A DNA stretch of 64,000 nucleotides from a virus, in IMG/VR virus record IMGVR_UViG_3300042389_001478, positions 128,498 through 192,497 of that record. One strand, written 5' to 3'. Positions 1 to 64,000 of this stretch are shown in pieces. The translations under genes and the position numbers were made by a program. The notes below the pieces were generated by a model. That model saw only the letters and a list, made by a program, of their open reading frames with translations, did not search any database and had not been told where the DNA came from. Within the stretch, counting starts at the first letter, position 1, and each line of letters begins with the position of its first letter.

Positions 1-709
1 AAGTATCAAGTCTACTAAGAATTCTAGCAATAATTGGGTGTCTAACAATATCAGAAAACTGAAGTCTCGAAACACCGATACCTTCAATTCCTTCTAGTTG
101 TTCTATCATCTCATAAAAACCGCCCTGTAAATGTCTTTGTAAATCTGACTGACTAATATCTCCAGTTAGTACCATCTTGCTTTCCTTGCCAAGTCTGGTA
201 ATTAACATTTTGAGTTGTTCATAAGAAGCATTTTGACATTCATCTGCTATGATAAAACAATTATTAAAATTTCTACCTCTCATCAAGCCCAATGGAACAA
301 TTTCAATTTTATTATTTAGTTTCAATGATGTATAATGAGAAAGCGGTATGAAATGATTTATTTCATCTAGAATAGGCAGTAGATATGGGTGTAATTTCGA
401 GTCAGCATCTCCTGGTAAAAATCCTATTTTTTCACCTGCTTCAACGACAGGTCTTGTAATAATAATTTTTTTGACTTTCTCATCAAGCAGATGTTCTATG
501 GCTAGCCCAACAGCACAATGCGTCTTACCGCTACCAGCAACGCCCTGGCAAAACGTTATGCTGTTTTCTAATATTATTCTGAGATATTCTTTTTGATTAT
601 CTGTTCTAGGCTTGAGCCTATTTCTGTATATCTCCGGAACTGGCTGTAGACTATTAGTTGCATCGACTACCTTGGTCTTTTTATTAGACCTTTTATTAGT
701 TTTTCTCAA
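1..709 (-). CDS. phoH: PhoH-family ATPase (3' end runs off the window; not in the ORF track)
   Basis: Manual translation from TTG at 709: FCQGVAGSGKT (Walker A), ITRPVVEAGEKIGFLPG, LMRGRNF, IADECQN, LTGDISQSDL; frame stays open to the window edge. Confidence 0.92.
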   Translation of the reverse strand, partial: MRKTNKRSNKKTKVVDATNSLQPVPEIYRNRLKPRTDNQKEYLRIILENSITFCQGVAGSGKTHCAVGLAIEHLLDEKVKKIIITRPVVEAGEKIGFLPGDADSKLHPYLLPILDEINHFIPLSHYTSLKLNNKIEIVPLGLMRGRNFNNCFIIADECQNASYEQLKMLITRLGKESKMVLTGDISQSDLQRHLQGGFYEMIEQLEGIEGIGVSRLQFSDIVRHPIIARILSRLDT

Positions 710-756
710 AGTTTGGCCCTTCTTAATAAGTAAGAACGTCAACGCCATTACCGTTA

Positions 757-1182
757 TTATACACCGCTTGAGCCAAATCCTCCTATTCCCCTGCTAGACT
801 GCTGTAATTCAACAGTTTCTTCAAAACTCATATTATAGTGAGCCTCTATTATCAATTGAGCTATCCTGTCGCCGCTTTTGATGTTGAGGGAGTTGGATCC
901 CGTATTCAACAATAGAACACACAACTCACCCCTGTAGGATGAATCTATAACTCCAGCCAGTACATCTATACCATTTTTAAATGCAAGGCCAGACCTAGGA
1001 GCAATTCGCCCATAATATCCTTCTGGAATTTCTATGCTTAGTCCAGTTTTAATCAGAACTCTAGACATTGGTAATAATTCAATATCCACAATAGAGAACA
1101 GGTCTGCACCAGCATCGGTAGAATTAGCCCTTAATGGCACAATGGCTTTAGGATCTAGTTTTTTATATTTGATGGTGTTCAT
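757..1182 (-). CDS. dut: dUTPase
   Basis: AGADL, RIAPRSGLA, GVIDSSYRGE, RIAQL, RGIGGFGSSG motifs. Confidence 0.97.
   Translation of the reverse strand: MNTIKYKKLDPKAIVPLRANSTDAGADLFSIVDIELLPMSRVLIKTGLSIEIPEGYYGRIAPRSGLAFKNGIDVLAGVIDSSYRGELCVLLLNTGSNSLNIKSGDRIAQLIIEAHYNMSFEETVELQQSSRGIGGFGSSGV
758..765 (-). promoter_or_regulatory. GGTGTATA motif (putative phage-sigma promoter) upstream of phoH
   Basis: Exact motif overlapping the dut stop codon. Confidence 0.6.
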
Positions 1183-3375
1183 TTATAGGAGACATGCTCC
1201 GCCCGCACAACTGATTTCTTCAATGCCTGCTGTATTATCTTCTGTTTCAGAAAGCTGGGTATAGTCAACCTTTTTAAAATTATCAAATAGATCACAGTAA
1301 ATCTTCCAATTATAAACATCTTTCATACAATAGGTTAATCTCTTAATATCTCCTTCAAAATATTTCCCAGCAAAATTTTGCATCTTAGTCATAAACTTTA
1401 ATTTGTTGTCTCCATCATCTTCTTTTGCTTGATTCATCGAAACATAATCACAGGCTGCCCATAGATTATTATTGAATGCATTTAGTCCAAGCTCAATCAA
1501 ACCAGAGCACCATAACGCAGCATCTCCGTACTCTTTAACGATCTCTCTACTCGTATAAACTGTTGTAAATGGAGCTTGTGGATAATCTTTGTCTCCGCTT
1601 TGTGGAATCAAAGATATTCCTGCAAAATATTTTCGGTTGTCATAAATATATTTGGTCACAGAATCCCACTCCTCTGGTTTAACTGTGACAGTATTGCTTA
1701 CATTATGACTAAGATACTCCTGAGTGCATAACGATCTATTTTTGCCAGATTGCACCCAGTTCTTTTGGGTGTCCTTAACTACTTTGAGCATCTCTACCGC
1801 AGGTAGCTGATTTTTAAGCTTAGCTCCATCTGGAACTTCTATTGGAAACTTAACTACTTCATCAGTATTATTTGCTGACCAAACGGATTTTTCACAGGCT
1901 TGCGGATTAAATTTTTTAAAGTGTTGATATGGAGCCTCAAGAATATTAGCCTGTACATGACGAATATATCTTTTAGCATGATGGGGGTGGATACCGGAAC
2001 TGGTTCCCAACATACTAGAAGAAGTACCCTCTGGCTTTAAACACGTTACTCGGGCAGCCTGATTAATATTGATCTTTAATGCAATTTTTTTATTTATTTC
2101 TACGGCAATCTTCGCCCCCTTAGTTAAGACTTTTTCTGATAAGACAAGCTCATGTTTTTCCATTGTGCCCGTTAGTGATACGCCAAGAAGAGCTTCTCTT
2201 TCAAAAATTCTTTGACTGGTTTCTCCTAGATAGTCTAGTTTAGTAAAGCCAGCTTGAAGTGTCCCTATAATAGCTGCGGCTCGGCATGATTCATAGAAAT
2301 CTTCTTCGTCTGTTACTGACGAACAGTTAATTGTTGAAAGATTGCACCCTTGCCATCCTGACTTATTCGTCTTTTCATCAATAGGCCACATGCCAATTTC
2401 TACACATGGATTAAAAATCATTTCTGTTGATTCACTCCAAATGAAACCCGGCTCTCCAAATTCTTTCACAGATTGCATAAGTGTGGAAAATTCTTCAAAA
2501 GATGTTGAATCCTTCAGCAATAGTGCGGAATTGTTGCTTCTCGCTCTTTGTGGATTGTCTATATACCAATTGCCCGTTTTAGCTTTTGCCATTTCCTCAT
2601 CATCATGACTAAATAGCGCTAGTGAGGCGCTTCGACGCACCCCTCCAGACAATACAGCATCGCTACTATGCATTACGATATCGTATGCATCTATGGGTCT
2701 TAGTTTCTTTTGGCCGTCTTTAAGACATCTGTCTAGAAGTGTGCGAATTTTTTCCAAACCATTGGCCAATGGTTCATAACCAGGAGCTTTTCCTACTCCA
2801 GAAGCTAATGCTGCACCCTTTGGTCTAATGCTTGAATAATCGAATACTATGTGACTATTCTTGTACTGCTTAAATTCATCCACCGGCTTGCTAAAATATG
2901 AGCTTAATAAAACACCCAGAGCATTTGACCATCCTTCAATACTATCTTCAATCAAATACTTTGTAGCCTGTCCGTCTTCGACCTCATGTTCTAGTGATGG
3001 AAGTTTAGATACATGATGTTTTTGTACACTAAATCCCGTGCCGCTACCGCATAGCAATAGCCAAAAACATTCTTGAAAGAATCTTAGTCTATCGCAGTAT
3101 GAGCTAGTGCAGTTATAAATTTTGGCGTGTCTCTTTAGAATGGGGTCTCCGCCAAACTGCAAAGCTCTTTGGCTCCCCAAAACTTTTTTCTTATACATCA
3201 TATCATAAGCCCAGTCGATTTCTTCGGAAATCCCAAAAGAATCATACTGTGTGTGCATCATCTCTCTTACTCTATCAACAGCTTCTTTCCAGGTCTCTCG
3301 TCTATTTTGATCACTTAACCATCTAGCGTATTTGCTGACAAAGGTGTAGTTTTGAAGCTCTTGTAGTGCTGACAT
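1183..3375 (-). CDS. nrdJ: Class II (B12-dependent, monomeric-type) ribonucleotide reductase
   Basis: YNCTS, GSGTGFS, GGVRRSA, NPCVEI, GCNL, KPEGTSS and C-terminal CAGGAC redox pair; no ATP cone; no beta-subunit gene adjacent. Confidence 0.9.
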   Translation of the reverse strand: MSALQELQNYTFVSKYARWLSDQNRRETWKEAVDRVREMMHTQYDSFGISEEIDWAYDMMYKKKVLGSQRALQFGGDPILKRHAKIYNCTSSYCDRLRFFQECFWLLLCGSGTGFSVQKHHVSKLPSLEHEVEDGQATKYLIEDSIEGWSNALGVLLSSYFSKPVDEFKQYKNSHIVFDYSSIRPKGAALASGVGKAPGYEPLANGLEKIRTLLDRCLKDGQKKLRPIDAYDIVMHSSDAVLSGGVRRSASLALFSHDDEEMAKAKTGNWYIDNPQRARSNNSALLLKDSTSFEEFSTLMQSVKEFGEPGFIWSESTEMIFNPCVEIGMWPIDEKTNKSGWQGCNLSTINCSSVTDEEDFYESCRAAAIIGTLQAGFTKLDYLGETSQRIFEREALLGVSLTGTMEKHELVLSEKVLTKGAKIAVEINKKIALKININQAARVTCLKPEGTSSSMLGTSSGIHPHHAKRYIRHVQANILEAPYQHFKKFNPQACEKSVWSANNTDEVVKFPIEVPDGAKLKNQLPAVEMLKVVKDTQKNWVQSGKNRSLCTQEYLSHNVSNTVTVKPEEWDSVTKYIYDNRKYFAGISLIPQSGDKDYPQAPFTTVYTSREIVKEYGDAALWCSGLIELGLNAFNNNLWAACDYVSMNQAKEDDGDNKLKFMTKMQNFAGKYFEGDIKRLTYCMKDVYNWKIYCDLFDNFKKVDYTQLSETEDNTAGIEEISCAGGACLL

Positions 3376-3417
3376 TTTTTCTCCTAGAGATTATTGAATT
3401 AACTATTGATATGATGC

Positions 3418-3425
3418 TATACACC
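3418..3425 (-). promoter_or_regulatory. GGTGTATA motif upstream of nrdJ
   Basis: Exact intergenic copy. Confidence 0.6.
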
Positions 3426-3476
3426 ATGCGACCATGTAGTATCCTAACGCAATCAATGTTATTGTAAAGAAAAAAC

Positions 3477-4280
3477 TTATTGTCTTGGAACAGTGTGCGG
3501 CTGGTCTATTCGTTTGTTAAATGCTAGACTTTTCCATAGACCATCTTGATATTTATTTTCGTCACCACAATCAAAAAGAGACAAGGATTTAGAGATATCA
3601 GAAATTAATCCTGGCCACATTTCTAAACTTAATAAATGATTATGCGGCTTATGCCAATTTTCATTTTGTAAAAGATTAGCATCAAACCAAAAAAAAGTAC
3701 CAGAATAATGAAATTTGCTATTAAAATAACAGTCACGGGTGGTTCTTAAGCAGCCAACGAATTCGTATCGATTTGATTCTATTTGTGGTTTGACAAGATT
3801 ATGGAATAGGTCTATATTATATTTCCATAACGTGTTTACCCAGCAAGTCATTGCATAATTTTTTTCTGGATGACTACATCCTTTAGCATGACCAAAGAAT
3901 ACGAAATTTTTACTTTGGTCTTTTTTCAAAAGACTAGACATTAAAGGTGCTGATTTATAAAAAAAATGTTCTGATTCTTTTAGTTTATCAGAGTTTGATA
4001 CTGGTATAATATAAATATCAGAAGATTTAAAAATATCGACTACTTTTTGAAAGATGCGATTATTATGAAATTCATTATCGGGGGACGATACTGTTATGAT
4101 TTTGTATCCATTAAAAATATTTAGACTATTTTTTAGTTTTTCTATTGCATAATGTGTTTTTTCGTGATCTAAGCAATAGATATGGAATATTAGATGATAA
4201 TTTATCGCACTTTCATCTTTTTGGGATAATTCTATAAAACTGTCTTTTTGTTTTTTTTTACAAAAATATTTAAATATCAT
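3477..4280 (-). CDS. Hypothetical protein, possibly glycan-modifying
   Basis: 267-aa ORF at the end of a glycosyltransferase run; FFGHAKG and HYSGTFFWF motifs resemble phage GT-associated proteins. Confidence 0.45.
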   Translation of the reverse strand: MIFKYFCKKKQKDSFIELSQKDESAINYHLIFHIYCLDHEKTHYAIEKLKNSLNIFNGYKIITVSSPDNEFHNNRIFQKVVDIFKSSDIYIIPVSNSDKLKESEHFFYKSAPLMSSLLKKDQSKNFVFFGHAKGCSHPEKNYAMTCWVNTLWKYNIDLFHNLVKPQIESNRYEFVGCLRTTRDCYFNSKFHYSGTFFWFDANLLQNENWHKPHNHLLSLEMWPGLISDISKSLSLFDCGDENKYQDGLWKSLAFNKRIDQPHTVPRQ

Positions 4281-4282
4281 AG

Positions 4283-6082
4283 TTAATATAGTTCATAGAA
4301 TTGATCTAAAGAAATAATATTGAGTATCTCTTGTCGATTATTATCAAAATATTCCCAATTATTTACTATTTCTTCAATCTTTAAAGCATCATATGTTTTC
4401 TGTGATCCGGGACGTACTACGCCAACTCCCCAGTCGGTATCAATAACACTAACTGTTAGATCCGGTCTTGTGCATCTTAGTTTGGCTATAGATTTCCAAA
4501 CATCTCCATTCCATAGTCCTGTAACGCGAGGTATTAGCTGTAGTTCATATTCTGGTGGATTACAATCATGAACAATAATAGTTCCATTCTGATTCAAGTG
4601 CTTAATAGAGTTGATTATGTCCTTATCTACCTGTATTGAATTATGCAATCCGTCTACAAAAATAATATCATATTTCTGGTTTTCGGGTATTGATGAAAAA
4701 AATTTATCAGAAGACATGCGGTAGTTGATTTCCGGAACAAAGATTCCACCCACCTCAGACCCAGGAGATGGATCAACGCCGTCTTTGTGAGGGATTTCAA
4801 TTTGACGAATGCACAAGCCATCATTAACGCCAATTTCTAAATATCTGGTATATTGATTTTTTTTAATCAAATAGTTTATTATATCCCATCTTTGTGTGCC
4901 AACCCTATTAAGGTATTTCTCGATTGTATATTTTTTACCCACTTTTTGTTTTTCTATTGTACTCAAACTATTAATCTTAAATAATAAATTATTTATTTTA
5001 TATAATCCAATTTTATTAATTTTATGAATAATTTTTTGTATATTCTTAATGTTTTCTATATCTTCTGGATCAACTTTCTCGCAGTCTATCATCACTATGT
5101 TAGTGGTCTGATTTGATTGCAAATAATTAATATCTGTATGTAGTTTATTTTTAAGGATTATTTTTGTATTTAATTGTTCCTTGTTGATATATTCATCAAT
5201 AAGTTTTGTAGCATATGGGTCGTCTATAGAAATATTTTGTGCGAACGGCTCCAAAAATGAGATGGATTCAAGAGAGCAATTTTTAGCAACTATTGAAACG
5301 TCGTATGTGGAATCTTCTGTTATAGAGCCCCATTTTCTTATATAGTTTCTAATGCTTTGATTTTCTATTTTTTCAGTACTGTCTTTGTACTCTTCAGAAA
5401 ACCTAGAGGTTTTTGATATGAAATGATAACACAGAGAGTCCGAGCAAGTAAAGCAACTGATATTTTCCAGCATCTTTAATCTTTTAATAAGATCGTCGTC
5501 TTCTCGAAAAAACGGAGAAAAAAGATTATCAAATCCATCTATATGTAAAAACACTTTCCTGGATAAAGCCATAAAAAAGGTAATACCCGGCTCTGTTTTG
5601 TCTTTATCCTTTTCTATGGTAGATTTTGCAAACTGTTCGAATTTTGTTCTATTAAAAGTTGTTAGAGTATCTCCACAGTCGTAAATAATTTTTCCTGGTC
5701 TTGAATGATGTCCAAAAAGAGGATGCTCTATAGTAGTATATGATACAACATTGTTGGGGGTCAAATGTTTTGATAAATTTTCTAAAAAACTAGAATATAA
5801 AATAATATCATTGTGTAAAAAAACTATGTATTCTTTTGTTGCTATCTGAACAGCTTTATTATATGTGTCAGAAAAAGATTTAGACTTATCATTGGCATAG
5901 AATATTTTTACATTAAAATCCGAAAGAGAGATTTTTTCTAGCCACTCGTTAGTTCCATCTGTGGAGTCATAGCTAGCAAAACATATCTCAGTATCTGGAT
6001 AAAGATTTCTTGTTGTTGTATAGAATGACTCTGTGTATTCAAGGTTATTTTTTATAGCAACTAATAAAGAAATATTATTCAT
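4283..6082 (-). CDS. GT2 glycosyltransferase fused to a class I SAM methyltransferase (Methyltransf_24-like)
   Basis: N-terminal YDSTDGT, VFLHNDI, GFD..F...EDDDL; C-terminal YLEIGV, DIIFVDGLH, IIVHDC. Confidence 0.8.
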   Translation of the reverse strand: MNNISLLVAIKNNLEYTESFYTTTRNLYPDTEICFASYDSTDGTNEWLEKISLSDFNVKIFYANDKSKSFSDTYNKAVQIATKEYIVFLHNDIILYSSFLENLSKHLTPNNVVSYTTIEHPLFGHHSRPGKIIYDCGDTLTTFNRTKFEQFAKSTIEKDKDKTEPGITFFMALSRKVFLHIDGFDNLFSPFFREDDDLIKRLKMLENISCFTCSDSLCYHFISKTSRFSEEYKDSTEKIENQSIRNYIRKWGSITEDSTYDVSIVAKNCSLESISFLEPFAQNISIDDPYATKLIDEYINKEQLNTKIILKNKLHTDINYLQSNQTTNIVMIDCEKVDPEDIENIKNIQKIIHKINKIGLYKINNLLFKINSLSTIEKQKVGKKYTIEKYLNRVGTQRWDIINYLIKKNQYTRYLEIGVNDGLCIRQIEIPHKDGVDPSPGSEVGGIFVPEINYRMSSDKFFSSIPENQKYDIIFVDGLHNSIQVDKDIINSIKHLNQNGTIIVHDCNPPEYELQLIPRVTGLWNGDVWKSIAKLRCTRPDLTVSVIDTDWGVGVVRPGSQKTYDALKIEEIVNNWEYFDNNRQEILNIISLDQFYELY

Positions 6083-6085
6083 GAC

Positions 6086-6715
6086 TTATTTGATCTGATC
6101 ATATAAAGTATTTTGTAGTCTTTGTTTATCTATGTGTTTTTTATGTAAAATAGCAACTTTGCCATCATCGGAGATGACTGCGCTAGATTTGAAGCCTACT
6201 AGGTGCTCGTGTACAGGGCCCATCCATTGTATTTCTCCATTATTCTTATAGATTCTGGGTTGATAATCTGGCCAGTTTACCCAACCTCTCTCATTAACGT
6301 TCCATGACCATTTTTTAATATCTTCTTCTGTTAATCCATCAACAATATTAATACGTGGAAGATAATATAAATCTATATCATTGCAAGCTATCTCTTTTCT
6401 TAATGCCTGAATAGCATCCAAATGCATTTCTTCATCAGCATCAAAATTAAAAATATATGGCTGAGATGCTTGGCTAGTCATATAGTTTTTAAGTTCAGCA
6501 AAATTATTTTTAAAATGGAAAGTGCTGTATTTATTAGAGTATCTCTGGCAAATTTCTTCTATAAGCTTATAATTGTCTGTTTCTTTTTCGGATTCGTCTC
6601 TGTATGTTTGAATAATGACTAGTTCATCATTATCTTTTTTAGCACCATTAAGTAGCGTTATTAGCTTGATAATCTCTTTGGTTTCATTATATACTGTAAC
6701 ACAATATGAGATCAT
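6086..6715 (-). CDS. GT2-family glycosyltransferase
   Basis: ISYCVTVYNE, NFAELKN, FNFDADE (DxD), WPDYQPRI, VHE. Confidence 0.75.
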   Translation of the reverse strand: MISYCVTVYNETKEIIKLITLLNGAKKDNDELVIIQTYRDESEKETDNYKLIEEICQRYSNKYSTFHFKNNFAELKNYMTSQASQPYIFNFDADEEMHLDAIQALRKEIACNDIDLYYLPRINIVDGLTEEDIKKWSWNVNERGWVNWPDYQPRIYKNNGEIQWMGPVHEHLVGFKSSAVISDDGKVAILHKKHIDKQRLQNTLYDQIK

Positions 6716-7206
6716 ATTTTAATATTCCTAATCCATGATAAATCTGGGTCAATATATTCTATATTAATTCCGCTCATTTGTATGAACAAGTGGAATCTTT
6801 TTTGGTGTTCATCATCAAACAGATGAGTTCCGTGGTTTTTCCTCATAAATACTTTGGTAATGCCTTCTTGCCATAGAGCCATGATACAATCATTGCAGCA
6901 TTGACCAGTAACATATGCTATTCCATTTTCTGGTCTTATGGCGCAGTTTGAGAGGGCGTTCCTTTCCGCATGAATCATCCAAGGGTATTTATCTGGTCTG
7001 GTATTTGGTAACTTGGTATCGTCTAATCCTTTTGGGAATCCATTATATCCTACTCCCAAGATCCTGTTCATGGAATCGGTTATAACACATCCATGTTGTG
7101 TTTGTATGTCGTGGCTACGAGCCGATATGGCGTGCGCCAGTCCTATAAAGTATTCCTGCCAGTTTGGTCTCATGGAATATGATAGCGAGGCCAATGAACA
7201 AAGCAA
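6712..7206 (-). CDS. dCMP deaminase (true start probably M13)
   Basis: W.EYF..LA, GYNGFP, HAERNA, CNDC zinc motif. Confidence 0.9.
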   Translation of the reverse strand: MLCSLASLSYSMRPNWQEYFIGLAHAISARSHDIQTQHGCVITDSMNRILGVGYNGFPKGLDDTKLPNTRPDKYPWMIHAERNALSNCAIRPENGIAYVTGQCCNDCIMALWQEGITKVFMRKNHGTHLFDDEHQKRFHLFIQMSGINIEYIDPDLSWIRNIKI

Positions 7207-7214
7207 GCGGATCT

Positions 7215-10200
7215 TTAATTATATGTAGGGTCTGGACATGTATTATCAGTGATTTTATCTCCAGCAATTATTCCATAATTACAAGAACCAGACATTAGTA
7301 TTGCATCAGAGTTGATATTTCCAATATTATTACTATTAACAAAAATTGTCTTCTCATTAATAGTTCCTAGTTCTTCTATCAGTAGATATGATTTACTTCG
7401 TGTGGTTTTTTCGGTAGTATTGGTATATTCATTATAGTAGTAGGCTGTAATTGATTCTGGATACAAAGGAAATGGAGGAAGATAAATTACGCGCTCGGTT
7501 CGTATAGCTTCGTATGTTTGTCCATTATAAGGATTCACTCGTTGTTCCATTGGCTTTTCATTGACAGAATCAACAAATACTGATTCTTTGTTTATGTAGT
7601 AAAAATTATTAGAGCTATAAAATAAAGCCGGGGTATTGACATTCCCTTTATTGATTGAATTATAAAAAATAGCTCCAAATGTACGAAGAGGTACAGAATC
7701 AGGAATATCTTGTTCTATAAAATAATGTTCTGTAAAATAATTACTAGATAAAGATATATTGGTATTGTTTATGCTGCCAAAATTAATAGAGTCAGAAAAA
7801 ATAGCAACATTATTAATGCTTCCATTGACGGCATTAATAGAATTATTGTGTAAGACTGCCGATCCAAAGACTGAACCAAAATTGATGCTGTTGTTGAAAT
7901 CACAATTATTTCTTATGATACCACCAAAATTATTTGAAGAATTGAAAATTCCGCTACCACTAATAGTGTCGCCAGTTCTTATATTGCCCTTGAAACCTTC
8001 CGGTTCTATATTATCGGATATCCTAAATATCCAAGGATCAAAAGAATCAGATACGGACTCAAAGTAATCAAACGGTTCTGGTGCTGTAAGATCGTGGGGG
8101 TCAACGTATGCGGGATGTTTTACAGCAGAATCAAAAAAAGCAAATGAGAAGTAGTTAGAGCTGTTAAATTCAGCATTGCCTCTAATGGAGGTTCCTATAC
8201 AAGTTCCATTATTCATAAGTAAATTGCCACCAATATCGCCAGCATTGTCTGAATTAATAAAGGTTGCATTTGAACCAATAGGACCAAAATTAATAGAACG
8301 ATTAGAAAACATACCACTATTATTAATTGTGCTATAATTAATAGAATGATTAAAAATGCTATATATATTTAATAAGCCGTTATTTTCAGAATTAATAAAA
8401 GATATTTCTGTTATACTAGGCAGGTCTACGCTTGAGCCGTTACACGCTATAGATGTGCTGGGTATTGGGCCGGAGGTTAAATTACCATAGTTGAAAGACG
8501 TATTAAAATTAGCAAAAGACATTGATCCATAATTTGTGCTCTTTGTAAAACTTGCTCCTCCTTGTATAGCGCCATAATTAACACATCCTGAGCCATCCCC
8601 AGAAGTTGCTCCGTTGAAGATGGCTGTTGTGTGTGAGTTTGGTATTGGAGGATATGTTTTTAATGACCCATAGTTCACAAAACGACCCTCAAATTCATAT
8701 CTAAAGTATCCTGCGCAATTCCCATAGTTTATGCCACTATCTTTAAAATATAGAGACGGAGGAACTGAAAAATCAAAATAGTTGTTACTATTAGTAATAC
8801 TACAATAAAACGATCCAATATAATATTGATTTAAAATTTGGTCTGAATAAAATTCTTTAGTTAAAAAATTTATTCCAGTGACAAAAATCCCACTAGAAGT
8901 AAAATTCACAGGATAATCAATAGAAAGAGATGGTCTTAGATTATACCATTGTAAATTACCTCTATTTATAGCATAGTCATTAATATATATTAAAGTATTA
9001 ATTAAATTAGCTTTATTTTCAGCATTATTATTAAGACTAATTTTTCTAATGCCAAATGTTAAATCTGGATTATTGCCTGACTTCCATGGTCTTCTCAGAG
9101 TTCCTAGATTAGTAGAGCCATTATAAAAAGATCCTGTTGTAAAAATTATTCCATTGGTTCCATTGGATGATGAATGGAAAAATACGCCGGTTTCTAAAAA
9201 TCCATTATTGTTTGAGTTATTAAGAAAACTACAGTGAATGCCGGTGGACGATATGTCATTTAATGATGAATCATAAAAATATGCTTTGCTAACATAAGCT
9301 TTATTAATTGATTGATTATAAAATTTATATTTAGCGGTATCCGATGGGGGCTGTGATAAAACCCCAAAATTGATACTATTTCCAAGGAAATTATAGTCAC
9401 AGTTTCCAGTTTCCGAAGCATAATTGATAGAATTACCAGTAAAGCTTGCTTGATAAAAAGTTAAAGAATTAATTGAATTAATAGACTTATCGTAGCATGA
9501 CAAGTAATTACATTGGCTACCAGAGTTAATGCTTGTGCCAAAAAATTGCGCAGCACCTCCTGATCCATTTATATTTTGACTTTTGTTGTCGAATCTAGCA
9601 TAGCCAAATAAACCGGTTAAATTACTAGATGTTTGATTGAAAAATAAAGCCTCTCCAGAACCTGTTGTTCGGTTGGATGATGAGTCATAAAATAGTCCGG
9701 TCTCATAAATTTTTCCAAAATTAATTGATTTGCCATAAAATTTACCAAAAGATATATTTCCGTTGTTAATACTATTATCATGTAAAATTCCGCTGTAGAT
9801 GGTGCCATTATTAATAGCTGTATTATTTAAATTTACAAGCGCAGAATTAATATAGGTTATAGAATTTTCTATATAATTAGATATATCTTTTTGGTTGATA
9901 CTGGATTGATTAAAAGATATAATTCCAGTTGATATTAGTGTCCCATTATTCTGAGAGTTGCCATTAAAATTAATAAAGGAGGATTTACATTTTCCTCCGT
10001 CTGAGTGCATAGAGTTAGAAGAAAAATTTGTTACATCAGAAAGAATAGTAAAAAAATTAATACATCCAAGACCTAGTTCGGCTAAATTTCCAGAAATATA
10101 TCCTAGGTTTATAGAATTAGATTTTAATGAACATTGTGGTCCAAATAAATACCCATTATTGATAGACCCACTAGCAAGGATAGAGACGCCAGTTACAAGC

Positions 10201-11201
10201 CCATTGTTAGTAGAACCAATAAATGTTGAATTATTAATTATGCCATTTGTATTATTAGATGAATACCAAAAACTACTATCTCCTGAAACTTGTCCCTCGT
10301 TTATTGAGCTTACAGTAAATTCAGAATTATTAAAAACTATACCGCTGTTTATGGCCCAACCAGAAAAAAGAGCATTGCCAGAGACAATCCCACAATTTAT
10401 AGCGCCATCAATAAATGAGCTATTTCCAATAATAGTTCCAGAGTTTATGCTTGACGATCCTGAAAATATTGGACTGCCATATATTTTGCCATAGTTTGTA
10501 GCATCGGTGAAAAATCCCGAATTTAAAGTAAGTGTAGCCATATTAATTGCTCCACTATCAAAAACAAAAGATCCATTGCCGGTACCATTAATTATGCCGC
10601 TGTGGACTATAAAATTCCCATTTAGTGTCGTTTGATCAGTAAGAAATTGACATGAATCTAATATGCCTGAAACAGCTTTAATAGTTGGTATATATTTATT
10701 ATCTGAAGTATCATCAAAGACTTTGATAATAGTTGTATTATTTAAATTAATAAATTGAGATTTTAAATAACAAGTATCAAAAGTAGCAAATTTACTATAT
10801 ATTCCTGTGCCCAAAAGAGAAGAAGAGGACATATCAATAAGTCTTGCTGTTGATCCACTGTTCATAGATAGTTCAGTAAAAGACCATTTGCAGGCTGTGT
10901 TATTTTCCCAATGAGAGCAAGTAATATTTTTAGCAATATTTACTTTCGAGGCCTTTAGATTTTCACAATAAAAATCCGCTCTAGTATTTGGCGCTATCTG
11001 TCCTTCATTAATAATAACATCCAGATCTTTACAGTCCATGTATGAAATTTGTCGAAAACAGCCGTTTTTAACAATATTGTATATATAATGGCTATTTAGT
11101 ATGTTAACATCTTCTGTAGCATTGATAGGCACTCTATTAGCGCGTATGCTCAGCTTTGAATCATAGTACCAAGAATTTCTATCACACCAATCATTTGTCA
11201 T
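7215..11201 (-). CDS. 1328-aa Asn/Gly/Ser-rich repeat protein, probable beta-solenoid virion or surface protein
   Basis: Many copies of FxxxSxNxG-like units with about 16-aa period (e.g. SFIDGAINCGIVSGNA / LFSGWAINSGIVFNNS / EFTVSSINEGQVSGDS). Confidence 0.6.
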   Translation of the reverse strand: MTNDWCDRNSWYYDSKLSIRANRVPINATEDVNILNSHYIYNIVKNGCFRQISYMDCKDLDVIINEGQIAPNTRADFYCENLKASKVNIAKNITCSHWENNTACKWSFTELSMNSGSTARLIDMSSSSLLGTGIYSKFATFDTCYLKSQFINLNNTTIIKVFDDTSDNKYIPTIKAVSGILDSCQFLTDQTTLNGNFIVHSGIINGTGNGSFVFDSGAINMATLTLNSGFFTDATNYGKIYGSPIFSGSSSINSGTIIGNSSFIDGAINCGIVSGNALFSGWAINSGIVFNNSEFTVSSINEGQVSGDSSFWYSSNNTNGIINNSTFIGSTNNGLVTGVSILASGSINNGYLFGPQCSLKSNSINLGYISGNLAELGLGCINFFTILSDVTNFSSNSMHSDGGKCKSSFINFNGNSQNNGTLISTGIISFNQSSINQKDISNYIENSITYINSALVNLNNTAINNGTIYSGILHDNSINNGNISFGKFYGKSINFGKIYETGLFYDSSSNRTTGSGEALFFNQTSSNLTGLFGYARFDNKSQNINGSGGAAQFFGTSINSGSQCNYLSCYDKSINSINSLTFYQASFTGNSINYASETGNCDYNFLGNSINFGVLSQPPSDTAKYKFYNQSINKAYVSKAYFYDSSLNDISSTGIHCSFLNNSNNNGFLETGVFFHSSSNGTNGIIFTTGSFYNGSTNLGTLRRPWKSGNNPDLTFGIRKISLNNNAENKANLINTLIYINDYAINRGNLQWYNLRPSLSIDYPVNFTSSGIFVTGINFLTKEFYSDQILNQYYIGSFYCSITNSNNYFDFSVPPSLYFKDSGINYGNCAGYFRYEFEGRFVNYGSLKTYPPIPNSHTTAIFNGATSGDGSGCVNYGAIQGGASFTKSTNYGSMSFANFNTSFNYGNLTSGPIPSTSIACNGSSVDLPSITEISFINSENNGLLNIYSIFNHSINYSTINNSGMFSNRSINFGPIGSNATFINSDNAGDIGGNLLMNNGTCIGTSIRGNAEFNSSNYFSFAFFDSAVKHPAYVDPHDLTAPEPFDYFESVSDSFDPWIFRISDNIEPEGFKGNIRTGDTISGSGIFNSSNNFGGIIRNNCDFNNSINFGSVFGSAVLHNNSINAVNGSINNVAIFSDSINFGSINNTNISLSSNYFTEHYFIEQDIPDSVPLRTFGAIFYNSINKGNVNTPALFYSSNNFYYINKESVFVDSVNEKPMEQRVNPYNGQTYEAIRTERVIYLPPFPLYPESITAYYYNEYTNTTEKTTRSKSYLLIEELGTINEKTIFVNSNNIGNINSDAILMSGSCNYGIIAGDKITDNTCPDPTYN

Positions 11202-11204
11202 ATT

Positions 11205-12761
11205 TTACTCTCTAAAATATAGTTCAGAGGTTTTATCTAATGATTTCTTATTATTTATTGGCAAAAACTGCTTATAGTTCAATGTTCTTTTTGGAAAACC
11301 TTCTTGAGTTGATATGGCAAAAACCATTCCAAAAGCCCGTTGTCTTTCTGTACACTCAAACGGAGTGCAGCTGGTGTCGTCTCCATCTGGTACACAGCTT
11401 TTATAAATATCGGGAAAGTAGCATGGTGGAGGACAGAATCTTTCTCTACACCCCTTAAAGCTTGGAGTTTGATTAAAAGTTATCATTGATCGTAAATGGC
11501 TTTCGGTTACTAAAAAACTTCCTTTTGGTATTGGTCCCCAAAATGGGTCGCCGCCGCTGTTCCATTCTCCCCAGCTATTTGCTAGTAAATAAACACATTC
11601 TGGATATTGTATTTTAGTATCATCATAACCTATTATAGAATAGGAATGATACCAAATTCTATCAGGATAACTTAGCCCAGTAGAATCACGATAGTCCGGA
11701 AAGCCTACATTTGTCATTAATACTATCCCATATCCATTATAGATCAAGTCTTTAATAATAGCAATATTTTTATTCATAATGTCGTAGTTGATCATCGAAA
11801 TAGTACGACAGCGTTCTATTTTTGCGATTGGATTTGATTGTGGTAAAATAGTGTCGTTTGTATAGTCATATCCATTAATACTTTGAAAATATTGTAAGAA
11901 TAGATCATCTCTACATCCATAAAAATTAGGACCACTATTATCTATAAAGTTACCATACCCACCATAGCTTTTTCTCTTTAAGATTCCTATATGCTTAAGT
12001 TTTTTACCCACAAATCCGCTTGATTGATTGCCGCTAAAATAGTTATCATCCGATGGTATCCAAAATGAAAACTCGTCTCTGTTTGTGATTATCCCCCCGC
12101 AACATTCATTGATGCGTTTTTCACAACTTCCACCGTCGTTACAACATGGATCGTTTTGATCTGGCGGGTCAGAAGTACACTCTCCGCAACTTCTGCATTT
12201 TGGACGCTCTTCACCCGGTAATTTGACGCATCCGTGAGCTGTTCCAGCAGCACCAAAAGGTGGATTAGGTAAGCATGATTTCATGATGCCGCAGCCGGTA
12301 GCTCTAGATTTGGCGGTGGTTTCTGGCACCAAGTCCGGACCCAGAACCATTAAACAATCTACCAATGAGTTTCCTCCGAAATGTTCTAGGGGCTCTGGTG
12401 CTGTTCTGCTTTCCCAAGCCAAATAGTTTTTAGTTATTTCAATATCACAAGCTCTTGTAATATCAACAGCATTTCTAGTGGCGTGAGAAGATCCACTACT
12501 AGTTGCTGGCTGAATTTCCCTAAAAGCCTCAGCGTCTATTCTGCATAAAAATTTATATGGTATCCCAATACGCTGGCTTCCAGTTCCTTTGATAGTAGAA
12601 ATATGAGGAGCAGAGTCAATACAAGGATACTTAAGATGCTCTAGAAACTTAATGAGCCTTGGGAGATTATAGGGAGTTCCAAATCCAATTTCTCCATACT
12701 CGAAATCACTAGTGCATGGTCCTAGCGTATAGGATAGATAAAGTTCTCTGGGAGTAAGCAT
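11205..12761 (-). CDS. Papain-like (C1) pseudo-peptidase with Cys-rich insertions
   Basis: Paralog of 16176..17099; WYHSY and LANSWG retained, but DCVSHG aligns with SGSSHA (catalytic Cys replaced by Gly). Confidence 0.7.
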   Translation of the reverse strand: MLTPRELYLSYTLGPCTSDFEYGEIGFGTPYNLPRLIKFLEHLKYPCIDSAPHISTIKGTGSQRIGIPYKFLCRIDAEAFREIQPATSSGSSHATRNAVDITRACDIEITKNYLAWESRTAPEPLEHFGGNSLVDCLMVLGPDLVPETTAKSRATGCGIMKSCLPNPPFGAAGTAHGCVKLPGEERPKCRSCGECTSDPPDQNDPCCNDGGSCEKRINECCGGIITNRDEFSFWIPSDDNYFSGNQSSGFVGKKLKHIGILKRKSYGGYGNFIDNSGPNFYGCRDDLFLQYFQSINGYDYTNDTILPQSNPIAKIERCRTISMINYDIMNKNIAIIKDLIYNGYGIVLMTNVGFPDYRDSTGLSYPDRIWYHSYSIIGYDDTKIQYPECVYLLANSWGEWNSGGDPFWGPIPKGSFLVTESHLRSMITFNQTPSFKGCRERFCPPPCYFPDIYKSCVPDGDDTSCTPFECTERQRAFGMVFAISTQEGFPKRTLNYKQFLPINNKKSLDKTSELYFRE

Positions 12762-12762
12762 A

Positions 12763-13014
12763 TCATTTTGATGTTACTAATTTATTGTATAACACCAAAG
12801 ATATGACTGCCCCAATCACACCAGCGAATATACCGGCTGGACTTACTGTGCTATATTCACCGATCATATAAAGTAATGCTCCTCCCATATAAGAGCCTGC
12901 TACTCCTAATGCTACGGTTTTGATAAATCCAAAGTTTTCTTCTCCAGGAACTAAGCTTTTGGCGATACTTCCCACAAATAAACCATAAACACCCCACACT
13001 AAAATATTAAACAT
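12763..13014 (-). CDS. GlsB/YeaQ/YmgE-like (transglycosylase-associated) membrane protein
   Basis: Three Gly-rich hydrophobic helices; G.IAK.L.PG, LGVAGSY.GG, GVIGAV pattern. Confidence 0.8.
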   Translation of the reverse strand: MFNILVWGVYGLFVGSIAKSLVPGEENFGFIKTVALGVAGSYMGGALLYMIGEYSTVSPAGIFAGVIGAVISLVLYNKLVTSK

Positions 13015-13402
13015 TGGCTGCCTCCACTAAGGTAATAACTTCATCCTCCGTGAGAATTTCTCCTGTATCTAACAGAGCAGATAGAATTGCAAAAGAATAC
13101 TTATTATAGTCTTCTCTGCTCATCTCTTTTCTTAGAATTTTCTTAATTCTCATTTTTGTAAACCATCCACGTTTTTGGCTAAATGTTTTAACTTGTTCTC
13201 CATATAGATTATACTTATCGGCTTGTGTTGAGGAAGCTGATAATTTATTCTTATTACATTCTTGTAATATTCTTATACAAGTTAGTATTATACTAATAAT
13301 CATCAGAATAGTTACTATTGCAAAGCCGTAATTATCTTCTTTGGGTACGCTGGATTTTTCTAAAACTTTTATTGCTATAGATTTAAGTTTTTCGTTATTC
13401 AT
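13007..13402 (-). CDS. Hypothetical membrane protein
   Basis: One hydrophobic segment; overlaps the neighbouring gene. Confidence 0.6.
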   Translation of the reverse strand: MNNEKLKSIAIKVLEKSSVPKEDNYGFAIVTILMIISIILTCIRILQECNKNKLSASSTQADKYNLYGEQVKTFSQKRGWFTKMRIKKILRKEMSREDYNKYSFAILSALLDTGEILTEDEVITLVEAANV

Positions 13403-13437
13403 GTAGCACCTTTTAAATAGTTAATTTTTAAAAAAGT

Positions 13438-15510
13438 TTAATAGGATAAAATTCTGTTTTCTCTTGTTGCATAGTTTAGTTTCATGTATCTATTTTTGAT
13501 ACTTAGCGTCATATTAGAGGTATATGTAGGTGAATTCCATACTGTATTCCCTAAGGCATATGATCCTCCTATCATATAGGTATATGTTCCATTACAGGTC
13601 CATCTGTATGTAGATCTAACAAAACTGTATGCAGGTTGTAGACTTAAGGACAGTCCGGGCCAAATATCATAATATGAATCAGGCCATGGATCAATATCTT
13701 TCCATAATTTTAAATTAATATTATGCAAACTATTGGGGGGATAAGAATAATAAGATAATCCTTGTGTAGGTAGATCGAATGCGAATTCTGCTTCTACGGC
13801 TTTTTCTGTTTGATCCGGTATGGATATTGGCCAAAATCCAAATGGATTCTCGTCGTAGTAGACCTGCAAATTAAGAGTAGCCGGTGAAAGATGAGTAACA
13901 TAGCAAGAATTCCAGGTGATAGTATTTCCATTAATTTCTGTTGGCCTGCCTGATGTATTAACAGTAGATGGGGTGGTATTAATAATATCTATAGAAAGTA
14001 TACAATATTCTATTAAAAATCCTCTTTTTAAATAATTAGGCACAGATGGGTATTTACTAGACTTAGTAGGGATATTTGGATTTATATAAGGATCAAAATA
14101 AGTTTTTGTATCGTCTATTGTCATATTTGCATCTGCATATATAGAACGATCTAAAGTTGATATAGTATAAGCATATGGCCAATTAGGAGATATATCAACT
14201 GTTATTCCTGTGCCTGGGATCATATTTAGTCCAGTCGTAGAAATAATACCACTTATATATTTACCTCCAGTACCACCATATGTATTAGAAGCTGGTGTGC
14301 CTGTGGCGAATTGAATTTCCATATTATTGCCAACAATAGCATTTAATCCAGTATTATATATAATACCACTACTAGGCCACGAATTATCAAAATTTAATAC
14401 AATATTATTTTCTGTTCTAGAATTCAACCCTGTGGTAGAAATAATGCCGCTCAGATATTTACCTCCAACGCCACGGAATTTATTCGCTGCCGGAGTACCC
14501 GTAGCAAACTGAATTTCCATGTTGTTGCCTATAATTGCATTTAGTCCAGTATTATAAATAATACCGCTATTGGGCCAACTGCTTTCAAAATCTCGCACAA
14601 TTAAGTTTTCGGATCGTGCATTTAGGCCGGTTGTAGAAATAATACCACTTTGATATTTACCTGCTGTGCCGCCATAAAGATTGGAGGCAGGAGTACCTGA
14701 AGTAAATTGTATCTCAATGTTATTGCCAATTATGGCATTTAATCCAGTATTATAGACTACACCACTATATGGCCATGAATTTTCAAAGTCACGAACTATT
14801 AGATTTTCAGTACGAGTATTTAGGCCAGTTGTAGAAATAATTCCACTCTTATATTTGCCTGCAGTTCCTCCATAAAGGTTAGAAGCTGGAGTTCCTGTGG
14901 CAAACTGAATTTCCATGTTGTTTCCGATAATGGCATTTAGCCCAGTGTTGTAAATCACCCCACTATTAGGCCAGCTACTTTCAAAATCTCGTACGATTAA
15001 ATTTTCTGTTCTAGCGTTAAGTCCAGTTGTAGAGATAATTCCACTATAGTATTTATATCCAACTCCTCCAAACTTATTCGCCGCTGGAGTTCCAGCAGAA
15101 AATTGAATTTCCATATTGTTGCCGATAACGGCGTTTAGCCCAGTAGTATAAATAACTCCACTATATGGCCATTGAGCTTGATAATCAATAGCTATAAGAT
15201 TTGCTGTTTGACTATTTAGTCCTGTAGTAGATATGGTCTCATCATACGGATAAATTGTGCCATAAGTAAGATCTATTAAATTTCCTTCTTTGCTGCTTGA
15301 ATATAGAGTAATTCCATTTCTAGTTCCGCTCGATACTCCAATTCCAGATACTCCTTCTATTTTCACTAAATATTTGCGTAAACTTTGTATAGATGTTTCT
15401 TTTGAAACTAATATCGATCCATCTTTATTGTATCCGGTTACTACATATATTAAATCATCGTCTAATATAGCAAACTCAGGAGGAAGAGATAGGGGGATAT
15501 CGGATGGCAT
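13438..15510 (-). CDS. Tandem-repeat protein, probable virion fibre or appendage
   Basis: Five 66-aa tandem repeats followed by a non-repetitive C-terminal domain. Confidence 0.65.
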   Translation of the reverse strand: MPSDIPLSLPPEFAILDDDLIYVVTGYNKDGSILVSKETSIQSLRKYLVKIEGVSGIGVSSGTRNGITLYSSSKEGNLIDLTYGTIYPYDETISTTGLNSQTANLIAIDYQAQWPYSGVIYTTGLNAVIGNNMEIQFSAGTPAANKFGGVGYKYYSGIISTTGLNARTENLIVRDFESSWPNSGVIYNTGLNAIIGNNMEIQFATGTPASNLYGGTAGKYKSGIISTTGLNTRTENLIVRDFENSWPYSGVVYNTGLNAIIGNNIEIQFTSGTPASNLYGGTAGKYQSGIISTTGLNARSENLIVRDFESSWPNSGIIYNTGLNAIIGNNMEIQFATGTPAANKFRGVGGKYLSGIISTTGLNSRTENNIVLNFDNSWPSSGIIYNTGLNAIVGNNMEIQFATGTPASNTYGGTGGKYISGIISTTGLNMIPGTGITVDISPNWPYAYTISTLDRSIYADANMTIDDTKTYFDPYINPNIPTKSSKYPSVPNYLKRGFLIEYCILSIDIINTTPSTVNTSGRPTEINGNTITWNSCYVTHLSPATLNLQVYYDENPFGFWPISIPDQTEKAVEAEFAFDLPTQGLSYYSYPPNSLHNINLKLWKDIDPWPDSYYDIWPGLSLSLQPAYSFVRSTYRWTCNGTYTYMIGGSYALGNTVWNSPTYTSNMTLSIKNRYMKLNYATRENRILSY
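14224..15243 (-). repeat. Five full plus one partial 198-nt (66-aa) coding tandem repeats
   Basis: Unit SGIISTTGLNARTENLIVRDFESSWPNSGVIYNTGLNAIIGNNMEIQFATGTPASNLYGGTAGKYK, counted from residue 90 to 429. Confidence 0.95.
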
Positions 15511-15524
15511 ATCGATTATTCCCT

Positions 15525-15872
15525 CTAATTAGGTCGGCATTTGCCGTTTTGACAACGAGGGACAGTAATAGTTTTTTGTGCTTCGGCTGGTAACTTGGGA
15601 CTAATAGAGGTTATTGGTCCAATAGAGACTAAACCCTTATCTGGTTCACAATATGTGCACTCTATTTTTAGAATACCGTCCCCACTCATATACCATCCTT
15701 TCCCCTTACAGACTGGACAGTCTTTTCTTTTATGTTTTTGTGATACTTCCTGTACATGCTTGGCTTTAATAATGCCGCCAACAAGAGTTACTGGAGCCGT
15801 TGTTGAGCCATAGTAATTAGATTGAGAAAATAATAAACCCACACAAAATAAACTGATAAATAGTTTATTCAT
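15525..15872 (-). CDS. Secreted Cys-motif protein
   Basis: Signal-peptide-like N-terminus; CPVCKGKG...CTYC and terminal CQNGKC. Confidence 0.6.
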   Translation of the reverse strand: MNKLFISLFCVGLLFSQSNYYGSTTAPVTLVGGIIKAKHVQEVSQKHKRKDCPVCKGKGWYMSGDGILKIECTYCEPDKGLVSIGPITSISPKLPAEAQKTITVPRCQNGKCRPN

Positions 15873-16093
15873 TTTTTATCTCTCCATGGAAGAGGTATAA
15901 TATTGTCGATAGTATCCACTACTCTTTTAAGAGGTCTTGGTTTATTGGGCTTTACTGGAGAGTCTGGATTGTCAACTTTGGGTTTGGGTCCAAACTTTTC
16001 TTGAGCCTTTATGAAAAGCAGGGAAATTGTTTCAATAAGACCAATGATCATATTGATAACAGCTCTTAACTCTAATCTTTCTCTTAAATTCAT
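15869..16093 (-). CDS. Hypothetical protein
   Basis: Hydrophobic N-terminus, Pro-rich tail; overlaps the next gene. Confidence 0.55.
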   Translation of the reverse strand: MNLRERLELRAVINMIIGLIETISLLFIKAQEKFGPKPKVDNPDSPVKPNKPRPLKRVVDTIDNIIPLPWRDKK

Positions 16094-16129
16094 AAAATTA
16101 TTCCTGGTAGGAATTTAGGGATATAAATA

Positions 16130-16137
16130 TATACACC
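16130..16137 (-). promoter_or_regulatory. GGTGTATA motif
   Basis: Exact intergenic copy. Confidence 0.62.
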
Positions 16138-16175
16138 TAATAGAGATGATCAGTTAAAATAGCTAATCGGTAATT

Positions 16176-17099
16176 TTAGAGATAGTCTTCAAAGCCATAA
16201 CTTGGTAGTTTTTGAAGGGGGAATCCATCAAAACCACTAAAGGCATATGATCCATTTTGACTCAACATGCCCTGAGCAATATCGGCATTTATCAAGAAAG
16301 ATCCATCTGGAATTGGGCCCCATTCTGGATGACCTCCATCGTTCCATTTGCCCCAACTATTTTGAACTAGAAATGCTGGTTCGCCATTAGTATCATCACA
16401 AGCTATCCAAGCCATGCAATGACCCCAAGATCCTGACTGTTTAGCAAATCCTTTTTTGTCTCTGGTATTGCTAAAGCCATAATTAGAACAGACTGCTAAA
16501 CCATATCCATTACCTAGAGCGTCTCTAGCTTCTTCTACTGTTCTAATCAATGAAGCAGTCCTAATTTGGTGGTCGTTGGCAAGGTCTAATACTTTATCGG
16601 GGAGTCCTCTGCCGCCCCAGCCTGCTCCTAAATTGCCATTGTATTTACTAAAGTCTACAAAACCATAATTTTTTCTTACCACAAGACCGCCAACCTTGCT
16701 TACAAATTCAGCCGCTCTTGCACAACTCATACCTTGTCCGCTGAATCCTCTGTATCCATAAATAGCCTCTGTTGCGCCCTTTGCTATCCAATCCTCTCTC
16801 TCATTTCCTATATCTATTTCTACCGCTCGTGAAACATCGCAAGCATTTCGTGTTCCATGGCTCACACAATCCCCGGTGGTTTGTCTTTCATTATAAGGAT
16901 TTTTATCAAATTTTAACACACTTTTATATGGTGTTGATAGTTTACCCTTACCACTGCCACTAATTTTTTTACTAGCATCACCAAACAATGGATACTTGGA
17001 GGTTTCCATTAAATTATCGTAAACATGCTGTTCCCACAAGCATCCACTAAATCCCTTGCGATAATTATCATATAGTTCTTTAGGAGAGAGTCTTGGCAT
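16176..17099 (-). CDS. Papain-like (C1) cysteine peptidase, intact catalytic residues
   Basis: Q..GDCVSHG, WGHCM, VQNSWG. Confidence 0.85.
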   Translation of the reverse strand: MPRLSPKELYDNYRKGFSGCLWEQHVYDNLMETSKYPLFGDASKKISGSGKGKLSTPYKSVLKFDKNPYNERQTTGDCVSHGTRNACDVSRAVEIDIGNEREDWIAKGATEAIYGYRGFSGQGMSCARAAEFVSKVGGLVVRKNYGFVDFSKYNGNLGAGWGGRGLPDKVLDLANDHQIRTASLIRTVEEARDALGNGYGLAVCSNYGFSNTRDKKGFAKQSGSWGHCMAWIACDDTNGEPAFLVQNSWGKWNDGGHPEWGPIPDGSFLINADIAQGMLSQNGSYAFSGFDGFPLQKLPSYGFEDYL

Positions 17100-17104
17100 T
17101 TGTG

Positions 17105-17788
17105 TTACCCTTTTGATAAAATTTTATTGCCTTTTTTAATATTGTCTATTGCCCACAATGGCTGTAGATTGGTATAATGAAAACAAATTTGTTGTTGGGT
17201 CTGATCAGTTAAATCAAAAGTGGAACAAGGAATAATATGATCTACATGCCATCCATCCTGACCATAATTATCCCAAGTCATGCCTTCTAAAAATTTACTT
17301 TCTATATATGTTCTTAGAAACTGAGCCGAACAACCTAACAAATCCAGTGTTTTATCTGTTTTGTGCGTTTTTAATATGCCACTAATTCGTGTTCTTTGGT
17401 TTGTGATTAATCTATACGAGTGATCTATTTTCCTTCTAAATTTTTCTCGATTTCTTCTATAAGCATTAATTTTATCTTTATTATTAATCTTGTATTTTTT
17501 AGCTGTTACTAAAATTTTATCTTTATTTTTTATTTTATATAGATTGCTTTTTTCTCTCATCTTTTCAAGATTATTCTGATAATAAATTTTAGCTTTTGCC
17601 GCTCTTGTTATTGAGTTTTGTTTTCTCTGCTTGGATATACGGTCTTTATTCTTCTCTCTATATATTTTATTAGCATCTTTTACACAGCTTTTACAATCCC
17701 ATCGTTTACCATCTAAGGCTTTAGTAGCCGTTGAAAAATCTTCTAATGGTTTTGATTCTTTACATTTAGAACAAACTTTTAACAACAC
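17105..17788 (-). CDS. HNH homing endonuclease-like protein
   Basis: N-terminal CSKC...CKSC; basic repeats; WHVDHIIPC...CFHYTNLQPLW..DN. Confidence 0.8.
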   Translation of the reverse strand: MLLKVCSKCKESKPLEDFSTATKALDGKRWDCKSCVKDANKIYREKNKDRISKQRKQNSITRAAKAKIYYQNNLEKMREKSNLYKIKNKDKILVTAKKYKINNKDKINAYRRNREKFRRKIDHSYRLITNQRTRISGILKTHKTDKTLDLLGCSAQFLRTYIESKFLEGMTWDNYGQDGWHVDHIIPCSTFDLTDQTQQQICFHYTNLQPLWAIDNIKKGNKILSKG

Positions 17789-18279
17789 TATTTACTTCCT
17801 AAATTACAAGCCCAAGCTAAAGCATTAAGACCTTCTACGGCTTTAGCTCTTAGCTCTTTGGATAAAAGAATTTGGTCGTCACCGATAGCTGATACTACCA
17901 CTTCTTTAGTTTCTTTTGCCAGATTAGGATACTTTCCCTTAATATCTAGTCTAAGCATAACTCCAGTTAAGCTATTTGCTTGACGAATTTCTTCAGTACT
18001 TTTAATAACCTCATCTTGTCCATCAAGCTCAACAAGCTTTGCTAGATCAATATATAAGTCTCTTAATCTTTTAGCGTCTGTTTTAGCTCCAGCTTCTTTT
18101 AGAAGAGCAACAACATCATCTGCTTCTTTTTTAACAGCTTCGTCTGTTGGTGCTGATAATTCTAAAACATCTACTGTTACTGGTTTGTTTGGAACAAGAA
18201 TATTTGCGAACTGAGGTTTAAGCAAACCAATAATAATCAATAAAGTAGCTAGTCCTAGTAGTACATTTTTTTGACTCAT
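17788..18279 (-). CDS. Hypothetical protein with N-terminal membrane anchor
   Basis: Hydrophobic N-terminus, helical remainder. Confidence 0.6.
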   Translation of the reverse strand: MSQKNVLLGLATLLIIIGLLKPQFANILVPNKPVTVDVLELSAPTDEAVKKEADDVVALLKEAGAKTDAKRLRDLYIDLAKLVELDGQDEVIKSTEEIRQANSLTGVMLRLDIKGKYPNLAKETKEVVVSAIGDDQILLSKELRAKAVEGLNALAWACNLGSK

Positions 18280-18662
18280 GATACCTTATCCTCATTTTTT
18301 TGGCATACGTTGGGGCTTAAAAATGGAAACATTTGATCAGCAACCTTAACCGCTTCAGCACAACCGCTCTGAACAGCTAAGTCACGAGTTTGTTTCCACG
18401 AAACTACTAATTTAAAAAAGATATCTTCAGCATCGGTTCTCTTGGGAACAACCACTGGGGATACTGACGGCACCGTAACTACTGGTAAGGCAGAACCACC
18501 GGCGCCCTTGATCTTATCGACTAAGCCCACAAGGAGTTTTTGTACTGGACTAAGCTTATCCTTAAACAAAACCCATAGTACAAGACCAACACCGGCATAA
18601 AGAGCCAAATCCGTTGTGCTCAATTTACTACTAAATTCTTGGAAGCTCTCTGTAAAATTCAT
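18276..18662 (-). CDS. Hypothetical membrane protein
   Basis: ALYAGVGLVLWVLF hydrophobic segment. Confidence 0.6.
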   Translation of the reverse strand: MNFTESFQEFSSKLSTTDLALYAGVGLVLWVLFKDKLSPVQKLLVGLVDKIKGAGGSALPVVTVPSVSPVVVPKRTDAEDIFFKLVVSWKQTRDLAVQSGCAEAVKVADQMFPFLSPNVCQKNEDKVS

Positions 18663-18676
18663 TTTATTTTCCTCGT

Positions 18677-19108
18677 TTATTTATCTGAAACTTTTGGAGT
18701 ATTATCAACGACAGGATCGAGTTTGGCGCTTGGATCGACAAAAATTCCACTATTTCTAAAAGTGGTAACCAAAGCATCAATTGTTGCGCTAATCAATAAC
18801 ATGAAAATTTGTTTCACGTACTTCTGTATAATAGGCTGTAGAATCTGTGGCACAAATGGAAAATTTATTATTGTAAATACTTGGTCGTAAAAGTTAGAGA
18901 TCATAGTCATAGCCAACGTTTTTTTGTCAGCCCCTTTAAGAGAGGGACTATTATCTTCTATACTCTGAATCACTTCTGCTGTAGCTAGTTGCAAAACTTT
19001 CCACGCTTGCGGGATTGCTACTGCTTTGGCGTTTTTAAGGACTTCCTTAGCTTTAACTACTAAATTACCAAGATCATTTACTGACAGGCTTTGGTTTTGT
19101 GTTGACAT
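18677..19108 (-). CDS. Hypothetical protein
   Basis: 143-aa ORF in a tightly packed operon. Confidence 0.6.
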   Translation of the reverse strand: MSTQNQSLSVNDLGNLVVKAKEVLKNAKAVAIPQAWKVLQLATAEVIQSIEDNSPSLKGADKKTLAMTMISNFYDQVFTIINFPFVPQILQPIIQKYVKQIFMLLISATIDALVTTFRNSGIFVDPSAKLDPVVDNTPKVSDK

Positions 19109-19406
19109 TTTTCTTTCTCTTTTTTCTTAATGGTTCAGCGTTCTTTTTATTGGCTTCTTTTCTCTCTTCTGGAGTTGCCGTATCCCACCAGGTTTTCTTA
19201 AGGTTTGTTCTTCCATTAATATATTTAAATAATACTGTTAGTTGTCCAATAATGAGTATCGTTGCTTCTACTCCTCTGGTAGTTTCTTGAATTAGATCTT
19301 CTTTTTGGGCATTCTCGCCTATAAGACCAACAAGATATAGTCCACTAAAAATGAAGCTTACAGCGGTAAACCAAAATTCTGAACTTTTCCAACCGGGTTT
19401 GATCAT
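19074..19406 (-). CDS. Holin-like membrane protein
   Basis: KSSEFW followed by two hydrophobic helices and a basic C-terminal tail. Confidence 0.5.
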   Translation of the reverse strand: MIKPGWKSSEFWFTAVSFIFSGLYLVGLIGENAQKEDLIQETTRGVEATILIIGQLTVLFKYINGRTNLKKTWWDTATPEERKEANKKNAEPLRKKRKKNVNTKPKPVSK

Positions 19407-19447
19407 AATAGTTTATCTCCTATTTTAAAGACTGCTATTATATACTA

Positions 19448-19455
19448 TATACACC
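19448..19455 (-). promoter_or_regulatory. GGTGTATA motif
   Basis: Exact intergenic copy. Confidence 0.62.
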
Positions 19456-19456
19456 T

Positions 19457-20152
19457 CTACAAGATCTTATCTGATTTAGCAATATTCAAATCCCACCACA
19501 ACGGCTGCATATTAGTATAGTGAAAACAAATTTTTTGCTGTTCTGGATCAGAAAGGTCAAAACTGGCGCATGGAATTATGTGGTCAATATGCCATCCTTT
19601 GGGACCATAGACTTCCCAGTTCAGTCTAGGGTCTTTATAGAATTGTGATTCCAGATGTTGTTTAAACTCTTCAATAGAACAACCCAATAATTCTGTTGTG
19701 GCTTGAGACTTATAGTACCCTTTAATACTAGCTACTATTCTTTTTTGTAAGATACTTCTTAACCTATAAGAAAGATCAGTATAATATTTTTTATGCTGCC
19801 ACTTATTTGCGCTTTGTCTAATTTTTTCTTTATTATTAATCCTATAATCTTTCATATACCCAGGCTTATTTAGTCTTTGTTCTTTCTGATAAGCTAGCTT
19901 AGTTTCTCGTTGTCTTGAATATCTTTGTTTATCTATTATTTTATTGTGTTCTTTATTTTGAATTTTATAGTCTTTGGATTTTTTTATTCTATCTTCTCTA
20001 TTGCTAATATATCTATTGTGCTGATTAATTTTATCACAATACTTACACTGAGCTAGTTTGCCGTATTTACCAGTTTTACTATTTGGAAAATCGTTCAGTT
20101 GTTTTGTAATATTGCATTGATTACATGTTTTTGTTTGAGTCATAATAAACAC
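19457..20152 (-). CDS. HNH homing endonuclease-like protein (paralog of 17105..17788)
   Basis: CNQC...CKYC; WHIDHIIPC...CFHYTNMQPLW. Confidence 0.8.
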   Translation of the reverse strand: MFIMTQTKTCNQCNITKQLNDFPNSKTGKYGKLAQCKYCDKINQHNRYISNREDRIKKSKDYKIQNKEHNKIIDKQRYSRQRETKLAYQKEQRLNKPGYMKDYRINNKEKIRQSANKWQHKKYYTDLSYRLRSILQKRIVASIKGYYKSQATTELLGCSIEEFKQHLESQFYKDPRLNWEVYGPKGWHIDHIIPCASFDLSDPEQQKICFHYTNMQPLWWDLNIAKSDKIL

Positions 20153-20161
20153 GGTTTAGTA

Positions 20162-20384
20162 TTATACGTTTTGGTCAACAAATCCGAAGCAAACTGTGCA
20201 GTAATATTCGTCGGCACCATAGTTGAACGTCACGCCACTCATTGTTCCGTCGATTCTGATAATATTGAATCCTTCTTCTCCAACAAATTGTGTGTTTAGA
20301 CGGATCATCCATAAATAAGAAAACGTCATCTGAGCTTAGACTGCCACTACCTTCTGGAAATTCGTTTATTCTTTGAATACTCAT
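20162..20384 (-). pseudogene. Frameshifted or internally deleted gene remnant
   Basis: Frame 0 gives MSIQRINEFPEGSGSLSSDDVFLFMDDPS then unnatural sequence; the +1 frame continues LNTQFVGEEGFNIIRIDGTMSGVTFNYGADEYYCTVCFGFVDQNV to TAA at 20164-20162. Confidence 0.6.
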
Positions 20385-20605
20385 TATCCACCTACTACTG
20401 TTTGGTTGCCTACTAATTCGACGAAAATACCGTTATAGAATCTATAACCATATTTAGAAGCTATGTCAGATATAGCTGGCGTATTTTTGACAGCATTGTT
20501 GCTAACAGAATATTCACCTGTAAATGTTGTAGATGTTACTAGTGTTCCATTTTTGATAGGATTAGCACTAATTGATTTTGAAATATCTGTAAAAGGTCTT
20601 GCCAT
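20384..20605 (-). CDS. Hypothetical protein
   Basis: SD (GGGAG) and upstream AGTGTATA motif. Confidence 0.6.
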   Translation of the reverse strand: MARPFTDISKSISANPIKNGTLVTSTTFTGEYSVSNNAVKNTPAISDIASKYGYRFYNGIFVELVGNQTVVGG

Positions 20606-20656
20606 GTTTTTCTCCCAATTAAAAGGTTATTATTTTAAATATACACTACTAGGATT

Positions 20657-20971
20657 CTAGTTTCTATCTATTCTTTCTTCCAGTGTTTCGAGAGTTTTGG
20701 TTAGTATAGTTATCTGAATTCTAAGTTCATTCATAACTTCACTATTTCTTTGTAATGCTGTAGCAAAAGCAGTCTGATTTTCTTTATTACTAGCTAATCT
20801 TTCCATAATAAACTGTCTATCTTGCAGATATGGAGAGTGGGTTTGTATTAGATTTTCTATTTCGGATTTTGTAACCATATTCCGTACTACGGTAGCCCAG
20901 AATGTAATTAGTGTTACAATAATACCAAAAGCCGTAGTTGCTAATATTTGCCAGATATGACTTTCGTGCAT
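20657..20971 (-). CDS. Membrane-anchored coiled-coil protein (holin-like)
   Basis: N-terminal hydrophobic helix plus heptad-rich tail. Confidence 0.55.
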   Translation of the reverse strand: MHESHIWQILATTAFGIIVTLITFWATVVRNMVTKSEIENLIQTHSPYLQDRQFIMERLASNKENQTAFATALQRNSEVMNELRIQITILTKTLETLEERIDRN

Positions 20972-21050
20972 AAGTATTCTCCATTAACAACAAAAGCCAC
21001 AGACACTCTAGGTGTAAGTGGCCTTTGGTGCTTAAAATTTAAATTAGAAA

Positions 21051-21605
21051 TCAAGATTCAGATGGATAATTCTGACCGAATGGTACAGGCTGGCCGAGCT
21101 TGTATACGATTTGACCTGGGACGCCTCTTGTTGGTGTGGCGGCATTATCTGTTGCTAATGAGTCAACAGCTACTACCGGATATCCAGCTTCGAATTGGCC
21201 AGTAGATCTGTTATACTTGTTAGCCCTAATTGCTGTGGTAAATCTGCGTGTTCTGAGAACTCTTAGAGGATGAATACCCTCAACTAATGATGGAACATTA
21301 GCACCGCTTTGTAAAGCATTGTTGCTAACACCAGCTAGTGTAGTGGTATATCTCATTCCCACGCCATCCCTGTCATTATAGGCAAATGCGCCAGCAGTTA
21401 CAGCCTTATTTGCCCAACTGTTATCAATAACTGTTGAAGCAAATACTTCTGTATTGTATCTTGAGACAGATACGGTTGACAATGTGCTTGAAGAACCTGT
21501 TCTAGCAGCAGAACCGTGATTATTTTGGGCGCCACTAGCTTTTCTATTTGGAGGAATAGTATATGATGAACCGTTAACTTTTGCTGTTGCCATGGTAATC
21601 TCCAT
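21051..21605 (-). CDS. Hypothetical protein, possibly structural
   Basis: Ala/Thr/Gly/Ser-rich; preceded by AGGGTATA motif. Confidence 0.55.
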   Translation of the reverse strand: MEITMATAKVNGSSYTIPPNRKASGAQNNHGSAARTGSSSTLSTVSVSRYNTEVFASTVIDNSWANKAVTAGAFAYNDRDGVGMRYTTTLAGVSNNALQSGANVPSLVEGIHPLRVLRTRRFTTAIRANKYNRSTGQFEAGYPVVAVDSLATDNAATPTRGVPGQIVYKLGQPVPFGQNYPSES

Positions 21606-21640
21606 TGTGTTAGAAAACTATTATTAGTATACCCTAAAAC

Positions 21641-22294
21641 TTAAGAAGACTGATTATTTTTAGACAATAATTTTAAAGCATTAATAGAATTAACCTTCAT
21701 ACCATACAAATTGCCCTTATTTATATTATTAATTTGGCCAATATTCCAGATATTGCCATTGCAAATGATATTAATTGGGACTTTTTTGTTTATCAGTGCT
21801 GACGCCAAAATATTATCGCTAATATCGTCTAATTGATATCCAGTAGAAGGATATATTGTATGTACTCCAAGGTCTAATAAAATTTGAGATACTTTATAGA
21901 GCAATTCATATGTAAACACCCTATATTCTAAAGTATATCTTAATTCTACGGCATATTTATTACAAATCTCCAGATTGCTTTTAATATCATCTCTAAATTT
22001 GTCATATTTTCTATTGCAAAAATAGTATGGCTGGGCAACTATATTAATAATTTGTGCTCCAGATTTGATGGCTGACTCTATCGCCTGATTTCGGTTTTTG
22101 GTATCCAAAACCCCAAGAGGATAATCAATAACAGTTGAGACTAAAATATCTTCTGGCACAAGATTTTTGGTAATCTTGATATGAGGAGGTAGTAAGCAAA
22201 TAGTTTTAGGCTTAAATACTATTGCTTTTTCTATGCTCTGTTTTATTTCTTGATCAGATAATGAGACGTCATATGTTGAAAATTCTATGATCAT
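21641..22294 (-). CDS. DeoC (deoxyribose-phosphate aldolase)-like protein, probably inactive
   Basis: TVIDYPLG, A...GA..INIV and IYPSTGY match DeoC motifs; the Schiff-base Lys position of the KTSTG motif is Tyr. Confidence 0.7.
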   Translation of the reverse strand: MIIEFSTYDVSLSDQEIKQSIEKAIVFKPKTICLLPPHIKITKNLVPEDILVSTVIDYPLGVLDTKNRNQAIESAIKSGAQIINIVAQPYYFCNRKYDKFRDDIKSNLEICNKYAVELRYTLEYRVFTYELLYKVSQILLDLGVHTIYPSTGYQLDDISDNILASALINKKVPINIICNGNIWNIGQINNINKGNLYGMKVNSINALKLLSKNNQSS

Positions 22295-22962
22295 TTTTTA
22301 AACTTATAGGATTTAAGAGAATCTATAGTTGAGTATTTCTTATCTCCTAATACACCATCTGCAAAGCCATATTCAACAGCCTCTTGAGCTTTTAGTATCC
22401 AATCACATTTATTAGCCAGTTGTGAAGTAATGTGTTTTTTTGCCATCATTCTTTTCCAATTTTTTAATTTAGCCATCTCGCTCTGCATACATCTGTCCGT
22501 AAAAATATCAATCATCTTATCACACTCTTGTTCATTCCATTGTATGCCAGCAGCAGCAGCCTTGCTATGTTCGGCATCTACACTGAATGATCCATAATGA
22601 ATCATAACGTTCGTATTTGGCATTAGAATTCTTAGTGGGGCAGCTTGCAGTATTACACTGCTTGAGGATTCTACTTTGGCATAGGCTAAGATAATAATTT
22701 TTGCCTTAGAAAATCTTATGGTATCATAAATACCCAAGCAGTCCTGCCAGTCTCCCCCAGGAAGATGCATGTGAACTAATATGGATTCATCTGAGAGCGT
22801 ATTTAGATATCTAATATTTTTTTCAAATACTACAGCCGACCTATAATCAACACCACCTTCTTCGTCTCCGTCTAAACATGAATGCAGAAAGACTTCTCTT
22901 GTTTTTGGATTGATATTAAAGTTATGAATGTCATTTAGTTCTGTGTCGTTATTGACTACCAT
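22291..22962 (-). CDS. clpP: ClpP-like protease
   Basis: HLPGG, VESSSS (Ser), VMIHY (His), DWILKAQEAVEYGFAD (Asp). Confidence 0.8.
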   Translation of the reverse strand: MVVNNDTELNDIHNFNINPKTREVFLHSCLDGDEEGGVDYRSAVVFEKNIRYLNTLSDESILVHMHLPGGDWQDCLGIYDTIRFSKAKIIILAYAKVESSSSVILQAAPLRILMPNTNVMIHYGSFSVDAEHSKAAAAGIQWNEQECDKMIDIFTDRCMQSEMAKLKNWKRMMAKKHITSQLANKCDWILKAQEAVEYGFADGVLGDKKYSTIDSLKSYKFKK

Positions 22963-23407
22963 GTAAGTACCTATAGGCTTGATCGTTAATTTCTTTCATT
23001 ACTCTAGCATCATCAAAAACCTTTCCTATAGCTATTCTAAATCTATATCTAGTAAATACATCAAGGGTTTCAACCCCATCGGTATTCTCTATAATATCAA
23101 TTATATTCTCATTGATATTGAAGTTAGAATGACCCACCCAAAAATTAAAGATCTTGCTAGAAGCAGTATTCTCTGTGTATGGAATCAAGCCCATAGGAGT
23201 AGCTATCGCTCTCATTCTTTGGGGATGAGACATATGATCATCTATTCCTTCTGCTTCTTCTGTATTGTCGTCTACATCTTCCTGGGTAATATTAGAATCT
23301 ATGGAAATCTCATCGTCTGCTCCGAAAGGGTCAAACCATTTTTGCCAAACTATTAAATTATCTTCTCCATAGACATTTCTCATTTTGATCCTATTATTAG
23401 TTGACAA
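22949..23407 (-). CDS. Hypothetical protein
   Basis: 152-aa ORF overlapping its neighbours. Confidence 0.6.
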   Translation of the reverse strand: MSTNNRIKMRNVYGEDNLIVWQKWFDPFGADDEISIDSNITQEDVDDNTEEAEGIDDHMSHPQRMRAIATPMGLIPYTENTASSKIFNFWVGHSNFNINENIIDIIENTDGVETLDVFTRYRFRIAIGKVFDDARVMKEINDQAYRYLHGSQ

Positions 23408-23408
23408 A

Positions 23409-23894
23409 CTACTTGTTCATATAGTTTTTAAATACACTAGATGGTTTAATGAATGGTTTGCTATTAATTACTTTCTCTGTTTTTTCAGTTATTTCTAGCC
23501 ATTTTTCCAATACTTGATGAACAAAATATGCATCAAATGGCTCATCTGAGCCCAATACATCTGAAAGTGTTTCCACTATGTCTTTTTTTAATAGGCCATT
23601 ATTTACCATAAATATCATTGTAGCATACTGACTTGCAATATCGTCTATTGAAGAAGGCTCTAGTTTTTCAAAGTTCGGCCAATAGCAAATAATATTTACT
23701 GTACCATCATAATTTAATTGTAGACTAAGACTGCATAAATAATCTTTTTCTATTTTGGTAACAATGTTATCTTCTTTAGTCTCTTTGGATATTTCTTTAG
23801 AAACCTCTTCTGTTTGTTCTATTTGTTCTACTTGTTTAGTAGGAAATAAAAATTGCCGTAAAAATTTAAACATATAATAATGCTTTTCTCGCAA
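23409..23894 (-). CDS. Hypothetical protein
   Basis: 161-aa ORF in operon. Confidence 0.6.
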   Translation of the reverse strand: MREKHYYMFKFLRQFLFPTKQVEQIEQTEEVSKEISKETKEDNIVTKIEKDYLCSLSLQLNYDGTVNIICYWPNFEKLEPSSIDDIASQYATMIFMVNNGLLKKDIVETLSDVLGSDEPFDAYFVHQVLEKWLEITEKTEKVINSKPFIKPSSVFKNYMNK

Positions 23895-24213
23895 AACGAT
23901 TAATAATAGCTAGGTTCATACTACTATAATAGCAGTTTTTGAGAGGAGTGTCAGGAGGTATAATACAAGCATAGTGTATACTAATATTTTCCTTTTGTTT
24001 AATTACATCTATTAGTCTAGTATTTACCCACCCAAAACCAAGCGAAATATTGGTTTCAAATAAAGTCTCTATAGATTGATCTATAGATAGTTCATTAGGA
24101 GATAAATCGAGAGAGAGCGGCACAAATCTGTTTTCTAATGCTGAGATAAAACATTTCTCGTTTTTATCAAGATCAAAAGAAACTATGTATAAATATACTG
24201 TGGTATTAAACAT
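23866..24213 (-). CDS. Hypothetical protein, possibly a degenerate Nudix fold
   Basis: Strand-helix layout resembles Nudix proteins but the Nudix-box glutamates are absent. Confidence 0.4.
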   Translation of the reverse strand: MFNTTVYLYIVSFDLDKNEKCFISALENRFVPLSLDLSPNELSIDQSIETLFETNISLGFGWVNTRLIDVIKQKENISIHYACIIPPDTPLKNCYYSSMNLAIINRFARKALLYV

Positions 24214-24790
24214 ATTCTCTAATTTTTGATAAACCCTTCTGAATGTTTTGTCTAATTGCTTCTCTTGTTACGCCAAAATTTACACCAATCTCTGACAGTG
24301 TTTTATCTTCAAAATAGTACTGCTTAATCTGTTCTTTCTGTTTTTCTGAGATAAGACCGCACGACAAGATATTTTCTATATTGTCTTTTAGCATTTCTTG
24401 ATATTCATTCTTTTCTGCCATCAAAGACGGATCATACTCTGGTTTGTCTTCAATATTATCCGTAAAACTAATATCTAGATCTTTATTAAGATTGTCTAAA
24501 GAATAGTGGTTATTTTGTTTCTTATATTTATTAGACAAATATGTTTTAATAGCCCAAATGCCACACTGATTACGGTATGAGTATTTAGTCTTAGACTTAC
24601 CCTCAAACCCAGTCCTGTCCTTATCCCATCTCCAGTCTCCTATCATGATTGCGGATGCTATGTCTGCTATTGCATCTTCATTAGACAACAGTTCTTGTCT
24701 TAATGATGAATAGAATCCTGGGGCAAATTTTGATATAATCTTTTTAGCTAAAGTTATATATGTAGACAGACTATCGTATTCTTTTTCCAT
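24206..24790 (-). CDS. Divergent sigma70-family RNA polymerase sigma factor
   Basis: Region-2-like EDAIADIASAIM...WDKDR; region-4 HTH KTLSEIGVNFGVTREAIRQ. Confidence 0.8.
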   Translation of the reverse strand: MEKEYDSLSTYITLAKKIISKFAPGFYSSLRQELLSNEDAIADIASAIMIGDWRWDKDRTGFEGKSKTKYSYRNQCGIWAIKTYLSNKYKKQNNHYSLDNLNKDLDISFTDNIEDKPEYDPSLMAEKNEYQEMLKDNIENILSCGLISEKQKEQIKQYYFEDKTLSEIGVNFGVTREAIRQNIQKGLSKIREYV

Positions 24791-24854
24791 GGTTTATCCT
24801 TTAAAAGTCCTTAAATAAAAATAAAATTCCTTAATTAACTATCAGCAGATCAAA

Positions 24855-25301
24855 CTATTTATCTTTTGGCTCTGTTAATTTTTTCCACATTTCTGGGTCT
24901 GGCCTATCCTCGTCGCCTCTTTTGGCGGGCTTATATTTCTTGCCCTCTCTTTCTTTTTTCTTTCTGATATTGTCCCACAGTCCAGGCTTGTCTGAGGCAA
25001 AAGTATCATCGTCATCGGAAGGTACATACTTCACAAAATCGTGAATAGTTCGCATGTAATCCTCTGTGATGGCAATTTTACCCTGAAGCCAGCTCTCTGT
25101 CAAGTTTTCTCTAATTTTTGGGTCGTCAACGACATCTAGTATAGACTGAGCATGAGAAACTATAGCTTTTAAAGAACCAATATTCATCTCATAAAAATCT
25201 TGTTTATAATCTTCTAGATTATCGTTAGATGAATGTGTTTTGTTGTTAGAAATTGATACAAAGGACTGTATTGAGTCTAAAATCTGATAGAATCTGTTCA
25301 T
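24855..25301 (-). CDS. Hypothetical phage protein
   Basis: Basic C-terminal motif PGLWDNIRKKK...RPDPEMWKK. Confidence 0.6.
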   Translation of the reverse strand: MNRFYQILDSIQSFVSISNNKTHSSNDNLEDYKQDFYEMNIGSLKAIVSHAQSILDVVDDPKIRENLTESWLQGKIAITEDYMRTIHDFVKYVPSDDDDTFASDKPGLWDNIRKKKEREGKKYKPAKRGDEDRPDPEMWKKLTEPKDK

Positions 25302-25942
25302 AATATTCTCTCTTTTAGTTTATTAAATAAGAATTTTGTTAATTTTATTGAAGCTAGGTTATCTGAGGGATAATGTACGCCTTGTAGTATTCTCGCTTTT
25401 CCTGTGTCTTTGACCAATGAATCTAATTTTTGTTTGTTTACCGTTGGGTAGTAATATTCAATAATATGAGCAACCAAACTGCTATACACCGTATGTCCAG
25501 ATGGATAAGCAGCTGTATGATGAGTATCTGTAACAATAACATCAATATTTAAATCATAATATTTGGCCAATTGTGAAGGTCTTGGTCTATTCCATAGGGA
25601 TTTTACGTTTAGTACAATAGGTTTAATTATATTATAGAATTCTAATATTTTGGGTTGGGGATATTCCAAACCATATTGATTAAGCAATTCGATAAAAACA
25701 CTATCAGTATCTTGGTCTATAATTTCTACTAGCTTAGTCTCTTCAAGAGTTCTATTCAGTGTTGATCGTGATACTAACTGTAATTCCAAAAAAGTTTCCT
25801 TGCTCGTATTAGGAGGGGGAGCTTCTAAAATTTTTTTCCAATCGAAATCTACTATATCAGGAACCGGTTGTTCTATATACTCAGTACCATAACCCAGTAA
25901 TTCAATTTCTTTGTATTTAATTAATGAATTAAGATTTATCAT
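25298..25942 (-). CDS. PAP2-family phosphatase / vanadium haloperoxidase-like protein
   Basis: K....NRPRP, YPSGH, ARILQGVHYPSD motifs. Confidence 0.85.
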   Translation of the reverse strand: MINLNSLIKYKEIELLGYGTEYIEQPVPDIVDFDWKKILEAPPPNTSKETFLELQLVSRSTLNRTLEETKLVEIIDQDTDSVFIELLNQYGLEYPQPKILEFYNIIKPIVLNVKSLWNRPRPSQLAKYYDLNIDVIVTDTHHTAAYPSGHTVYSSLVAHIIEYYYPTVNKQKLDSLVKDTGKARILQGVHYPSDNLASIKLTKFLFNKLKERIL

Positions 25943-26523
25943 ACTTGTATGCTAAGAAAGTTATCGAGCCCCATTTGTTCGATCATCTTTAGAAAACCTT
26001 CATATAATACTATTCCATCTTCACTACCTTGTAGTAATGGTATCATAATATTAGCTGTCATCTCATCGCCCACTGCTCTGGCCGCAGTTATAGTTGCTCT
26101 TTCTGCTACAGCCGCTTCTTGTACTGATGCTAGGTTATATTTGATCATTGCCAACATATCATGTCTAGCCCAGGTTGGAGGAGTAACCATTAACGGCTGA
26201 TAGTCTGCATTAAAAAATTCTAATCTAGTTATATTAATAATAGAGTGCTTGTGTTCTTCTTCTGCATCCTCTTTAATAACCGAGGCAAGCTTTTTGTATC
26301 CCCATCTTTCAAGATGTACTGCTTGTGCAGATAAGGCTGTTGTCTGCTGCCAGTGAATATTTAAAGATTTTTTAAGGAGTTCAACAACTTTGTCATTGGA
26401 GTTATTTTCAACTTCTTCGTCAGAGATTACCTCTGGATGCACAGGTTCTTCTGCCACAATAATGTCCTTTGCTTCAATAATTTCAGATTGTTCAGTCAGT
26501 AGTTCTTGAATAGTTTTAGTCAT
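25939..26523 (-). CDS. Bacterioferritin-like protein with a degenerate ferroxidase centre
   Basis: RWGYKKL, EEEHKH, RLEFF, MIEQMGLDNFL match the Bfr layout. Confidence 0.75.
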   Translation of the reverse strand: MTKTIQELLTEQSEIIEAKDIIVAEEPVHPEVISDEEVENNSNDKVVELLKKSLNIHWQQTTALSAQAVHLERWGYKKLASVIKEDAEEEHKHSIINITRLEFFNADYQPLMVTPPTWARHDMLAMIKYNLASVQEAAVAERATITAARAVGDEMTANIMIPLLQGSEDGIVLYEGFLKMIEQMGLDNFLSIQV

Positions 26524-26579
26524 AATTAGAATTTCTCGTATTAGTTTAATTATTTAGTTCTTATTATTTATCAATCTGT

Positions 26580-26587
26580 AGTACACC
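26580..26587 (-). promoter_or_regulatory. GGTGTACT variant motif
   Basis: Intergenic, upstream of the Bfr-like gene. Confidence 0.5.
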
Positions 26588-26636
26588 CCTTTGGCTTTTG
26601 CAAAATCATATTTCGTCAGATCTCCAAAAAATATTA

Positions 26637-27236
26637 TTAGTCCTTGACTGGACTATTTGACCTCCACTGAAAACAGCTCCAGTACGCGGGTGTCGTTTTG
26701 TCTTTTTGCTGATCACATTTGTGTCTTGCTCTAAAGCTCTTACGTCTTACTGGATCATCTCTTTTTATGCTCATTTCTTGTGATCCAAACCTTACAATAA
26801 TAACTTTGCCCTCTTTATTACGAACATACACGGCAAACTTCTTTTTTGCATCTGGTGTTCTGAATGGTTTGTTTAATGTTACTTTTCTTCCTTGATATTC
26901 TGATGCTGATATTTGAGAAATATCATACTCTTCTGTTTCTTCTCCGGCGTCCATATAATCTTTTTCTTTAGGAATAACTAAATTTGATATTGTTAATTCT
27001 TCAGAATTTTCACAGTCTTCACATTCTACACAGTCTTCGCATTCAAACTTCTTCATAAAACCTAGTACTTCTAATACTTGATCCATTAGACTACTTTTTG
27101 GTTTTTGAGCTTGACCCAAGCACGCAGCTATTCTTTGTTGATTTTCTGGATAATCCTTTTTCATTATTCCATTACTCATGCATCGAGCAATAAAACTTTC
27201 TCTATCTTCATTGTCATTGGGTTGTGGTATTGGCAT
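26637..27236 (-). CDS. Conserved phage protein (KSFRARHKC family); start revised to MPIPQP
   Basis: LNKPFRT...KKFAVYV...RKSFRARHKC...AYWSC; SD GGAG precedes ATG at 27236. Confidence 0.7.
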   Translation of the reverse strand: MPIPQPNDNEDRESFIARCMSNGIMKKDYPENQQRIAACLGQAQKPKSSLMDQVLEVLGFMKKFECEDCVECEDCENSEELTISNLVIPKEKDYMDAGEETEEYDISQISASEYQGRKVTLNKPFRTPDAKKKFAVYVRNKEGKVIIVRFGSQEMSIKRDDPVRRKSFRARHKCDQQKDKTTPAYWSCFQWRSNSPVKD

Positions 27237-27246
27237 AAAATCTCCT

Positions 27247-28305
27247 TTAATTCTGTATACACCTGAGTAGTTCCTTAGCCGAATTTTTCCAAGTAAATTT
27301 CCTTCCTGTTTCAACACCACTAAGATTAGTGCTGATATTATTCGTATAAATATCTCTCATATAGTGAATAATTTGTTCTTTCTGTTTAGATCCGATTTTA
27401 GCCCAATTACCTTCTCCGTGAAACCATTTATTGTCTATCGCCTTTTCGGTTTCTTCTATAGAGACCAGATGAGCATTGCTATTATTACAAAATTCTGTAT
27501 GTGCTGAATAATTGGTTGCGATAACAGGCTTATTCATTGACATAGTTTCTAATAGCTCAAGATTCCATCCTTCTGCCCGTGAAACATAAATACCGCAGTC
27601 AGAATACGAAATGGCTTGTGCTAAATCTTGTTGAGACGATAGTCTTGGAAAAACTTTGATTTTATCCTTAAGCTTAGATTTCTGAACTATACTAAGCCAC
27701 TCACCTTCTTGTTGATCATTAAGAAATGGATTATGAGTAATCATCCATAGCTCAACATTATCTTCTCTATTAAATGCGCTATTAAAGCACTCAATAACAA
27801 CATCATGCGATTTTCTAATTTCCCATTTGCCTATTGTAATAAAGATAAAGTTTTTGGGCTTGTTTTTTACTTCAATAGGATAAAAAATGTCTGGATTAAC
27901 TCCGAGTGGAACAATATCTATTGGTTTGTTTATGCCGTTGTCAACCAATACTTTTTTTGCCCATTGACTACTGGCTATTATGCCGTCTGGAAAATTCAGG
28001 TGATGCTTTTCTAGAGTATTGAAAGTATCTATTTCAAAAAAAGGATAAGCATAATATTTGCCGCTACCAGACCTATTTAGTAAATCGAATTGGTGCCATA
28101 TTTTTATTGATATAGCATTATAGTCAACACTAGATTGTTTATCTATACATTTGCGAATAATTTCTTCGTCCGATTGATTCTCAATCTTGGGATTTCCTAT
28201 AGGAGTTAGACAAACGTCGTGGTTTTGGTCTATCTCTTTAAGTAGATTTAATGCTGCATTGCCATAGCCCGTGGCTCCAATTGGGGCTTGAAAATGTATT
28301 TTCAT
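27247..28305 (-). CDS. GT4 (GT-B) glycosyltransferase
   Basis: FITIGKWEIRK, SRAEGWNLELLETM, VIATNYSA. Confidence 0.88.
   Translation of the reverse strand: MKIHFQAPIGATGYGNAALNLLKEIDQNHDVCLTPIGNPKIENQSDEEIIRKCIDKQSSVDYNAISIKIWHQFDLLNRSGSGKYYAYPFFEIDTFNTLEKHHLNFPDGIIASSQWAKKVLVDNGINKPIDIVPLGVNPDIFYPIEVKNKPKNFIFITIGKWEIRKSHDVVIECFNSAFNREDNVELWMITHNPFLNDQQEGEWLSIVQKSKLKDKIKVFPRLSSQQDLAQAISYSDCGIYVSRAEGWNLELLETMSMNKPVIATNYSAHTEFCNNSNAHLVSIEETEKAIDNKWFHGEGNWAKIGSKQKEQIIHYMRDIYTNNISTNLSGVETGRKFTWKNSAKELLRCIQN
27256..27263 (-). promoter_or_regulatory. GGTGTATA motif
   Basis: In the last codons of GT4, 20 nt before the next ATG. Confidence 0.55.
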
Positions 28306-28311
28306 AATTAT

Positions 28312-29448
28312 TTATACTCCGAATATCGGGTTCTTATTTGAATGTATTTGGTTTGTTTTGCAGAACTGGCTGCACTTAGACATATTTTTGATTGAATTAG
28401 ATCCAACATAACAACAGCAAGACCGTATGCCTCCGAGTAGCTCTTGAATTATATCTTTAGTCAACCCTTTATATTTAACTGTAATTTTTGTTCCTTCAGA
28501 TGCTCTGTAATCTTTTTTGCCGTCTTCATATTGGTCTTGGGCGTGATGAGAACTCATTCCATAATATGTAAAATTAACTTTTCTAGTCTCGGTTTCATAT
28601 CCTGGGTTAAATGGTTGCCAAAATTCAGCTGCTATGCCAGCCTTTGCGCATTTATACTCTACTGTCCATTCTCCTTCACAAGAATCGGTCCCGGCAAAAA
28701 ATCCTCCCAGCATAATAAAGTCTGCTCCAGCACACATCGCCTTACATACGTCTCCACTATGCTTGTGTCCTCCGTCTGAGCAAATTAATCCTAATTTCTT
28801 ATCTCCATTTTGCAACCCGTGCGCTACATAAGAATTGTCTAAACAACAAGATAACTGGGGATATCCGCATCCAGTAATAAATCTTGTCATGCAAGCACTG
28901 CCTCCTCCAACTCCACACTTCACAATATCTACTCCTCCATATATAAGGAGTTCTTGGGTGGACGATGGATTCGTAACATTTCCTGCAATGATAATAGATT
29001 CTGGGAAATGATCCCTAATTTTTTTACAGTATCTAACAAACACATCCATGTGACCATTAGGAACATCAATACAAATGTTGGGTTGTATGCCAGTTTTTTG
29101 ATAAAATTCTAATAAGTGATTTATATCAGATTTTTTATATCCAATAGAAATCCAAACATAGTTTACAACGTTTGGGTTGGCTAGAAAATATGAAGATAAT
29201 TGCTCCACTGTGTGGTATTTATGGAGACATGTTATCATCTTATATTGACTCAAAGTAGTTGCCATATCAAATGAAGCGAAGCTCATATTTGCACAGATTA
29301 TAGGGATGCCAGACCAAATCCTTGGGCTGTGATAAAAGCTAAATGATCTTTCTAGATTTATCTCTGATCTGCTTGTTAGTGTGGATCTTTGGGGAACTAT
29401 TAAAACATCATCAAAATCTAGTTTGATATCATCAATTATTTTGTTCAT
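28312..29448 (-). CDS. guaC: GMP reductase
   Basis: LDFDDVLI, IDVPNGH, KCGVGGGSACMTR (catalytic Cys), SDGG, YYGMSS, ASEG. Confidence 0.92.
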   Translation of the reverse strand: MNKIIDDIKLDFDDVLIVPQRSTLTSRSEINLERSFSFYHSPRIWSGIPIICANMSFASFDMATTLSQYKMITCLHKYHTVEQLSSYFLANPNVVNYVWISIGYKKSDINHLLEFYQKTGIQPNICIDVPNGHMDVFVRYCKKIRDHFPESIIIAGNVTNPSSTQELLIYGGVDIVKCGVGGGSACMTRFITGCGYPQLSCCLDNSYVAHGLQNGDKKLGLICSDGGHKHSGDVCKAMCAGADFIMLGGFFAGTDSCEGEWTVEYKCAKAGIAAEFWQPFNPGYETETRKVNFTYYGMSSHHAQDQYEDGKKDYRASEGTKITVKYKGLTKDIIQELLGGIRSCCCYVGSNSIKNMSKCSQFCKTNQIHSNKNPIFGV

Positions 29449-29884
29449 TATTATCTATTTCTATTTTTTTCCTATCGTGAAAATAGTTTTTTCCATAGTC
29501 AACAAAGATTTCGCTTCCAGCTTTTATATCTCTATTAGCAATTACATCTGCAATTAAATTAGTAAAATCAAATTTCCAGGTAGTATTTGCGTCATCTTGA
29601 TGGTTATAAATCATACCATATCCAAGAACCATATGGAAAATAAATCCATGTGTTTTACATTCATTACAAGGACACATAGGCTGGCTATATAAAAACCGGT
29701 AAATCTGAGGATCGCTATGATATCTAGACCTAAAAGCTAGAGGCACCATTGGGCATCTCTCTACGATATCGCCTTCTTTGATATCTTGAACAGCAAAGAC
29801 TCCTCTTCCATGAATATCAGATTGTCCTAATTTAATTTTAGAATTTACTAAAAAATCTATATCTATTTGATTGTCGGTATCCAT
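29432..29884 (-). CDS. SET-domain lysine methyltransferase 1
   Basis: S.IHGRGVFA, GYGMIYNH, EIFVDYG; internal CPCNEC..H. Confidence 0.88.
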   Translation of the reverse strand: MDTDNQIDIDFLVNSKIKLGQSDIHGRGVFAVQDIKEGDIVERCPMVPLAFRSRYHSDPQIYRFLYSQPMCPCNECKTHGFIFHMVLGYGMIYNHQDDANTTWKFDFTNLIADVIANRDIKAGSEIFVDYGKNYFHDRKKIEIDNNEQNN

Positions 29885-29885
29885 A

Positions 29886-30359
29886 TTATTTTTCTAATTT
29901 AACTTGAGTTTGACCCGTTTCAACTTTGTCGTTGTTGAAGTAACAGTTTCCATAGCTTACAAAAATTTCTTGTCCAACCTGTATATCTTTAATAGCAATT
30001 ACATCACCAAGTAATTGAGTATAATTAAACTTCCACAATGCATTGGGATCATCCTGATGATTATACATCATACCATATCCTAGCGCCATATGAAATACGA
30101 ACCCATGCCTTTCGCACTCATCACACGGACACAGGGGTTGAGCATACATATAAGCATAAACCTGAGAATCTATTTGATATTTAGATCTATTAGCCATTTC
30201 AATCAAAGGACATCTCTCTATAATATCTCCTTTTTTAAAAGGCTTAAGAGCAAATACTCCTCTACCTTGTATGTCTGAATCTCCTAAAATGATATTACCA
30301 GCTGGTAAATAATCTAATTTCTTTGGGTCGTCTGGTCTAACGTAATGTTTTAAGCTCAT
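29886..30359 (-). CDS. SET-domain lysine methyltransferase 2
   Basis: S.IQGRGVFA, GYGMMYNH..PN, EIFVSYG; internal CPCDEC..H. Confidence 0.88.
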   Translation of the reverse strand: MSLKHYVRPDDPKKLDYLPAGNIILGDSDIQGRGVFALKPFKKGDIIERCPLIEMANRSKYQIDSQVYAYMYAQPLCPCDECERHGFVFHMALGYGMMYNHQDDPNALWKFNYTQLLGDVIAIKDIQVGQEIFVSYGNCYFNNDKVETGQTQVKLEK

Positions 30360-30556
30360 AGAGTATCTTTCAGGAATTCGTCTGTATCATAACAAGTTAA
30401 TTTTTTCTTCCAGCCAAGTTCACTTATGCATATTTTCAGACTAGTCACTAAGCCTCTTCCTTTATAGTGTTTTAATGTATCAATAATAGCAGTATGATGA
30501 TCTTTTCTATCTATAATATATTTAATTTGTCCTGATTGGACATAATATTTTGACAT
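30356..30556 (-). CDS. Hypothetical protein
   Basis: Small ORF overlapping the SET2 start. Confidence 0.55.
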   Translation of the reverse strand: MSKYYVQSGQIKYIIDRKDHHTAIIDTLKHYKGRGLVTSLKICISELGWKKKLTCYDTDEFLKDTL

Positions 30557-30560
30557 TATA

Positions 30561-31094
30561 TTATTCTATATTAAAAAAATACCATCTTTTGTGAGTATCT
30601 ATATTCTCTGAGGTGTCGATATGCAAAAGATAAGATTTAATTTCATCCCATGTAGAAAAAATCATTTGATGAGGAATAGTACCGAACAGCCAGTCCGGGG
30701 TTTGCTTTTTTCCTTGCACCATATGAACTAAAATAGGCTTCTTTTGTCTATTTGCCCAAAATATTTCTTCTAAAGTGCCGCACGGATGTACGGTAAGATC
30801 AAGATTTACAATAATAAAATCGCTTATATCTACTAATCTTAAGTCAACAGATCGTATTGACTTCATCATAGAAGATAACTCATCATAGTTTTCTTTTTCT
30901 TTAAGCTTTGATTTTATCTTATGGGAATCTTGATCCTCAAGTCCTATATTTGATGGTTTGCTGCTTGGATTGAATACTTCAACCCCTAGAGCATTCAAAA
31001 ATGGAGTGATACTATCTCTCCATGTACAACCTCTATCTGGAACTCTATCCATTGCTCCAGCAAGATAAACTCTTTGATTATGTAGTCTGTTCAT
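30561..31094 (-). CDS. Nucleoside 2-deoxyribosyltransferase-like N-glycosidase
   Basis: VYLAG, WR, D...VD.SD, GTLEE, KKPI motifs. Confidence 0.8.
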   Translation of the reverse strand: MNRLHNQRVYLAGAMDRVPDRGCTWRDSITPFLNALGVEVFNPSSKPSNIGLEDQDSHKIKSKLKEKENYDELSSMMKSIRSVDLRLVDISDFIIVNLDLTVHPCGTLEEIFWANRQKKPILVHMVQGKKQTPDWLFGTIPHQMIFSTWDEIKSYLLHIDTSENIDTHKRWYFFNIE

Positions 31095-31280
31095 TTAAAT
31101 CCCAGGAAACAAAAAATCTAAAAGGTTCTTGGACGATTTTACTGGATATGACGGAGCATATAACTCATTCAGGCCCCGTAAAACACCAAGGATTAAACAA
31201 ATCAAAAAAGCAAAGTAATACATATTATCTCCAAATTTATTGAAAGTATACAAACACATGAGAATCATACCAAATATCAT
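31095..31280 (-). CDS. Small membrane protein
   Basis: Hydrophobic segment; true start probably internal (MYYFAF). Confidence 0.45.
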   Translation of the reverse strand: MIFGMILMCLYTFNKFGDNMYYFAFLICLILGVLRGLNELYAPSYPVKSSKNLLDFLFPGI

Positions 31281-31806
31281 TTATTAAATCCGAAATGAAA
31301 TTCCAATTACCCCCAGCCAGTCCACTCCCGAATTTTGGGGCATGTATTTCTATTTTAGAATCATTTTGTACTTGGAACTCTTTAGCAAAAGTTCTCACTT
31401 GATTCATGCAATAGACTAATGCGGCATAATTTAGAGGTCTTTTGTTTTTTGAATTGAGTAGTTTATTTTGTGCGATCATGTTTGCAAATATGATGCTATG
31501 GCCATATTTTTTATCTGATCTGACTGTGATAAATTGAGTATGTCCAAGTTTCGCCTTTTGGCCCAGCAAGTGAAAATTGGCCTTAACCTCTGGATAAAAT
31601 TCAGCAACTTGTCCAGCGAATCCGGCGCCGAAGGCATTTATGTTGTTGCATACATGGGGAACGATGACCGTAGCTCCATTTTGTTCTGAGCGTATTCTAT
31701 GCACAATGTCTTCAAAAATATTCCTATTTTTCACTAGGGAGTATGCGTTTTCATTTTGGTGGACTGCTTTGGGTGTCATTTTAAATTCCTGTCTATTTTT
31801 TGCCAT
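31237..31806 (-). CDS. Macrodomain (ADP-ribose-processing) protein
   Basis: IVPHVCN...FGAGFA, NMIAQ, APKFGSGLAGGNW. Confidence 0.85.
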   Translation of the reverse strand: MAKNRQEFKMTPKAVHQNENAYSLVKNRNIFEDIVHRIRSEQNGATVIVPHVCNNINAFGAGFAGQVAEFYPEVKANFHLLGQKAKLGHTQFITVRSDKKYGHSIIFANMIAQNKLLNSKNKRPLNYAALVYCMNQVRTFAKEFQVQNDSKIEIHAPKFGSGLAGGNWNFISDLINDIWYDSHVFVYFQ

Positions 31807-32039
31807 TTATCCAAAGGACATTTCTGATCTGCCCAAGCTAATTTATTCATAAATATTTTCTTGGTGCTTAGATTGCAACCACAAGCCAAGCACTGACTAG
31901 ACTTATTATCGAACATATCGCAGTTTTGGCAAATGCCAAATCTAGTATTGATCTCCTCTTGTGTAGACTTAGGGAAACCAGCCCAAAAATGGAAAGCTAA
32001 AGACTTAAGAAATGTCCTGACCTTTCTCAACATATTCAT
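31776..32039 (-). CDS. Cys-rich small protein
   Basis: CQNC...CLACGC...CPLDKW. Confidence 0.65.
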   Translation of the reverse strand: MNMLRKVRTFLKSLAFHFWAGFPKSTQEEINTRFGICQNCDMFDNKSSQCLACGCNLSTKKIFMNKLAWADQKCPLDKWQKIDRNLK

Positions 32040-32268
32040 TCTTACGCTCCTTTAATGCTATTATATTAGCATCCTTATCCCTATAGTATAAATCTAGTAT
32101 TTCTACAATAGCATCCTCTAAAACCCAATTTACAAATCCTGTTTCTAAATTAATTGCCATTTTTTTTGATTTTTGATTTTTGTATTGTTTAAAATCAGCA
32201 GTCAATATAAATTTTTCATTATTTAGAACAAAAAGAGCACCGGGCTTCAGTTCTTCAAGATATTTCAT
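32005..32268 (-). CDS. Hypothetical protein
   Basis: ORF overlapping its neighbours. Confidence 0.55.
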   Translation of the reverse strand: MKYLEELKPGALFVLNNEKFILTADFKQYKNQKSKKMAINLETGFVNWVLEDAIVEILDLYYRDKDANIIALKERKNEYVEKGQDIS

Positions 32269-32443
32269 CTTCCCATTCTTCCCATAATTCTTGTTGCTCT
32301 ATTTCTTGTTTATTTTTTTTGAACTCTTTTTTTATTCTATTAGATCCCCTAGGGTCACTAAAGTCCTCATATCTATCAAGTCTCTTTTTCTCAATATTTT
32401 CTCTACGATTATTCTTACGTTTTTCAAAATCTGAATCGCTCAT
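32255..32443 (-). CDS. Small charged protein
   Basis: SD GAGGTG and sigma70 promoter upstream. Confidence 0.6.
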   Translation of the reverse strand: MSDSDFEKRKNNRRENIEKKRLDRYEDFSDPRGSNRIKKEFKKNKQEIEQQELWEEWEDEIS

Positions 32444-32464
32444 GTCTGTAACACCTCTTGCTAT

Positions 32465-32493
32465 ATTCTACAATCCTTCGGGTTCGATGTCAA
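32465..32493 (-). promoter_or_regulatory. sigma70-type promoter
   Basis: TTGACA-N17-TAGAAT. Confidence 0.85.
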
Positions 32494-32569
32494 GCGAGAC
32501 GGATTGAAATTTCTTACGCTTGACAGCACGGTTGATTTTTATTATGTCTTATGCATGGGGACAAGTATA

Positions 32570-33499
32570 CTATAGTACAGGTTTGATGATACCATATCCT
32601 TCATATTTTCTAATTCCAGCATACTTGCTATGATTTCCTAGTTTTTCAGTTCCCTTAGAAAAAACTTTAACATAGTCGTCTGAGGATTCTAGTCTATTGT
32701 CTATATTTGAAAATTTTTCTTTACGAGAATAAGACAATAATAAAGAGGCACAACCTACTGCAAATGGATTAGCCATGCTAGTCCCAGTCATTGAAGCATA
32801 TCTATTACCGGGAACTGAACTTATAATATTATATCCTGGAGCTAAAAAATCCAACTCTTCTCCACAGCAACTAAATTGACAAATATTTAAGTTTTCATCT
32901 ATCGCTCCAACACTAACAGTATCGCTATATTTTGCTGGATATTGTATGCCGGACTCAATACCGCTATTACCTGCTGCACAAAATATCGAAACATTTTTTC
33001 TTTTGGCGTATTGTATGGCTTGTTCTAGTTGTGTCCCAGGACTTGGAGATCCAAGAGACATTGCTAAAATATCCGCCCCATGATCAACTGCCCAAACTAT
33101 GCCATCAGAAACAGATTTATTGCTACCTGACCCATTGCCAGCCAAAACTTTTACTGGCATTATTTTTGTTTTTGGAGCTAATCCTACCATGCCAATACCA
33201 TTATTAATAGCTGCAATTGTGCCAGCGACATGTGTTCCGTGTCCATTATCGTCTTGTGGATCTTTACCTGGGTCTATGAAATTGTATCCATTAACTATGT
33301 TAGCTTTGATATCTTCGTGGTCAAGGTCACATCCAGTATCAATTACAGCTACGGTAACTCCTTCTCCTTCAGAATATTTCCAATATTTTTCTATGTTAAA
33401 TTTTTTAATTTGCCAACCGTAAAATTGCTCACTATTAGTTGATAATCCATAAAGATCTGTTCTAATATGTGGTAATAATTTAAATTCTTGTTTTTTCAT
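32570..33499 (-). CDS. Subtilisin-like (S8) serine protease
   Basis: VAVIDTG, HGTHVAG, GTSMANP triad; no signal or propeptide. Confidence 0.95.
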   Translation of the reverse strand: MKKQEFKLLPHIRTDLYGLSTNSEQFYGWQIKKFNIEKYWKYSEGEGVTVAVIDTGCDLDHEDIKANIVNGYNFIDPGKDPQDDNGHGTHVAGTIAAINNGIGMVGLAPKTKIMPVKVLAGNGSGSNKSVSDGIVWAVDHGADILAMSLGSPSPGTQLEQAIQYAKRKNVSIFCAAGNSGIESGIQYPAKYSDTVSVGAIDENLNICQFSCCGEELDFLAPGYNIISSVPGNRYASMTGTSMANPFAVGCASLLLSYSRKEKFSNIDNRLESSDDYVKVFSKGTEKLGNHSKYAGIRKYEGYGIIKPVL

Positions 33500-34254
33500 T
33501 TTTCAGTTGTACATTCTTTTATTGTTGTTTTAATCCATTTAACATATTTACTAACTCTAGTATGACAACTTTCATCGCCATATGTTGAATTTGGCTTGCC
33601 ATCCACGGCAACAACAGAAGAATGAATCCCGGCTAGTTTTCCGTCTATAAATAACCCACCCCCGCTGTCACCACTAGCAATTAAATATTCAAGCTCAGTT
33701 GATTTCTGATGTCTCTTGGATGGAGAACACATGAGTACGTTCCTCTCTATGCCATCTACGAAATTTGAACCGCCGCGCCTTTTATCATCCGAAAAAGTAT
33801 AGCCTACATCGAACGTGCCGGTAAATCCCCACCCCGCCATGCAGCATATTTTACCAACTTCATCGCTTGACTCATACAATGCTGGATAGAAATCGAACTT
33901 AAGCTCTTCTTCGCTATATCCTAAAGCAATATCATCATATCCAAAATTATCTGTTTTATAGTTAGGATTTAAAATTACTTTTGATAAATTATATTTTTTA
34001 TCTTGTACTGAAATTGTCCATGTTTGACAATTTTCTACAACATGTGCGGCTGTTACAATCCAATGAGGATCAATAACTACTGCCGACCCACAGGACAATC
34101 CTTTGCCGTCAAAACAACATATTTTTACGACATGATTAAACTTAGCTCCATACTCTAGGTATTTAGAGTCTGGGGTATTAGGATCGATTGTTCCGCCCCA
34201 TATATTTGTCATTATAGATAGACAAAGGACCATGAACATTATTAGTTGCTTCAT
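33496..34254 (-). CDS. Trypsin-like (S1) serine protease with signal peptide
   Basis: VTAAH, DDIAL, GDSGG triad. Confidence 0.93.
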   Translation of the reverse strand: MKQLIMFMVLCLSIMTNIWGGTIDPNTPDSKYLEYGAKFNHVVKICCFDGKGLSCGSAVVIDPHWIVTAAHVVENCQTWTISVQDKKYNLSKVILNPNYKTDNFGYDDIALGYSEEELKFDFYPALYESSDEVGKICCMAGWGFTGTFDVGYTFSDDKRRGGSNFVDGIERNVLMCSPSKRHQKSTELEYLIASGDSGGGLFIDGKLAGIHSSVVAVDGKPNSTYGDESCHTRVSKYVKWIKTTIKECTTEK

Positions 34255-34274
34255 GGTATACTCCTTTGCAAAAA

Positions 34275-34607
34275 CTATGGTCTATTTTTCACCCTATCTA
34301 AATACACCGAGCAATCTTCTATGACCATCTTATTATGGCTCTTAAAGTTCATAAGATGACCGAATATTAGATGACAAGGATCAGCACAAAGAGTTACTAA
34401 ATTTGAAGGGGCCAGCTCAAGTTCCGGACTAATATGAACTGGAACTTTATGATGAACTTCTAATTTTTTATCCCTTCCACATGCTATACAATATGGATTA
34501 TTTTTAAGATGTTCTTTTCTCACGTTCGTCCATTTCGGAGACCTAGAGGCGAATCTAATTTTTAAAAAGTTGAACATGACTATAAGACCTTGGCAGCTAT
34601 TAAACAA
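34275..34607 (-). CDS. Small HNH endonuclease
   Basis: CIAC...EVHH...NLVTLC..CH. Confidence 0.8.
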   Translation of the reverse strand: MFNSCQGLIVMFNFLKIRFASRSPKWTNVRKEHLKNNPYCIACGRDKKLEVHHKVPVHISPELELAPSNLVTLCADPCHLIFGHLMNFKSHNKMVIEDCSVYLDRVKNRP

Positions 34608-35581
34608 CCCTTTGCAACCGCATGTAGGGGGTCTGAGGCGTGTCTTATCTCTTTGATGGGGATGGGGAACCCATTCTCCTCCATCTTCTTTTTAAAGTTC
34701 TCTATATATCCTTTAGCTTGTGAAGTTCCTCCAGCAACCACGATGCTGATAGGATTCTTAAATTTTGGAAGAGACTTATGTCCAGTTAGTGCAGACGATA
34801 AATTTTTAGTGGTATAGTCAATTAATCTTTCATAGTATGCTGATACGGCAGCTAGTATTGGATTATCAACAGGTTCTCCTATTGTAAAATTACCACCCTC
34901 TTTCTCCACTTGGACAACACTATCTGGTTCACCTGTTGCTACAGCACTCATCCTATCAATCCAGTCGCCCGACTTTGTTGTAGAGAATAATACCGTTGGT
35001 TCACCATTAAGCATAACGCAAACATTGGTCATTCCAGCACCACAACTAACTCCGATACCAGTATAGTCATCGTTCTCTAATTCAGCATAACATAACGCCT
35101 CTGCTTCATTGATTGATTTTGCGCTATATCCACATTCTCCAAGAATAGTTTTAACAACATCCTCATGATATCCAACGTCAAAATCCTCATCTTCCTGATC
35201 AATCGGTTGTGCAGGAATACAAAATACTATCTTTTCTCCTGGTTCTGATGCTTGTCCAGCAACTTCTTTGAGAATAAATGCTAGGACTCTTTTTGCATCT
35301 TTTTCCTTGGCAGATACTACGCCTTTAAACATTGGTCTTTTTGCGGTATCATTTCGTTCTATTGCTTTTTCAATAGCGTCTTTACCTAAGATAATAAATG
35401 CCCCATCATTATCTTTGATAAAAACCTTTCCATTTAATCCTTTTTCTATCATCTTTGTAGCAACTGGTGTGGTTGGTTTAATAACGTAAAAGGCGTCTCT
35501 AAAGTCTTTATACTCTATGTTTCCTTTTTTTGAATCTCTACTTAATACAATAAAGCTTGTACCTACGTCTAAACCTACCAT
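34580..35581 (-). CDS. Actin-family ATPase (resembles the Salactin/MamK-type clade)
   Basis: Phosphate-1 GLDVGT, connect-1 INEAEA, phosphate-2 SCGAGMTN, adenosine VAGGTS, connect-2 DPLHAVAKG. Confidence 0.88.
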   Translation of the reverse strand: MVGLDVGTSFIVLSRDSKKGNIEYKDFRDAFYVIKPTTPVATKMIEKGLNGKVFIKDNDGAFIILGKDAIEKAIERNDTAKRPMFKGVVSAKEKDAKRVLAFILKEVAGQASEPGEKIVFCIPAQPIDQEDEDFDVGYHEDVVKTILGECGYSAKSINEAEALCYAELENDDYTGIGVSCGAGMTNVCVMLNGEPTVLFSTTKSGDWIDRMSAVATGEPDSVVQVEKEGGNFTIGEPVDNPILAAVSAYYERLIDYTTKNLSSALTGHKSLPKFKNPISIVVAGGTSQAKGYIENFKKKMEENGFPIPIKEIRHASDPLHAVAKGCLIAAKVL

Positions 35582-35598
35582 AATAATATCTCTCTTTC

Positions 35599-35910
35599 TT
35601 ATTTTTTCATGTTCTTAAGCTTACTAACAGAAGAAGATATGTTTTCATCGGAGTCCTTGATTTCTCCTAGCGTTGCATACTTCTTTTCCATGCCCTCTGT
35701 TGTTATGCTGGTCACAAATTTACTAGAATCTATTGAGATAGCCTGTTTAGTATCTTTATTAACAATAGATTGTAGCACCTTGCTTGGCTGACTACCTATA
35801 GATACACCAGACATAGACCTTAATTGGCCTAAAATATAGCCTAATATAAGACAGACTATATGAGATATAACGAATAAAGAGAGTAGTATTATATGAGCAT
35901 ATTCATTCAT
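35599..35910 (-). CDS. Single-pass membrane protein upstream of the actin gene
   Basis: N-terminal hydrophobic helix; C-terminal SSVSKLKNMKK basic helix. Confidence 0.65.
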   Translation of the reverse strand: MNEYAHIILLSLFVISHIVCLILGYILGQLRSMSGVSIGSQPSKVLQSIVNKDTKQAISIDSSKFVTSITTEGMEKKYATLGEIKDSDENISSSVSKLKNMKK

Positions 35911-36277
35911 TAGTATACCATTTGTGGAAGTCTTTGAAAGACATATACCCTTTTCGTCTTTTAATTTCTAAATTTTCTCTATATATTATAGAGTCGGGTA
36001 TCATCTTGACCATATACTCTTTAACTAAGTCTGGTCGTTTATCAAAGTCCACAAAACATATTATACTATTAAACTTATCAACATTTTCACGAATATCTCT
36101 TTTTAGCAGATTACACGATGGGCACCAACCCGCACCAAATACTATCAAAATATCTTGTTTAGTTTCTTGCGATAAGATAAAAGCGTCTTCTAAATTATCT
36201 ACAAAAACAGACTGAGCCACAGAAATTGACTGACTACTCAACATTAATAGACAAAAAGCATGGAGTATCCTAGACAT
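35903..36277 (-). CDS. Exported thioredoxin-like protein
   Basis: Signal-like N-terminus, WCPSC, MIP cis-Pro loop. Confidence 0.82.
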   Translation of the reverse strand: MSRILHAFCLLMLSSQSISVAQSVFVDNLEDAFILSQETKQDILIVFGAGWCPSCNLLKRDIRENVDKFNSIICFVDFDKRPDLVKEYMVKMIPDSIIYRENLEIKRRKGYMSFKDFHKWYTNE

Positions 36278-37175
36278 CTCCTATTACTCTTCCCTTTTGA
36301 GTTCTGGTAACATAACCCATTCTAACAAGATATGGCTCTATGCTATTCTCAATAGTTTCCATTGCTATTCCAGTTAATGAGGATATGCTCTTGAGTCCAA
36401 GAGGATTCATTCGGTTTTTCTTTAAGACCTCAAGATACATTCTATCATAAATATCAAGACCCTTATTGTCAATTCCTTGATTATCAAATATTTCATCAAT
36501 ACTTGGGGTTCTATCTTTATGGTAAGAGGTAAAGCTCTTATACCATTGAAGTCGTGCATTAAGAATTCTTGGAGTCCCCTTACTTCTTGCTGCAATCTCT
36601 TTAAGGTCATTTTCAGGAATTGTTAGTCCGATCTTTTCAGCATTCAACCTTGCTACTTTAGCTAAATCATCTACAGAATAGAACGAAAGATGTTCCTTGA
36701 TTGTGAATCTATCGTAAAAAGGTTGGCTTAAGCTTCCTCCGCTAGTAGTTGCTCCCACAACCGTAAACATCGGAAGATCAATAACTTCAGGCTTTTCTTC
36801 AACTACTGTACTTAAAACAAAATCCTCCATAACAGGATAAAGAAATTCTTCCACTATCTTTGGAAGTCTGTGAATTTCGTCGATAAACAAAACAGAACGA
36901 GGAGCTATACCCATCAAATATGGGAGTAGATTTTTAATACTGCGTACATTAGCCCCATTGACCACATACAGGTTTTCCCCCATCTCATTAGCTATGGCAC
37001 TCGCTATAGTGGTCTTTCCAAGTCCCGGTGGGCCATCTATTAAAGTATGAGGCATCACGCTGGCTGAGTTTTTACAGCCTGACACAATGATGTTCAAACG
37101 CTCTACAACAGAGGCTTGTCCAATGATATCGTCAAATCGAGAAGGTCTAGAAGCATTAGCCATAATTTTCTCCAA
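36270..37175 (-). CDS. ruvB: Holliday junction branch migration ATPase RuvB
   Basis: RP..FDDIIGQ, GPPGLGKT, FIDEIH, GATT, RSKGTPR, IEPYL, RT.KGR. Confidence 0.95.
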   Translation of the reverse strand: MEKIMANASRPSRFDDIIGQASVVERLNIIVSGCKNSASVMPHTLIDGPPGLGKTTIASAIANEMGENLYVVNGANVRSIKNLLPYLMGIAPRSVLFIDEIHRLPKIVEEFLYPVMEDFVLSTVVEEKPEVIDLPMFTVVGATTSGGSLSQPFYDRFTIKEHLSFYSVDDLAKVARLNAEKIGLTIPENDLKEIAARSKGTPRILNARLQWYKSFTSYHKDRTPSIDEIFDNQGIDNKGLDIYDRMYLEVLKKNRMNPLGLKSISSLTGIAMETIENSIEPYLVRMGYVTRTQKGRVIGDV

Positions 37176-37208
37176 AAAAAATAAATTCCAAAATTAGTAA
37201 CAAATAAT

Positions 37209-37631
37209 TTAGTCGGTTTCTCTATTCTCTGTTTCGTCTTTAATCCAGAACACAAAATCATTACTATCAGCATCATATGCTGTTTCGAGAAGTCCCCTAT
37301 TTACTAAATGATTAAGCATATTACTGATCATTCTGCTGTTGAAAGACTCTATCATCTCCATATATTTTGTATTGCTTATAATATTTCTGATTCTTTTGGT
37401 TTTCCTGTTGTGTTCTTGTTTGATGAAGTCTTTTGCTATGATCATACATTCTTCTTGGGATAAAGAATCATTAAGCTCATCGACTTCATTCTTAGGCAGG
37501 TCTGCTAACAGAAAAGAGAGATCATCTAATTCTGTTTCATTCGTTTTGCCAAAGCTATTGAACACAAGGACTCTTGTTGATTCTATAAATTTACTAACAT
37601 CATCAACTATAAACCACTCTGATTTACTCAC
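37209..37631 (-). CDS. Hypothetical protein (paralog of 57426..57794)
   Basis: Shared C-terminal motif G.LE.AYDADSNDFVFW. Confidence 0.65.
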   Translation of the reverse strand: MSKSEWFIVDDVSKFIESTRVLVFNSFGKTNETELDDLSFLLADLPKNEVDELNDSLSQEECMIIAKDFIKQEHNRKTKRIRNIISNTKYMEMIESFNSRMISNMLNHLVNRGLLETAYDADSNDFVFWIKDETENRETD

Positions 37632-37882
37632 TATTGTTTCCTTACTTTAGACTGACAACAATTATGCTTATTAACCATTGTTCTTTCAAATCCAAGTTCA
37701 GCCATTATTGGCATCTTATGAAAAGTAATAACAAACCTAACATTACCGTCATCATCGTACATCTTATTCCATTCTACTCTTTGGGCTTTGCTCATATTCT
37801 GAGCTAAGTCATACGCAACAAATGGAGTCTCCGTACATGACGACCATGCCATGCCAAAGTATAGCATAAATGCGGGGATCAT
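37631..37882 (-). CDS. Hypothetical protein
   Basis: Operonic ORF. Confidence 0.5.
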   Translation of the reverse strand: MIPAFMLYFGMAWSSCTETPFVAYDLAQNMSKAQRVEWNKMYDDDGNVRFVITFHKMPIMAELGFERTMVNKHNCCQSKVRKQ

Positions 37883-38103
37883 ACAACCTCTTCCTTATTA
37901 AGAATTTTTGTCCAATGCAGTATAACAGAGTATTTTGGTTTGTATTCTATCAATTCATCTCCTTCGCCAGAAATTTCGATAATAGAGTCTGCACACTCAT
38001 TATAATCATTGGCAGCATCAGATATACCTTCTATAGCTTCTGACCTTGATTCATATCTTATAGAATAACCTGAATGAAAATTGACTACATAATGACTATT
38101 CAT
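37879..38103 (-). CDS. Hypothetical protein
   Basis: Operonic ORF. Confidence 0.5.
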   Translation of the reverse strand: MNSHYVVNFHSGYSIRYESRSEAIEGISDAANDYNECADSIIEISGEGDELIEYKPKYSVILHWTKILNKEEVV

Positions 38104-38107
38104 TGTA

Positions 38108-38515
38108 TTAGTTCAATATATCGAACATTCCTTTATAGTAATTTGGTTGTTGTAGAAAATGAACTGCATTTGATATTAAATGATTTTTGTAGTAACTATG
38201 CAACTTATTATGAACAAAATATTGTGTCTTATAGATCGGTTCTTTGTAATGATTGTTCCCCAAATACAGGGAGTTTTTGAAGTTCCCTGATTTGGAGAAG
38301 TAATCATTCACAGGTAACGAACCTTTCGGAAAGCTCGGACCAATATACCATACATTTGAAGGATATTCAACTATTTCATTTAGAGCATCGTATAGCATTT
38401 TTCCCCAAGTATCCCAGGCAGAGGAATCAAACTTGAAGTAGTGTTTATAATGGCTCTCTAAATTGTCCTGACTATCATCATAGTCATCGTCGTAGTTGTC
38501 ATCTTCTTGGTGCAT
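38108..38515 (-). CDS. Hypothetical protein
   Basis: Acidic N-terminus. Confidence 0.55.
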   Translation of the reverse strand: MHQEDDNYDDDYDDSQDNLESHYKHYFKFDSSAWDTWGKMLYDALNEIVEYPSNVWYIGPSFPKGSLPVNDYFSKSGNFKNSLYLGNNHYKEPIYKTQYFVHNKLHSYYKNHLISNAVHFLQQPNYYKGMFDILN

Positions 38516-38518
38516 AGT

Positions 38519-39649
38519 TTATCCGATACAAAATTTGTCACTGATCTTAGACGCTAGTTCTTTAGCAGCATTGGATAGGAACCTGTTGTTGCTAAAGTAG
38601 AGCGGCGTTGAGACTTGATTAAGGAACTCCACAACCGTTTTTAAAAGCTTGGTCTGCTGACCGTCCAGACTCATATCCTCGTCAGAGAGAGCATCCTGTG
38701 AGTCCGCAGGCCCATCCCCATCAACAGGATGCACGGGTACTGGATCACCATAAGCCTTTTGGAAAACTCCACCACTAGCATAGCCATAAACAGGCTTGAT
38801 ATTATCTGTGCTGTTTGTATATGTATCAAGACTCAAAGACTTCATCTGATTTGCAATAGTTGCAGCAACATTAACTGGTACTGGAACCCCAGTAACGTCA
38901 GACTTCTTATAAGCCTTAGCATATTCCTTAAACCATTCGTCGCTAGTCTTATTAGCAACAAGGTTCACAACAGCAGAAACACCGTCAAGAGCCTGCTTAA
39001 GCTGTTCAATATTTATCGGATTACCAGTTGATCCTGACAGAATACTAGTAAAGTAAGGTTGCTTACCCTCCCAACCTTTTCTCCACCATGTATAAGGAAT
39101 ACGATAAATCTGATTAACCTTTATAGCTCTGGCATCTCCACCAAAATGATTTACCAGTTTCTTTTGAATACCACTCCAATAAGTCTTATGAGGACTATTA
39201 GTATTTGGGTTTAGAATCCAATAGCACTGATAGCCATTGCGAGTATCAACAACCCAGCTTGGCTTTACTGGAAAGTTATTGATCTGATTCAAGAACTCCT
39301 TCTTCTTTTGCATGACAATACTGGGCTTAAAATAACGGCCTTGATCATCTCGACCAGCATCCATGTCAACAAAACAAGCACGAATTCTACTAATAGCATA
39401 TTGCTTACGTCCACCATTAACATAGAAGTAAGCATCAGCACCTTGACTATCGTTTGCAATAGCAACGGTGGTAAGATGATCCGTATGATTCATGCTACTA
39501 ATTTTCTTGCGAGGATCACCATTATAACAAAAAATATGCTGACCACCAAAAGAATTAAGAAACTTATTTCTCAATGCTATCTGAACATCTGTTCCGATAG
39601 CACTATGAGTCTTATCGAACGGATTAAAAGCCAAAGTATCGCTAAACAT
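38519..39649 (-). CDS. RepB-type/AEP DNA primase-like protein; start revised to MFSDTL
   Basis: CFVDMD, VVDTRNGYQCYW, GGD......QIYRIP; purine-rich SD before ATG at 39649. Confidence 0.72.
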   Translation of the reverse strand: MFSDTLAFNPFDKTHSAIGTDVQIALRNKFLNSFGGQHIFCYNGDPRKKISSMNHTDHLTTVAIANDSQGADAYFYVNGGRKQYAISRIRACFVDMDAGRDDQGRYFKPSIVMQKKKEFLNQINNFPVKPSWVVDTRNGYQCYWILNPNTNSPHKTYWSGIQKKLVNHFGGDARAIKVNQIYRIPYTWWRKGWEGKQPYFTSILSGSTGNPINIEQLKQALDGVSAVVNLVANKTSDEWFKEYAKAYKKSDVTGVPVPVNVAATIANQMKSLSLDTYTNSTDNIKPVYGYASGGVFQKAYGDPVPVHPVDGDGPADSQDALSDEDMSLDGQQTKLLKTVVEFLNQVSTPLYFSNNRFLSNAAKELASKISDKFCIG

Positions 39650-39726
39650 TTGTTTTCCTTTTCCACTTCTACCTACAGTTTTGATATTGGGACAGTAAAC
39701 ATTACCATCAAAAGCAATATCCAAAA

Positions 39727-39806
39727 AGATGGTAGAGGAATCGAACCTCTATTGTATGATAGTAAAAACTATATAGGTACTATCTTACAAGTTCCAAACA
39801 CCACCT
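39727..39806 (-). ncRNA. tRNA-like structured RNA without a D stem
   Basis: AGGTGGT/ACCATCT acceptor-like stem, AGAGG-TTCGATT-CCTCT T arm, TTGGAAC D-loop-like segment, long TTGTA-GATAGTA/TACTATC-TACAA arm. Confidence 0.55.
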
Positions 39807-39813
39807 TGACTAT

Positions 39814-40695
39814 TTACCTATAAAAACCGTTGTTGTCTACATCTTCTTCATCACTATCAAAATCGTCCTCATCTTCATCCTCATCATCAAACTGATCCCA
39901 ATAGCTTTCATCGTAATCATTCAGATAATCATCCTCATCGTCCTCGTAATCATCCTGACTAAAATCAGCCTTGTAAAGAGGCTTAAGAAGTTCACCTTCA
40001 TACTCAGCCACCACTTCATAGCGACAAGTACGGAGCTTTTCATAGTTGCAATCACTAGGAACGCTCACAACATCCTTGGGATTAATCTTGACGATTACGA
40101 TACGGTCGCCAGCCTCCAGACTACCATAACCAGCGACATAATTCAATGCCCCAGCATGAAGTCCATTAGAACAACCACGACCACGATCATCGTCAACCTT
40201 AGATCGCGTCATCTCACAGACCTTACCAACCCTGTTGTCAAAAACTCCACGGTACTTATCCTTAAAGTCTGAACGAACAGCCTTATAGGCAAGGAAGAAA
40301 CCATCCTCGGTAATCGGGAGATGCTCATGCTCCAAGAAATCATACAATTCCTTCTGACTCTGCATACTTGGATTTTCCATGAGATTATTCAGGAAATTAA
40401 CGAGGGGCTGGAAAGGTAGTCCCTTGCTCATAAACTCTAGAATTCTCTTGCTAATACTACCATGAACTTCCTCACCCTCATAGAGAACCTGTCCATTCTT
40501 AATCTCCACAAGACCGTCACTAAAAGAAGCAACAGCCTTTTGAACATCAACAACTTCCAAAAGTTCCTCTGCCGTAGCAGTAGGAAGTCTTTCCAGAATC
40601 AACTTATAGTTGATATGATCTGGCAAAATTTGATAACTTTGATTATTCAACACCAGAGTTAGATTCCCGTCAACGAACATAAATGGAACAGCCAT
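39814..40695 (-). CDS. rIIB: rIIB-like protein
   Basis: LPITEDG.FLAYK.V, CS.GLHAG, VKINPKDVVSVP.D....KLR.C.Y.VV; downstream of rIIA. Confidence 0.88.
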   Translation of the reverse strand: MAVPFMFVDGNLTLVLNNQSYQILPDHINYKLILERLPTATAEELLEVVDVQKAVASFSDGLVEIKNGQVLYEGEEVHGSISKRILEFMSKGLPFQPLVNFLNNLMENPSMQSQKELYDFLEHEHLPITEDGFFLAYKAVRSDFKDKYRGVFDNRVGKVCEMTRSKVDDDRGRGCSNGLHAGALNYVAGYGSLEAGDRIVIVKINPKDVVSVPSDCNYEKLRTCRYEVVAEYEGELLKPLYKADFSQDDYEDDEDDYLNDYDESYWDQFDDEDEDEDDFDSDEEDVDNNGFYR

Positions 40696-40754
40696 AATTT
40701 ACATCTCCTATTGTTATTAGTTACCTGTGAGTTCTTCTATTTTACTACAATCGG

Positions 40755-41234
40755 TCAGTCTGTCAAGAGGTCTTTAAGAAAAATCGTACTTTCGTGTATC
40801 GTCCCATCCCAATGGAATTTTGCGTGTTCTTTTTGTGATGGGAAAATCCACAAATTTTTTGGATCATTATCTGTCTTAATTCCATTAACATGATGAACTA
40901 CTTCAGATTTTGAAAGTTTTCTATTTAATAGATTTTCTGCTACTATTCTATGTCTTAGTTTTCTTTCTCCATTAATTGTTATACGATTATGTCCTGATTT
41001 AGTTAAACCGTGTTTAAAGCTTGGATGTAATTTGCCAGTTTTTTCATAATTTCTACCTTTTGATCCTGACTGACAATCACTATAGTTTCTTATTAAGATT
41101 CCATACTTATTTAAGTTATTCCAAATTGCAGTATTGGAACAACCTTTTATTTTAGCTATCTCATATGTAGATAAAGATTTCTCTATATATAGATCGTATA
41201 GTTCTTCATATGATAGCTTATAATTTTTAGGCAT
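40755..41234 (-). CDS. HTH-HNH homing endonuclease between rIIA and rIIB
   Basis: S.YEIAK..GCS HTH; HR.VAE...VHHVNG.K.DN...NL. Confidence 0.85.
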   Translation of the reverse strand: MPKNYKLSYEELYDLYIEKSLSTYEIAKIKGCSNTAIWNNLNKYGILIRNYSDCQSGSKGRNYEKTGKLHPSFKHGLTKSGHNRITINGERKLRHRIVAENLLNRKLSKSEVVHHVNGIKTDNDPKNLWIFPSQKEHAKFHWDGTIHESTIFLKDLLTD

Positions 41235-41243
41235 AGTACACTC

Positions 41244-43925
41244 CTACTTGATTAAACTACTCAACTGAATCCTAAACAGGTCAATATTTTCCTGGCTCAT
41301 CTGCTCGACCCAATCTCTACTCTGCTTTCCATAGTATGAGCGATCCTCAATAATAGGATTCTGATTAGACTTTAGATCTGTCAGATTACCACTAACTTGA
41401 TGAGTCCCCATAATATATTTCAGCATAGGATTCTTGTCTACCTCAGTCTTAATTTTTTCCCTAATCTCAGAGATTTTCCATGTTTTAATGTCTTGAGTAG
41501 AAGTCCCACTGATAATTTTGAGATAGCTTTCTATCTTATCTACTTGACCATTATACAAGTTGTGAGAAATCATTCTTGTCAAGGTGTTATAAGCCAAGTT
41601 AGCATTACGAATCTCTTTACCATCAACATCTTCTATCCCAGCCTCTTTCATAAGCTTAGAGATATGAGACAGATACTCTGTTTGGTTGAACTTGGTAATA
41701 TTGTAAGGACTAATATGAACAGTATTAGCGAAAAACTCTGTAAGTATTGTTTTATTCAAGCAGTCCACAAGAGTCTTGTTGCCAATAAACTTATCATAAT
41801 CTAGACCAAAGATATTTAGAATATGAAACATAAACTGCTTATCAGTTGTTCCATGGTTATAGTATCTATAGCCGCCACCCTTACTCTTCTCTTCTTCGTT
41901 AAAGTCTTTCTTGCAATATTCAACAAGCTTGTTGACTGAAGCGAGATTCTTAAAGTGCTTTTGTGCTACAACTTTAAGTTGACGCTTCAAAAAGTCATTG
42001 AAGTTAACAAGATTGTATCCATCTTTCTCAAGCTTTTTAGCGAAAGCTGTTTTAATAGCATAAATCTTGTTGTCTCCAACCAAGTCCTTGACTATGCTCT
42101 TAAGTGTTTGATCCCTAAGAGTAATTGCAATATCATTAATCTGTGGATAACCGGACTCATCCTCAGTCTTATAGCGGAGCATGGGAACATACACAATCTC
42201 ATCTTGTTCCAGAAAATCTTCCAGTTGTTCTTCTGAAAGGATTCTAAGACAAGTAGCATCGTTGTAAGGATTAGTAATCTGCTTACTATCCTTATCATAA
42301 CCGTGAATAAAGAATACGTCTTGGTCACTGACACTACCATTAGAATTTCTATTATAAGACTTTCTTGGGCCAGAACTTTGTGTCAGATGCTTGTAGTCCG
42401 AAACCTTTAGCAGATTTTCAGACCCAACATCTTCGATCAGCTTATCAAAACCTTCTTCGCTCTTGGTATAATCCTTAGTGTCAATCAAGAGATACGCAAA
42501 GCAATCATTCGCATTGCAATATCTTGTAAGAATTTTCTTAGCGGTTTCTTCGCCCTTGATATCGCACACAAAGAAAGCCATCGTACCTTTCTTCTTCTGG
42601 CTGTTCCAATAATTGTAACCTTTACCAGTAAGAGTTTCATGATGGATTCTATCTGTCAGGGCAACTTGGCGACGAGAACGATAGCCAGCAGTCTTATAAT
42701 TAAAAACGTACAGACTCTTACCGGCAGGAATTTTATATTCCAGATCATTGCCAGAGTTGATAGGATGATCTTTACCCTTGGGATCAGTCCAAGTAGCACC
42801 AACACCCCAACCGCCAGCCAATTCATTCATAGTATAATATGAAGTAATTGCTTCTACCTTGTTTTGGGCAGCTTGAATTTTCTTGGAGAATTCTTCCTTC
42901 ATCTCCATGTAAATTTCTTGGGTCTTTTTACGCAGAGTCTTGATAACATCTTTAGTATACTGCAAACCTTCACGGGAAACATCCATCTCCAGTTCACCGA
43001 TACCAAAATCAAGCTCAAGATAAAGTCCAGAGTTAAGAATTTCTCCAACGAAACTCTTCCAAGAATCAATATCTGCTTTCTGGAAAGCCCTATTCCACTT
43101 CTGGATATGATCGGGCATTTCTTCTTTCTCTTGACCCACAATCTGTGCGGTCTGAACAGGATAGGCAATATTGCCCATGATAGCTACGATACCACTATCA
43201 ATTCGATGATAGTTACTTGGGAAATAGCTATTATCGTTATTAAGACGGCAAACCCTCCAGCCATCACCACTAATAATAATGTTGGTATTGCTATACTTAT
43301 GATCTTGCAGATTATTCCCAATACCACCTTCAAGGATGGGTTTCATGCGGAAATAGTGGAAGATTCTCTTAGCCTTGTCAGTAAACTCTTGAAAGTCATG
43401 CTGCTTAACAGCAAAACTAATCTCAAGACCATTAGGCTCAGATGTATTAGAAGTATTGAAAAGATTCAGAGTAGGAACACCACTCTCATCAATCGCCGCA
43501 ATATAGGTATACTTCTTACCGTTGTAATATGATGCGGTGGTGAAGCTCTTGGTATATGCGAAAGGACTCTTAGACCCTAGACCAAGACAACCAACAAAAT
43601 CATTGCTATCATTCTTGTTGGATGCTCCGTAGGTTGTATACAAGTCCTCCATATCTGCCTGACTAAGACCAGTGCCATAATCTCTCACCACAAAAGTGGG
43701 ATTTGCAGCGGTGGGCAGAGTAACCTTAAAGGGATTCTTATTCCCGGCAGAGATATGGCTATCATAAGCATTAGTAGAAAGCTCACGAATCGCAGCCATA
43801 ACCTTATCAGAATAAAGAGAGTCTGAAAGGATTTTAAACATTTTGCTCGTCTGAGCAATGTTAAACTGATTCCTGCTTGCAACGCCAACGCTGTGAGTCT
43901 CAATCGTCCTATCTGCCAACTTCAT
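41244..43925 (-). CDS. rIIA: rIIA-like protein (N-terminal GHKL ATPase fold)
   Basis: LSDSLYSDK..AAIRELSTNAYD, RDYGTGL, G.LGLGSKSPF; paired with rIIB. Confidence 0.88.
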   Translation of the reverse strand: MKLADRTIETHSVGVASRNQFNIAQTSKMFKILSDSLYSDKVMAAIRELSTNAYDSHISAGNKNPFKVTLPTAANPTFVVRDYGTGLSQADMEDLYTTYGASNKNDSNDFVGCLGLGSKSPFAYTKSFTTASYYNGKKYTYIAAIDESGVPTLNLFNTSNTSEPNGLEISFAVKQHDFQEFTDKAKRIFHYFRMKPILEGGIGNNLQDHKYSNTNIIISGDGWRVCRLNNDNSYFPSNYHRIDSGIVAIMGNIAYPVQTAQIVGQEKEEMPDHIQKWNRAFQKADIDSWKSFVGEILNSGLYLELDFGIGELEMDVSREGLQYTKDVIKTLRKKTQEIYMEMKEEFSKKIQAAQNKVEAITSYYTMNELAGGWGVGATWTDPKGKDHPINSGNDLEYKIPAGKSLYVFNYKTAGYRSRRQVALTDRIHHETLTGKGYNYWNSQKKKGTMAFFVCDIKGEETAKKILTRYCNANDCFAYLLIDTKDYTKSEEGFDKLIEDVGSENLLKVSDYKHLTQSSGPRKSYNRNSNGSVSDQDVFFIHGYDKDSKQITNPYNDATCLRILSEEQLEDFLEQDEIVYVPMLRYKTEDESGYPQINDIAITLRDQTLKSIVKDLVGDNKIYAIKTAFAKKLEKDGYNLVNFNDFLKRQLKVVAQKHFKNLASVNKLVEYCKKDFNEEEKSKGGGYRYYNHGTTDKQFMFHILNIFGLDYDKFIGNKTLVDCLNKTILTEFFANTVHISPYNITKFNQTEYLSHISKLMKEAGIEDVDGKEIRNANLAYNTLTRMISHNLYNGQVDKIESYLKIISGTSTQDIKTWKISEIREKIKTEVDKNPMLKYIMGTHQVSGNLTDLKSNQNPIIEDRSYYGKQSRDWVEQMSQENIDLFRIQLSSLIK

Positions 43926-43965
43926 CTTATTTCTCCAAAAGTGTTATCGTTCCTGTGATGGCTCA

Positions 43966-43994
43966 AGTATACCATCGGCAAACCGTCTTGTCAA
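43966..43994 (-). promoter_or_regulatory. sigma70-type promoter of rIIA
   Basis: TTGACA-N17(CGATGG)-TATACT. Confidence 0.88.
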
Positions 43995-44242
43995 GCACCA
44001 CTTTTCTTTTGTTGTCTGTCTGAGATTATTTTAAACCCAATGGCTATGTCTATCAGACCCAAAACTTTTAAAAAGACCACTGGCAACGCGAATGTCATGC
44101 CTCCAACCAATATGCAGAGAAGTCCCATTACCCATACGACAAACTTTGGCATCCAAGAAAATAATGACAGAAGATAACTAATTGGCCCTATAATTAGCAC
44201 AGATAAAAAAATTATTGTTACTAGCAGAGCTAAACTAGCCAT
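43991..44242 (-). CDS. Small membrane protein
   Basis: Three hydrophobic helices. Confidence 0.6.
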   Translation of the reverse strand: MASLALLVTIIFLSVLIIGPISYLLSLFSWMPKFVVWVMGLLCILVGGMTFALPVVFLKVLGLIDIAIGFKIISDRQQKKSGA

Positions 44243-44574
44243 CAGATATCTTCTTCGTCATCATCTTCATCAAATGTGAAATTTCTGTCCTCATATGGAG
44301 TCCAATCTTCACTTTCTTCTTGTTCGTCTAATTCATCCATCAGAGCTTCCTCAAGTTCTGCTTCATGCAAAGCTATAGTAATAGCCTCTAATGTATCGAA
44401 TACTTTTTGTAAAACAATATCCATTCTTTGGATTTTAGCTTCAATATTTTTGATACTTCTTTTTAGATCGCCTATGTCTTTAGTTAGATGATTATCCATA
44501 GTATGTAATTCTTTATTGCTTTTCATTACTTCTTTAACTATATCATCTATATTTTTTGACATAAATAACTCCAT
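44242..44574 (-). CDS. Coiled-coil protein with acidic tail
   Basis: Heptad-rich body; D/E-rich C-terminus. Confidence 0.6.
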   Translation of the reverse strand: MELFMSKNIDDIVKEVMKSNKELHTMDNHLTKDIGDLKRSIKNIEAKIQRMDIVLQKVFDTLEAITIALHEAELEEALMDELDEQEESEDWTPYEDRNFTFDEDDDEEDI

Positions 44575-44598
44575 TAAATATTAACTTGGTCTATTTTA

Positions 44599-44606
44599 TA
44601 TACACC
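44599..44606 (-). promoter_or_regulatory. GGTGTATA motif
   Basis: Exact intergenic copy directly after a stop codon. Confidence 0.62.
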
Positions 44607-44936
44607 TTACTGGAGTCTTTTATATTCCCTTATGTCTCCATTTTCCAGTATCTTTTTGTCCTCATAAAAGGAGGCTATTCTTCTATAAAATTCCTGCTTG
44701 ATATTTTCAAGAACGCCAGTAATCATAGCCACTTTAGAGTATGATACGTCGCCCATTACTCCACTTAATATTCTGGAAAAACAATAGTTAATTTTACCTA
44801 AGAGCATCATAGTTTGCTTGTCAGATAAACCTTCTTGTTGACAAATTTCTCCCTCTAAAGAACACTTCAGAATAAAAATAATGTCATCAATATGGCTATC
44901 AAATACTCTTCTATCTTCTTCTTTTATATATGGCAT
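44607..44936 (-). CDS. Conserved phage protein
   Basis: MPYIK...G.INY...EFYRR...YED.K..ENGD family pattern. Confidence 0.7.
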   Translation of the reverse strand: MPYIKEEDRRVFDSHIDDIIFILKCSLEGEICQQEGLSDKQTMMLLGKINYCFSRILSGVMGDVSYSKVAMITGVLENIKQEFYRRIASFYEDKKILENGDIREYKRLQ

Positions 44937-44938
44937 AT

Positions 44939-45463
44939 TTATGTTCCTCTTTGTAGAATAGTTAAGCCGTTGTTATTTTTTAGACGCAAATGAATAGTCC
45001 ATATAGGATTGATTTCTAAAAACTCATCAATTGCTTTTAGTAGACCCTCCGAACCACCTTCACCACGAACACCAAATGTTTCAGTGTCGTGCAATATGAT
45101 AAACTTAGAAGTTTTTGGGGCGTGTAAACCTAGTTCTATTTTTAGTTGTTCATAAGTATGAAGAGTATCAATGAACAATAGCTCTGTAGGTTCAATATCC
45201 ACTAGTCTTGTATCCCCAACAATAAACTTATACTCTGTGGATGGGGCTAAAGAATGAATATGATTAGTATCAACAGGTACAATATCATATGATATCATCC
45301 TTTTTGGTTTAGCTGCCAGAAAAGCATAGGTAGAAACAATGCTCCTTACCCCCATTTCTGTAATATGATTAACCTTCTCTCCGTATTCTTTTAGTACCGG
45401 AAGATGTTCATTAATGTCAGAGCGGGTTCTACATTTATCGTAATATATTTCATCTAAGGTCAT
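44939..45463 (-). CDS. Class I SAM-dependent methyltransferase (Methyltransf_24-like)
   Basis: EMGVR..VST, LFIDTLH, IILHDT. Confidence 0.8.
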   Translation of the reverse strand: MTLDEIYYDKCRTRSDINEHLPVLKEYGEKVNHITEMGVRSIVSTYAFLAAKPKRMISYDIVPVDTNHIHSLAPSTEYKFIVGDTRLVDIEPTELLFIDTLHTYEQLKIELGLHAPKTSKFIILHDTETFGVRGEGGSEGLLKAIDEFLEINPIWTIHLRLKNNNGLTILQRGT

Positions 45464-45988
45464 TTAAACTCCAGTGCATTTACATTCATATTTTAAACAA
45501 TAGCCACATTTCGGGCCAGGATCAACATTACCAAAATAGTTTGCATCTCCAGCCCAAGTTTCTTTGCCGGTATCTATACAAACTAGACATTTCTTGTTTT
45601 CTCTTATAATATAGCCAAGATTATCCCAATGGCAATCCCAAAATTTAAGCTTGGTTTTTAATTGAATTTTATCAACTAGTTTTTGTATTTTATTGAGAGA
45701 TACACTATCTTTTTTAATTGTTTTAGCTACTTCAGTGATATATCCCCACCCGCTTTTGCGTCCAGGGAATAAGGTCTCATACTTTATCTTGCATATTTTA
45801 GATAATACTTTTGGTGCAAGAGTGTGCTTGCTTAATTTAAGCTGAATTTTTCTAGCATATTCAGCCCTAGATTTAGATATAAATTCTTTAAATGCCAATT
45901 GCTTATTATTACTGATACAATAAAATGTACAGTACCCACCATTATCGCTATATGAGAATAGATCAATAGTATATTTGGCGTTGATCAT
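45464..45988 (-). CDS. Minimal protein-kinase-like protein
   Basis: NGGYC Gly loop, LAFKEF (Lys), LAPKV, YITE hinge, DCHWDN catalytic loop, CIDTG; C-terminal Cys cluster. Confidence 0.72.
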   Translation of the reverse strand: MINAKYTIDLFSYSDNGGYCTFYCISNNKQLAFKEFISKSRAEYARKIQLKLSKHTLAPKVLSKICKIKYETLFPGRKSGWGYITEVAKTIKKDSVSLNKIQKLVDKIQLKTKLKFWDCHWDNLGYIIRENKKCLVCIDTGKETWAGDANYFGNVDPGPKCGYCLKYECKCTGV

Positions 45989-45989
45989 A

Positions 45990-46310
45990 TTAATAAGATA
46001 TAATTTGTGGAACTTCGCCGGTAAGATTATACAAAAAATCTTTTGCTTTATCTATGGAATAAAACTCACCAAGAAAAACGGTTCCCGGTCGCCCATCAGC
46101 ATCCATGCGAGTTGATCCATATATCTGATAAAAAGGATCATCATAAGCATCCTTTGCTTTTTCTAAAAATTCTGCGGCGGTTCTAATCTCGTCTATATAA
46201 GTGCCACCCTCATAATCATCATATTCTCTTACAGTAACTAGTAAGAAATGTTCTATTGGGGACTTGAGATTATTGTTTTTAACTCTGCCATTACACAAAC
46301 TATTGCCCAT
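45990..46310 (-). CDS. Hypothetical protein
   Basis: Operonic ORF. Confidence 0.55.
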   Translation of the reverse strand: MGNSLCNGRVKNNNLKSPIEHFLLVTVREYDDYEGGTYIDEIRTAAEFLEKAKDAYDDPFYQIYGSTRMDADGRPGTVFLGEFYSIDKAKDFLYNLTGEVPQIISY

Positions 46311-46713
46311 GATTTTTCCTATAAAGAGGAACTACAGTATTTTGATCAATATAAGGATTGTTTTGGGTTCTAAGATCAAACAAATCTCCACGATCATTGG
46401 TTCTGGCCCAAGCAACGGGTTGTTCAAGAGAGTCTTTTAAAGACTGCATCCGTTGAGATATTTCTAGATATTCATTAGTTTGTTCAACAGCAAACTCATT
46501 GGCTCTATAAACTTCTTCAGCCCATTCCTTATTCTTATCTTTGAGTTTCTTTAGTTCGTCTTTGGCATTTTGCACAAAAAATAAGTCGGCCCCGGAAGCC
46601 CAAGCAAAATCAATAATACTTTCAAGAGGATTGGCGTGTTTTTCCATATAAGTTGCTAGTTCTATAAAAGTTCTTCTTATACCATCTTCCCAGTTTTCAT
46701 ATTCTTCGATCAT
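46300..46713 (-). CDS. Hypothetical protein
   Basis: Operonic ORF ending QPVAW...VVPLY. Confidence 0.55.
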   Translation of the reverse strand: MIEEYENWEDGIRRTFIELATYMEKHANPLESIIDFAWASGADLFFVQNAKDELKKLKDKNKEWAEEVYRANEFAVEQTNEYLEISQRMQSLKDSLEQPVAWARTNDRGDLFDLRTQNNPYIDQNTVVPLYRKNHGQ

Positions 46714-46930
46714 TCTTTAGTTGTTCTACTTCTCTTTCCAATTTAGCTACTCTTTCGTATATGTCATGGTTGGCTAAACGAGGCAGGTCTTTTGCTGGGG
46801 TTTTACCATCTCCAATTCTGGCATCCCATAATTTGGCAATAGTGTCATACTCATACAGAAATAGTTCGCCAAGCTTAGGAATAACATCACAATCTTTCTT
46901 GGCTTTTGGTAGACTAAAAGATCCGTTCAT
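46697..46930 (-). CDS. Hypothetical protein
   Basis: Operonic ORF. Confidence 0.55.
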   Translation of the reverse strand: MNGSFSLPKAKKDCDVIPKLGELFLYEYDTIAKLWDARIGDGKTPAKDLPRLANHDIYERVAKLEREVEQLKNDRRI

Positions 46931-47142
46931 TTTAATACAGTAACTTCTGCCCCTACAAATTCAGGCTTATAATAACCAGTCATACTATCTTTCTGATAAA
47001 CATCATGAACTATAAACTTAACATCCAAACCATTGGGTGCTTCAATAATCTCGCTATCAATATATCTTTCAATAGCTTTTTCAATATCGTCAGGAGTTAA
47101 GGTTATATGTGTTCTATTGTGGATTTTCATAATTATATCCAT
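46927..47142 (-). CDS. Hypothetical protein
   Basis: Operonic ORF. Confidence 0.5.
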   Translation of the reverse strand: MDIIMKIHNRTHITLTPDDIEKAIERYIDSEIIEAPNGLDVKFIVHDVYQKDSMTGYYKPEFVGAEVTVLK

Positions 47143-47387
47143 CCATATTCATCAAACTTTTCTTTACACTCTTTATTAGCGTCATAATATCCAATATCAT
47201 AACCCTGCTCATGACCCATAGCATAAGCTGCCATCAACCACTTGATTATATCGTCAGTTTTTCCTTTTGCAACACAGTTTCTTATGTCACTTATAGCTCT
47301 TTCGTGTCTAACGCTATATCCTTCGATTTCGTTTATCCAGTGATCAAAAGTCATAGCATTTCTTTTCTGTGATGTTTCATGTGACAA
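47133..47387 (-). CDS. Hypothetical protein
   Basis: Operonic ORF; true start probably MTFDHW. Confidence 0.5.
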   Translation of the reverse strand: MSHETSQKRNAMTFDHWINEIEGYSVRHERAISDIRNCVAKGKTDDIIKWLMAAYAMGHEQGYDIGYYDANKECKEKFDEYGWI

Positions 47388-47821
47388 TTAGCACAAAGTA
47401 GTTCGCACTTTTTAATTTCTGATAAAAGTGTTTTCCAAGCTCTGTGCCAACTTTGACATAAGGTAAATTTTTTGTTCTTGGGGTTTTTATGATGAAAGGT
47501 CAAAACATCTGGGTCTTTAATCCCACAATGTTTACATTTTCCGCCTAAATAATCTATTGATTTGATCCTTTGATCATTACGTCTTTTGAATGTTCTACAC
47601 GTTGAACATACATTATTTTTTGTCCATCTAAATTCTCTTCCACATTCTGTACAGTGTTTTTTGCTATTTTTATCCCTTTGTGGCAAATGTAGTCTTTTAG
47701 TATTCTTCATACCGAAAGGAGAACACTCTAAACAATATTGTCTTTTATTTATAATCCTTTCTATTCCATCTATTACAACACGAATCTTAAACTCTTTATT
47801 GCATTTTAAACATTTTTTCAT
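47351..47821 (-). CDS. Free-standing HNH endonuclease next to the intron-containing tRNA
   Basis: Several CxxC zinc motifs; LGGKCKHCG...LTFHH...C.LLCANCH..HH. Confidence 0.85.
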   Translation of the reverse strand: MKKCLKCNKEFKIRVVIDGIERIINKRQYCLECSPFGMKNTKRLHLPQRDKNSKKHCTECGREFRWTKNNVCSTCRTFKRRNDQRIKSIDYLGGKCKHCGIKDPDVLTFHHKNPKNKKFTLCQSWHRAWKTLLSEIKKCELLCANCHMKHHRKEML

Positions 47822-47852
47822 ATCTATCTCCCATAGTATGTAGTCTAACTTA

Positions 47853-47860
47853 CATACACC
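47853..47860 (-). promoter_or_regulatory. GGTGTATG variant upstream of the tRNA-adjacent HNH gene
   Basis: Intergenic variant. Confidence 0.5.
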
Positions 47861-47899
47861 AAGATAGATATTTTGTCTGCTTTTTACACCACATTAAAG

Positions 47900-48179
47900 T
47901 GGCCCAGGTCGGACTCGAACCGACACTTGACGGATTTTCGTACCACTATAGTTTTCACTACCTTTACAGTTTGTGGTCTGGACTATCTCTTTACCATTAC
48001 TATTTCTAGTTTTAGGTATCGCCTGTTTAGTCTCTACACCTTTCTATTTCTAGACTTGGCTCGGGATTGGCATTTTAAAGCGTTCCCCGAATTTAAGCGA
48101 TTCTACTTTACAGATTTCTCCATAAGCACTCAATTTTAACGAAAAAAGTCCGCTACCTCTGCCTTTGGGTTACTGGGCC
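47900..48179 (-). tRNA. trnL: tRNA-Leu(UAA), split by a group I intron, short variable loop, CCA not encoded
   Basis: Exon 1 48179-48146 plus exon 2 47938-47900 give GGCCCAG-TA-ACCCAAAGGCAGAGGT-A-GCGGA-CTTAAAA-TCCGT-CAAGT-GTCGG-TTCGAGT-CCGAC-CTGGGCC-A (73 nt). Confidence 0.93.
47939..48145 (-). mobile_element. Group I self-splicing intron (IC3-type, 207 nt, no ORF)
   Basis: Follows exon U, ends in G; P AAATTCGGGGAA, Q AATCCCGAGC, R GTGTAGAGACT, S AAGAGATAGTCC; P1 ACUU/GAGU, P3 ATCGCTT/AGGCGAT, GAAA-capped P2, P6, P8 and P9. Confidence 0.93.
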
Positions 48180-48182
48180 ATT

Positions 48183-48269
48183 TACTTCCAAGCTACATAT
48201 CATAACGATTAGTTAGATGGTTGACTATGTTGTCTCTACTAATTTTTATGAGGGATGTAGTTGGAAGCA
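48183..48269 (-). ncRNA. Long rod-like hairpin immediately 5' of tRNA-Leu
   Basis: Nested stems TGCTTCCAA/TTGGAAGTA, CTACAT/ATGTAG, TCATAA/TTATGA, ATTAGT/ACTAAT, AGA/TCT, GAC/GTC. Confidence 0.5.
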
Positions 48270-48287
48270 TTTGGTTTACACTAACAC

Positions 48288-48578
48288 TCACCCGTTAGAA
48301 TGAGCGGCCTTTAGACGGCGAACAGTCTCAGCCATAGCCTCGACATTATCCACAGTCTTAATGGGTTTGGCGCGTTCCATCTCAGGGAGATCAAGACCCT
48401 TCTTAGCCAGAGCAGCCTTTGCACGGGCATAACGAGCCTGTGTACTGGCAACCTTCTGGCCTGTCTTGGTAGCAATTTCAGCATAAGTCTTGCTGGAATA
48501 AACTGCCTCAAGGAACTGCTCATCACTGCAACGAACACGACTCTGCTTCTCAGTAGTAGTAACTTCAGCCATAATCAA
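48288..48578 (-). CDS. Small basic HTH-like DNA-binding protein
   Basis: TYAEIATKTGQK helix pattern; GGAGG SD; consensus promoter upstream. Confidence 0.6.
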   Translation of the reverse strand: MIMAEVTTTEKQSRVRCSDEQFLEAVYSSKTYAEIATKTGQKVASTQARYARAKAALAKKGLDLPEMERAKPIKTVDNVEAMAETVRRLKAAHSNG

Positions 48579-48605
48579 CCTCCAAATTCTTAACCAATCT
48601 TACAA

Positions 48606-48639
48606 GCGAGGCTCAGTCGAACGACTGATCTTACCTCGC
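48606..48639 (-). promoter_or_regulatory. Leader hairpin between the promoter and the gene at 48578
   Basis: GCGAGG...TCAGTCG-TT-CGACTGA-G-CCTCGC. Confidence 0.5.
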
Positions 48640-49248
48640 GTTGTTCCTTCGATTATACAACAGTCTATCGTCAATGTCAACGGGCGACCTTGAAATTTTT
48701 TTCGTTCTCGCCAGAAATTGCTGTTGAACTTCTTTAAAACTCCAAGGAGTACCAAACTGTACCCCATCTCTTTTATTATCCACGCCTACATCAAGCGTGA
48801 GACTGCCAGAAGCAACGTCCTCACGATGAAGTCTGCCATGAACATGACCATACAGCATCCAACTTTTCCTATAACTACCAGACCAACTTCTCATAGGATA
48901 ATGGCACATAAATATCTTTTGATTGATATATAGAATCATTTTTTGATCAGATACACTAGAGAATCCACTAGTGAATTTAGTTGGTTCATCATGATTGCCA
49001 AGAATAATATGAACATTTTTACAAACTATTCTTTCTCTATAAGATAGAGCAGTTCCGCCTTTATGGCAGAAATCTCCTATAATGTAAAGAATATCGTTTT
49101 GTCCAACTGTTTCGTTTATAGAAGAAATAATCTTAGCATCCATCTCTCCACCAGTAGAAAATGGGCGATTACAATATCCTATAATATTCCTGTGTCCAAG
49201 ATGAAGATCAGCAGTAAAAAATACTTTCTGACCAACTATCTTATCCAT
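48631..49248 (-). CDS. Calcineurin-like metallophosphoesterase
   Basis: DLHLGH, IIGDF, LGNHD, CHYP, YGHVH. Confidence 0.9.
   Translation of the reverse strand: MDKIVGQKVFFTADLHLGHRNIIGYCNRPFSTGGEMDAKIISSINETVGQNDILYIIGDFCHKGGTALSYRERIVCKNVHIILGNHDEPTKFTSGFSSVSDQKMILYINQKIFMCHYPMRSWSGSYRKSWMLYGHVHGRLHREDVASGSLTLDVGVDNKRDGVQFGTPWSFKEVQQQFLARTKKISRSPVDIDDRLLYNRRNNAR
48652..48680 (-). promoter_or_regulatory. sigma70-type promoter
   Basis: TTGACA-N17(CGATAG...TG)-TATAAT. Confidence 0.9.
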
Positions 49249-49252
49249 TAAA

Positions 49253-49438
49253 TTAATCCTCTGTTGGGAGAACCAGTGCCATTATTAAATATACCCAGAA
49301 AAGAATACTGCCAGTGAAAATTGCACCAGCGACGAATCCTAGTCTTACCACAGAAATATCCAGACCTATACTTTCTGCTATTCCTCCACAAACACCCAAG
49401 AAAACTCTATTCTTATTACTCTTGTGAAGTTGACTCAT
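49253..49438 (-). CDS. pspC: PspC-domain protein
   Basis: KNRVFLGVCGGIAE..G.D..VVRL...Y....LVLP. Confidence 0.88.
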   Translation of the reverse strand: MSQLHKSNKNRVFLGVCGGIAESIGLDISVVRLGFVAGAIFTGSILFWVYLIMALVLPTED

Positions 49439-49538
49439 ATGTAGACCCCTTAATAATTTGTTGAATTTGATAAGATGAATAACCAGAAATCAACATTGCT
49501 TGGGAGTATCCGACTACTGGAATAAGTTCTGATATCAT
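49416..49538 (-). CDS. Putative 40-aa protein (not in the ORF track)
   Basis: ATGA overlap with the upstream stop; MISELIPVVGYSQAMLISG... Confidence 0.4.
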   Translation of the reverse strand: MISELIPVVGYSQAMLISGYSSYQIQQIIKGSTYESTSQE

Positions 49539-49819
49539 GATTTTTCCTTTGGTGAGTATAGAGTAACCTTAAGTATTATATACCCATCTCTGCCACTGTC
49601 AATATTTTGTATTAAGGATATTCTCCCCTTGCCCAAAAAAGAATCGCCAACTAATAAGAATGGCCCGCCATCTAAATTAGCAGAAGTTATTATTGAAATA
49701 TCTGATTGACAACCAAATTTTGCCCAATCACTTTCTCCCTCAATTAGATATTCATATTCACCGATTTGTGTAATTATTCTTTTGTTCTTATTATCTTTAG
49801 GCCGTAAGCACTGACTCAT
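49535..49819 (-). CDS. Hypothetical protein
   Basis: Operonic ORF. Confidence 0.55.
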   Translation of the reverse strand: MSQCLRPKDNKNKRIITQIGEYEYLIEGESDWAKFGCQSDISIITSANLDGGPFLLVGDSFLGKGRISLIQNIDSGRDGYIILKVTLYSPKEKS

Positions 49820-50012
49820 TAAAAGACTCGCTATCGAGAATGTAACCTTGATTATTTTCTGACGTTAGGTTAGCAAGAACGTCTTTTAGTCTTTGGTTTT
49901 CTATCTCAAGGGTATTCATTATTTTTTCAGCTTGGTTTAAAGCTTTTTGAAGAGACTTAACTCTATTAGCTAATTGATCGTTCATGTATTCTGTTGCTGT
50001 TCTGACAACCAT
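49797..50012 (-). CDS. Small coiled-coil protein
   Basis: Heptad pattern; SD GGAGG. Confidence 0.6.
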   Translation of the reverse strand: MVVRTATEYMNDQLANRVKSLQKALNQAEKIMNTLEIENQRLKDVLANLTSENNQGYILDSESFNESVLTA

Positions 50013-50049
50013 GATTAGCCTCCTTGATATGAGTTTGACAACCTTATAG

Positions 50050-50057
50050 TATACACC
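50050..50057 (-). promoter_or_regulatory. GGTGTATA motif
   Basis: Exact intergenic copy directly after a stop codon. Confidence 0.62.
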
Positions 50058-50336
50058 TTAGAGATTAAGTCCATCTAAGAATTTTCGCAAATCTTTCAAT
50101 TGATTTTTATCTAGCACCACCTGATCAGAGTATGGCTTTTTGTCAAACAAAACCTTGTAACAATACCTTAGTCTCTGCCATAATGACATCTTATTGCTAT
50201 AGTTTGTATAATTCTCAAATATCGCCAAATCGGCCATGTCTATTTCATGATCGTATTCAATTACTAATATTTCACTCTTACAAGAACACGGAATGAATAA
50301 TGTTTTATTTTCTTTTAGGTTTGTTACGCTTCCCAT
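50058..50336 (-). CDS. Hypothetical protein (start revised to MGSV)
   Basis: The upstream part of the track ORF is occupied by the 41-aa gene in another frame. Confidence 0.55.
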   Translation of the reverse strand: MGSVTNLKENKTLFIPCSCKSEILVIEYDHEIDMADLAIFENYTNYSNKMSLWQRLRYCYKVLFDKKPYSDQVVLDKNQLKDLRKFLDGLNL

Positions 50337-50430
50337 CTTTTTTCTTTCTAAAAATTCTTTCGTAGTTTTTGTCCCAAGTCTCTTGAGAAACCAAACTCTC
50401 TCGTCTTTTAGAACCCTTACCATTTTGCAT
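50305..50430 (-). CDS. 41-aa basic protein MQNGKGSKRRESLVSQETWDKNYERIF...
   Basis: SD GGAG, ATG at 50430, TAA at 50307-50305; GKGS.RR small phage protein pattern. Confidence 0.6.
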   Translation of the reverse strand: MQNGKGSKRRESLVSQETWDKNYERIFRKKKDGKRNKPKRK

Positions 50431-50432
50431 AA

Positions 50433-51155
50433 TTAACTCTCCAGAACATAGCTCCAGTAACGACTATCCTCTTTCTTTTGAAGATCATCCCAATAGATCG
50501 ACCTTGCTACATAAGATGGGACTTTCAATTTGCCACAGTTAACCATCCAATGTCGTTCCATCTTCTTATAGATTTCTGAACCAACCTTGCTCTTATTATA
50601 CTTCAGAGCTTCAACGTCGTAAAGCCTAAGTTGATGAATATCTCCACAGAGTACCCTTGCCTCATTAGGATGAATCATTTCAAGAGCAAAGCTAATCTTA
50701 GCCAATCCAATGCCGCTAATCTTATTCAGAATACTGTCTCGCTTCTTAACATGATACTTCTTGGTGGTCAGATAAAAATCTTTAGGATTAGCCCAAAACT
50801 TGGTGCTAAAATCCCAGATATAAGAGGTACGATTATTGTGCAGACCAACACCGCTCTTGTGCAATTTTGTCAAAAGAGTTTCTTTACTGTCCAGCCACTC
50901 GCTAAAATTCTTAATAGCATTATATCCCTTAACATTACCCTGCCAAGTTGTGTGGACACTGCAATACGCAAAGAGATAGCGACGAAAAATATCTTCGTCA
51001 GTCTTGGGGCGAATAGTTTCCCAATAGTCTTTATAAGCGACTACCTTATCCTTGGGAAAATTCTTAAAAAACTCATCAGCCTTGCTCGTACTCATCACGA
51101 CCGGCTTTTTCTCAACAACGATCTCTGTCATAGTGTCCTCAAAGGTTGGTTCCAA
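50433..51155 (-). CDS. HhH-GPD DNA glycosylase/lyase (Ogg-like)
   Basis: ISGIGLAK HhH with Lys; CGDIHQLR catalytic Asp. Confidence 0.72.
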   Translation of the reverse strand: MEPTFEDTMTEIVVEKKPVVMSTSKADEFFKNFPKDKVVAYKDYWETIRPKTDEDIFRRYLFAYCSVHTTWQGNVKGYNAIKNFSEWLDSKETLLTKLHKSGVGLHNNRTSYIWDFSTKFWANPKDFYLTTKKYHVKKRDSILNKISGIGLAKISFALEMIHPNEARVLCGDIHQLRLYDVEALKYNKSKVGSEIYKKMERHWMVNCGKLKVPSYVARSIYWDDLQKKEDSRYWSYVLES

Positions 51156-51168
51156 AGTGTATGCTGTG

Positions 51169-51197
51169 ATTCTACACTAGAGCTATCGTCTTGTCAA
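51169..51197 (-). promoter_or_regulatory. sigma70-type promoter
   Basis: TTGACA-N17(CGATAG)-TAGAAT. Confidence 0.88.
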
Positions 51198-51224
51198 GAC
51201 CTGTTTCTTTAATTTTTACCACGC

Positions 51225-51914
51225 TCAGGGGTAAGAATCTTTTTTATTATAACCACACTGTTTTTCTATATTCCAATATATATTTTTATTGACATGTTCT
51301 AGATCGTTTTGTGATATTGAATAATTGTTAGGTGGATTTATTTCAAGCAATCTTGCGGTTTCTGGAAATCTTGGTCGCATTTTCATGTCAAACATATTAC
51401 TAATATAGTTATAATAATACATCTGATCCGATATAAAATCTTCATATCTGATAAAAACATAGTTATGTACAAGAATTGGTAAAATATATAGTAGATATAG
51501 CGTTTTTAAATATCTTAATTCGTATATGTCTTTATATCTTACATTATCCCAGTAACACCTATCTATTAATATTTCTTTTTCATTAGAGTCTACAGAAAAC
51601 CAATCTTTGAGATATAAAAAATTAGGACGTATTATTGGAGAATGATGTGGTTGTCTATTATTTGCTAGAATCCAATCATATGGATTTCTAATGATACAAA
51701 TAAATATAGTATCATGAGAGCTGGCTAACCCTCCTATATCACAAAAGCCAATAAAATGTTTGTGACCATATTCATCTGTGAAATTTGCTTCAAAATTCAA
51801 CGCTATAGCATTTTGAAGTAGTTTTGTGCCAGAGTGTCTTTCTCCATAGATTGTGAATTTTTTAATCGTAGTGACTGGATCTCTCACACAATTAATAACT
51901 CTATCATTATTCAT
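51225..51914 (-). CDS. Sulfotransferase-fold protein
   Basis: GERHSGT (5'-PSB-like), IIRNPYDW (3'-PB-like), RYEDF. Confidence 0.7.
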   Translation of the reverse strand: MNNDRVINCVRDPVTTIKKFTIYGERHSGTKLLQNAIALNFEANFTDEYGHKHFIGFCDIGGLASSHDTIFICIIRNPYDWILANNRQPHHSPIIRPNFLYLKDWFSVDSNEKEILIDRCYWDNVRYKDIYELRYLKTLYLLYILPILVHNYVFIRYEDFISDQMYYYNYISNMFDMKMRPRFPETARLLEINPPNNYSISQNDLEHVNKNIYWNIEKQCGYNKKDSYP

Positions 51915-51921
51915 GATTTAA

Positions 51922-52317
51922 CTATTTTTTTGACACTAAAGGCTCATCTATGGTATAGTAATATTCCCAAGTTTTCCATCTAACTCTGGTACTAAGGACA
52001 TTTTTTATTTCTTTGCCTTGTTTGTCTTTATATTTAACTATTGCCCAATAAAATTCTTCAGCTTTAATTACGTCTTCAATAACCGTAAATTCTTCTGGAC
52101 ACCCAACTTCAGCCCATATCCTTAACTTTCCTATTTCTCTTACATGATTCTCTATCTCCGCATTATATTTGATAGGGAAAAAGATATTATTAATTGATCT
52201 TTCAACAAGAACATATTTGTGTCCAAACCATTCTGAATTACAAATAAATCCTATAGAAAAACCTGTAAATAGAATAATCCAAGGGTATAAAAGAGATCTG
52301 ATAATAATTTTGATCAT
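51922..52317 (-). CDS. Membrane-anchored hypothetical protein
   Basis: N-terminal hydrophobic helix. Confidence 0.55.
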   Translation of the reverse strand: MIKIIIRSLLYPWIILFTGFSIGFICNSEWFGHKYVLVERSINNIFFPIKYNAEIENHVREIGKLRIWAEVGCPEEFTVIEDVIKAEEFYWAIVKYKDKQGKEIKNVLSTRVRWKTWEYYYTIDEPLVSKK

Positions 52318-52347
52318 TAAGTTGTCTCCAGTAAGGCGGGATAACTT

Positions 52348-52355
52348 TATACACC
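52348..52355 (-). promoter_or_regulatory. GGTGTATA motif
   Basis: Exact intergenic copy. Confidence 0.62.
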
Positions 52356-52369
52356 ATACTGGAAACTGG

Positions 52370-53392
52370 TCAATTGCTCTTATTTTTTACTTCCCTTACA
52401 TATTTCATTAATGGGTTTTCTTGTTTTGGTATTGTGGTCTTATGATTTTTTGTCCATACTGGCAATTTGCCAAACGGATTTACCCTTTTTCTAGGTTTCT
52501 GTTTTTGGTATTCTTGTTGGTGAAGAATCTGAACAATTTCTTCCTGTTCTATTTGTTTTTTCTTTCGATATTCTTCGTCTCTGCGTTGTCTTTTTTGTTC
52601 CTCTGTGTCATTATTTTTTCTTGATTCTTTAATGAAATATGGATGTTCAGCAATAGTTTTTTTTAGCTTATCACTTGCTTCAGGATGATTAAACAGTAAT
52701 TCTATTAGCGGTCTATGATTATCTAAATATCTCCTAATATTTTTTTTGCTTTTTCTACTGTATTTGCGAACCGTATTGGTAATAAAATCTTTCCTGTTTT
52801 CATCAGTAGCAGGAGCAAGAGTTTTGTATTGCTTATTTCTTTTACGTTTATGTGTCTTGATATAAGAATCAATATCATCTCTAAGAGATTTAATTTCGGG
52901 TTTTGGTTGTTCTTTTTGTTTTTCTATTGTTCCTTTATCTGATAAAACAACAGGCTTTTTCTTATATTTTTTCTTGCGATTATTTTTTGGCTCTAGTATT
53001 TGAGATCTACTATAACCAATATCGCTATTAAATTTTTCAGCCCAAATTTGCCATTCGTCTAAAGTATTTTTGCTATGCTCACCAAATAGTTTATTCAACA
53101 AGCCTTTCTTTTCAGAAACTCTTTTATCTTGTTCAACAAAATTATGACATGGTTCACATAACGTAATTAATTCATGCTGATCTCCTTGACCTAGCATGAT
53201 AATTTTTGTGTAATCAATATGATGAACCATTTTAGATGGAGAGCCACAAACTTGACAACATCTACCGTCTCGTTCTAAAACTAGTTGCCTTATATTCCAC
53301 CAAAGTCTAGACTTTATATATGCGTCATAACTTCTAAATCCTAGCTCTTTCCATGCTGGTGGCATAATTCTATATATCTCTTTCTTCTCCAT
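52370..53392 (-). CDS. HNH endonuclease with a long basic C-terminal region (start revised to MEKKE)
   Basis: RD..CQVCG...VHH.DY...LITLCEPCH. Confidence 0.75.
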   Translation of the reverse strand: MEKKEIYRIMPPAWKELGFRSYDAYIKSRLWWNIRQLVLERDGRCCQVCGSPSKMVHHIDYTKIIMLGQGDQHELITLCEPCHNFVEQDKRVSEKKGLLNKLFGEHSKNTLDEWQIWAEKFNSDIGYSRSQILEPKNNRKKKYKKKPVVLSDKGTIEKQKEQPKPEIKSLRDDIDSYIKTHKRKRNKQYKTLAPATDENRKDFITNTVRKYSRKSKKNIRRYLDNHRPLIELLFNHPEASDKLKKTIAEHPYFIKESRKNNDTEEQKRQRRDEEYRKKKQIEQEEIVQILHQQEYQKQKPRKRVNPFGKLPVWTKNHKTTIPKQENPLMKYVREVKNKSN

Positions 53393-54671
53393 GAAGAATC
53401 TTAAAAGTGGGGAAGCGAAGACTAAGCCCACCCTTCTCATTTTCTGTCTCTTGAAAATATTGTACAGTTATTTGCTTTCCAAGAATCTTCTTAGGATTCT
53501 TATAAAACTCCTGCCTTTGTTCAATACTAAAGCCAGACCCTACTCTTACCGTATGACCCTTATGTTGAATCATGACACAACTCAACATAGTCTCCTCACA
53601 TTCTGCACCATCCTTAACATAACGAAATGGCCCCATCTCTGTGTCCAAAACTTCGTATTCGTCATCTGAGAACGCTTTATACTTCAACAAGTCTTTGGAT
53701 CGCTTGCCTTTATATGGAGCGTCAGATCGAAGCATAAGCCCCTCCCACCCATTCTGACTAGATTCCTTAATCATTTCTTGAAAGTGGGTTTCATCCTTAA
53801 CCAAAGATTGTTCCAACAGTGTCAAGCAAGGACATTCATTCTTTCTCATAATCTCTGTAAGATTCTTGAGTCTGATACTAAATGGTCGATTCTGTTCACC
53901 CTTCTGACTATAAAACTCATCATGAGTAATCATATCGAAAATCTTATAGGAAGGATTAGGAATAGTATGATCCTTCTTGCGAAGTTCCTTCATTACTCCT
54001 TGAAAATCCTCGTTACCATCTTCATCAACCAAACAAAGCTCTCCATCAAGAACTACATTAGTAAGACCCAAAGCTTTAATACCATCGCTAACAACGTCAA
54101 GAGTATCAAAGATTTTTCCCGTGCGGGAATAGAAGGTAGTATTGCCAGTAGCATCAACAATACCAATACATCTAGCACCGTCGATCTTCCTGCTAACATA
54201 CCATCCATCCTTCCAGTCTACGATTTTAGGAACATACTTGTCCGCTAGAGCAACACTAAATGTTGGGATATGATCTGGAATAGCCTTATTAATCAGCTTA
54301 TCTCCAGCACGGGTTTTCAAATCCTTGTCAATGATGCAGTGAACGAGTTCTTCGTATTCTCTTTGGTTGTCAATAAAGCTATTAACTGCTCCAATGGCAT
54401 CATGACCTGTAATTTCTCTGTTCTTCAAAGCATCCAATAGGTCAAATATAGACTTGTATACTTTACCACGCAGATGACTTTTCTTTTTAAGATTATCACT
54501 AGTCACATTATACTGCCAAAGAGGATGATAAGTATAGAGCAGAATCTTCTTAAGAAAATTCGCACCACTGTCATTAGAGGAAGTATAATCCTCAATAATG
54601 CCAACCTTATCAAGTGTACTACTGGTTGCTTTCAGATCACGAACAAAACCATTAAGATGCTCAAACGACAT
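53370..54671 (-). CDS. lig: ATP-dependent DNA ligase (start revised to MSFEHL)
   Basis: KIDGAR, LDGEL, FDMI, EGLMLR, LLKYK, VGSGF, LRFP; SD CAGGAG. Confidence 0.95.
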   Translation of the reverse strand: MSFEHLNGFVRDLKATSSTLDKVGIIEDYTSSNDSGANFLKKILLYTYHPLWQYNVTSDNLKKKSHLRGKVYKSIFDLLDALKNREITGHDAIGAVNSFIDNQREYEELVHCIIDKDLKTRAGDKLINKAIPDHIPTFSVALADKYVPKIVDWKDGWYVSRKIDGARCIGIVDATGNTTFYSRTGKIFDTLDVVSDGIKALGLTNVVLDGELCLVDEDGNEDFQGVMKELRKKDHTIPNPSYKIFDMITHDEFYSQKGEQNRPFSIRLKNLTEIMRKNECPCLTLLEQSLVKDETHFQEMIKESSQNGWEGLMLRSDAPYKGKRSKDLLKYKAFSDDEYEVLDTEMGPFRYVKDGAECEETMLSCVMIQHKGHTVRVGSGFSIEQRQEFYKNPKKILGKQITVQYFQETENEKGGLSLRFPTFKILHGEERDI

Positions 54672-54696
54672 TTTTATTTTCTCCTGTGTTATCCCA

Positions 54697-54725
54697 ATTC
54701 TACCATGCGATAGTCCGTTTGTCAA
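54697..54725 (-). promoter_or_regulatory. sigma70-type promoter of the ligase gene
   Basis: TTGACA-N17(CTATCG)-TAGAAT. Confidence 0.88.
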
Positions 54726-54934
54726 GTATCGTCTAATCGGTTTCGTTTCTTGAATACAATTGCCATAGACTGAACCAAATCGCTACCAGAAGTCTGAAAC
54801 CAACAAGGAAAAAACGCATGAATTATCAAACAAAATCCCGCCAGTAAAGATAAACATCCAAAAAATACAGCAAATTTAAAATGCTGATAATATGTCATAT
54901 CATTTTCTATTAAATGTTTTTGAATTTTATTCAT
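54722..54934 (-). CDS. Small membrane protein
   Basis: HL.EN.MTY.QHFKFA...IHAFFP pattern. Confidence 0.6.
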   Translation of the reverse strand: MNKIQKHLIENDMTYYQHFKFAVFFGCLSLLAGFCLIIHAFFPCWFQTSGSDLVQSMAIVFKKRNRLDDT

Positions 54935-54942
54935 ATCATTTT

Positions 54943-55674
54943 CTATGCTAATGGCAAAAAGTCGTAAAAATTATATCTTAATTTTGGTTCTAAAAATATT
55001 TTTCCAGTTAATACATTTTGATTTTTAATTTGATGATCTACTATATCAGCAGCCATTTGTGATATGTTTTTATGTGAAGCTCCATGACCACTACCATGAT
55101 AGCTTTGACTTCCAGACCAAACATAAATATAGAATATATTATCTATACCCACATCTTGAGTATAGTCTCCTAGTTTAGTTTTAAGTCTGGACATTAATGA
55201 TATATCTAAAGAACAAGAATCTTCTGTTTCGTCGTATTTTACTTGTTCAAAAATACTTCTGTCAAACATATGTGTGCTATGAAATATGTTTCTAGAGAGC
55301 ACAATATCTTTTTCGTTTTTTTCATAAAAAGCATTATGAGTATGAAATATTCCGTTAATCATGTGATCATAGCTATAGGACAATCTGTTTTTAAGAAAAA
55401 CATCGTCATCTTCCCAAGTGGCTAATATATCATATTTACATAGTTCTATATTATGATTGAATTTTTTCCCTAAAGGAGTGATCCTTTCGGGATGATTGAT
55501 GATTTTTACTTCAGGATGTTCAAAAATAAGTTCTTGTTTATTAAAATCATTCAGAATTACTAATTCTTTTGGGCCTGAGTAGTCTTGCTCAAGAAAACAC
55601 TGTATGCTATTTTCTAGCAGTCTTTTCGGTCTCCCATATGTTGAGCAATAACAGGATATTCCGGGTAAACTCAT
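54943..55674 (-). CDS. GT2-family glycosyltransferase
   Basis: CSTYGRP, F..QDY, LVILND, TWEDDD. Confidence 0.82.
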   Translation of the reverse strand: MSLPGISCYCSTYGRPKRLLENSIQCFLEQDYSGPKELVILNDFNKQELIFEHPEVKIINHPERITPLGKKFNHNIELCKYDILATWEDDDVFLKNRLSYSYDHMINGIFHTHNAFYEKNEKDIVLSRNIFHSTHMFDRSIFEQVKYDETEDSCSLDISLMSRLKTKLGDYTQDVGIDNIFYIYVWSGSQSYHGSGHGASHKNISQMAADIVDHQIKNQNVLTGKIFLEPKLRYNFYDFLPLA

Positions 55675-56015
55675 TGATTTTTGTTCCTAGATAAAAAATA
55701 GTTCATAGCGTTAGTAATGCCTATCATATTATCTCCAAGTTTACCTATGCCAGTATTGCATGGTTCGCACAACCATCCTCTAAAAGTATTATCGTCATGA
55801 TCATGATCTAAACACCATTTGTATGGTATTTTTTTACAACACTCACAAACTTCTGGTTTTGGTGGAGCTTTTTTATGTAGTTTGCTTCTTATCTTGGAAT
55901 GTTTTTTAACACATTTTCGACATCTACTATCAAGATTATCCTTGTACATACTGTGTTTGGGAAAACTTGCCTTGTTTTTTCTTTTCAAACAGTATGAACA
56001 AATTTTTCTGGACAT
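55671..56015 (-). CDS. Endonuclease VII-family nuclease
   Basis: CECC...LDHDH...RGWLC..CN..IGKLGDN. Confidence 0.88.
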   Translation of the reverse strand: MSRKICSYCLKRKNKASFPKHSMYKDNLDSRCRKCVKKHSKIRSKLHKKAPPKPEVCECCKKIPYKWCLDHDHDDNTFRGWLCEPCNTGIGKLGDNMIGITNAMNYFLSRNKNQ

Positions 56016-56017
56016 AA

Positions 56018-56575
56018 TTATACTTGAATAGAAATTAGTTCTTCAATTTTTCTTAAGTTTTTAGCCTCAATAACATATGCTCCATGTAAAGACTTTATTT
56101 CTCCACCATATGGTTTTGACGGCAGATCATTATCATTAGCCCATCCAACAAGATATGTTTTATATGGTCTTTCCTTTGGAACTAATGCCAATACATAAAT
56201 CCAGTTTGCGTGTCTTTCTTTTGGCCGAACCAATAATCTATAATTGAGAGGATTGTTAGAATATCTCATTAGACTACCTTTAATGTCCACATTAGGTAGT
56301 CCAACTATATCTACTCCATTGTCTCCAGCGAGAGGATTAGAATTTGCTTTGTCTCTTGCTTTAATATATCCCTCTGAAGAACCAGTAAGGATCATCGACG
56401 CACAATAGGTTGATATTTGTCCAACCAACTGATCTTCTGCTAAATTAGATGCTCTCTTATCGGAGTTTCTGATTTGAGATTTTCCCCCAATTTCTGCTTT
56501 TTTAGCATTAGATATTATCAATTGAGTAAATTCTGCATCTACAGTATGTGAGATTACGTCATTAGAATTTATCAT
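56018..56575 (-). CDS. Hypothetical protein, possible PD-(D/E)XK fold
   Basis: D.GVD....VDIK pattern. Confidence 0.45.
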   Translation of the reverse strand: MINSNDVISHTVDAEFTQLIISNAKKAEIGGKSQIRNSDKRASNLAEDQLVGQISTYCASMILTGSSEGYIKARDKANSNPLAGDNGVDIVGLPNVDIKGSLMRYSNNPLNYRLLVRPKERHANWIYVLALVPKERPYKTYLVGWANDNDLPSKPYGGEIKSLHGAYVIEAKNLRKIEELISIQV

Positions 56576-56583
56576 AATATAAG

Positions 56584-56936
56584 TGGACGATTGGGGAATC
56601 GAACCCCGTCCAGTGTAAATGCCTATATAAACTTCTACATTGTTAGTTACTTGTTATCACACAAATAACAAAGCTATCAGAATTATCTGAGTCAGATTGA
56701 GTACAATCATCATTCCCATTTATGTCTGGTAGAACTACCATATCCGATTATCGGAGTCATCATGATTTGGTAATAAGGCTCATGCCGCCCCACTCATTAC
56801 CTAATTAATTAGGCAGCGAGAGCGAGAGTTGAAACTTCGCCAATTAACATTTTAAATCGACTTTTATACTGGCCCGTCGATCAACCAGTCAATGCAATTT
56901 ATATTTCTTTTTACCTGTCGATACCAGGAATCGCCC
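56584..56936 (-). ncRNA. ssrA: tmRNA; tag (A)GEVSTLALAA at 56841-56809
   Basis: 5' GGGCGAT pairs with 3' ATCGTCC-A including G3-U70; TCGACAGG after the D-like loop; T arm GGGGTTCGATTCCCC; tag ends LALAA-TAA followed by CCTAATTAATTAGG hairpin. Confidence 0.95.
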
Positions 56937-56937
56937 G

Positions 56938-57120
56938 TTATTTAGTATACCCCCAAACTTTTGGTTTGATGTGAATTTCTGGTTGTCTTTCTATAATAAT
57001 CCTGGCTGGCTTGTTTGCCAACTTTTTAAGCTTTTGTATCTCAATGTTCAAAAGAATATTAAATCCTAGTGAAGTTAGAAATAACCCTGCAAAAATGGCT
57101 GTTAGAGGTTGTAATCTCAT
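56938..57120 (-). CDS. Small membrane-anchored protein (start revised to MRLQP)
   Basis: Hydrophobic N-terminus; the earlier track start lies inside the tRNA. Confidence 0.55.
   Translation of the reverse strand: MRLQPLTAIFAGLFLTSLGFNILLNIEIQKLKKLANKPARIIIERQPEIHIKPKVWGYTK
56946..56953 (-). promoter_or_regulatory. GGGGTATA variant 10 nt upstream of the tmRNA 5' end
   Basis: Spacing fits a -10-like element. Confidence 0.55.
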
Positions 57121-57144
57121 GATAATTCCCTTTACCGTATTAAA

Positions 57145-57224
57145 TACTCCTGCTTGGAATCGAACCAAGTCCCCTTTCGGATTACCTTATAAGAGTAACT
57201 GCCGGGAACCACCGGCACAGGAGC
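57145..57224 (-). tRNA. trnI: Atypical tRNA-Ile(UAU)
   Basis: GCTCCTG/CAGGAGT-A acceptor; TGCCGG/CCGGCA D arm; TTACT-CTTATAA-GGTAA anticodon arm; CCGAAAGG variable hairpin; CTTGG-TTCGATT-CCAAG T arm; consensus promoter 9 nt upstream. Confidence 0.85.
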
Positions 57225-57232
57225 GTAGTCTT

Positions 57233-57261
57233 ATTGTATACTATCGACCAACCACTGTCAA
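57233..57261 (-). promoter_or_regulatory. sigma70-type promoter of tRNA-Ile
   Basis: TTGACA-N17(CGATAG)-TACAAT. Confidence 0.88.
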
Positions 57262-57266
57262 GACCT

Positions 57267-57422
57267 TTAGGAATTTTGCTGTGACTCTAGTTTATTTAAT
57301 CTTTCATTAATTTTATCTAGAGCCAATGCCGCCTCTCCACAAGCCTTACATAAGTCGGAATATAAATATTCCTTTAAATCATGAATCTGATCTTTTAATT
57401 CTTCTATTTCTGTTTTTGGCAT
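57267..57422 (-). CDS. 51-aa coiled-coil protein (not in the ORF track)
   Basis: MPKTEIEELKDQIHDLKEYLYSDLCKACGEAALALDKINERLNKLESQQNS. Confidence 0.55.
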   Translation of the reverse strand: MPKTEIEELKDQIHDLKEYLYSDLCKACGEAALALDKINERLNKLESQQNS

Positions 57423-57425
57423 TAA

Positions 57426-57794
57426 TTATTCCATATTTGATGGCTTTGTGGGGATGTTCGTTTTGTCTTTATTTGCCAACCAAAATACCATTTCATTAGA
57501 GTCATTATCCCAAGCACATTCTACAAAACCTTTTGAAGCTAGTTTTGCTAGTCCAACACCATACAGCCAATCTCTAATCTCATTAAATACATCATCAAAA
57601 ATTTGCTCATTGATTAGATAGTTCCCTTCTTCATCAAGACCAAGATTATTTTTTTCGATCATGTTGATGACTTGATCAACAGAGATAAAATCATCCAAAT
57701 TTTCACTATAATCTTTTTCAAAAGAAGAGGCAGCACCCTCTCTCATAGCTTTTGCATATCCTTCCAAATCAATGATACTGTAACTTTCCATCAT
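57426..57794 (-). CDS. Hypothetical protein (paralog of 37209..37631)
   Basis: GFVECAWDNDSNEMVFW. Confidence 0.65.
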   Translation of the reverse strand: MMESYSIIDLEGYAKAMREGAASSFEKDYSENLDDFISVDQVINMIEKNNLGLDEEGNYLINEQIFDDVFNEIRDWLYGVGLAKLASKGFVECAWDNDSNEMVFWLANKDKTNIPTKPSNME

Positions 57795-57808
57795 TTTTCC
57801 AATTCCAA

Positions 57809-58090
57809 TTAAAGATATTTTGTAGTACCCTTGCCGCTCTCACTAATTTTACACCGCTCCAACAGATTGTCAATAGTGTTCTGTAAACTATACTCTCCCC
57901 TACTTAGCCACTTTTTATCCTCATAAAGAGCAGTGGTAATTTGAGGCAGATAGAACTGGATAGCTCGTTCAAATTCTTCTGGAAAATAAGTTTTCAAAAT
58001 TCGTTCGACTTGAAATAATGAAGATACAATTTCATCACGGTGATCAACTAAGCTATTAATTTGATCTCTTTGTTCTTGAGTTAAACTCAT
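57809..58090 (-). CDS. Hypothetical protein
   Basis: Operonic ORF. Confidence 0.55.
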   Translation of the reverse strand: MSLTQEQRDQINSLVDHRDEIVSSLFQVERILKTYFPEEFERAIQFYLPQITTALYEDKKWLSRGEYSLQNTIDNLLERCKISESGKGTTKYL

Positions 58091-58091
58091 A

Positions 58092-58496
58092 TTAAGCCTC
58101 TACTTTTGGTTTTAGTTTCATAAGCTTGTGCTTAATCTTCCAAACATGAGTCTCTTTGTTTTGAATATCTGGCCCCATATAAATATGACAGAAGCCTTGG
58201 TGCTTGTCCAGCCCCCATGCTTTAATTCCATGCTGGTCGATCCCCTCGACAACAAAACGACCCCTATAACCCATCGGAATGAACTCAGCACCCCTCACAA
58301 AGTACGGGCCTCCACCAACTCTAATTCTATCTCCCTTAATCAGTTCCTTCCAATTAAAGTCACGAATAATCTTTGTGTTCTTTGCTTCTTTGCTCTTTGC
58401 CTTAAAAACGAACGGAGCATTGCACTTAGGACACATATAAGCTCGCGGGCCTGTGGTAGCTCCACATTTTTCACAAGTTTTTTGACCCTTACCCAT
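58092..58496 (-). CDS. Zinc-ribbon protein
   Basis: CEKCG...CPKC; SD CAGGAG; promoter upstream. Confidence 0.65.
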   Translation of the reverse strand: MGKGQKTCEKCGATTGPRAYMCPKCNAPFVFKAKSKEAKNTKIIRDFNWKELIKGDRIRVGGGPYFVRGAEFIPMGYRGRFVVEGIDQHGIKAWGLDKHQGFCHIYMGPDIQNKETHVWKIKHKLMKLKPKVEA

Positions 58497-58532
58497 TTTC
58501 TTTTCTCCTGTGTTTGTTGACGTTACACCCTA

Positions 58533-58560
58533 AGTATATCTCAGTTATCGGCACTGTCAA
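58533..58560 (-). promoter_or_regulatory. sigma70-type promoter
   Basis: TTGACA-N16(CGATAA)-TATACT. Confidence 0.82.
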
Positions 58561-58608
58561 GAGGGAATCTTTAGAGTGTTCACGAATTTTTCTTTTTAGT
58601 CACTAATT

Positions 58609-59019
58609 TTAGACGACATAACCCTCTTTTTCTGCTTCGCTATCGCAAAGAGTTTTAATCCATGCAGGAATAGGCTCACCACCTTCATCATTTTTCCTTT
58701 GTTTGCGAAGTTTTCCCTTTTCTCCAGTAACTTCACAAGTAATATAGCTCATACTTTCTGCCATCTCTATTGCTCCTTTAATAAAATCATCAGCACCATA
58801 AGCATAAGACCTTAATCCTCCAAACTTTTCTTTTATCTGTTGCCAGCAAAATAAGTCTAGAGGTTCATTAAGTTTTTTCTTGCGAACGAGATGATTATCT
58901 ACAATATAACATAGCTTTGATAGTATATTAAACCATCCATCCCCACACTCTATCCATGTCAGATTTTTAAACTGATCTGGATATGCTGAGATTAATTTAT
59001 CTGTTAGTTCAGGACTCAT
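58609..59019 (-). CDS. Conserved phage protein
   Basis: CGDGW...QIKEKFGGLR...S..TCE..G family pattern. Confidence 0.7.
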   Translation of the reverse strand: MSPELTDKLISAYPDQFKNLTWIECGDGWFNILSKLCYIVDNHLVRKKKLNEPLDLFCWQQIKEKFGGLRSYAYGADDFIKGAIEMAESMSYITCEVTGEKGKLRKQRKNDEGGEPIPAWIKTLCDSEAEKEGYVV

Positions 59020-59281
59020 CGTAGTCTACCTTGTGTATAATTCGTGTTCCAAGATGAGCGTTGCTTAACTCTGTACTATCGTTCATAGATTCGCTACAAA
59101 TTCTTTCAAATTCTTTTCGTCCAATCTTTCGACCGTCAAGAATAGTTTCGTCAAGATGTTTTTGAGTCAGTTCTTCTGGCTTATCAATCAATACAGTATC
59201 ATATGCGTGTTCAAGACTCTTAGCCTCAATAACATACTTATGACGAAACAAAGAAACGGTATTAACTTCAAAAAGTGGCAT
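59009..59281 (-). CDS. Hypothetical protein
   Basis: Operonic ORF. Confidence 0.55.
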   Translation of the reverse strand: MPLFEVNTVSLFRHKYVIEAKSLEHAYDTVLIDKPEELTQKHLDETILDGRKIGRKEFERICSESMNDSTELSNAHLGTRIIHKVDYDES

Positions 59282-59291
59282 TATAATCTCC

Positions 59292-59513
59292 TTAGTCTAT
59301 GTTGATATTATATTCAGTAACTAATCTGTGAAATTCTGATCTAATCTTGTCAAGAGCATCACCCGCATCGGTAAAATCATTGCTATATTTCTGCCAAGAC
59401 CGTAGCTGTTGAGAAAAATCCCACAACATTCTTTTAGCATCACTGGCTTGAATAGCAGTATCAAATTCATATTGTTCTTCTGGTAGCTTAAATTTTAAAG
59501 TTGCTATTGGCAT
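59292..59513 (-). CDS. Hypothetical protein
   Basis: Operonic ORF with SD. Confidence 0.6.
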   Translation of the reverse strand: MPIATLKFKLPEEQYEFDTAIQASDAKRMLWDFSQQLRSWQKYSNDFTDAGDALDKIRSEFHRLVTEYNINID

Positions 59514-59515
59514 AA

Positions 59516-59734
59516 TTACCTAGCTCTCCTGTTGGCTCTATCTAAAATCCTAATAGTTTCTTTAGCGTTCGCTGGACACATTACAAGTTGTGGTGCTGTT
59601 TTATGTCCATAATCCATAAAACCCACGGCTTTATTCTCTACGCTACACTCTTTACAAACAATATTGCGATTAGTTTCAATCAAGAATTCATATCTCTCAA
59701 CTCCAACGCAATTTTTGCAATAAATACAATTCAT
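59516..59734 (-). CDS. DksA/TraR-like C4 zinc-finger protein
   Basis: CIYC...ERYEFL......CKEC. Confidence 0.55.
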   Translation of the reverse strand: MNCIYCKNCVGVERYEFLIETNRNIVCKECSVENKAVGFMDYGHKTAPQLVMCPANAKETIRILDRANRRAR

Positions 59735-59769
59735 CTTGTCTCCAAAAAGAATGGGCTGGCAATGCTTCT

Positions 59770-59797
59770 TTTATACCATAGGTATCGGAGTTGTCAA
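59770..59797 (-). promoter_or_regulatory. sigma70-type promoter
   Basis: TTGACA-N16(CGATAC)-TATAAA. Confidence 0.78.
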
Positions 59798-59814
59798 CAG
59801 GCAGACTTTAGAAA

Positions 59815-60117
59815 CTATTTGTGCTTCTTTTTCTTTTTTATATTTCTATCTAGATGATCTAAATATAGGTCTTGATGAAGCTGTTCGTGCTTCTGCTTTT
59901 CTTTGCGTAATTTTTTATGTTTTTTGTCTTCTACCAGCTTAATTTTAATAGCTTTTGTACCAGAGTATATCATGAAAATAGGAACAAATAAAATCATCAA
60001 GAGTATAACATACGAAAAATAAAATAGTATTTTACCCAAGTATCCCAAACAAATAATACAGTAATATGAAAACGGAGCTTCTCTCTTAAAATATTCCATC
60101 CATTCTGGCTCAAACAT
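59815..60117 (-). CDS. Membrane protein with basic tail (start revised to MFEPEW)
   Basis: Long hydrophobic segment, Lys-rich end. Confidence 0.5.
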   Translation of the reverse strand: MFEPEWMEYFKREAPFSYYCIICLGYLGKILFYFSYVILLMILFVPIFMIYSGTKAIKIKLVEDKKHKKLRKEKQKHEQLHQDLYLDHLDRNIKKKKKHK

Positions 60118-60562
60118 AAGATGTCTCTGCCATGCTGTTAATCTTGATAGTTTTGGTAGGACAAACAAAGTTACCGTCATCATCACTATAATAAATCTGA
60201 GTAAGGCCCACGGCACTCAATAGCTTAGAACAATTAGAGCATGGTCTGCTTCCAAGGATTAATCCCTGTCTGTTAATTCGTAAGACACATATGCTCCAAT
60301 TAGGATCAATGGAGTTATAGCGATCAAGTAATTTAGAAATAAGATGAGACTCACTATGAACATAAGGATACTCCAAGTATTTGGGGATATTAAATCTTTT
60401 TCCTATTCTGAAAGCTTTCGTACTCATCTTGACAGGATTATTCTGAGCAAACTCAATCATTTTAGTGCCGTCAAAAGCGGCACAATAATGATAACAACGA
60501 ACTAGAGGATTGGGTTCCCAATTTTCGTATGCTTTTTTAATAGTCTTATAAATAATTTTCAT
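60110..60562 (-). CDS. Second zinc-dependent (cytidine-deaminase-like) deaminase
   Basis: VHSE...SRPCSNC...IYYS. Confidence 0.78.
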   Translation of the reverse strand: MKIIYKTIKKAYENWEPNPLVRCYHYCAAFDGTKMIEFAQNNPVKMSTKAFRIGKRFNIPKYLEYPYVHSESHLISKLLDRYNSIDPNWSICVLRINRQGLILGSRPCSNCSKLLSAVGLTQIYYSDDDGNFVCPTKTIKINSMAETSYV

Positions 60563-60567
60563 TATAT

Positions 60568-60717
60568 TTACTTAGATGCCAACATATATAAACCAACATT
60601 TGCTCCCGCATATCCAAGGTATGCTATAAACATACCATAATTATTATGTAGATAACCCTGTTCTATTGCTATGTAAAGATATATTATGCCAGTAATAAGA
60701 ATAAGGTTAGCTGACAT
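60568..60717 (-). CDS. 49-aa membrane protein (not in the ORF track)
   Basis: MSANLILITGIIYLYIAIEQG...GANVGLYMLASK. Confidence 0.55.
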   Translation of the reverse strand: MSANLILITGIIYLYIAIEQGYLHNNYGMFIAYLGYAGANVGLYMLASK

Positions 60718-60718
60718 T

Positions 60719-60865
60719 TTAGTTCTTCTCTATGGGGATATAGCGAGTACCATCAGCAGCAACCTGCTCCTGACCAATAGTAATCTTCTTATCTTCCTTT
60801 AGCAAGTTAATGATTGCTTGAGTATTAACATTAGGACTAATTGAAATTGCACCGATTTGAGCCAT
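60719..60865 (-). CDS. 48-aa protein (not in the ORF track)
   Basis: SD AGGAG; MAQIGAISISPNVNTQ... Confidence 0.55.
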   Translation of the reverse strand: MAQIGAISISPNVNTQAIINLLKEDKKITIGQEQVAADGTRYIPIEKN

Positions 60866-60881
60866 AATTATCTCCTTATAT

Positions 60882-61793
60882 TTAAGAAACACAGTTTAGT
60901 AACGAATCATATTTTGCAAGAGCCAAGTCTTTTGCTTTTAGTTCTAGATCAATATCAAACTCAAGACCATAATTATCAAAAGTATTTTCTGGATAATCTG
61001 CGTGTGCCCTTGGATTATTTCCTTCTCTACTTTCACTATAATGAAAAAGCGGTCTAGTTTGCCAAGTATCCCAACACATATTAATAGCCTCACGTTCTGT
61101 AAGACCATTTGGGTGGCACTTATGATGCAAATAGTCGAAGCAGATTGGAATACGAGTTATCGGATGAAAAATATCTACTAATTCTTTCACGCTCCAGCAG
61201 TTAAGTTTGTCATCGTTTTCGATTGTGATGCGAGCCTGACAATTATCGTCTAGTTTTTTAAAGTTGCTGTAGAACCTGTGGGCGATTTCTTCTCTAGTAC
61301 CATTATTATTATGAATATGGAAATTCATTGGCGATCTACGATCTGCTGGAAGTCCAATTCTGTCAAAGAAACTGCTGTAGAAATTGAGTTCTGTAATGGT
61401 TTTTTCGACAACTTTTTCGTTGAGACTAGCCAGACTGTTAAATTCACTTGGATGAGCAGAAACGCGAACGCTAGTAGAGGAAATAGTTTCTGAAAGATTG
61501 TCAAACGCATCTTGTATTTCGTCATAATTAGGCAAATCTTCAAGGCTTACATTAGCTTCATCGTATGTAATTAGGGGGAAAATATCGCTACTTACACGAT
61601 AAACATAGTTATTCTCTGCACAAAATTGAATTGTTTTATTGGTTACTTCCAGATTGTTTTGGATTCTATCACCAAGAATCTCTACTGCTTCTTCTCGTGG
61701 CAAAGAATTGAATCGTTTAAAGGTCATAGTCTGATGACCAAATCCCTGTTCTTTAAGCTTGAGGGATATGCAACATAATCCAAGTTTATTCAT
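60882..61793 (-). CDS. uvsE: UV damage endonuclease (start revised to MNKLG)
   Basis: LGLCCI, YRVSSDIFP, SAHPSEF, IENDDK, FDYLHH, HAD, ELKAKD. Confidence 0.92.
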   Translation of the reverse strand: MNKLGLCCISLKLKEQGFGHQTMTFKRFNSLPREEAVEILGDRIQNNLEVTNKTIQFCAENNYVYRVSSDIFPLITYDEANVSLEDLPNYDEIQDAFDNLSETISSTSVRVSAHPSEFNSLASLNEKVVEKTITELNFYSSFFDRIGLPADRRSPMNFHIHNNNGTREEIAHRFYSNFKKLDDNCQARITIENDDKLNCWSVKELVDIFHPITRIPICFDYLHHKCHPNGLTEREAINMCWDTWQTRPLFHYSESREGNNPRAHADYPENTFDNYGLEFDIDLELKAKDLALAKYDSLLNCVS

Positions 61794-61811
61794 AGCGTCT
61801 CCTGTGCTGAG

Positions 61812-61840
61812 ATTATATCCTAGTATCGTCAAGTTGTCAA
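61812..61840 (-). promoter_or_regulatory. sigma70-type promoter of uvsE
   Basis: TTGACA-N17(CGATAC)-TATAAT. Confidence 0.9.
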
Positions 61841-61854
61841 GCCAGACTTGAGAA

Positions 61855-62487
61855 TTATTCGTATTCAACCAGCAATGCTTGTCGAATAGGATCGGTAAGA
61901 TTATATCTATCTAAATAAAAAGATAGTTCAGGATTAAAGGTATTGGGCATATGCTCTAATACTCTTTCTGAGTAAATAGGATTCTTAGGTCTTTTCCTAA
62001 GCTCTCTATTTATATGATAAGACCACAAATAAGCATTAGCTGCCCGGATATATTTGTCGGTATCAAAATCCTCAATAGGACAATTTTTGACTAATTTAAG
62101 AACTCTTTTTTCACAATCGTGTTCAAGTTCTAAAATGTCGTGCAAACTTTGGTCTAGTTCTTGTTCACTAATCTTACAGTCTTTGATAAAAGAACTATAA
62201 ACAAATACGGGATAATTAATCCAATCAAACAATACATCATAAGTTAATTGGCTTTTGTCCCATAATTTACGATCATATTTCCATTGAAGAAAATGACAGT
62301 ATTCATGAATTAATATCTCAAATCCCATGTGATGTTTTAAGGCCACAACCAATTCCCTATCCCCTTCTTCTGCACCAAACCATCCACCAAAACCATCTAT
62401 ATTGTCTTTATTATGTAGCATTACAGAGAATCCATGATCAATTAATTCTCTGACAATTTTAATAGTTAAGTTAGATTTGGTTTCCAT
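61855..62487 (-). CDS. HExxH metallopeptidase-like protein
   Basis: ILIHEYCHFLQ and downstream ELEHDCE. Confidence 0.6.
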   Translation of the reverse strand: METKSNLTIKIVRELIDHGFSVMLHNKDNIDGFGGWFGAEEGDRELVVALKHHMGFEILIHEYCHFLQWKYDRKLWDKSQLTYDVLFDWINYPVFVYSSFIKDCKISEQELDQSLHDILELEHDCEKRVLKLVKNCPIEDFDTDKYIRAANAYLWSYHINRELRKRPKNPIYSERVLEHMPNTFNPELSFYLDRYNLTDPIRQALLVEYE

Positions 62488-62490
62488 ATA

Positions 62491-62679
62491 TCACACTAAT
62501 TGCCCCTGCTCGTTAACAACAGAATATATCTTCAATACTTTAAGATCTGGCTCAAAATATTCATGAAATTTTTCTATAGCTTGTTCTCTTGAGGATTCAA
62601 AAAAAGAACCATGAAGAATAAGACTTTGACCATCTGAGTCTTGTAATTGTCCAGTTACAATGTATTCTTTTTTTACCAT
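62491..62679 (-). CDS. Hypothetical protein
   Basis: Operonic ORF. Confidence 0.5.
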   Translation of the reverse strand: MVKKEYIVTGQLQDSDGQSLILHGSFFESSREQAIEKFHEYFEPDLKVLKIYSVVNEQGQLV

Positions 62680-63305
62680 CCTAAAGCCTCCGATGTTATA
62701 GGAAATTGTTGTTTAAAAATCTCTTTTGCTTCATTAGCAATAGCCATATGTTCTTTTTGAGTACCATTAGCTGATCGTAATTGAATCCAATGAATAAATG
62801 AGCGAATACTACCAGACATATAAAGTCTAGTTGGCGTTGCCAAAGGTAGAACAAATCTAGCACATTCTTTGGCTACTCCATCAGCAATCATGCCATCATA
62901 AATAGACTTTGCTTTAGCAAAATGTTCTCTAATTTTCATACCCCATTTTGCTCTAATTTCATCAGAAATATCATCAATACTATTTTGACGATTCTTATTA
63001 TCCTGTCTGCGTAATTCAAATAGCGGAATTTCTTCTGCTAACAATGTTGTATCAGCATATCTCTGTGAGAATTCTTGAAATGTAAAACTTCTGTGTCTTA
63101 GGATTTGTGCAGCTAGTCCTCTGGTGGTATTAATCTCGACCGTTAAGAAAGCTTGTTCAAATATACTCCAATGTTGGTTTTTAATACAGTAGCCCAACAG
63201 CTTTGCATAATCATCACGATCTTGTCCATTAGGATTACTTACTCTGGCACAATACGCCATAAGTTTTTCTGCGTCTGGAGTTACACTAATTAGTTTTACA
63301 CTCAT
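62673..63305 (-). CDS. thyX: FAD-dependent thymidylate synthase
   Basis: HWSIFEQ, RHRSFTFQEFSQRY, ARFVLP. Confidence 0.96.
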   Translation of the reverse strand: MSVKLISVTPDAEKLMAYCARVSNPNGQDRDDYAKLLGYCIKNQHWSIFEQAFLTVEINTTRGLAAQILRHRSFTFQEFSQRYADTTLLAEEIPLFELRRQDNKNRQNSIDDISDEIRAKWGMKIREHFAKAKSIYDGMIADGVAKECARFVLPLATPTRLYMSGSIRSFIHWIQLRSANGTQKEHMAIANEAKEIFKQQFPITSEALGW

Positions 63306-63538
63306 ACTTGATCCTCTGTATATGATATTTCAAACTCTTCTAATGGACAAAGTTCTTCATCCCAAAATCCATTCTTTAGTCCTCTACCAAGAATATGTCC
63401 AGCTTTTAGCCAAACGGCATAGTCATCAACAGCCATTCTCTTTAAAGTTCTTCCCCAATCGCATATTGTAGCATCAAAAACTTCCGTACCAGCATCAAAC
63501 CATTCATCTGTCTTAGAAACAAACTTAATGTATTTCAT
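63302..63538 (-). CDS. Hypothetical protein
   Basis: Operonic ORF. Confidence 0.55.
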   Translation of the reverse strand: MKYIKFVSKTDEWFDAGTEVFDATICDWGRTLKRMAVDDYAVWLKAGHILGRGLKNGFWDEELCPLEEFEISYTEDQV

Positions 63539-63698
63539 TATTGTTCCAATAATTAGTAATCTTATTCCATACTGGAGTAAAGAAGTATACAGCTATAAAA
63601 CTAACAATACCACTTACGGAGGCATTAATTATACCCCCAAGAGTTAGTGCTGGCACTATTGGTATCATTTGTGTTTCAACTTCTTCTTTATTTTCCAT
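63525..63698 (-). CDS. 57-aa membrane protein (not in the ORF track)
   Basis: MENKEEVETQMIPIVPALTLGG...; fills the gap with overlaps on both sides. Confidence 0.5.
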   Translation of the reverse strand: MENKEEVETQMIPIVPALTLGGIINASVSGIVSFIAVYFFTPVWNKITNYWNNNEIH

Positions 63699-63939
63699 AA
63701 TCACTCACAGTGAATTTGATATCATTCTTTTCTTCTTTAAACTTGACTTGATGCTCAATCCACTTATCTTCTGTCATATGATTAAAAATAGCGGTAGCTA
63801 CTTTACTCACACTTTTGGCTACTCCGCTGGCATCCGGCCCAGCATCTAACTTAGCCCAATAATAAAGACCATCTTCCTTGTCTTTAATTACTTCATAACC
63901 CTGTGTTTTAGCCCATTTTTTGATTTCGGAGATCATCAT
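63688..63939 (-). CDS. Hypothetical protein
   Basis: Operonic ORF. Confidence 0.55.
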   Translation of the reverse strand: MMISEIKKWAKTQGYEVIKDKEDGLYYWAKLDAGPDASGVAKSVSKVATAIFNHMTEDKWIEHQVKFKEEKNDIKFTVSDYGK

Positions 63940-64000
63940 ATTAACAACTCATGTTACCAGACTTGGGTGGTTTGTCAACATACTTTCTTGTGGTTGGATC

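Follow-up and report, generated by a model that had tools for sequence, protein, structure and literature searches.

Tandem minimal SET-domain proteins with a probable zinc knuckle in SET-I, encoded by a large freshwater tailed phage

Two adjacent genes of a large uncultured tailed phage encode minimal SET-domain proteins, here called SETup and SETdn, each of which carries in its SET-I segment a Cys/His insert that most likely forms a zinc knuckle. We describe the fold and catalytic motifs of these proteins, the history of the duplication that separated them, the purifying selection acting on both, the all-or-none occurrence of the three knuckle cysteines among relatives, and the replacement of SETup alleles between closely related phages. 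The account we favor is that the pair represents active, vSET-like enzymes bearing a zinc knuckle and descended from an old duplication, the paralogs being self-sufficient and diverged in their targets, with the up-type copy additionally subject to exchange; taken as a whole, we consider this account reasonably probable. SET-type protein lysine methylation has a central place in eukaryotic chromatin biology, but it has hardly been explored in bacteria and, judging from a literature search, apparently not at all in bacteriophages.

A tandem pair of minimal SET-domain genes

Within the window, by which we mean the whole stretch of 64,000 nucleotides analysed, the locus lies on the minus strand and comprises the following features:

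29886 to 30359, minus strand: SETup, ORF including its stop codon, encoding the upstream paralog, a minimal SET-domain protein of 157 residues
29432 to 29884, minus strand: SETdn, ORF including its stop codon, encoding the downstream paralog, a minimal SET-domain protein of 150 residues
29882 to 29888, minus strand: junction TAA-T-ATG, a tight packing of the two SET genes with no fused frame
30057 to 30062 (SETup N100-H101) and 29600 to 29605 (SETdn N94-H95), minus strand: NH motif of the predicted SAM and lysine pocket
29952 to 29954 (SETup Y136, within EIFVSYG) and 29495 to 29497 (SETdn Y130), minus strand: predicted catalytic Tyr, aligned with the tyrosine of the vSET motif ISYG
30105 to 30131, minus strand: SETup knuckle codons C77-P-C79-D-E-C82-E-R-H85, proposed Cys3His metal site in SET-I
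29648 to 29674, minus strand: SETdn knuckle codons C71-P-C73-N-E-C76-K-T-H79, in alignment columns identical to those of SETup

Both proteins match PF00856 over model positions 1-105 of 105, well above the curated Pfam cut-off of 22.4 bits (SETup, 50.2 bits, E 3.8e-13; SETdn, 48.0 bits, E 1.9e-12), and the match of both was also obtained on the genome record. They are 57% identical to each other across 136 residues (E 2e-64). The first-pass annotation had described adjacent paralogs retaining the GxG-VFA, NH and ExxxxYG motifs; the two ORFs lie exactly where it placed them, and the motifs are intact, the translations reading G32-R-G34-VFA and E131..Y136-G in SETup, and G26-R-G28-VFA and E125..Y130-G in SETdn. 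Residues G34, N100, H101, E131 and Y136 occupy invariant columns of our alignment (A1), and the full G-G-N-H-E-Y pattern is intact in 189 of 252 relatives. On these sequence grounds both enzymes look active.

Neither protein has a Pfam domain other than SET, and both are shorter than 170 residues, with no pre-SET or post-SET region. Past the catalytic Tyr there is a single Cys in SETup and none in SETdn, and a post-SET cluster is therefore absent; likewise, the NH motif reads NHQ, not NHSC, in both proteins, and a C-terminal CxCx4C is lacking. SETup carries two features characteristic of its clade, an RPDDPxKL extension at the N-terminus and a TGxxQVK tail at the C-terminus; the final 17 bases of SETdn overlap a GMP-reductase-like gene. 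A programmed frameshift or read-through fusion was considered for the junction, where TAA-T-ATG would permit a +1 fusion. In relatives, however, ORF coordinates show the spacing at this boundary to vary between an overlap of 14 nt and a gap of 3 nt, in variable frame, and a conserved frameshift fusion is thereby excluded. Around the SET pair, a general scan for promoters and terminators turned up nothing of use, and the T4 late-promoter motif TATAAATA showed no enrichment (17 matches versus 12.5 expected).

Predicted fold

An AF2 model of SETup (pLDDT 77.5, pTM 0.70) adopts a SET fold, with moderate local means of 65-78 in the SET-I block and a poorly modeled C-terminus. Foldseek returned 407 PDB matches at E<=0.001, all of them SET-domain enzymes among the matches listed, the best being vSET (3kma; E 1.5e-10, TMt 0.84). 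The top structural matches were vSET, PFL0690c, Set7 and SETD8, and a sequence search of the PDB likewise put vSET, PFL0690c and Set7 on top. The dimeric chlorovirus vSET, which the first-pass annotation had cited as a viral SET example, is the nearest solved relative by sequence and by fold.

The phage and the neighborhood of the locus

The source record is a metagenomic tailed phage of 192 kb, belonging to a lineage of large uncultured freshwater tailed phages; its rIIA is at most 37% identical to that of the nearest cultured phages. It is classed as a tailed phage on the basis of rIIA, DNA ligase, RNR and a weak Terminase_6N match, because Pfam matches to the Gp23 capsid (PF07068) and sheath (PF04984) are absent from the record. 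The 192-kb record was also searched for a chromatin substrate encoded by the phage itself, with no match to HU (PF00216) or to a histone fold (PF00808). The SET locus adjoins a macrodomain-like gene (phrog_335) and other accessory genes.

The SET proteins themselves are scarcely represented among cultured phages. Neither SETup nor SETdn has a family in PHROGs, NCBIfam yields nothing above threshold for either, and megablast of the 6-kb block found no match among cultured phage relatives. By tblastn, SETup matched only two of 50,697 GenBank phage records, at 27% identity; both represent the same 735-kb megaphage from a metagenome. A literature search found no paper on a phage SET enzyme of this kind, in keeping with the earlier remark that phage examples are poorly characterised.

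Immediately upstream of SETup lies a further small gene:

30356 to 30556, minus strand: p66, a conserved 66-residue protein whose stop overlaps the SETup start (ATGA)

Among the 24 related loci listed, 15 have this gene directly before the SET gene or genes, and others lack it, including the nearest relative (L017). Its Lys-rich product has 23 invariant positions, C43 and C55 among them, and is confidently modeled as a small alpha/beta protein (pLDDT 84). It has no Pfam, PHROG or NCBIfam match; Foldseek yielded no structure at E<=0.001, and the top VIA Z, 5.1, lay within the noise range. The lack of a family and of meaningful structural matches rules out p66 as an identifiable partner; it is a neighbor whose relation to the SET pair is uncertain.

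Duplication, selection and allele exchange

In the tree, up-type sequences form a clade (support 98/91) nested within a dn-type grade, with which SETdn groups, and dn-type is the sole copy in many related phages. This topology points to an old duplication, with dn-type as the ancestral single-copy form and up-type as a derived clade. The tandem arrangement proved to be conserved, the same up-dn order recurring in 10 further viral contigs as part of a conserved gene block. Purifying selection acts on both types, with median pairwise dN/dS of 0.18 for up-type and 0.21 for dn-type, and values of 0.06-0.12 for close pairs.

Superimposed on this history is a localized exchange of SETup. Two related loci (L007 and L016) have flanking DNA that is 93-99% identical and SETdn genes that are 93-95% identical, whereas their SETup genes are only 63-80% identical. 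In this pair dS is 1.11 for SETup versus 0.26 for SETdn, and the Cys triad is present in one of the two SETup alleles and absent from the other. SETup is a recombination hot spot between near-identical phages, newly seen here. In the nearest relative (L017), amino-acid identity to the window is 98% for NDT, 95% for GuaC, 77% for SETdn and 57% for SETup.

Such a pattern invites the view that one copy, likeliest the fast-changing up-type, serves in counter-defence or host takeover against a target that differs with the host strain. By methylating lysines it would either mask or inactivate a protein of the host or guard phage lysines against modification by the host. The divergence and allele replacement of SETup amid flanks still 93-99% identical would fit such a role, as would a dS four times that of the neighboring SETdn, the presence or absence of p66 at the SETup junction, the macrodomain-like phrog_335 gene and other accessory genes beside the locus, and the near absence of the family from cultured phages (no PHROG; 2/50,697 GenBank phage records). 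On the other hand, pairwise estimates give low dN/dS values (0.1-0.2) that show no sign of positive selection, no match to a defence or anti-defence family was obtained, and the hot spot could be neutral mosaicism; we regard this interpretation as rather unlikely.

The same comparisons bear on whether the two proteins act together. It had been suggested in the first-pass annotation that they may form a heterodimer and, in its strictest form, this would make up and dn a single obligate enzyme for a single substrate, as a pseudo-symmetric version of the vSET homodimer. The idea draws on the homodimeric state of the nearest solved relatives (vSET and Set7), on the close packing of the genes and their fixed order in 10 other contigs, and on natural SET-SET fusions, in one of which (P0086) one half keeps the triad and the other has lost it, paralleling phage pairs in which up has lost and dn has kept it. 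Complete genomes, however, contain each type without its counterpart: G404 and G405 have dn-type only and G402 has up-type without dn-type. Pairing is thus not required, and an obligate heterodimer is unlikely. In addition, the up copy has been swapped independently of dn in near-identical phages, which would strain a co-adapted interface, and all catalytic residues are kept in both copies. A search for longer proteins revealed no fused SET-SET or SET-plus-domain form among close phage-clade relatives, its one distant match being a peptidase M14-SET protein at 32% identity. Overall, an obligate heterodimer seems to us distinctly improbable, while the bacterial fusions leave room for facultative pairing of the paralogs.

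The Cys/His insert in SET-I

The first-pass annotation had placed a CPC(N/D)ECxxHG stretch in the i-SET segment of both proteins and had seen no post-SET Cys cluster. Alignment with vSET agrees on the placement, since the Cys stretch falls where vSET has a gap of 11 residues, past the SET-N strands and ahead of the GxG..NH segment, a position corresponding to SET-I. Among 252 non-identical relatives, all three cysteines occur in 149, none in 100, and one or two in only 3. The His accompanies the triad in 136 of the 149 sequences; in the other 13 the fourth position is Y, A, F, D, E, R, K or N, and the identity of the fourth ligand is for this reason uncertain. Variation at a further, separate conserved Cys, C50 in the ERC motif, is independent of the triad. 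The all-or-none behavior of the triad fits a metal site that was lost several times, and at least four such losses have occurred in otherwise intact genes; the knuckle is therefore dispensable, and its role is not essential. The suggestion of a zinc knuckle, as put forward earlier, thus gains from an insert that behaves like a metal site (all-or-none in 249/252) but must be tempered by its repeated loss.

In the SETup model, a loop holds C77 and C79, a helix spanning residues 80-85 bears C82..H85, and this predicted arrangement, a CxC loop followed by a helix bearing C82 and H85, is compatible with a shared-metal site. None of the solved structures matched in the PDB sequence search has the insert. 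The knuckle most likely binds one structural zinc that would stiffen SET-I. Other roles might be imagined for the stretch, such as a redox disulfide switch, a set of iron-sulfur ligands or a docking element, to which the variable fourth ligand (13/149) and the fact that the site can be lost would lend some color. We give these little credence: the all-or-none unit is a C-x-C-x2-C with a helix-borne His three residues on, which is typical of a compact Cys3His zinc knuckle, whereas three Cys within six residues are too close for a cubane cluster, and a disulfide switch needs two Cys only.

The insert marks a large subfamily, found mostly on metagenomic and viral contigs and making up 49 of the 150 best 50%-identity cluster representatives. 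The contigs of distant representatives with the motif proved too short for their genomic context to be assigned. In a genome scan with alignment A1, the insert was present in none of 80 bacterial species loci sharing the GYGMxYNH core; among 401 genomes of a single phylum, only two of the 30 best SET loci carry it. The insert is thus rare in ordinary bacterial SET genes, so that the refuting outcome named in the first reading of the locus did not arise, but it is not peculiar to the present phage.

Of the bacterial genomic relatives bearing the Cys triad, only two could be placed (G176 and G001). Both, as newly seen here, reside in lasso-peptide gene clusters, together with genes for an Asn-synthase-like cyclase, PqqD, Transglut_core3, an HPr-kinase-like protein, NTP_transf_5 and an ABC exporter, and with precursor-like small ORFs. 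That the phage enzymes might similarly tailor a small peptide or protein rather than a large host protein, with the Lys-rich, conserved p66, translationally coupled to SETup, as one candidate, is nevertheless very improbable, since lasso-maturation genes are absent from the phage block, both precursor-like ORFs of G001 lack Lys after the leader-like stretch that they have in common with the G176 ORF, p66 is missing from the nearest relative and several others that keep both SET genes, and two bacterial loci are a thin basis.

Proposed function and significance

We propose that both genes encode SAM-dependent protein (lysine) methyltransferases of the minimal, vSET-like class. SET-I would form one wall of the substrate groove and the Cys3-His knuckle of each enzyme would sit there, playing from SET-I the part that falls to the post-SET zinc cluster in canonical SET enzymes. 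The pair arose by an old duplication within the lineage of large uncultured freshwater tailed phages, each paralog being self-sufficient and probably a homodimer, like vSET and Set7. The paralogs have most likely diverged in substrate or in site and may act on host or phage proteins during infection, while the up-type copy is additionally swapped among closely related phages by recombination; this exchange suggests that the up-type target varies between hosts.

Carried further, dn-type might modify a constant target, and up-type might serve as a swappable, host-specific cassette that masks phage lysines against a lysine-directed host defence (ubiquitin-like conjugation, acylation or ADP-ribosylation), or inactivates that defence, with the SET-I zinc knuckle as the specificity element. 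This would be an unprecedented phage lysine-methylation system, and we consider it a long shot. From a broader perspective, a large SET subfamily is delineated here whose probable zinc knuckle sits where no solved SET structure has one, and these small, soluble-looking proteins offer a concrete set for testing lysine methylation in phage infection. Were the exchanged copy truly host-specific, it would represent a new kind of enzyme in the phage-host arms race, and the link of the bacterial relatives to lasso peptides may point to a new peptide-tailoring activity.

Comparison with known SET enzymes

The closest known system is vSET (A612L of Paramecium bursaria chlorella virus 1; PDB 1n3j/3kma), likewise a minimal viral SET protein with neither pre-SET nor post-SET, which is also the best sequence match (E 1e-12 with a single protein, 5e-22 with a profile). 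The GxGVFA, NH..PN and E-I-x-(I/V)-SYG motifs are common to vSET and the phage proteins, whereas vSET is shorter (119 residues), about 30% identical and has the 11-residue gap at the phage CxCxxCxxH. Moreover, vSET belongs to a virus of a eukaryotic host and methylates histone H3K27. This is an unlikely substrate for the phage enzymes, because they are encoded by a tailed phage (as judged from rIIA and a weak terminase match) that has no histone-fold or HU gene, and the host presumably has no H3-type histone such as the vSET target. The small stand-alone SET proteins Set7 of S. pombe (5h6z) and PFL0690c of P. falciparum (4rz0) rank second and third by sequence and fold; they differ in being eukaryotic and in lacking the SET-I Cys/His knuckle, the longer insert of PFL0690c at this place being unrelated. 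Both vSET and S. pombe Set7 are homodimers.

Canonical enzymes of the SUV39, SET1/MLL, SET2 and EZH2 types have the catalytic core in common with the phage proteins. Their post-SET zinc/Cys cluster, composed of CxCx4C plus the NHSC Cys, shapes the substrate and cofactor site and is C-terminal, whereas the phage proteins carry their cysteines in SET-I and have no post-SET cluster. SET enzymes outside eukaryotes also include Go1-SET of Methanosarcina mazei, NUE/cpnSET of Chlamydia and RomA/LegAS4 of Legionella, and some prokaryotic members methylate chromatin proteins such as MC1-alpha and Hc1. We know of no SET-I knuckle in Go1-SET, NUE/cpnSET or RomA/LegAS4, and the NCBIfam model for LegAS4 gave only a weak, partial, sub-threshold match. 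The SET genes sampled from bacterial chromosomes lack the knuckle and reach no more than 39% identity to the phage proteins. Lastly, bacterial SET-SET fusions (P0086 in GCA_042683085.1; P0102, P0109, P0125 and others) set two minimal SET domains side by side, and P0086, with CxCxxC in one half and its loss from the other, resembles some of the phage pairs; these fusions are single polypeptides encoded on a bacterial chromosome, in the case of P0086 inside a lasso-peptide cluster, whereas the phage counterparts are separate genes.

A tightly packed pair of SET genes in a large tailed phage

Within the window, two co-directional ORFs encode small SET-domain paralogs, termed SETup and SETdn by their order, with a 66-aa ORF (p66) directly upstream:

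30356-30556, (-) strand: p66, 66 aa, translationally coupled to SETup
29886-30359, (-) strand: SETup, 157 aa
29432-29884, (-) strand: SETdn, 150 aa

Both paralogs match the Pfam SET model over its full length (50.2 and 48.0 bits, respectively; cut-off 22.4), and they share 57% identity over 136 residues (E 2e-64). All motifs claimed in the first-pass annotation (GxG-VFA, NH, ExxxxYG and a Cys/His stretch) were found in both translations: GRGVFA in each, YNHQDDPN and YNHQDDAN around the NH pair, EIFVSYG and EIFVDYG around the catalytic Tyr, and C-P-C-(D/N)-E-C-x-x-H-G at residues 77-86 of SETup and 71-80 of SETdn. One Cys at most lies past the catalytic Tyr, and the claimed absence of a post-SET cluster is therefore borne out. 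These genes and the one that follows are tightly packed: the ATGA end of p66 overlaps the SETup start, the SETup-SETdn junction reads TAA-T-ATG, and SETdn shares its last 17 nt with the next gene. This is a real SET methyltransferase gene pair, and its products are very probably active; beyond SAM-dependent protein methylation, we infer their mechanism.

The virus record (192,497 bp, rated 100% complete, with the window as its last 64 kb) carries nearly all ORFs on one strand. Genes in the window for rIIA, an ATP-dependent DNA ligase, ribonucleotide reductase and an HNH endonuclease, with a weak Terminase_6N match in the record, identify a large tailed phage. It is not classical T4-like, since Pfam finds neither a Gp23 capsid nor a sheath protein in the whole record, although rIIA/rIIB-like genes are present. 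A search for close cultured relatives found none; related contigs derive from metagenomes, and most of them are viral contigs in IMG/VR, 100-240 kb long. A single tRNA-Ile (anticodon TAT) lies at window positions 57145-57224, (-) strand.

Related loci share a conserved block of genes surrounding SET. One side holds two small genes, a macrodomain-like gene and a nucleoside 2-deoxyribosyltransferase-like (NDT) gene, with p66 adjoining SET in some loci; on the other are a GMP-reductase-like gene (GuaC) and GT1, and further out a ferritin-like gene and PAP2.

31237-31806, (-) strand: macrodomain-like, 189 aa; match to phrog_335 ('phosphatase', E 9e-21), consistent with a macrodomain-like reading
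30561-31094, (-) strand: NDT-like, 177 aa; near-threshold matches only (30.1 bits, cut-off 30; 23.6 bits, cut-off 28.8)
28312-29448, (-) strand: GMP-reductase-like; NF003470, E 2.5e-106, below the curated cut-off

The 189-aa and 177-aa genes stay beside SET genes across the whole lineage. The Lys-rich p66 has 23 invariant positions, two of them Cys, and is modeled confidently (pLDDT 84) as a small alpha/beta domain (beta-beta-alpha-beta-beta-alpha), with no family match and no informative structural match. It is missing from several genomes that retain SET genes, and phages that are otherwise near-identical differ in whether they have it.

A Cys/His insert in the SET-I segment

A sequence search of the PDB placed vSET, the minimal dimeric enzyme of chlorovirus, first (E 1e-12 with the single protein, 5e-22 with the family profile), followed by PFL0690c of Plasmodium and Set7 of S. 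pombe. Structure prediction of the monomer, as the first-pass annotation had proposed, gave an AF2 model of SETup (pLDDT 77.5, pTM 0.70) for which Foldseek returned the same order, with vSET best (TMt 0.84), then SETD8 and MLL; the best BFVD matches are unstudied UniProt entries. In both alignments, vSET shows an 11-residue gap exactly opposite the Cys/His stretch, which Set7 also lacks. The stretch is therefore a SET-I insert, a Cys3His knuckle absent from every solved SET structure and a putative zinc site. In the model, a loop past strand 71-74 contains the first two Cys, and helix 80-85 carries C82 and H85, an arrangement typical of zinc knuckles and compatible with such a putative site.

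Among 252 non-identical relatives aligned to the family HMM (from a word-index search, an exhaustive profile search and viral loci), 149 have Cys at all three triad positions and 100 at none of them, leaving only 3 with one or two. Of the 149 with the triad, 136 also have the His. The other conserved Cys, C50 of an ERC motif (shared with vSET), comes and goes irrespective of the triad. This all-or-none behavior is the pattern predicted for a cooperative, here putative, metal site. A profile search over 1.84 billion cluster representatives (E<=0.001) yielded 5,292 SET relatives, and C-x-C-x2-C-x2-H occurs in 49 of the best 150, so that the insert marks a large subfamily rather than this phage alone. 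Nor is it common in ordinary bacterial SET proteins, an objection the first-pass annotation had anticipated: it was found in none of 80 bacterial species genomes whose SET genes have the GYGMxYNH core in common (SAR116, Solirubrobacter, Myxococcus and others; SET identity <=39% in all), and, in a 401-genome sample of one phylum, 123 had a SET match and the triad occurs at just 2 of the best 30 loci. The more distant viral SET genes (L044-L076) have no insert. The triad has been lost at least four times, once within the up-type clade (the partner dn gene retains it) and three times in single-copy genes.

Duplication and exchange of SETup

We compared 38 IMG/VR loci with at least 24% identity to SETup or with the insert. 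Tandem conservation, a point raised earlier, is seen in 10 of these, always up-type first; four have only the up-type at the locus, one (L042) a broken gene, and the remainder the dn-type only. In L042 (4022-4407) the sole SET gene is broken across two overlapping frames, as a result of either a sequencing error or a frameshift that made it a pseudogene. In the ML tree all up-type genes group in a single supported clade (98/91) that lies within the dn-type sequences; the dn-type is therefore older, and the up-type was born by duplication. The up-type is distinguished by RPDDPxKL in its N-terminal part and, where the genes are in tandem, by TGxxQVK as its C-terminal tail; AKNN closes most proteins of the dn-type, but not SETdn of the window. 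Purifying selection acts on both clades (median pairwise dN/dS 0.18 for up-type and 0.21 for dn-type; 0.06-0.12 for close pairs). Every catalytic residue is kept in both types, and judged by sequence neither paralog looks like a pseudoenzyme.

SETup is a divergence hot spot, a new finding. Between loci L007 and L016, flanking DNA is 93-99% identical on both sides and SETdn 93-95%, SETup only 63-80%, and one SETup allele has the Cys triad while the other lacks it. Because dS is 1.11 in SETup versus 0.26 in SETdn, the comparison indicates an older allele brought in by recombination, not fast point evolution. Between the window and its nearest relative (L017), amino-acid identity falls from 98% (NDT) and 95% (GuaC) to 77% (SETdn) and 57% (SETup), and only one of the two has p66. 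The GMP-reductase-like gene, whose syntenic relatives fall into two amino-acid identity classes (~41-47% and ~69-95%) unlike its neighbors, may be a second site of allele replacement in the block. Gene exchange amid stable neighbors is typical of host-interaction functions; since no positive selection is evident from pairwise dN/dS, such a role stays a lead.

One enzyme or two

The heterodimer suggested by the first-pass annotation survives only in looser form. Facultative pairing of the paralogs is possible, given that the nearest structural relatives are homodimers and that bacteria have SET-SET fusion proteins, including P0086 (CxCxxC kept in the N-terminal half, lost in the C-terminal). 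An obligate heterodimer is unlikely: the dn-type stands alone in the complete record G404 (149.5 kb) and in G405 (98% complete), complete record G402 has the up-type without the dn-type (its other SET gene being of an unrelated canonical type beside thyX), and close relatives of the phage proteins include no fused form. Variable inter-gene spacing and frame in relatives likewise speak against it, and exclude a conserved fusion by frameshift. The other SET gene of G402, a related phage of 186 kb, lies far from the syntenic locus and represents a third type of small SET, with the motifs RFVNHSNNPN and ELTIDY and without the Cys insert:

L195 (G402:C1:52300-54700) 978-1361, (-) strand: SET protein, 127 aa, directly upstream of a thyX-like gene

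Bacterial relatives and comparison with known SET enzymes

As to possible substrates, the record encodes no HU or histone-fold protein; p66, Lys-rich and coupled to SETup, is a candidate that does not always accompany the SET genes. Both placeable triad-bearing bacterial chromosomal relatives (n=2), one a 192-aa SET protein with CKCEECSTHG and the other the fusion P0086, sit within lasso-peptide gene clusters:

L194 (G176:C1:1379000-1397000) 8526-16559: lasso cluster with triad-bearing SET gene
L077 1-7945: lasso cluster with triad-bearing SET gene

These clusters contain an Asn-synthase-like cyclase, ABC exporter, HPr-kinase-like gene, PqqD, Transglut_core3, NTP_transf_5 and PhyH dioxygenase, as well as 40-49-aa precursor-like ORFs with a common leader-like start. 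Their setting makes a peptide-tailoring role conceivable for this bacterial branch; however, the precursor-like ORFs of one cluster have no Lys beyond the shared leader-like stretch, the phage block has no peptide-maturation genes, and we know of no precedent for a SET enzyme tailoring lasso peptides.

Full-text searching turned up no paper describing a bacteriophage SET-domain enzyme. Relative to known SET enzymes, what is new here is the Cys3His knuckle in SET-I, the phage setting, and an old duplication with one exchangeable copy.

What the first reader, a model, noticed from the sequence alone, without database searches (positions are those of the whole stretch)
34580..35910. Phage-encoded Salactin/MamK-like actin with an adjacent membrane-anchored partner: candidate actin-based phage cytoskeleton
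Seen: a 333-aa protein with all five actin-fold motifs intact (GLDVGT, INEAEA, SCGAGMTN, VAGGTS, DPLHAVAKG). The gene directly upstream (35599..35910) has one N-terminal TM helix and a basic C-terminal helix. Established: jumbo phages position DNA with tubulin (PhuZ), and the Corynebacterium prophage CGP3 uses the actin AlpC with adaptor AlpA. From memory, blocks such as RPM..G..S..EK.A, PGEK...PA.PID, Y.EL...YTG.G.S.GAGMTN and GDWID...A.ATG resemble haloarchaeal Salactin (a dynamically unstable, pole-anchored actin related to MamK) more than ParM or MreB; this is unverified. Inference: a membrane-tethered actin filament that moves or positions phage DNA, capsids or the replication compartment, in one operon with RuvB.
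Basis: partly seen in the sequence, partly recalled or inferred. Interest (0 to 1): 0.88.

Follow-up and report, generated by a model that had tools for sequence, protein, structure and literature searches.

The report
Phage volactin-type actin with membrane adaptor
A 192-kb uncultured bacteriophage encodes a genuine actin of the "volactin" family (first described in the salt-loving archaeon Haloferax) just after a small membrane-anchored protein with a conserved tail, so the phage probably builds membrane-tethered actin filaments, which no searchable paper describes for phages.

Summary
Window 34580-35581(-) encodes a 333-aa actin-fold protein with all five quoted motifs. Window 35599-35910(-) encodes a 103-aa protein with one N-terminal TM helix and a basic C-terminal helix.

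The family name was wrong. The protein is a full-length member of Pfam Volactin (PF25216, 205 bits), not Salactin (PF25229, no hit). The AlphaFold model (pLDDT 96.6) is closest to filament-forming MamK, BeeR and MreB (Z 26-27.5).

The partner idea is supported:
- All 85 close-lineage loci keep the small TM gene upstream.
- Its tail (...S-[IV]-x-KLK-x-[ML]-K) is nearly invariant, although overall partner identity is only about 43% where actin identity is about 83%.
- A tail profile trained on this lineage picks out the upstream ORF in distant phage lineages (p = 6e-21).
- Archaeal and bacterial volactin genes also follow a tail-bearing gene. In archaea this is the 4-TM CdpA-like DUF7139 protein.

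Most likely the module forms dynamic actin filaments tethered to the inner membrane through the adaptor tail. The cargo is unknown, and a role in DNA positioning is not shown.

This scan has reached the same reading on other phage genomes several times. I found no paper that describes it.

The parts
34580..35581 (-). Volactin-family actin, 333 aa
   Evidence: PF25216 204.9 bits against a cut-off of 35, residues 2-330. AF2 pLDDT 96.6. MamK filament 5ljv Z 27.5, BeeR 8r2n Z 27.4, MreB about 26. Family-invariant D5 G7 T8 R82 P83 E159 S179 G181 G183 N186 G205 D206 D209 G284 G285 G325.
35599..35910 (-). Membrane-anchored adaptor candidate, 103 aa. The 17-nt gap before the actin start contains AAAGAGAG.
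   Evidence: Present upstream of the actin in 85/85 close-lineage loci. No Pfam or PHROG family.
35815..35904 (-). N-terminal transmembrane helix of the adaptor (residues 3-32)
   Evidence: Hydropathy. AF2 helix 3-32, pLDDT 92-98. The sequence varies among relatives.
35605..35739 (-). Conserved cytoplasmic tail region of the adaptor (residues 58-102): I.ID..K.V..I.T.G.EKKY ... NIS.S[IV].KLK.[ML]K. The terminal helix 91-102 is at 35605-35640.
   Evidence: Per-column conservation across 56 unique partners. K97 and L98 invariant. The strict tail pattern occurs in the last 15 residues of 1 of 199 genes of this genome. PSSM test.
35903..36277 (-). Thioredoxin-fold protein with a signal-peptide-like N-terminus and WCPSC (context; lineage-specific)
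   Evidence: PF00085 E 3e-10. Absent at this position in L001 and L085. The signal peptide was read by eye.
36270..37175 (-). RuvB-like AAA+ ATPase (context; same strand, overlapping gene ends)
   Evidence: RuvB_N E 7e-45, RuvB_C E 3e-18. Synteny kept in L001 and L085.
34275..34607 (-). HNH endonuclease directly after the actin gene. The likely true start is the ATG at 34577.
   Evidence: PF01844 and phrog_144. Same position in L001 and L085.
33496..34254 (-). Exported trypsin-like protease (context). Its homologue is fused to the adaptor in L066/L067.
   Evidence: PF00089 E 2e-18. L066:4842-5990 reads signal peptide, trypsin, TM, then the same tail.
32570..33499 (-). Subtilisin-like S8 peptidase (context)
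   Evidence: Peptidase_S8 is called at the syntenic position in L001 and L085. ORF. The window's own copy was not scanned.

Best explanation
The two genes form a phage-borne cytoskeletal module.

Shown: the 333-aa protein is a Volactin-family actin with an intact nucleotide-binding core. Its predicted fold is closest to filament-forming bacterial actins.

Shown: the 103-aa partner has an N-terminal transmembrane helix, a poorly conserved and probably disordered linker, and a strongly conserved C-terminal region that ends in a short basic amphipathic helix.

Inferred: the actin polymerises with ATP into dynamic filaments, as H. volcanii volactin does.

Inferred: the partner's cytoplasmic tail binds the filament, at its end or its side, and tethers it to the inner membrane. 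This follows the logic of the ParR C-terminal helix on ParM, or of AlpA on AlpC.

Inferred, and least certain: during infection the tethered filaments organise something in space. Candidates are replication or assembly sites, or an envelope-spanning complex with the exported proteases and thioredoxin encoded alongside.

Across the family the tail stays while the N-terminal part of the partner changes: one TM helix here, four TM helices in archaea, a soluble domain in most other phages, and coiled coils in bacteria. The module therefore looks like a filament plus an exchangeable anchor or cargo adaptor.
For: Family and fold:
- PF25216 at 205 bits.
- AF2 pLDDT 96.6.
- Best structural matches are the MamK filament, the BeeR filament, MreB and F-actin. 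PilM, FtsA and EutJ score lower in TM (0.53-0.60 against 0.72).
- The tree places it among volactins, apart from Salactin and MreB.
- Inteins sit exactly in the S|CGAGM and |GDWID motifs of relatives, as expected for indispensable sites.

Partner:
- Kept in 85/85 close-lineage loci. Four have a GIY-YIG endonuclease inserted between the two genes; two are fused to a trypsin.
- Median identity is 83% for the actin and 43% for the partner, yet the partner's last 45 residues are conserved.
- A PSSM trained only on this lineage scores the upstream ORFs of loci with <60% actin identity far above other ORFs: at 4 bits or more, 13/71 against 0/524; Mann-Whitney p 6e-21.
- A relaxed L[KRA]x[LAMIV][KRL] motif is in the last 25 residues of 38/71, with many near-misses among the rest.
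- AF2 of the partner alone gives a TM helix, a low-confidence middle and a terminal helix, pTM 0.29.

Cellular parallel:
- Archaeal volactin genes follow a DUF7139 4-TM gene with GLKxLKGGE and AKLKELRE motifs in its tail.
- hhalign of phage against archaeal partners aligns the tails, P 3.3e-4.
- PMC12126565 notes the CdpA-like HVO_2016 beside volactin HVO_2015.
- PMC10869688 reports volactin filaments that are dynamic and touch the membrane by their tips.
Against: - No polymerisation, ATPase or binding data exist for any phage member.
- Contact between tail and actin was not modelled here, because no multimer tool was available. The tail could instead be a membrane-binding amphipathic helix, or it could bind a third protein.
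- The phage-archaeal partner similarity is a short motif only (hhalign probability 38%). It could be convergent.
- The volactin signature has Ser in place of the usual first Asp of the phosphate-2 motif, so the kinetics may differ from those of classical actins.
- No cargo was identified.
- Neighbours other than the partner are not conserved across lineages.
Confidence: 0.6

Rival explanations
1. Envelope or cell-shape manipulation. The filament and its TM adaptor organise periplasmic enzymes (exported trypsin, thioredoxin, S8 protease) or reshape the host cell. This would echo volactin's role in Haloferax morphogenesis rather than a role in positioning phage DNA or particles.
For: In L066/L067 the adaptor is one polypeptide with a signal peptide and a trypsin domain on the far side of the TM helix. 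In the window the module sits between an exported thioredoxin and an exported trypsin plus an S8 peptidase on one strand. Volactin affects the rod-to-disk transition. One bacterial relative is fused to a Wzz/BY-kinase-type envelope protein (P0170).
Against: The proteases and the thioredoxin are absent next to the module in other phage lineages. Most phage partners have no TM helix at all.
Confidence: 0.2
2. A ParMRC- or AlpAC-like DNA segregation or positioning system. The filament pushes or pulls phage genomes through a DNA-binding adaptor.
For: Phage actin AlpC with the DNA-binding adaptor AlpA is a precedent. Some bacterial volactins carry an N-terminal ParB-type HTH (P0161, 27.8 bits against a cut-off of 22.6). 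The soluble N-terminal domain of most other phage partners has unknown function. The module lies in the early/DNA-metabolism arm of the genome, near rIIA/rIIB, a primase-like gene, RuvB and a ligase.
Against: The window's adaptor has only a TM helix, a linker and a tail, with no DNA-binding domain. No iteron or centromere-like repeats lie within 32-41.5 kb. No second strong tail-bearing protein exists in the genome; the next PSSM score is 7.4 against 44.6.
Confidence: 0.15
3. A non-polymerising ASKHA ATPase (chaperone-, kinase- or PilM/FtsA-like) whose neighbour is unrelated to it.
For: The actin fold alone does not prove polymerisation. The phosphate-2 motif is atypical (S-x-G-A-G-M).
Against: The characterised founder of the family polymerises in vivo with the same motif. 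The best structural matches are filament formers. No Hsp70, sugar-kinase, PilM or FtsA HMM matches at E<=0.1. The partner is co-conserved.
Confidence: 0.05

Closest known systems
Volactin (VolA, HVO_2015, UniProt D4GU28) of Haloferax volcanii with its neighbour HVO_2016 (CdpA-like, DUF7139); Pfam PF25216
   Same: Same Pfam family over the full length. Same signature blocks (DxGT, RRPM, PAxPID, S-x-GAGM-x-N, GDWID, GGTS). A membrane protein gene lies directly upstream, and its cytoplasmic tail carries LKxLK-type motifs. Volactin filaments are dynamic and meet the membrane at their tips.
   Different: About 33-35% identity. The window protein lies in a phage-only, deep-branching subclade. The partner has one TM helix and 103 aa instead of four TM helices and about 300 aa, and it does not match DUF7139. 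The setting is a bacteriophage, not an archaeal chromosome. A function in cell shape is unlikely to carry over directly.
AlpC/AlpA of Corynebacterium glutamicum prophage CGP3 (PMC4446434)
   Same: A phage-encoded actin with a co-transcribed adaptor that binds the filament. Early expression, with a role in organising replication.
   Different: AlpC belongs to the ParM/Alp group. No such HMM matches here. AlpA binds DNA, whereas this adaptor is a membrane anchor without a DNA-binding domain.
MamK (5ljv) and BeeR (8r2n) bacterial actins
   Same: The best structural matches: Z 27.5 and 27.4, rmsd 3.0-3.2 A over about 291-294 residues.
   Different: About 20% identity. No magnetosome or BeeR gene context. 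Z values are within about 1.5 of MreB and about 2 of F-actin, so the ranking is nearly a tie.
Salactin of Halobacterium salinarum (Pfam PF25229)
   Same: A haloarchaeal, dynamically unstable, membrane/pole-associated actin.
   Different: A separate family: no HMM match, different motif blocks and a separate clade. Several Halobacteriota genomes have both families.
PhuZ tubulin spindle of nucleus-forming jumbo phages
   Same: A phage-encoded dynamic cytoskeleton used for intracellular organisation.
   Different: Tubulin fold, not actin. No tubulin-family match in this genome.

Membership tests
Volactin (Pfam PF25216) | Full-length match to the family HMM above the curated cut-off | tested here: met
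   204.9 bits against a cut-off of 35, residues 2-330 on profile positions 3-321. The six-frame search of the genome gave 204.7 bits.
Volactin (Pfam PF25216) | Signature blocks shared with H. volcanii VolA (DxGT, RRPM, S-x-GAGM-x-N, GDWID, GGTS) | tested here: met
   Invariant columns of alignment A1, compared with the D4GU28 sequence printed in a supplement of PMC12050087.
Volactin (Pfam PF25216) | Groups with volactins rather than Salactin or MreB in a tree | tested here: met
   A 70-row group, comprising 69 volactin-family rows and one aberrant long-branch MreB-locus ORF (L287), separates from Salactin and the two other MreB rows (SH-aLRT 88). The window lies in a phage-only clade (95*). 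Quick IQ-TREE, 75 rows.
Volactin (Pfam PF25216) | Dynamic ATP-dependent polymerisation | not testable with these tools
   Known only for the H. volcanii protein in vivo.
Salactin (Pfam PF25229) | Match to the family HMM | tested here: not met
   No hit at E<=0.1. The model is in the library.
MreB/Mbl incl. MamK (Pfam PF06723) | Match to the family HMM above the cut-off | tested here: not met
   23.4 bits against a cut-off of 27, residues 55-129 only. Structural similarity is high.
ParM/Alp-type partition actins (AlpC, ParM) | Family HMM match; a DNA-binding adaptor; centromere-like repeats | tested here: not met
   No such Pfam hit at E<=0.1. The adaptor lacks any DNA-binding domain. No iterons in 32-41.5 kb.
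CdpA-like / DUF7139 (PF23600), for the partner | Four-TM N-terminal domain matching DUF7139 | tested here: not met
   The window partner has 0 Pfam families and one TM helix. The archaeal partners match at E 1e-13 to 1e-48.
CdpA-like / DUF7139 (PF23600), for the partner | Homologous cytoplasmic tail | tested here: inconclusive
   hhalign of A4 against A3 aligns the phage tail to the archaeal VxGLKxLKGGE motif, P 3.3e-4, probability 38%.

The most novel reading that the evidence does not exclude
Volactin plus a tail-bearing upstream gene is an ancient, modular cytomotive system shared by archaea, bacteria and many large phages. A short conserved C-terminal tail couples exchangeable N-terminal anchors or cargo binders to a dynamic actin filament. 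The N-terminal parts seen are one TM helix, four TM helices, a soluble domain, coiled coils and a periplasmic protease. In phages this would be a third, widespread type of virus-encoded cytoskeleton, after PhuZ tubulin and AlpC. In this phage it would be tethered to the host inner membrane.
Probability: 0.45. Interest if true: 0.8.

Novelty: new variant of a known kind. Interest (0 to 1): 0.7.

Why it matters
Phage cytoskeletons are known mainly from the tubulin PhuZ of nucleus-forming jumbo phages and from one prophage actin, AlpC. This module occurs in hundreds of uncultured phage contigs. IMG/VR gave 283 close stretches and 417 stretches for the wider family. It appears in phages from roughly 40 kb contigs to 500-600 kb genomes.

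It offers a simple two-protein system for studying how an actin filament is coupled to a membrane or to cargo. It also gives a concrete, testable hypothesis for the archaeal pair HVO_2016/HVO_2015, namely that the CdpA-like tail is the volactin anchor. That link has so far only been hinted at in the literature.

Tried and rejected
- PHROGs holds no family for the actin or for any partner, so isolate-phage annotation gave nothing.
- The PDB sequence search gave only a weak hit to BeeR. Fold comparison was needed.
- The search for related loci with the 41-sequence alignment failed because no block was conserved enough. Single divergent queries returned 1-3 loci each. A 5-sequence alignment worked.
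- Gp23 capsid and tubulin were not found in the genome. The Gp23 search rang in no control genome, so it is uninformative.
- The rIIB protein gave only ~42% matches to assorted jumbo phages, so it gives no host. The three close contigs binned into MAGs of Chitinophagia, Flavobacteriales and Alphaproteobacteria disagree, so the host stays unknown.
- GGTGTA, noted by other readers as a promoter motif, is barely enriched (24 against 17±4 expected) and does not lie upstream of the module. Sigma-70-like and terminator scans were near the shuffled expectation.
- N-terminally extended relatives were examined as possible natural adaptor-actin fusions. None was a clean fusion.
- I considered folding a stop-read-through fusion of partner and actin. 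I left it out because the tool returns no contacts, so the docking site could not be read.

Full report
**What is there.** On the minus strand, window 34580-35581 encodes a 333-aa protein that carries the five quoted actin-fold motifs. A 103-aa ORF (35599-35910) ends 17 nt upstream. It has one strongly hydrophobic N-terminal stretch and ends in ...SSSVSKLKNMKK.

The surrounding genes run on the same strand with overlapping or near-touching ends:
- rIIA and rIIB
- a primase-like gene
- four small ORFs
- a RuvB-like AAA+ gene (36270-37175)
- a thioredoxin-fold gene with a signal-peptide-like start (35903-36277)
- the partner and the actin
- an HNH endonuclease
- an exported trypsin (33496-34254)
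- an S8 peptidase

No terminator-like site separates RuvB from the peptidase. The window is the last third of a 192,497-bp IMG/VR virus record that CheckV rates complete.

**Which actin.** Pfam places the protein in Volactin (PF25216): E 2.8e-60, 204.9 bits, full length. MreB_Mbl matches below its cut-off and over only 75 residues. Nothing else matches at E<=0.1.

Pfam has a separate Salactin model (PF25229), and it does not match. A supplement of PMC12050087 prints both reference sequences. Salactin AAG18772 reads differently at each of these places.

Both families occur in Halobacteriota. Volactin is over its cut-off in 61 of 301 sampled genomes, and Salactin in 28 of 151. Several genomes have both.

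**Fold and phylogeny.**
- With a 41-sequence alignment, AlphaFold gives pLDDT 96.6 and pTM 0.93.
- Foldseek and VIA-align rank the MamK filament (5ljv, Z 27.5, 3.0 Å over 291 residues) and the BeeR filament (8r2n, Z 27.4) first. MreB follows (about 26) and then F-actin (about 25).
- PilM, FtsA and EutJ align worse, with TM 0.53-0.60 against 0.72. The ranking among filament formers is close to a tie.
- In a quick IQ-TREE of 75 representatives, a 70-row group comprising the 69 volactin-family rows (phage, bacterial and archaeal) separates from Salactin and from two of the three MreB rows (SH-aLRT 88).
- The window protein sits in a phage-only clade of eight representatives (95*). This clade lies outside a starred clade that holds the remaining phage, bacterial and archaeal members.
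- In that larger clade phage and bacterial rows interleave, with at least five changes forced by starred branches.
- One MreB row (L287) was a bad ORF call with a very long branch; it fell inside the 70-row group and should be ignored.

**Spread.**
- The exact lineage (>=80% identity) occurs in 283 IMG/VR stretches, on contigs up to about 250 kb.
- The wider family has 973 clusters at 50% identity and 417 IMG/VR stretches on contigs of 5-497 kb.
- It also occurs in two published huge-phage genomes of 485 and 595 kb.
- Cellular members were found in Planctomycetota, Omnitrophota, Desulfobacterales (including the complete Desulfosarcina variabilis genome), Archaeoglobaceae, Thermoplasmatota and others.
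- PHROGs has no family for it.

**The partner.**
- In all 85 close-lineage loci with a readable upstream region, the small TM protein is present. In 79 it lies directly upstream. In four a GIY-YIG/NUMOD3 homing endonuclease is inserted between the two genes. In two the ORF is longer.
- Over 78 locus pairs the median identity to the window is 83% for the actin but 43% for the partner. The partner's last ~45 residues (I.ID..K.V..I.T.G.EKKY..LG..K...NIS.S[IV].KLK.[ML]K) are nevertheless highly conserved, and K97 and L98 are invariant.
- A strict tail pattern occurs in the last 15 residues of only 1 of 199 genes of this genome.
- I trained a PSSM only on the close lineage and applied it to loci whose actin is <60% identical. 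The ORF directly upstream scored far above all other ORFs of those loci. At 4 bits or more the counts were 13/71 against 0/524; at 0 bits or more, 18/71 against 3/524; Mann-Whitney p 6e-21.
- A relaxed L[KRA]x[LAMIV][KRL] pattern is in the last 25 residues of 38/71. Most of the rest are near-misses, or are homing-endonuclease-like genes inserted between the partner and the actin.
- Folded alone, the partner is a TM helix (residues 3-32, pLDDT >90), a low-confidence middle and a terminal helix (91-102, pLDDT about 80), with pTM 0.29. That is an anchor, a flexible linker and a short terminal element rather than a globular protein.

**Modularity of the partner.**
- In the window's own clade the N-terminus is a TM helix, or in some members an amphipathic or basic stretch.
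- In most other phage lineages the partner is 190-280 aa. It has a conserved soluble N-terminal domain of unknown family, a low-complexity or coiled linker, a motif E-[VP]-[YF]-[VI]-P-[ST], and the basic ALKxLK tail.
- In Archaeoglobaceae and haloarchaea the upstream gene is a 250-350-aa protein. Its four-TM domain matches DUF7139, and its tail carries VxGLKxLKGGE and DDQTAKLKELRE.
- In Omnitrophota, Planctomycetota and Desulfosarcina the upstream gene encodes coiled-coil proteins that end in similar motifs.
- hhalign of the phage partners against the archaeal partners aligns the tails with P 3.3e-4 and probability 38%. This suggests common origin but does not prove it.

**Links to the literature.**
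- PMC12126565 notes that HVO_2016, a CdpA-like four-TM protein, lies beside volactin HVO_2015. The authors call this a hint of a common function with cytoskeletal systems.
- CdpA itself tethers FtsZ rings through a TM domain, a linker and a small C-terminal domain.
- PMC10869688 reports that volactin filaments are dynamic and bind the membrane by their tips. This is what a tip-binding membrane adaptor would produce.

**Interpretation.** The best-supported reading is a filament-plus-adaptor module, in this phage tethered to the inner membrane. The following are shown:
- the family assignment
- the intact motifs
- the actin fold
- the co-conservation and architecture of the partner
- the cellular parallel

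The following are inferred: polymerisation, direct binding of the tail to the actin, and any role in positioning.

The cargo is open. A DNA-partition role like ParMRC or AlpAC has some indirect support:
- Some bacterial volactins carry ParB-type HTH fusions.
- The module lies in the early/DNA-metabolism arm of the genome.

Against this role, the window's adaptor has no DNA-binding part. There are no iterons nearby. There is no second strong tail-bearing protein in the genome.

An envelope-directed role is suggested by a natural fusion. In L066/L067 the adaptor is preceded, in the same polypeptide, by a signal peptide and a trypsin domain homologous to the window's separate trypsin gene. This fusion also fixes the topology: N-terminus outside, tail in the cytoplasm. 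These neighbours are lineage-specific, however.

**Prior knowledge.** I found no paper on phage volactins. A 2026 review of jumbo phages mentions actin once and only the tubulin PhuZ as a phage cytoskeleton.

Within this scan the same module has been reported repeatedly on other phage genomes, with the same closest-known assignment. I reached the reading independently before looking these up, except for the trypsin fusion. A note prompted me to interpret that fusion, and I then verified it.

Noticed in passing
L091:4001-6088; proteins P0121, P0131, P0137, P0204, P0216, P0243, P0244: Phage volactins carry inteins at two sites: between Ser179 and the next residue (extein ...GxS | CGAGM...) and just before GDWID. 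Both sites are family-invariant motifs. The window's own Cys180 in SCGAGMTN is the +1 extein residue of the intein-bearing alleles.
   Followed up: partly
L019:739-1347, L075:916-1521, L077:5387-5992, L081:1095-1700: A GIY-YIG/NUMOD3 homing endonuclease is inserted between the adaptor and actin genes in four close relatives. The window instead has an HNH gene directly after the actin.
   Followed up: partly
L066:4842-5990 (also L067): A natural fusion of signal peptide, trypsin domain, TM helix and the same KLKNMKG tail. It links the exported protease to the actin adaptor and fixes the membrane topology.
   Followed up: yes
P0161, P0143, P0177 (ParB HTH); P0238 (zinc ribbon); P0170 (Wzz/GNVR/ParA-like); P0124, P0135, P0138 (two actin domains): Longer volactin-family relatives (sources mostly unknown; P0170 is from Planctomycetota) are fused to a ParB-type HTH, zinc ribbons, or a polysaccharide co-polymerase/BY-kinase-like module. 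Some are tandem double actins.
   Followed up: partly
G000:C1:124026-124517(-) and 125930-126349(-) = L288:2027-2518 and 3931-4350, just before the window: Two small proteins of unknown family end in weakly tail-like sequences (...LSIQKIKMVKHG and ...NIISKLKDLDQ). PSSM scores are 4.8 and 3.1, against 44.6 for the adaptor. They are possible further filament-binding proteins, or chance matches.
   Followed up: partly
window 34275-34607: The HNH ORF called from TTG overlaps the actin gene by 28 nt. An ATG at 34577, 3 nt after the actin stop, fits the 102-105-aa homologues in L001 and L085 better.
   Followed up: no
L098, L099, L106 (Omnitrophota); L102, L110, L115 (Planctomycetota); L116 (Desulfosarcina variabilis): Bacterial volactin genes also follow a gene whose product (coiled-coil, 137-700 aa) ends in an LxxL[KR]-type basic motif.
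   Followed up: partly
L092, L093, L094: Short contigs (7-9.5 kb) with 76-81% identical actin and the adaptor are binned into MAGs of Chitinophagia, Flavobacteriales and Alphaproteobacteria. These are probably phage DNA mis-binned, and the host signal is inconsistent.
   Followed up: no
window 41244-43925 and 39814-40695: rIIA and rIIB homologues lie adjacent. rIIB has a long acidic repeat-rich C-terminus, which accounts for the only direct-repeat family in the region.
   Followed up: no

Follow-up and report, generated by a model that had tools for sequence, protein, structure and literature searches.

A tRNA-Leu(UAA) gene of an uncultured lake phage is split by a 207-nt insert which, judged by its sequence and its covarying secondary structure, is a group I intron belonging to the classical family of bacterial tRNA introns (IC3, type Leu.3Ug). 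We consider it probable, from the arrangement of this locus and of its relatives, that the intron is kept by collaborative homing with a free-standing HNH endonuclease whose gene starts 79 nt past the 3' end of the tRNA. Within the catalogued IC3 tRNA-Leu(UAA) family the intron is an ordinary case, and the proposed mechanism is already established for introns of protein genes. Absent from the literature that we found were the abundance of such introns in phage tRNA genes and their tight association with HNH genes, located either beside or inside the intron.

The gene resides in an IMG/VR virus record of 192,497 bp (CheckV completeness 100%). The window, i.e. the whole stretch of DNA analyzed here, is the final 64 kb (64,000 nt) of this record. 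The record contains genes typical of phages, such as those for RIIA, ribonucleotide reductase, DNA ligase and several HNH endonucleases. The features of the locus are given in Table 1.

Table 1. Features of the split tRNA-Leu(UAA) locus and of the adjacent HNH gene (positions in the window).
Feature	Position	Strand	Basis or remark
tRNA-Leu(UAA) 5' exon, 34 nt	48146..48179	-	ARAGORN on joined exons; exon mapping over 113 homologous genes. Acceptor strand, 3-bp D arm, 5' anticodon stem, C32 U33 U34
tRNA-Leu(UAA) 3' exon, 39 nt	47900..47938	-	ARAGORN on joined exons; exon mapping over 113 homologous genes. A35 A36 A37 A38, 3' anticodon stem, 5-nt variable loop, T arm, acceptor strand, A73
Group I intron, 207 nt, ORF-less, UUUU start, G end	47939..48145	-	Rfam RF00028; structure scored on 79 relatives
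P1	48151-48146/48131-48126	-	U48146.G48131 wobble
P2	48125-48108	-	
P3	48100-48095/48024-48019	-	
P4	48090-48085/48066-48061	-	
P5	48081-48070	-	
P6/P6a	48060-48038	-	
P7	48034-48029/47984-47980	-	Pseudoknot with P3
P8	48018-47992	-	
P9	47977-47942	-	
Terminal G of intron	47939	-	
Promoter-like site TAGTCA-17-TATGAT, ~20 nt upstream of tRNA	48199..48227	-	Consensus scan, 9/12 matches; weak
Free-standing HNH endonuclease gene, 156 aa	47351..47821	-	phrog_2255, E 5.9e-31
Predicted hairpin, 11-bp outer and 7-bp inner stem	47820..47871	-	RNAfold, -19.4 kcal/mol
556-bp block carrying the HNH gene	47356..47911		blastn of syntenic regions

An earlier note on this DNA had proposed a minimal group I intron at 48145-47939, preceded by an exon U and ending in G, and these boundaries proved to be exact. 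The Rfam covariance model RF00028 matched the intron over the full model length (48155-47957; 70.8 bits, E 5.9e-16, gathering score 50), as the note's assignment to group I would predict, and this was the sole RF00028 match in the whole 192-kb genome. Relatives of the intron scored 68.6 bits (L038), 56.9 bits (L011) and, with laxer speed filters, 56.6 bits (L001). The absence of an internal ORF, also claimed in the note, held in our scan of the sense strand, where no ORF of at least 40 aa was found. In size the intron, with its 207 nt, is close to the Azoarcus tRNA-Ile intron (205 nt).

The elements P1 to P9, which the earlier note had described as readable, were arranged in a curated structure with P7 as a pseudoknot, and this structure was scored on 79 distinct phage homologs among the matches listed. 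A fold made by RNAalifold, where the invariant exon GACU was paired with the 3' strand of P7 and neither P1 nor P7 was formed, was rejected in favor of the curated structure. In the 79 homologs 95.5% of the cells were in standard pairs, compared to 27-42% when the partners were slid by 1-3 columns; the covariation score was 0.452, compared to 0.04-0.09 for the slid controls. The observed pairing and covariation values were reached in none of 500 shuffles. Compensatory (both-sided) changes were found in 32 of the 55 pairs, and P2, P3, P5, P6a, P8 and P9 all had such changes; P3 was 100% paired, with all six pairs covarying. P7 and P6 are invariant in the family and, therefore, uninformative with respect to covariation. 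The window intron has 54 of the 55 family-consensus pairs intact. The one pair lost lies in the outer part of P1, where G faces G (G.G); 54 of the 79 homologs leave this position unpaired. We also observed that a P1 pair covaries with the anticodon-stem base of the exon (GC 33, AU 19, GU 7), which indicates that the guide sequence follows its host tRNA.

As read from the helix map, the intron has P2, a short P5, a compact P9 and no extra domains. GAAA loops are present on the tips of P2 and P9, and P8 has a CCUAAA...UAUGG-like motif; these elements may resemble the tetraloop-receptor contacts of Azoarcus. We infer that the intron would be self-splicing.

Comparison of homologs places the intron between U34 and A35 of the anticodon. 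In 79 of 79 homologs the U that precedes the 5' splice site is paired with a G of P1, the last intron base is G in all of them, and the intron-less gene in the related phage L190 reads CTTAAAA; the junction was assigned on these grounds. In its intron mode ARAGORN sets the boundary one nucleotide further left, with a call of Phe(gaa). This tRNA-Phe(GAA) junction was rejected, since the intron would end in C, against the U.G and terminal-G rule and against the intron-less homologs with CTTAAAA.

The junction is identical, GGACTT/...G/AAAATCC, in seven cyanobacterial trnL(UAA) genes from a sample of 41 genomes, and the type Leu.3Ug was defined by Williams (2020) as CUU/a...g/AAAA, being marked IC3 in the database cited there. 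Thus, the site is the one named in the earlier note, that of the cyanobacterial and plastid trnL(UAA) IC3 intron. The same 41-genome sample contained group I introns in tRNA-Asn(GUU), tRNA-Arg(CCU) and tRNA-Met/fMet(CAU) as well (loci L535, L539 and L540; ARAGORN labels).

The cyanobacterial introns share with the phage intron the host gene, the insertion point, a P1 with U.G and the lack of an ORF. However, they are longer (237-302 nt compared to 207 nt) and reside in tRNAs with a long variable arm, while the phage copy is located in a class I tRNA and has an HNH gene beside it. Moreover, they have the core variant GTGCAGAGACT, not GTGTAGAGACT, and are without the strings AAATTCGG and CCGAGCCAAG. 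On the other hand, Leu(UAA) and Arg(CCU) introns of Alphaproteobacteria, Acidobacteriota and Bacteroidota have conserved core strings in common with the phage intron, although they form clades largely apart from the phage copies. By its letters, the core of the window intron is nearer to the proteobacterial sublineage, despite the junction being identical to the cyanobacterial one.

The joined exons form a 73-nt cloverleaf with the loop C-U-U-A-A-A-A, anticodon UAA and discriminator A73; ARAGORN identifies it as tRNA-Leu(taa). The textbook bacterial tRNA-Leu is of class II and has a long variable arm. The variable loop in the window has 5 nt, as in class I, so of the clean cloverleaf described in the earlier note the fold and its UAA loop were restored, with a variable loop unlike that of the textbook tRNA-Leu. 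Among the matches listed we mapped 113 intron-bearing phage genes. A 5-nt variable loop was present in 28 of them (window included) and an arm of 13-17 nt in 85, while A73 and the anticodon UAA were present in all 113. Class I and class II phage tRNA genes can have identical acceptor stems.

A pattern search for intron-less class I genes in viral and bacterial collections produced at least 119 viral and at least 116 bacterial matches, all of which were tRNA(UAA) genes of 73-78 nt. The matches listed span at least 116 bacterial species (bacterial loci L243-L362). Mb-sized contigs of Mycobacterium, Nocardia, Rhodococcus, Corynebacterium, Nanopelagicaceae, Rubrobacteraceae and Planctomycetota account for many of them; among the matches listed the class I form was seen in some Bacteroidota and Bacillota too. 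In a 5.6-Mb Mycobacterium genome, just one of the 49 YTTAARA sites was located inside a tRNA, namely in the class I gene (G002:C8:3537580-3537820, L364). As the sole tRNA(UAA) gene found in this genome, it is the tRNA-Leu(UAA) gene of that organism, and the leucine identity that we assign to the class I form is deduced from this one genome. The Mycobacterium gene and the joined exons of the phage have an identical stretch of 40 nt, which starts with the last base ahead of the anticodon stem and runs to the end of the T arm.

Therefore, the class I form is a normal, little-discussed type of tRNA-Leu that is common in Actinomycetota, and the loop in the window is no anomaly. A non-leucine or chimeric tRNA arising from ectopic homing was ruled out, given the wide distribution of class I and its being the sole tRNA(UAA) gene in the Mycobacterium genome. 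A search of the open-access literature for class I tRNA-Leu of Actinobacteria found no paper. The likeness of the phage tRNA to those of Actinomycetota is at most suggestive of the host, given that other phyla have class I tRNA-Leu(UAA) too. By RIIA, the nearest cultured phages are T4-like phages of enterobacteria, with an identity of only 32-37%, and a megablast search with 20 kb of the phage had no match.

UUA is the commonest leucine codon of the phage (34.7% of Leu codons, 27.6 per 1000 codons), and AUA makes up 35% of its Ile codons. These are the codons of the two tRNAs of the phage, so codon supply may be the simplest rationale for carrying the tRNA-Leu. With default settings ARAGORN detected one of the two tRNAs, Ile-UAU, and missed the split tRNA-Leu. 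The tRNA-Ile(UAU) gene (80 nt, 57145-57224, minus strand), whose product would decode AUA, looks odd in several respects as drawn by ARAGORN: its first pair is a G1.U72 wobble, the D loop is small, the anticodon stem is extended and the variable region is long. At 56581-56936 (minus strand) a phage tmRNA was matched over its full length by Rfam RF00023 (77.1 bits, gathering score 47), with no ARAGORN call.

The leader of the tRNA-Leu is 93% identical to that of the relative L011. The promoter-like site came from a consensus scan whose total number of matches was equal to the chance expectation. Immediately upstream of the tRNA-Leu, at 48288-48578 (minus strand), a 96-aa protein is encoded that weakly resembles sigma-70 region 4 (E 2.4e-4, short of the Pfam cut-off). 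This protein keeps its place upstream of the tRNA-Leu in dozens of related contigs (63-91% identity), in any intron or HNH state.

The HNH gene was identified by the PHROGs match, by tblastn matches to annotated HNH endonucleases of Bacillus phages (36-38% identity) and by the HH...N...CxxCH motif in the alignment; a Pfam search of the protein had no match at E<0.01. DNA homology to the syntenic regions of close relatives ends at 47912 and restarts at 47355, and in L011, L049 and L032 the block between these positions is replaced by ~40 bp. Therefore, the HNH-bearing block is an insertion in the window phage. The predicted hairpin takes in the Shine-Dalgarno sequence and the first two start-codon bases of the HNH gene. 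Another HNH-like ORF in the window, at 52370-53440 (minus strand; 356 aa, PHROG HNH E 6.6e-14), overlaps the start of the DNA ligase gene (53370-54725) and is probably another free-standing homing endonuclease gene.

Homologs of the window HNH were found beside other split genes. In L038 a homolog with 60% identity is located 72 nt downstream of an intron-bearing class II tRNA-Leu, and in L121 a homolog is also downstream of an intron-bearing tRNA-Leu. In at least 14 loci the tRNA is followed, after 35-52 nt, by a gene of a second HNH family (~155 aa), which is 40-58% identical to HNHs encoded inside the 650-756-nt introns of other loci. The window HNH is of another lineage than this intron-resident family (E 0.005 only).

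For the two families taken together, an HNH gene was present within 900 nt downstream in 25 of 92 intron-bearing loci compared to 2 of 111 intron-less loci (p 6e-8, among the matches listed). With class I only and each distinct tRNA counted once, the numbers were 11 of 17 and 2 of 100, respectively (p 1e-9, among the matches listed); the statistics of both comparisons are inflated by the relatedness of contigs, and the intron-less set came from a narrower search pattern, with the direction of the association being clear. HNH genes beside split tRNA genes, and rarely beside whole ones, would be expected if the endonuclease had the uninterrupted gene as its target and could reside only by an interrupted one.

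The relatives show that intron and HNH gene are both variably present. The contigs L011, L019 and L049 have the same gene order as the window, with flanking proteins 83-96% identical and an intron-bearing class I tRNA, and have no HNH gene. In L032 this slot contains a class II tRNA. In L124 and L190 the slot is occupied by intron-less genes, so the intron-minus alleles that the earlier note had suggested looking for in related phages do exist. The L190 allele is equal to the joined exons of L011, L019 and L049, and its flanks are ~89% identical. An exact-match search of IMG/VR for an intron-less allele with the window's own exons found none; intron-less alleles were found for relatives only. 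L044 and L053 have the same tRNA as L038 and no HNH gene downstream. Since close relatives have the intron without any HNH gene, the intron can persist without the HNH.

The 300 nt upstream in the window are closest to L011 (88%). The window intron, among the matches listed, is closest to L040 (88.6%), followed by L038 (83%), with L011 at 75.5%. Such a mosaic, with the upstream region resembling L011 and the intron resembling L040, is what gene conversion would leave. Three states were seen in the intron-bearing relatives: intron only, intron with a flanking HNH gene, and HNH gene inside the intron. The arrangement is, in sum, that of collaborative homing, with an ORF-less intron and an adjacent endonuclease gene, each present in some relatives and absent from others.

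In the reading that we consider probable, the intron would fold after transcription, and an exogenous G would attack after U48146, held in the U.G wobble of P1. The freed 5' exon would then attack after the terminal G47939, with release of a 73-nt tRNA of the short-variable-loop type that would decode UUA. In co-infecting relatives the HNH endonuclease would cut the intron-less tRNA-Leu(UAA) genes in or close to the site of intron insertion. The intron and the HNH gene would then spread jointly as the break is repaired from the intron-bearing copy. The phage's own gene would be shielded by the intron, which splits the target. The predicted hairpin over the ribosome-binding site of the HNH gene may hold its expression low.

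Free-standing homing endonucleases that target neighboring sequence are well known from the seg and mob genes of T4; SegB, encoded within the T4 tRNA cluster, is a GIY-YIG enzyme with no intron involved, unlike the window HNH. It is conceivable, though in our judgment rather unlikely, that the window HNH is an ordinary enzyme of this kind with no tie to the intron, which would then persist by clean splicing only. Such independence would agree with the difference between the window HNH lineage and the intron-resident one, with the same or related introns having no HNH gene in L011, L019, L049, L044 and L053, with the scatter of similar HNHs over many unrelated phages, and with the second HNH gene adjoining the ligase gene in the same window. 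However, two separate HNH lineages recur beside intron-bearing tRNA-Leu(UAA) genes, almost never beside intron-less ones, and one lineage was found both inside and beside the intron; both observations argue for a tie. An additional role of the HNH and the intron as a weapon, with the enzyme cutting the intron-less tRNA-Leu(UAA) genes of the host and of rival phages while the intron-shielded phage copy supplies the tRNA, appears improbable to us. The 40-nt identity across the insertion site between the phage exons and the chromosomal gene of Mycobacterium would fit such a role, as would the frequency of intron-less class I genes in bacteria and phages. Against it speak the distant RIIA relationship to cultured phages and the low GC content of the phage (36.5%).

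It is very improbable that splicing serves as a regulatory gate, as the earlier note had suggested, with the supply of mature tRNA-Leu(UAA) set by the conditions of ribozyme folding. The tRNA decodes the commonest leucine codon of the phage, so its supply could matter, which is no direct support. Related phages with intron-less alleles and the same gene order indicate that the intron is dispensable, and the pattern of its presence and absence fits a selfish element. We give hardly any credence to a decayed relic in a tRNA pseudogene, or to tRNA-Phe(GAA) as the true product of a junction shifted by 1 nt. The ARAGORN call in intron mode favors the latter, as does the short variable loop, a feature typical of tRNA-Phe. 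Yet the intact consensus pairs are accompanied by intact invariant positions of the core, all of them, and the shifted junction fails at both the intron end and the intron-less homologs, as described above.

Beyond collaborative homing, one may speculate, with considerable doubt, that phage tRNA-Leu(UAA) loci are a widespread arena in which the intron and at least two HNH lineages act as a module of interference competition or host takeover and not as a purely selfish passenger. If so, the enzyme would destroy the intron-less genes of competitors and possibly of the host, the gene with the 40-nt identity being that of Mycobacterium. The four coexisting states (no intron, intron only, intron with flanking HNH, HNH inside) would then record a stepwise birth of mobile introns.

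With a search pattern composed of the intron core and a Leu-type 3' exon, the intron family was found in at least 119 IMG/VR contigs. Together with the window locus, these contigs make the classical tRNA-Leu intron common in phages. The same core pattern matched at least 120 cellular genomes, including, among the matches listed, 108 with class II Leu(UAA) and seven Bartonella with Arg(CCU). In cells, the combination of a class I tRNA and the intron was present among the matches listed only in two Sphaerochaeta MAGs (L527 and L528; 205 and 207 nt). A joint FastTree tree of the phage and bacterial introns listed had 5 changes of label compared to ~57 with shuffled labels, the two groups forming largely separate clades. 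Given so few changes, exchange between phages and cells looks rare, and the suggestion of the earlier note that phages ferry tRNA introns between bacterial lineages is left with weak support from 3-5 switches. Within phages, the intron tree had ~12 switches from tRNA genes of one class (I or II) to those of the other.

Hausner et al. (2014; Hausner, Hafez, Edgell; PMC3984707) stated that all phage introns observed by then were in protein-coding genes, despite the many phage tRNA genes; the earlier note had placed the well-known phage group I introns in such genes too. The cases of collaborative homing described there are the psbA intron of cyanophage S-PM2 with F-CphI and the DNA polymerase intron of a T7-like phage with an HNH endonuclease. 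The intron-only, intron-plus-HNH and HNH-inside-intron states of the relatives match the pathway to mobile introns proposed in that paper. Differently from those cases, the host gene here is a tRNA gene and not a protein gene, and two unrelated HNH lineages occupy one slot. According to PMC13096335, T4 SegB is likewise a phage homing endonuclease whose gene lies beside tRNA genes and which promotes inheritance of the region.

Devoto et al. (2019; PMC6784885) described 'enigmatic' introns in tRNAs of Lak megaphages and noted that phage tRNA introns were previously unreported. Those inserts, also located in phage tRNA genes, are short and were not classified as group I, whereas the window intron is a full ribozyme. 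The catalogue of bacterial tRNA group I introns by Williams (2020) leaves phages unmentioned, and the huge-phage paper does not contain the word intron. In the open-access literature we found no published phage tRNA group I intron, nor any report later than the 2014 and 2019 statements.

The family has been overlooked because standard tRNA finders do not seek group I introns. With split tRNAs missed, phage tRNA inventories and analyses of codon supply were undercounted. The loci also provide many natural intermediates for the old question of how a mobile intron arises from the union of an ORF-less ribozyme with an endonuclease that was free-standing: in some phages an HNH gene flanks the intron, and in others a gene of the same family resides within it.

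The intron family is also present, unannotated, in two huge phages from GenBank. In the 735-kb phage LR756501.1 (L001) a 205-nt ORF-less intron is located in a class II tRNA-Leu(UAA) gene at 1460-1750. In the 595-kb phage LR756511.1 (L002) a tRNA-Leu(UAA) gene is split at ~800-1650 by an intron of ~700 nt with a 189-aa HNH ORF. A related unannotated group I intron, 73% identical over ~150 nt to the tRNA-Leu family, splits the capsid gene of Pelagibacter phage HTVC120P (L003, MH598807.1) at ~1462-1652, where the capsid is annotated as two CDS (gp29 and gp30).
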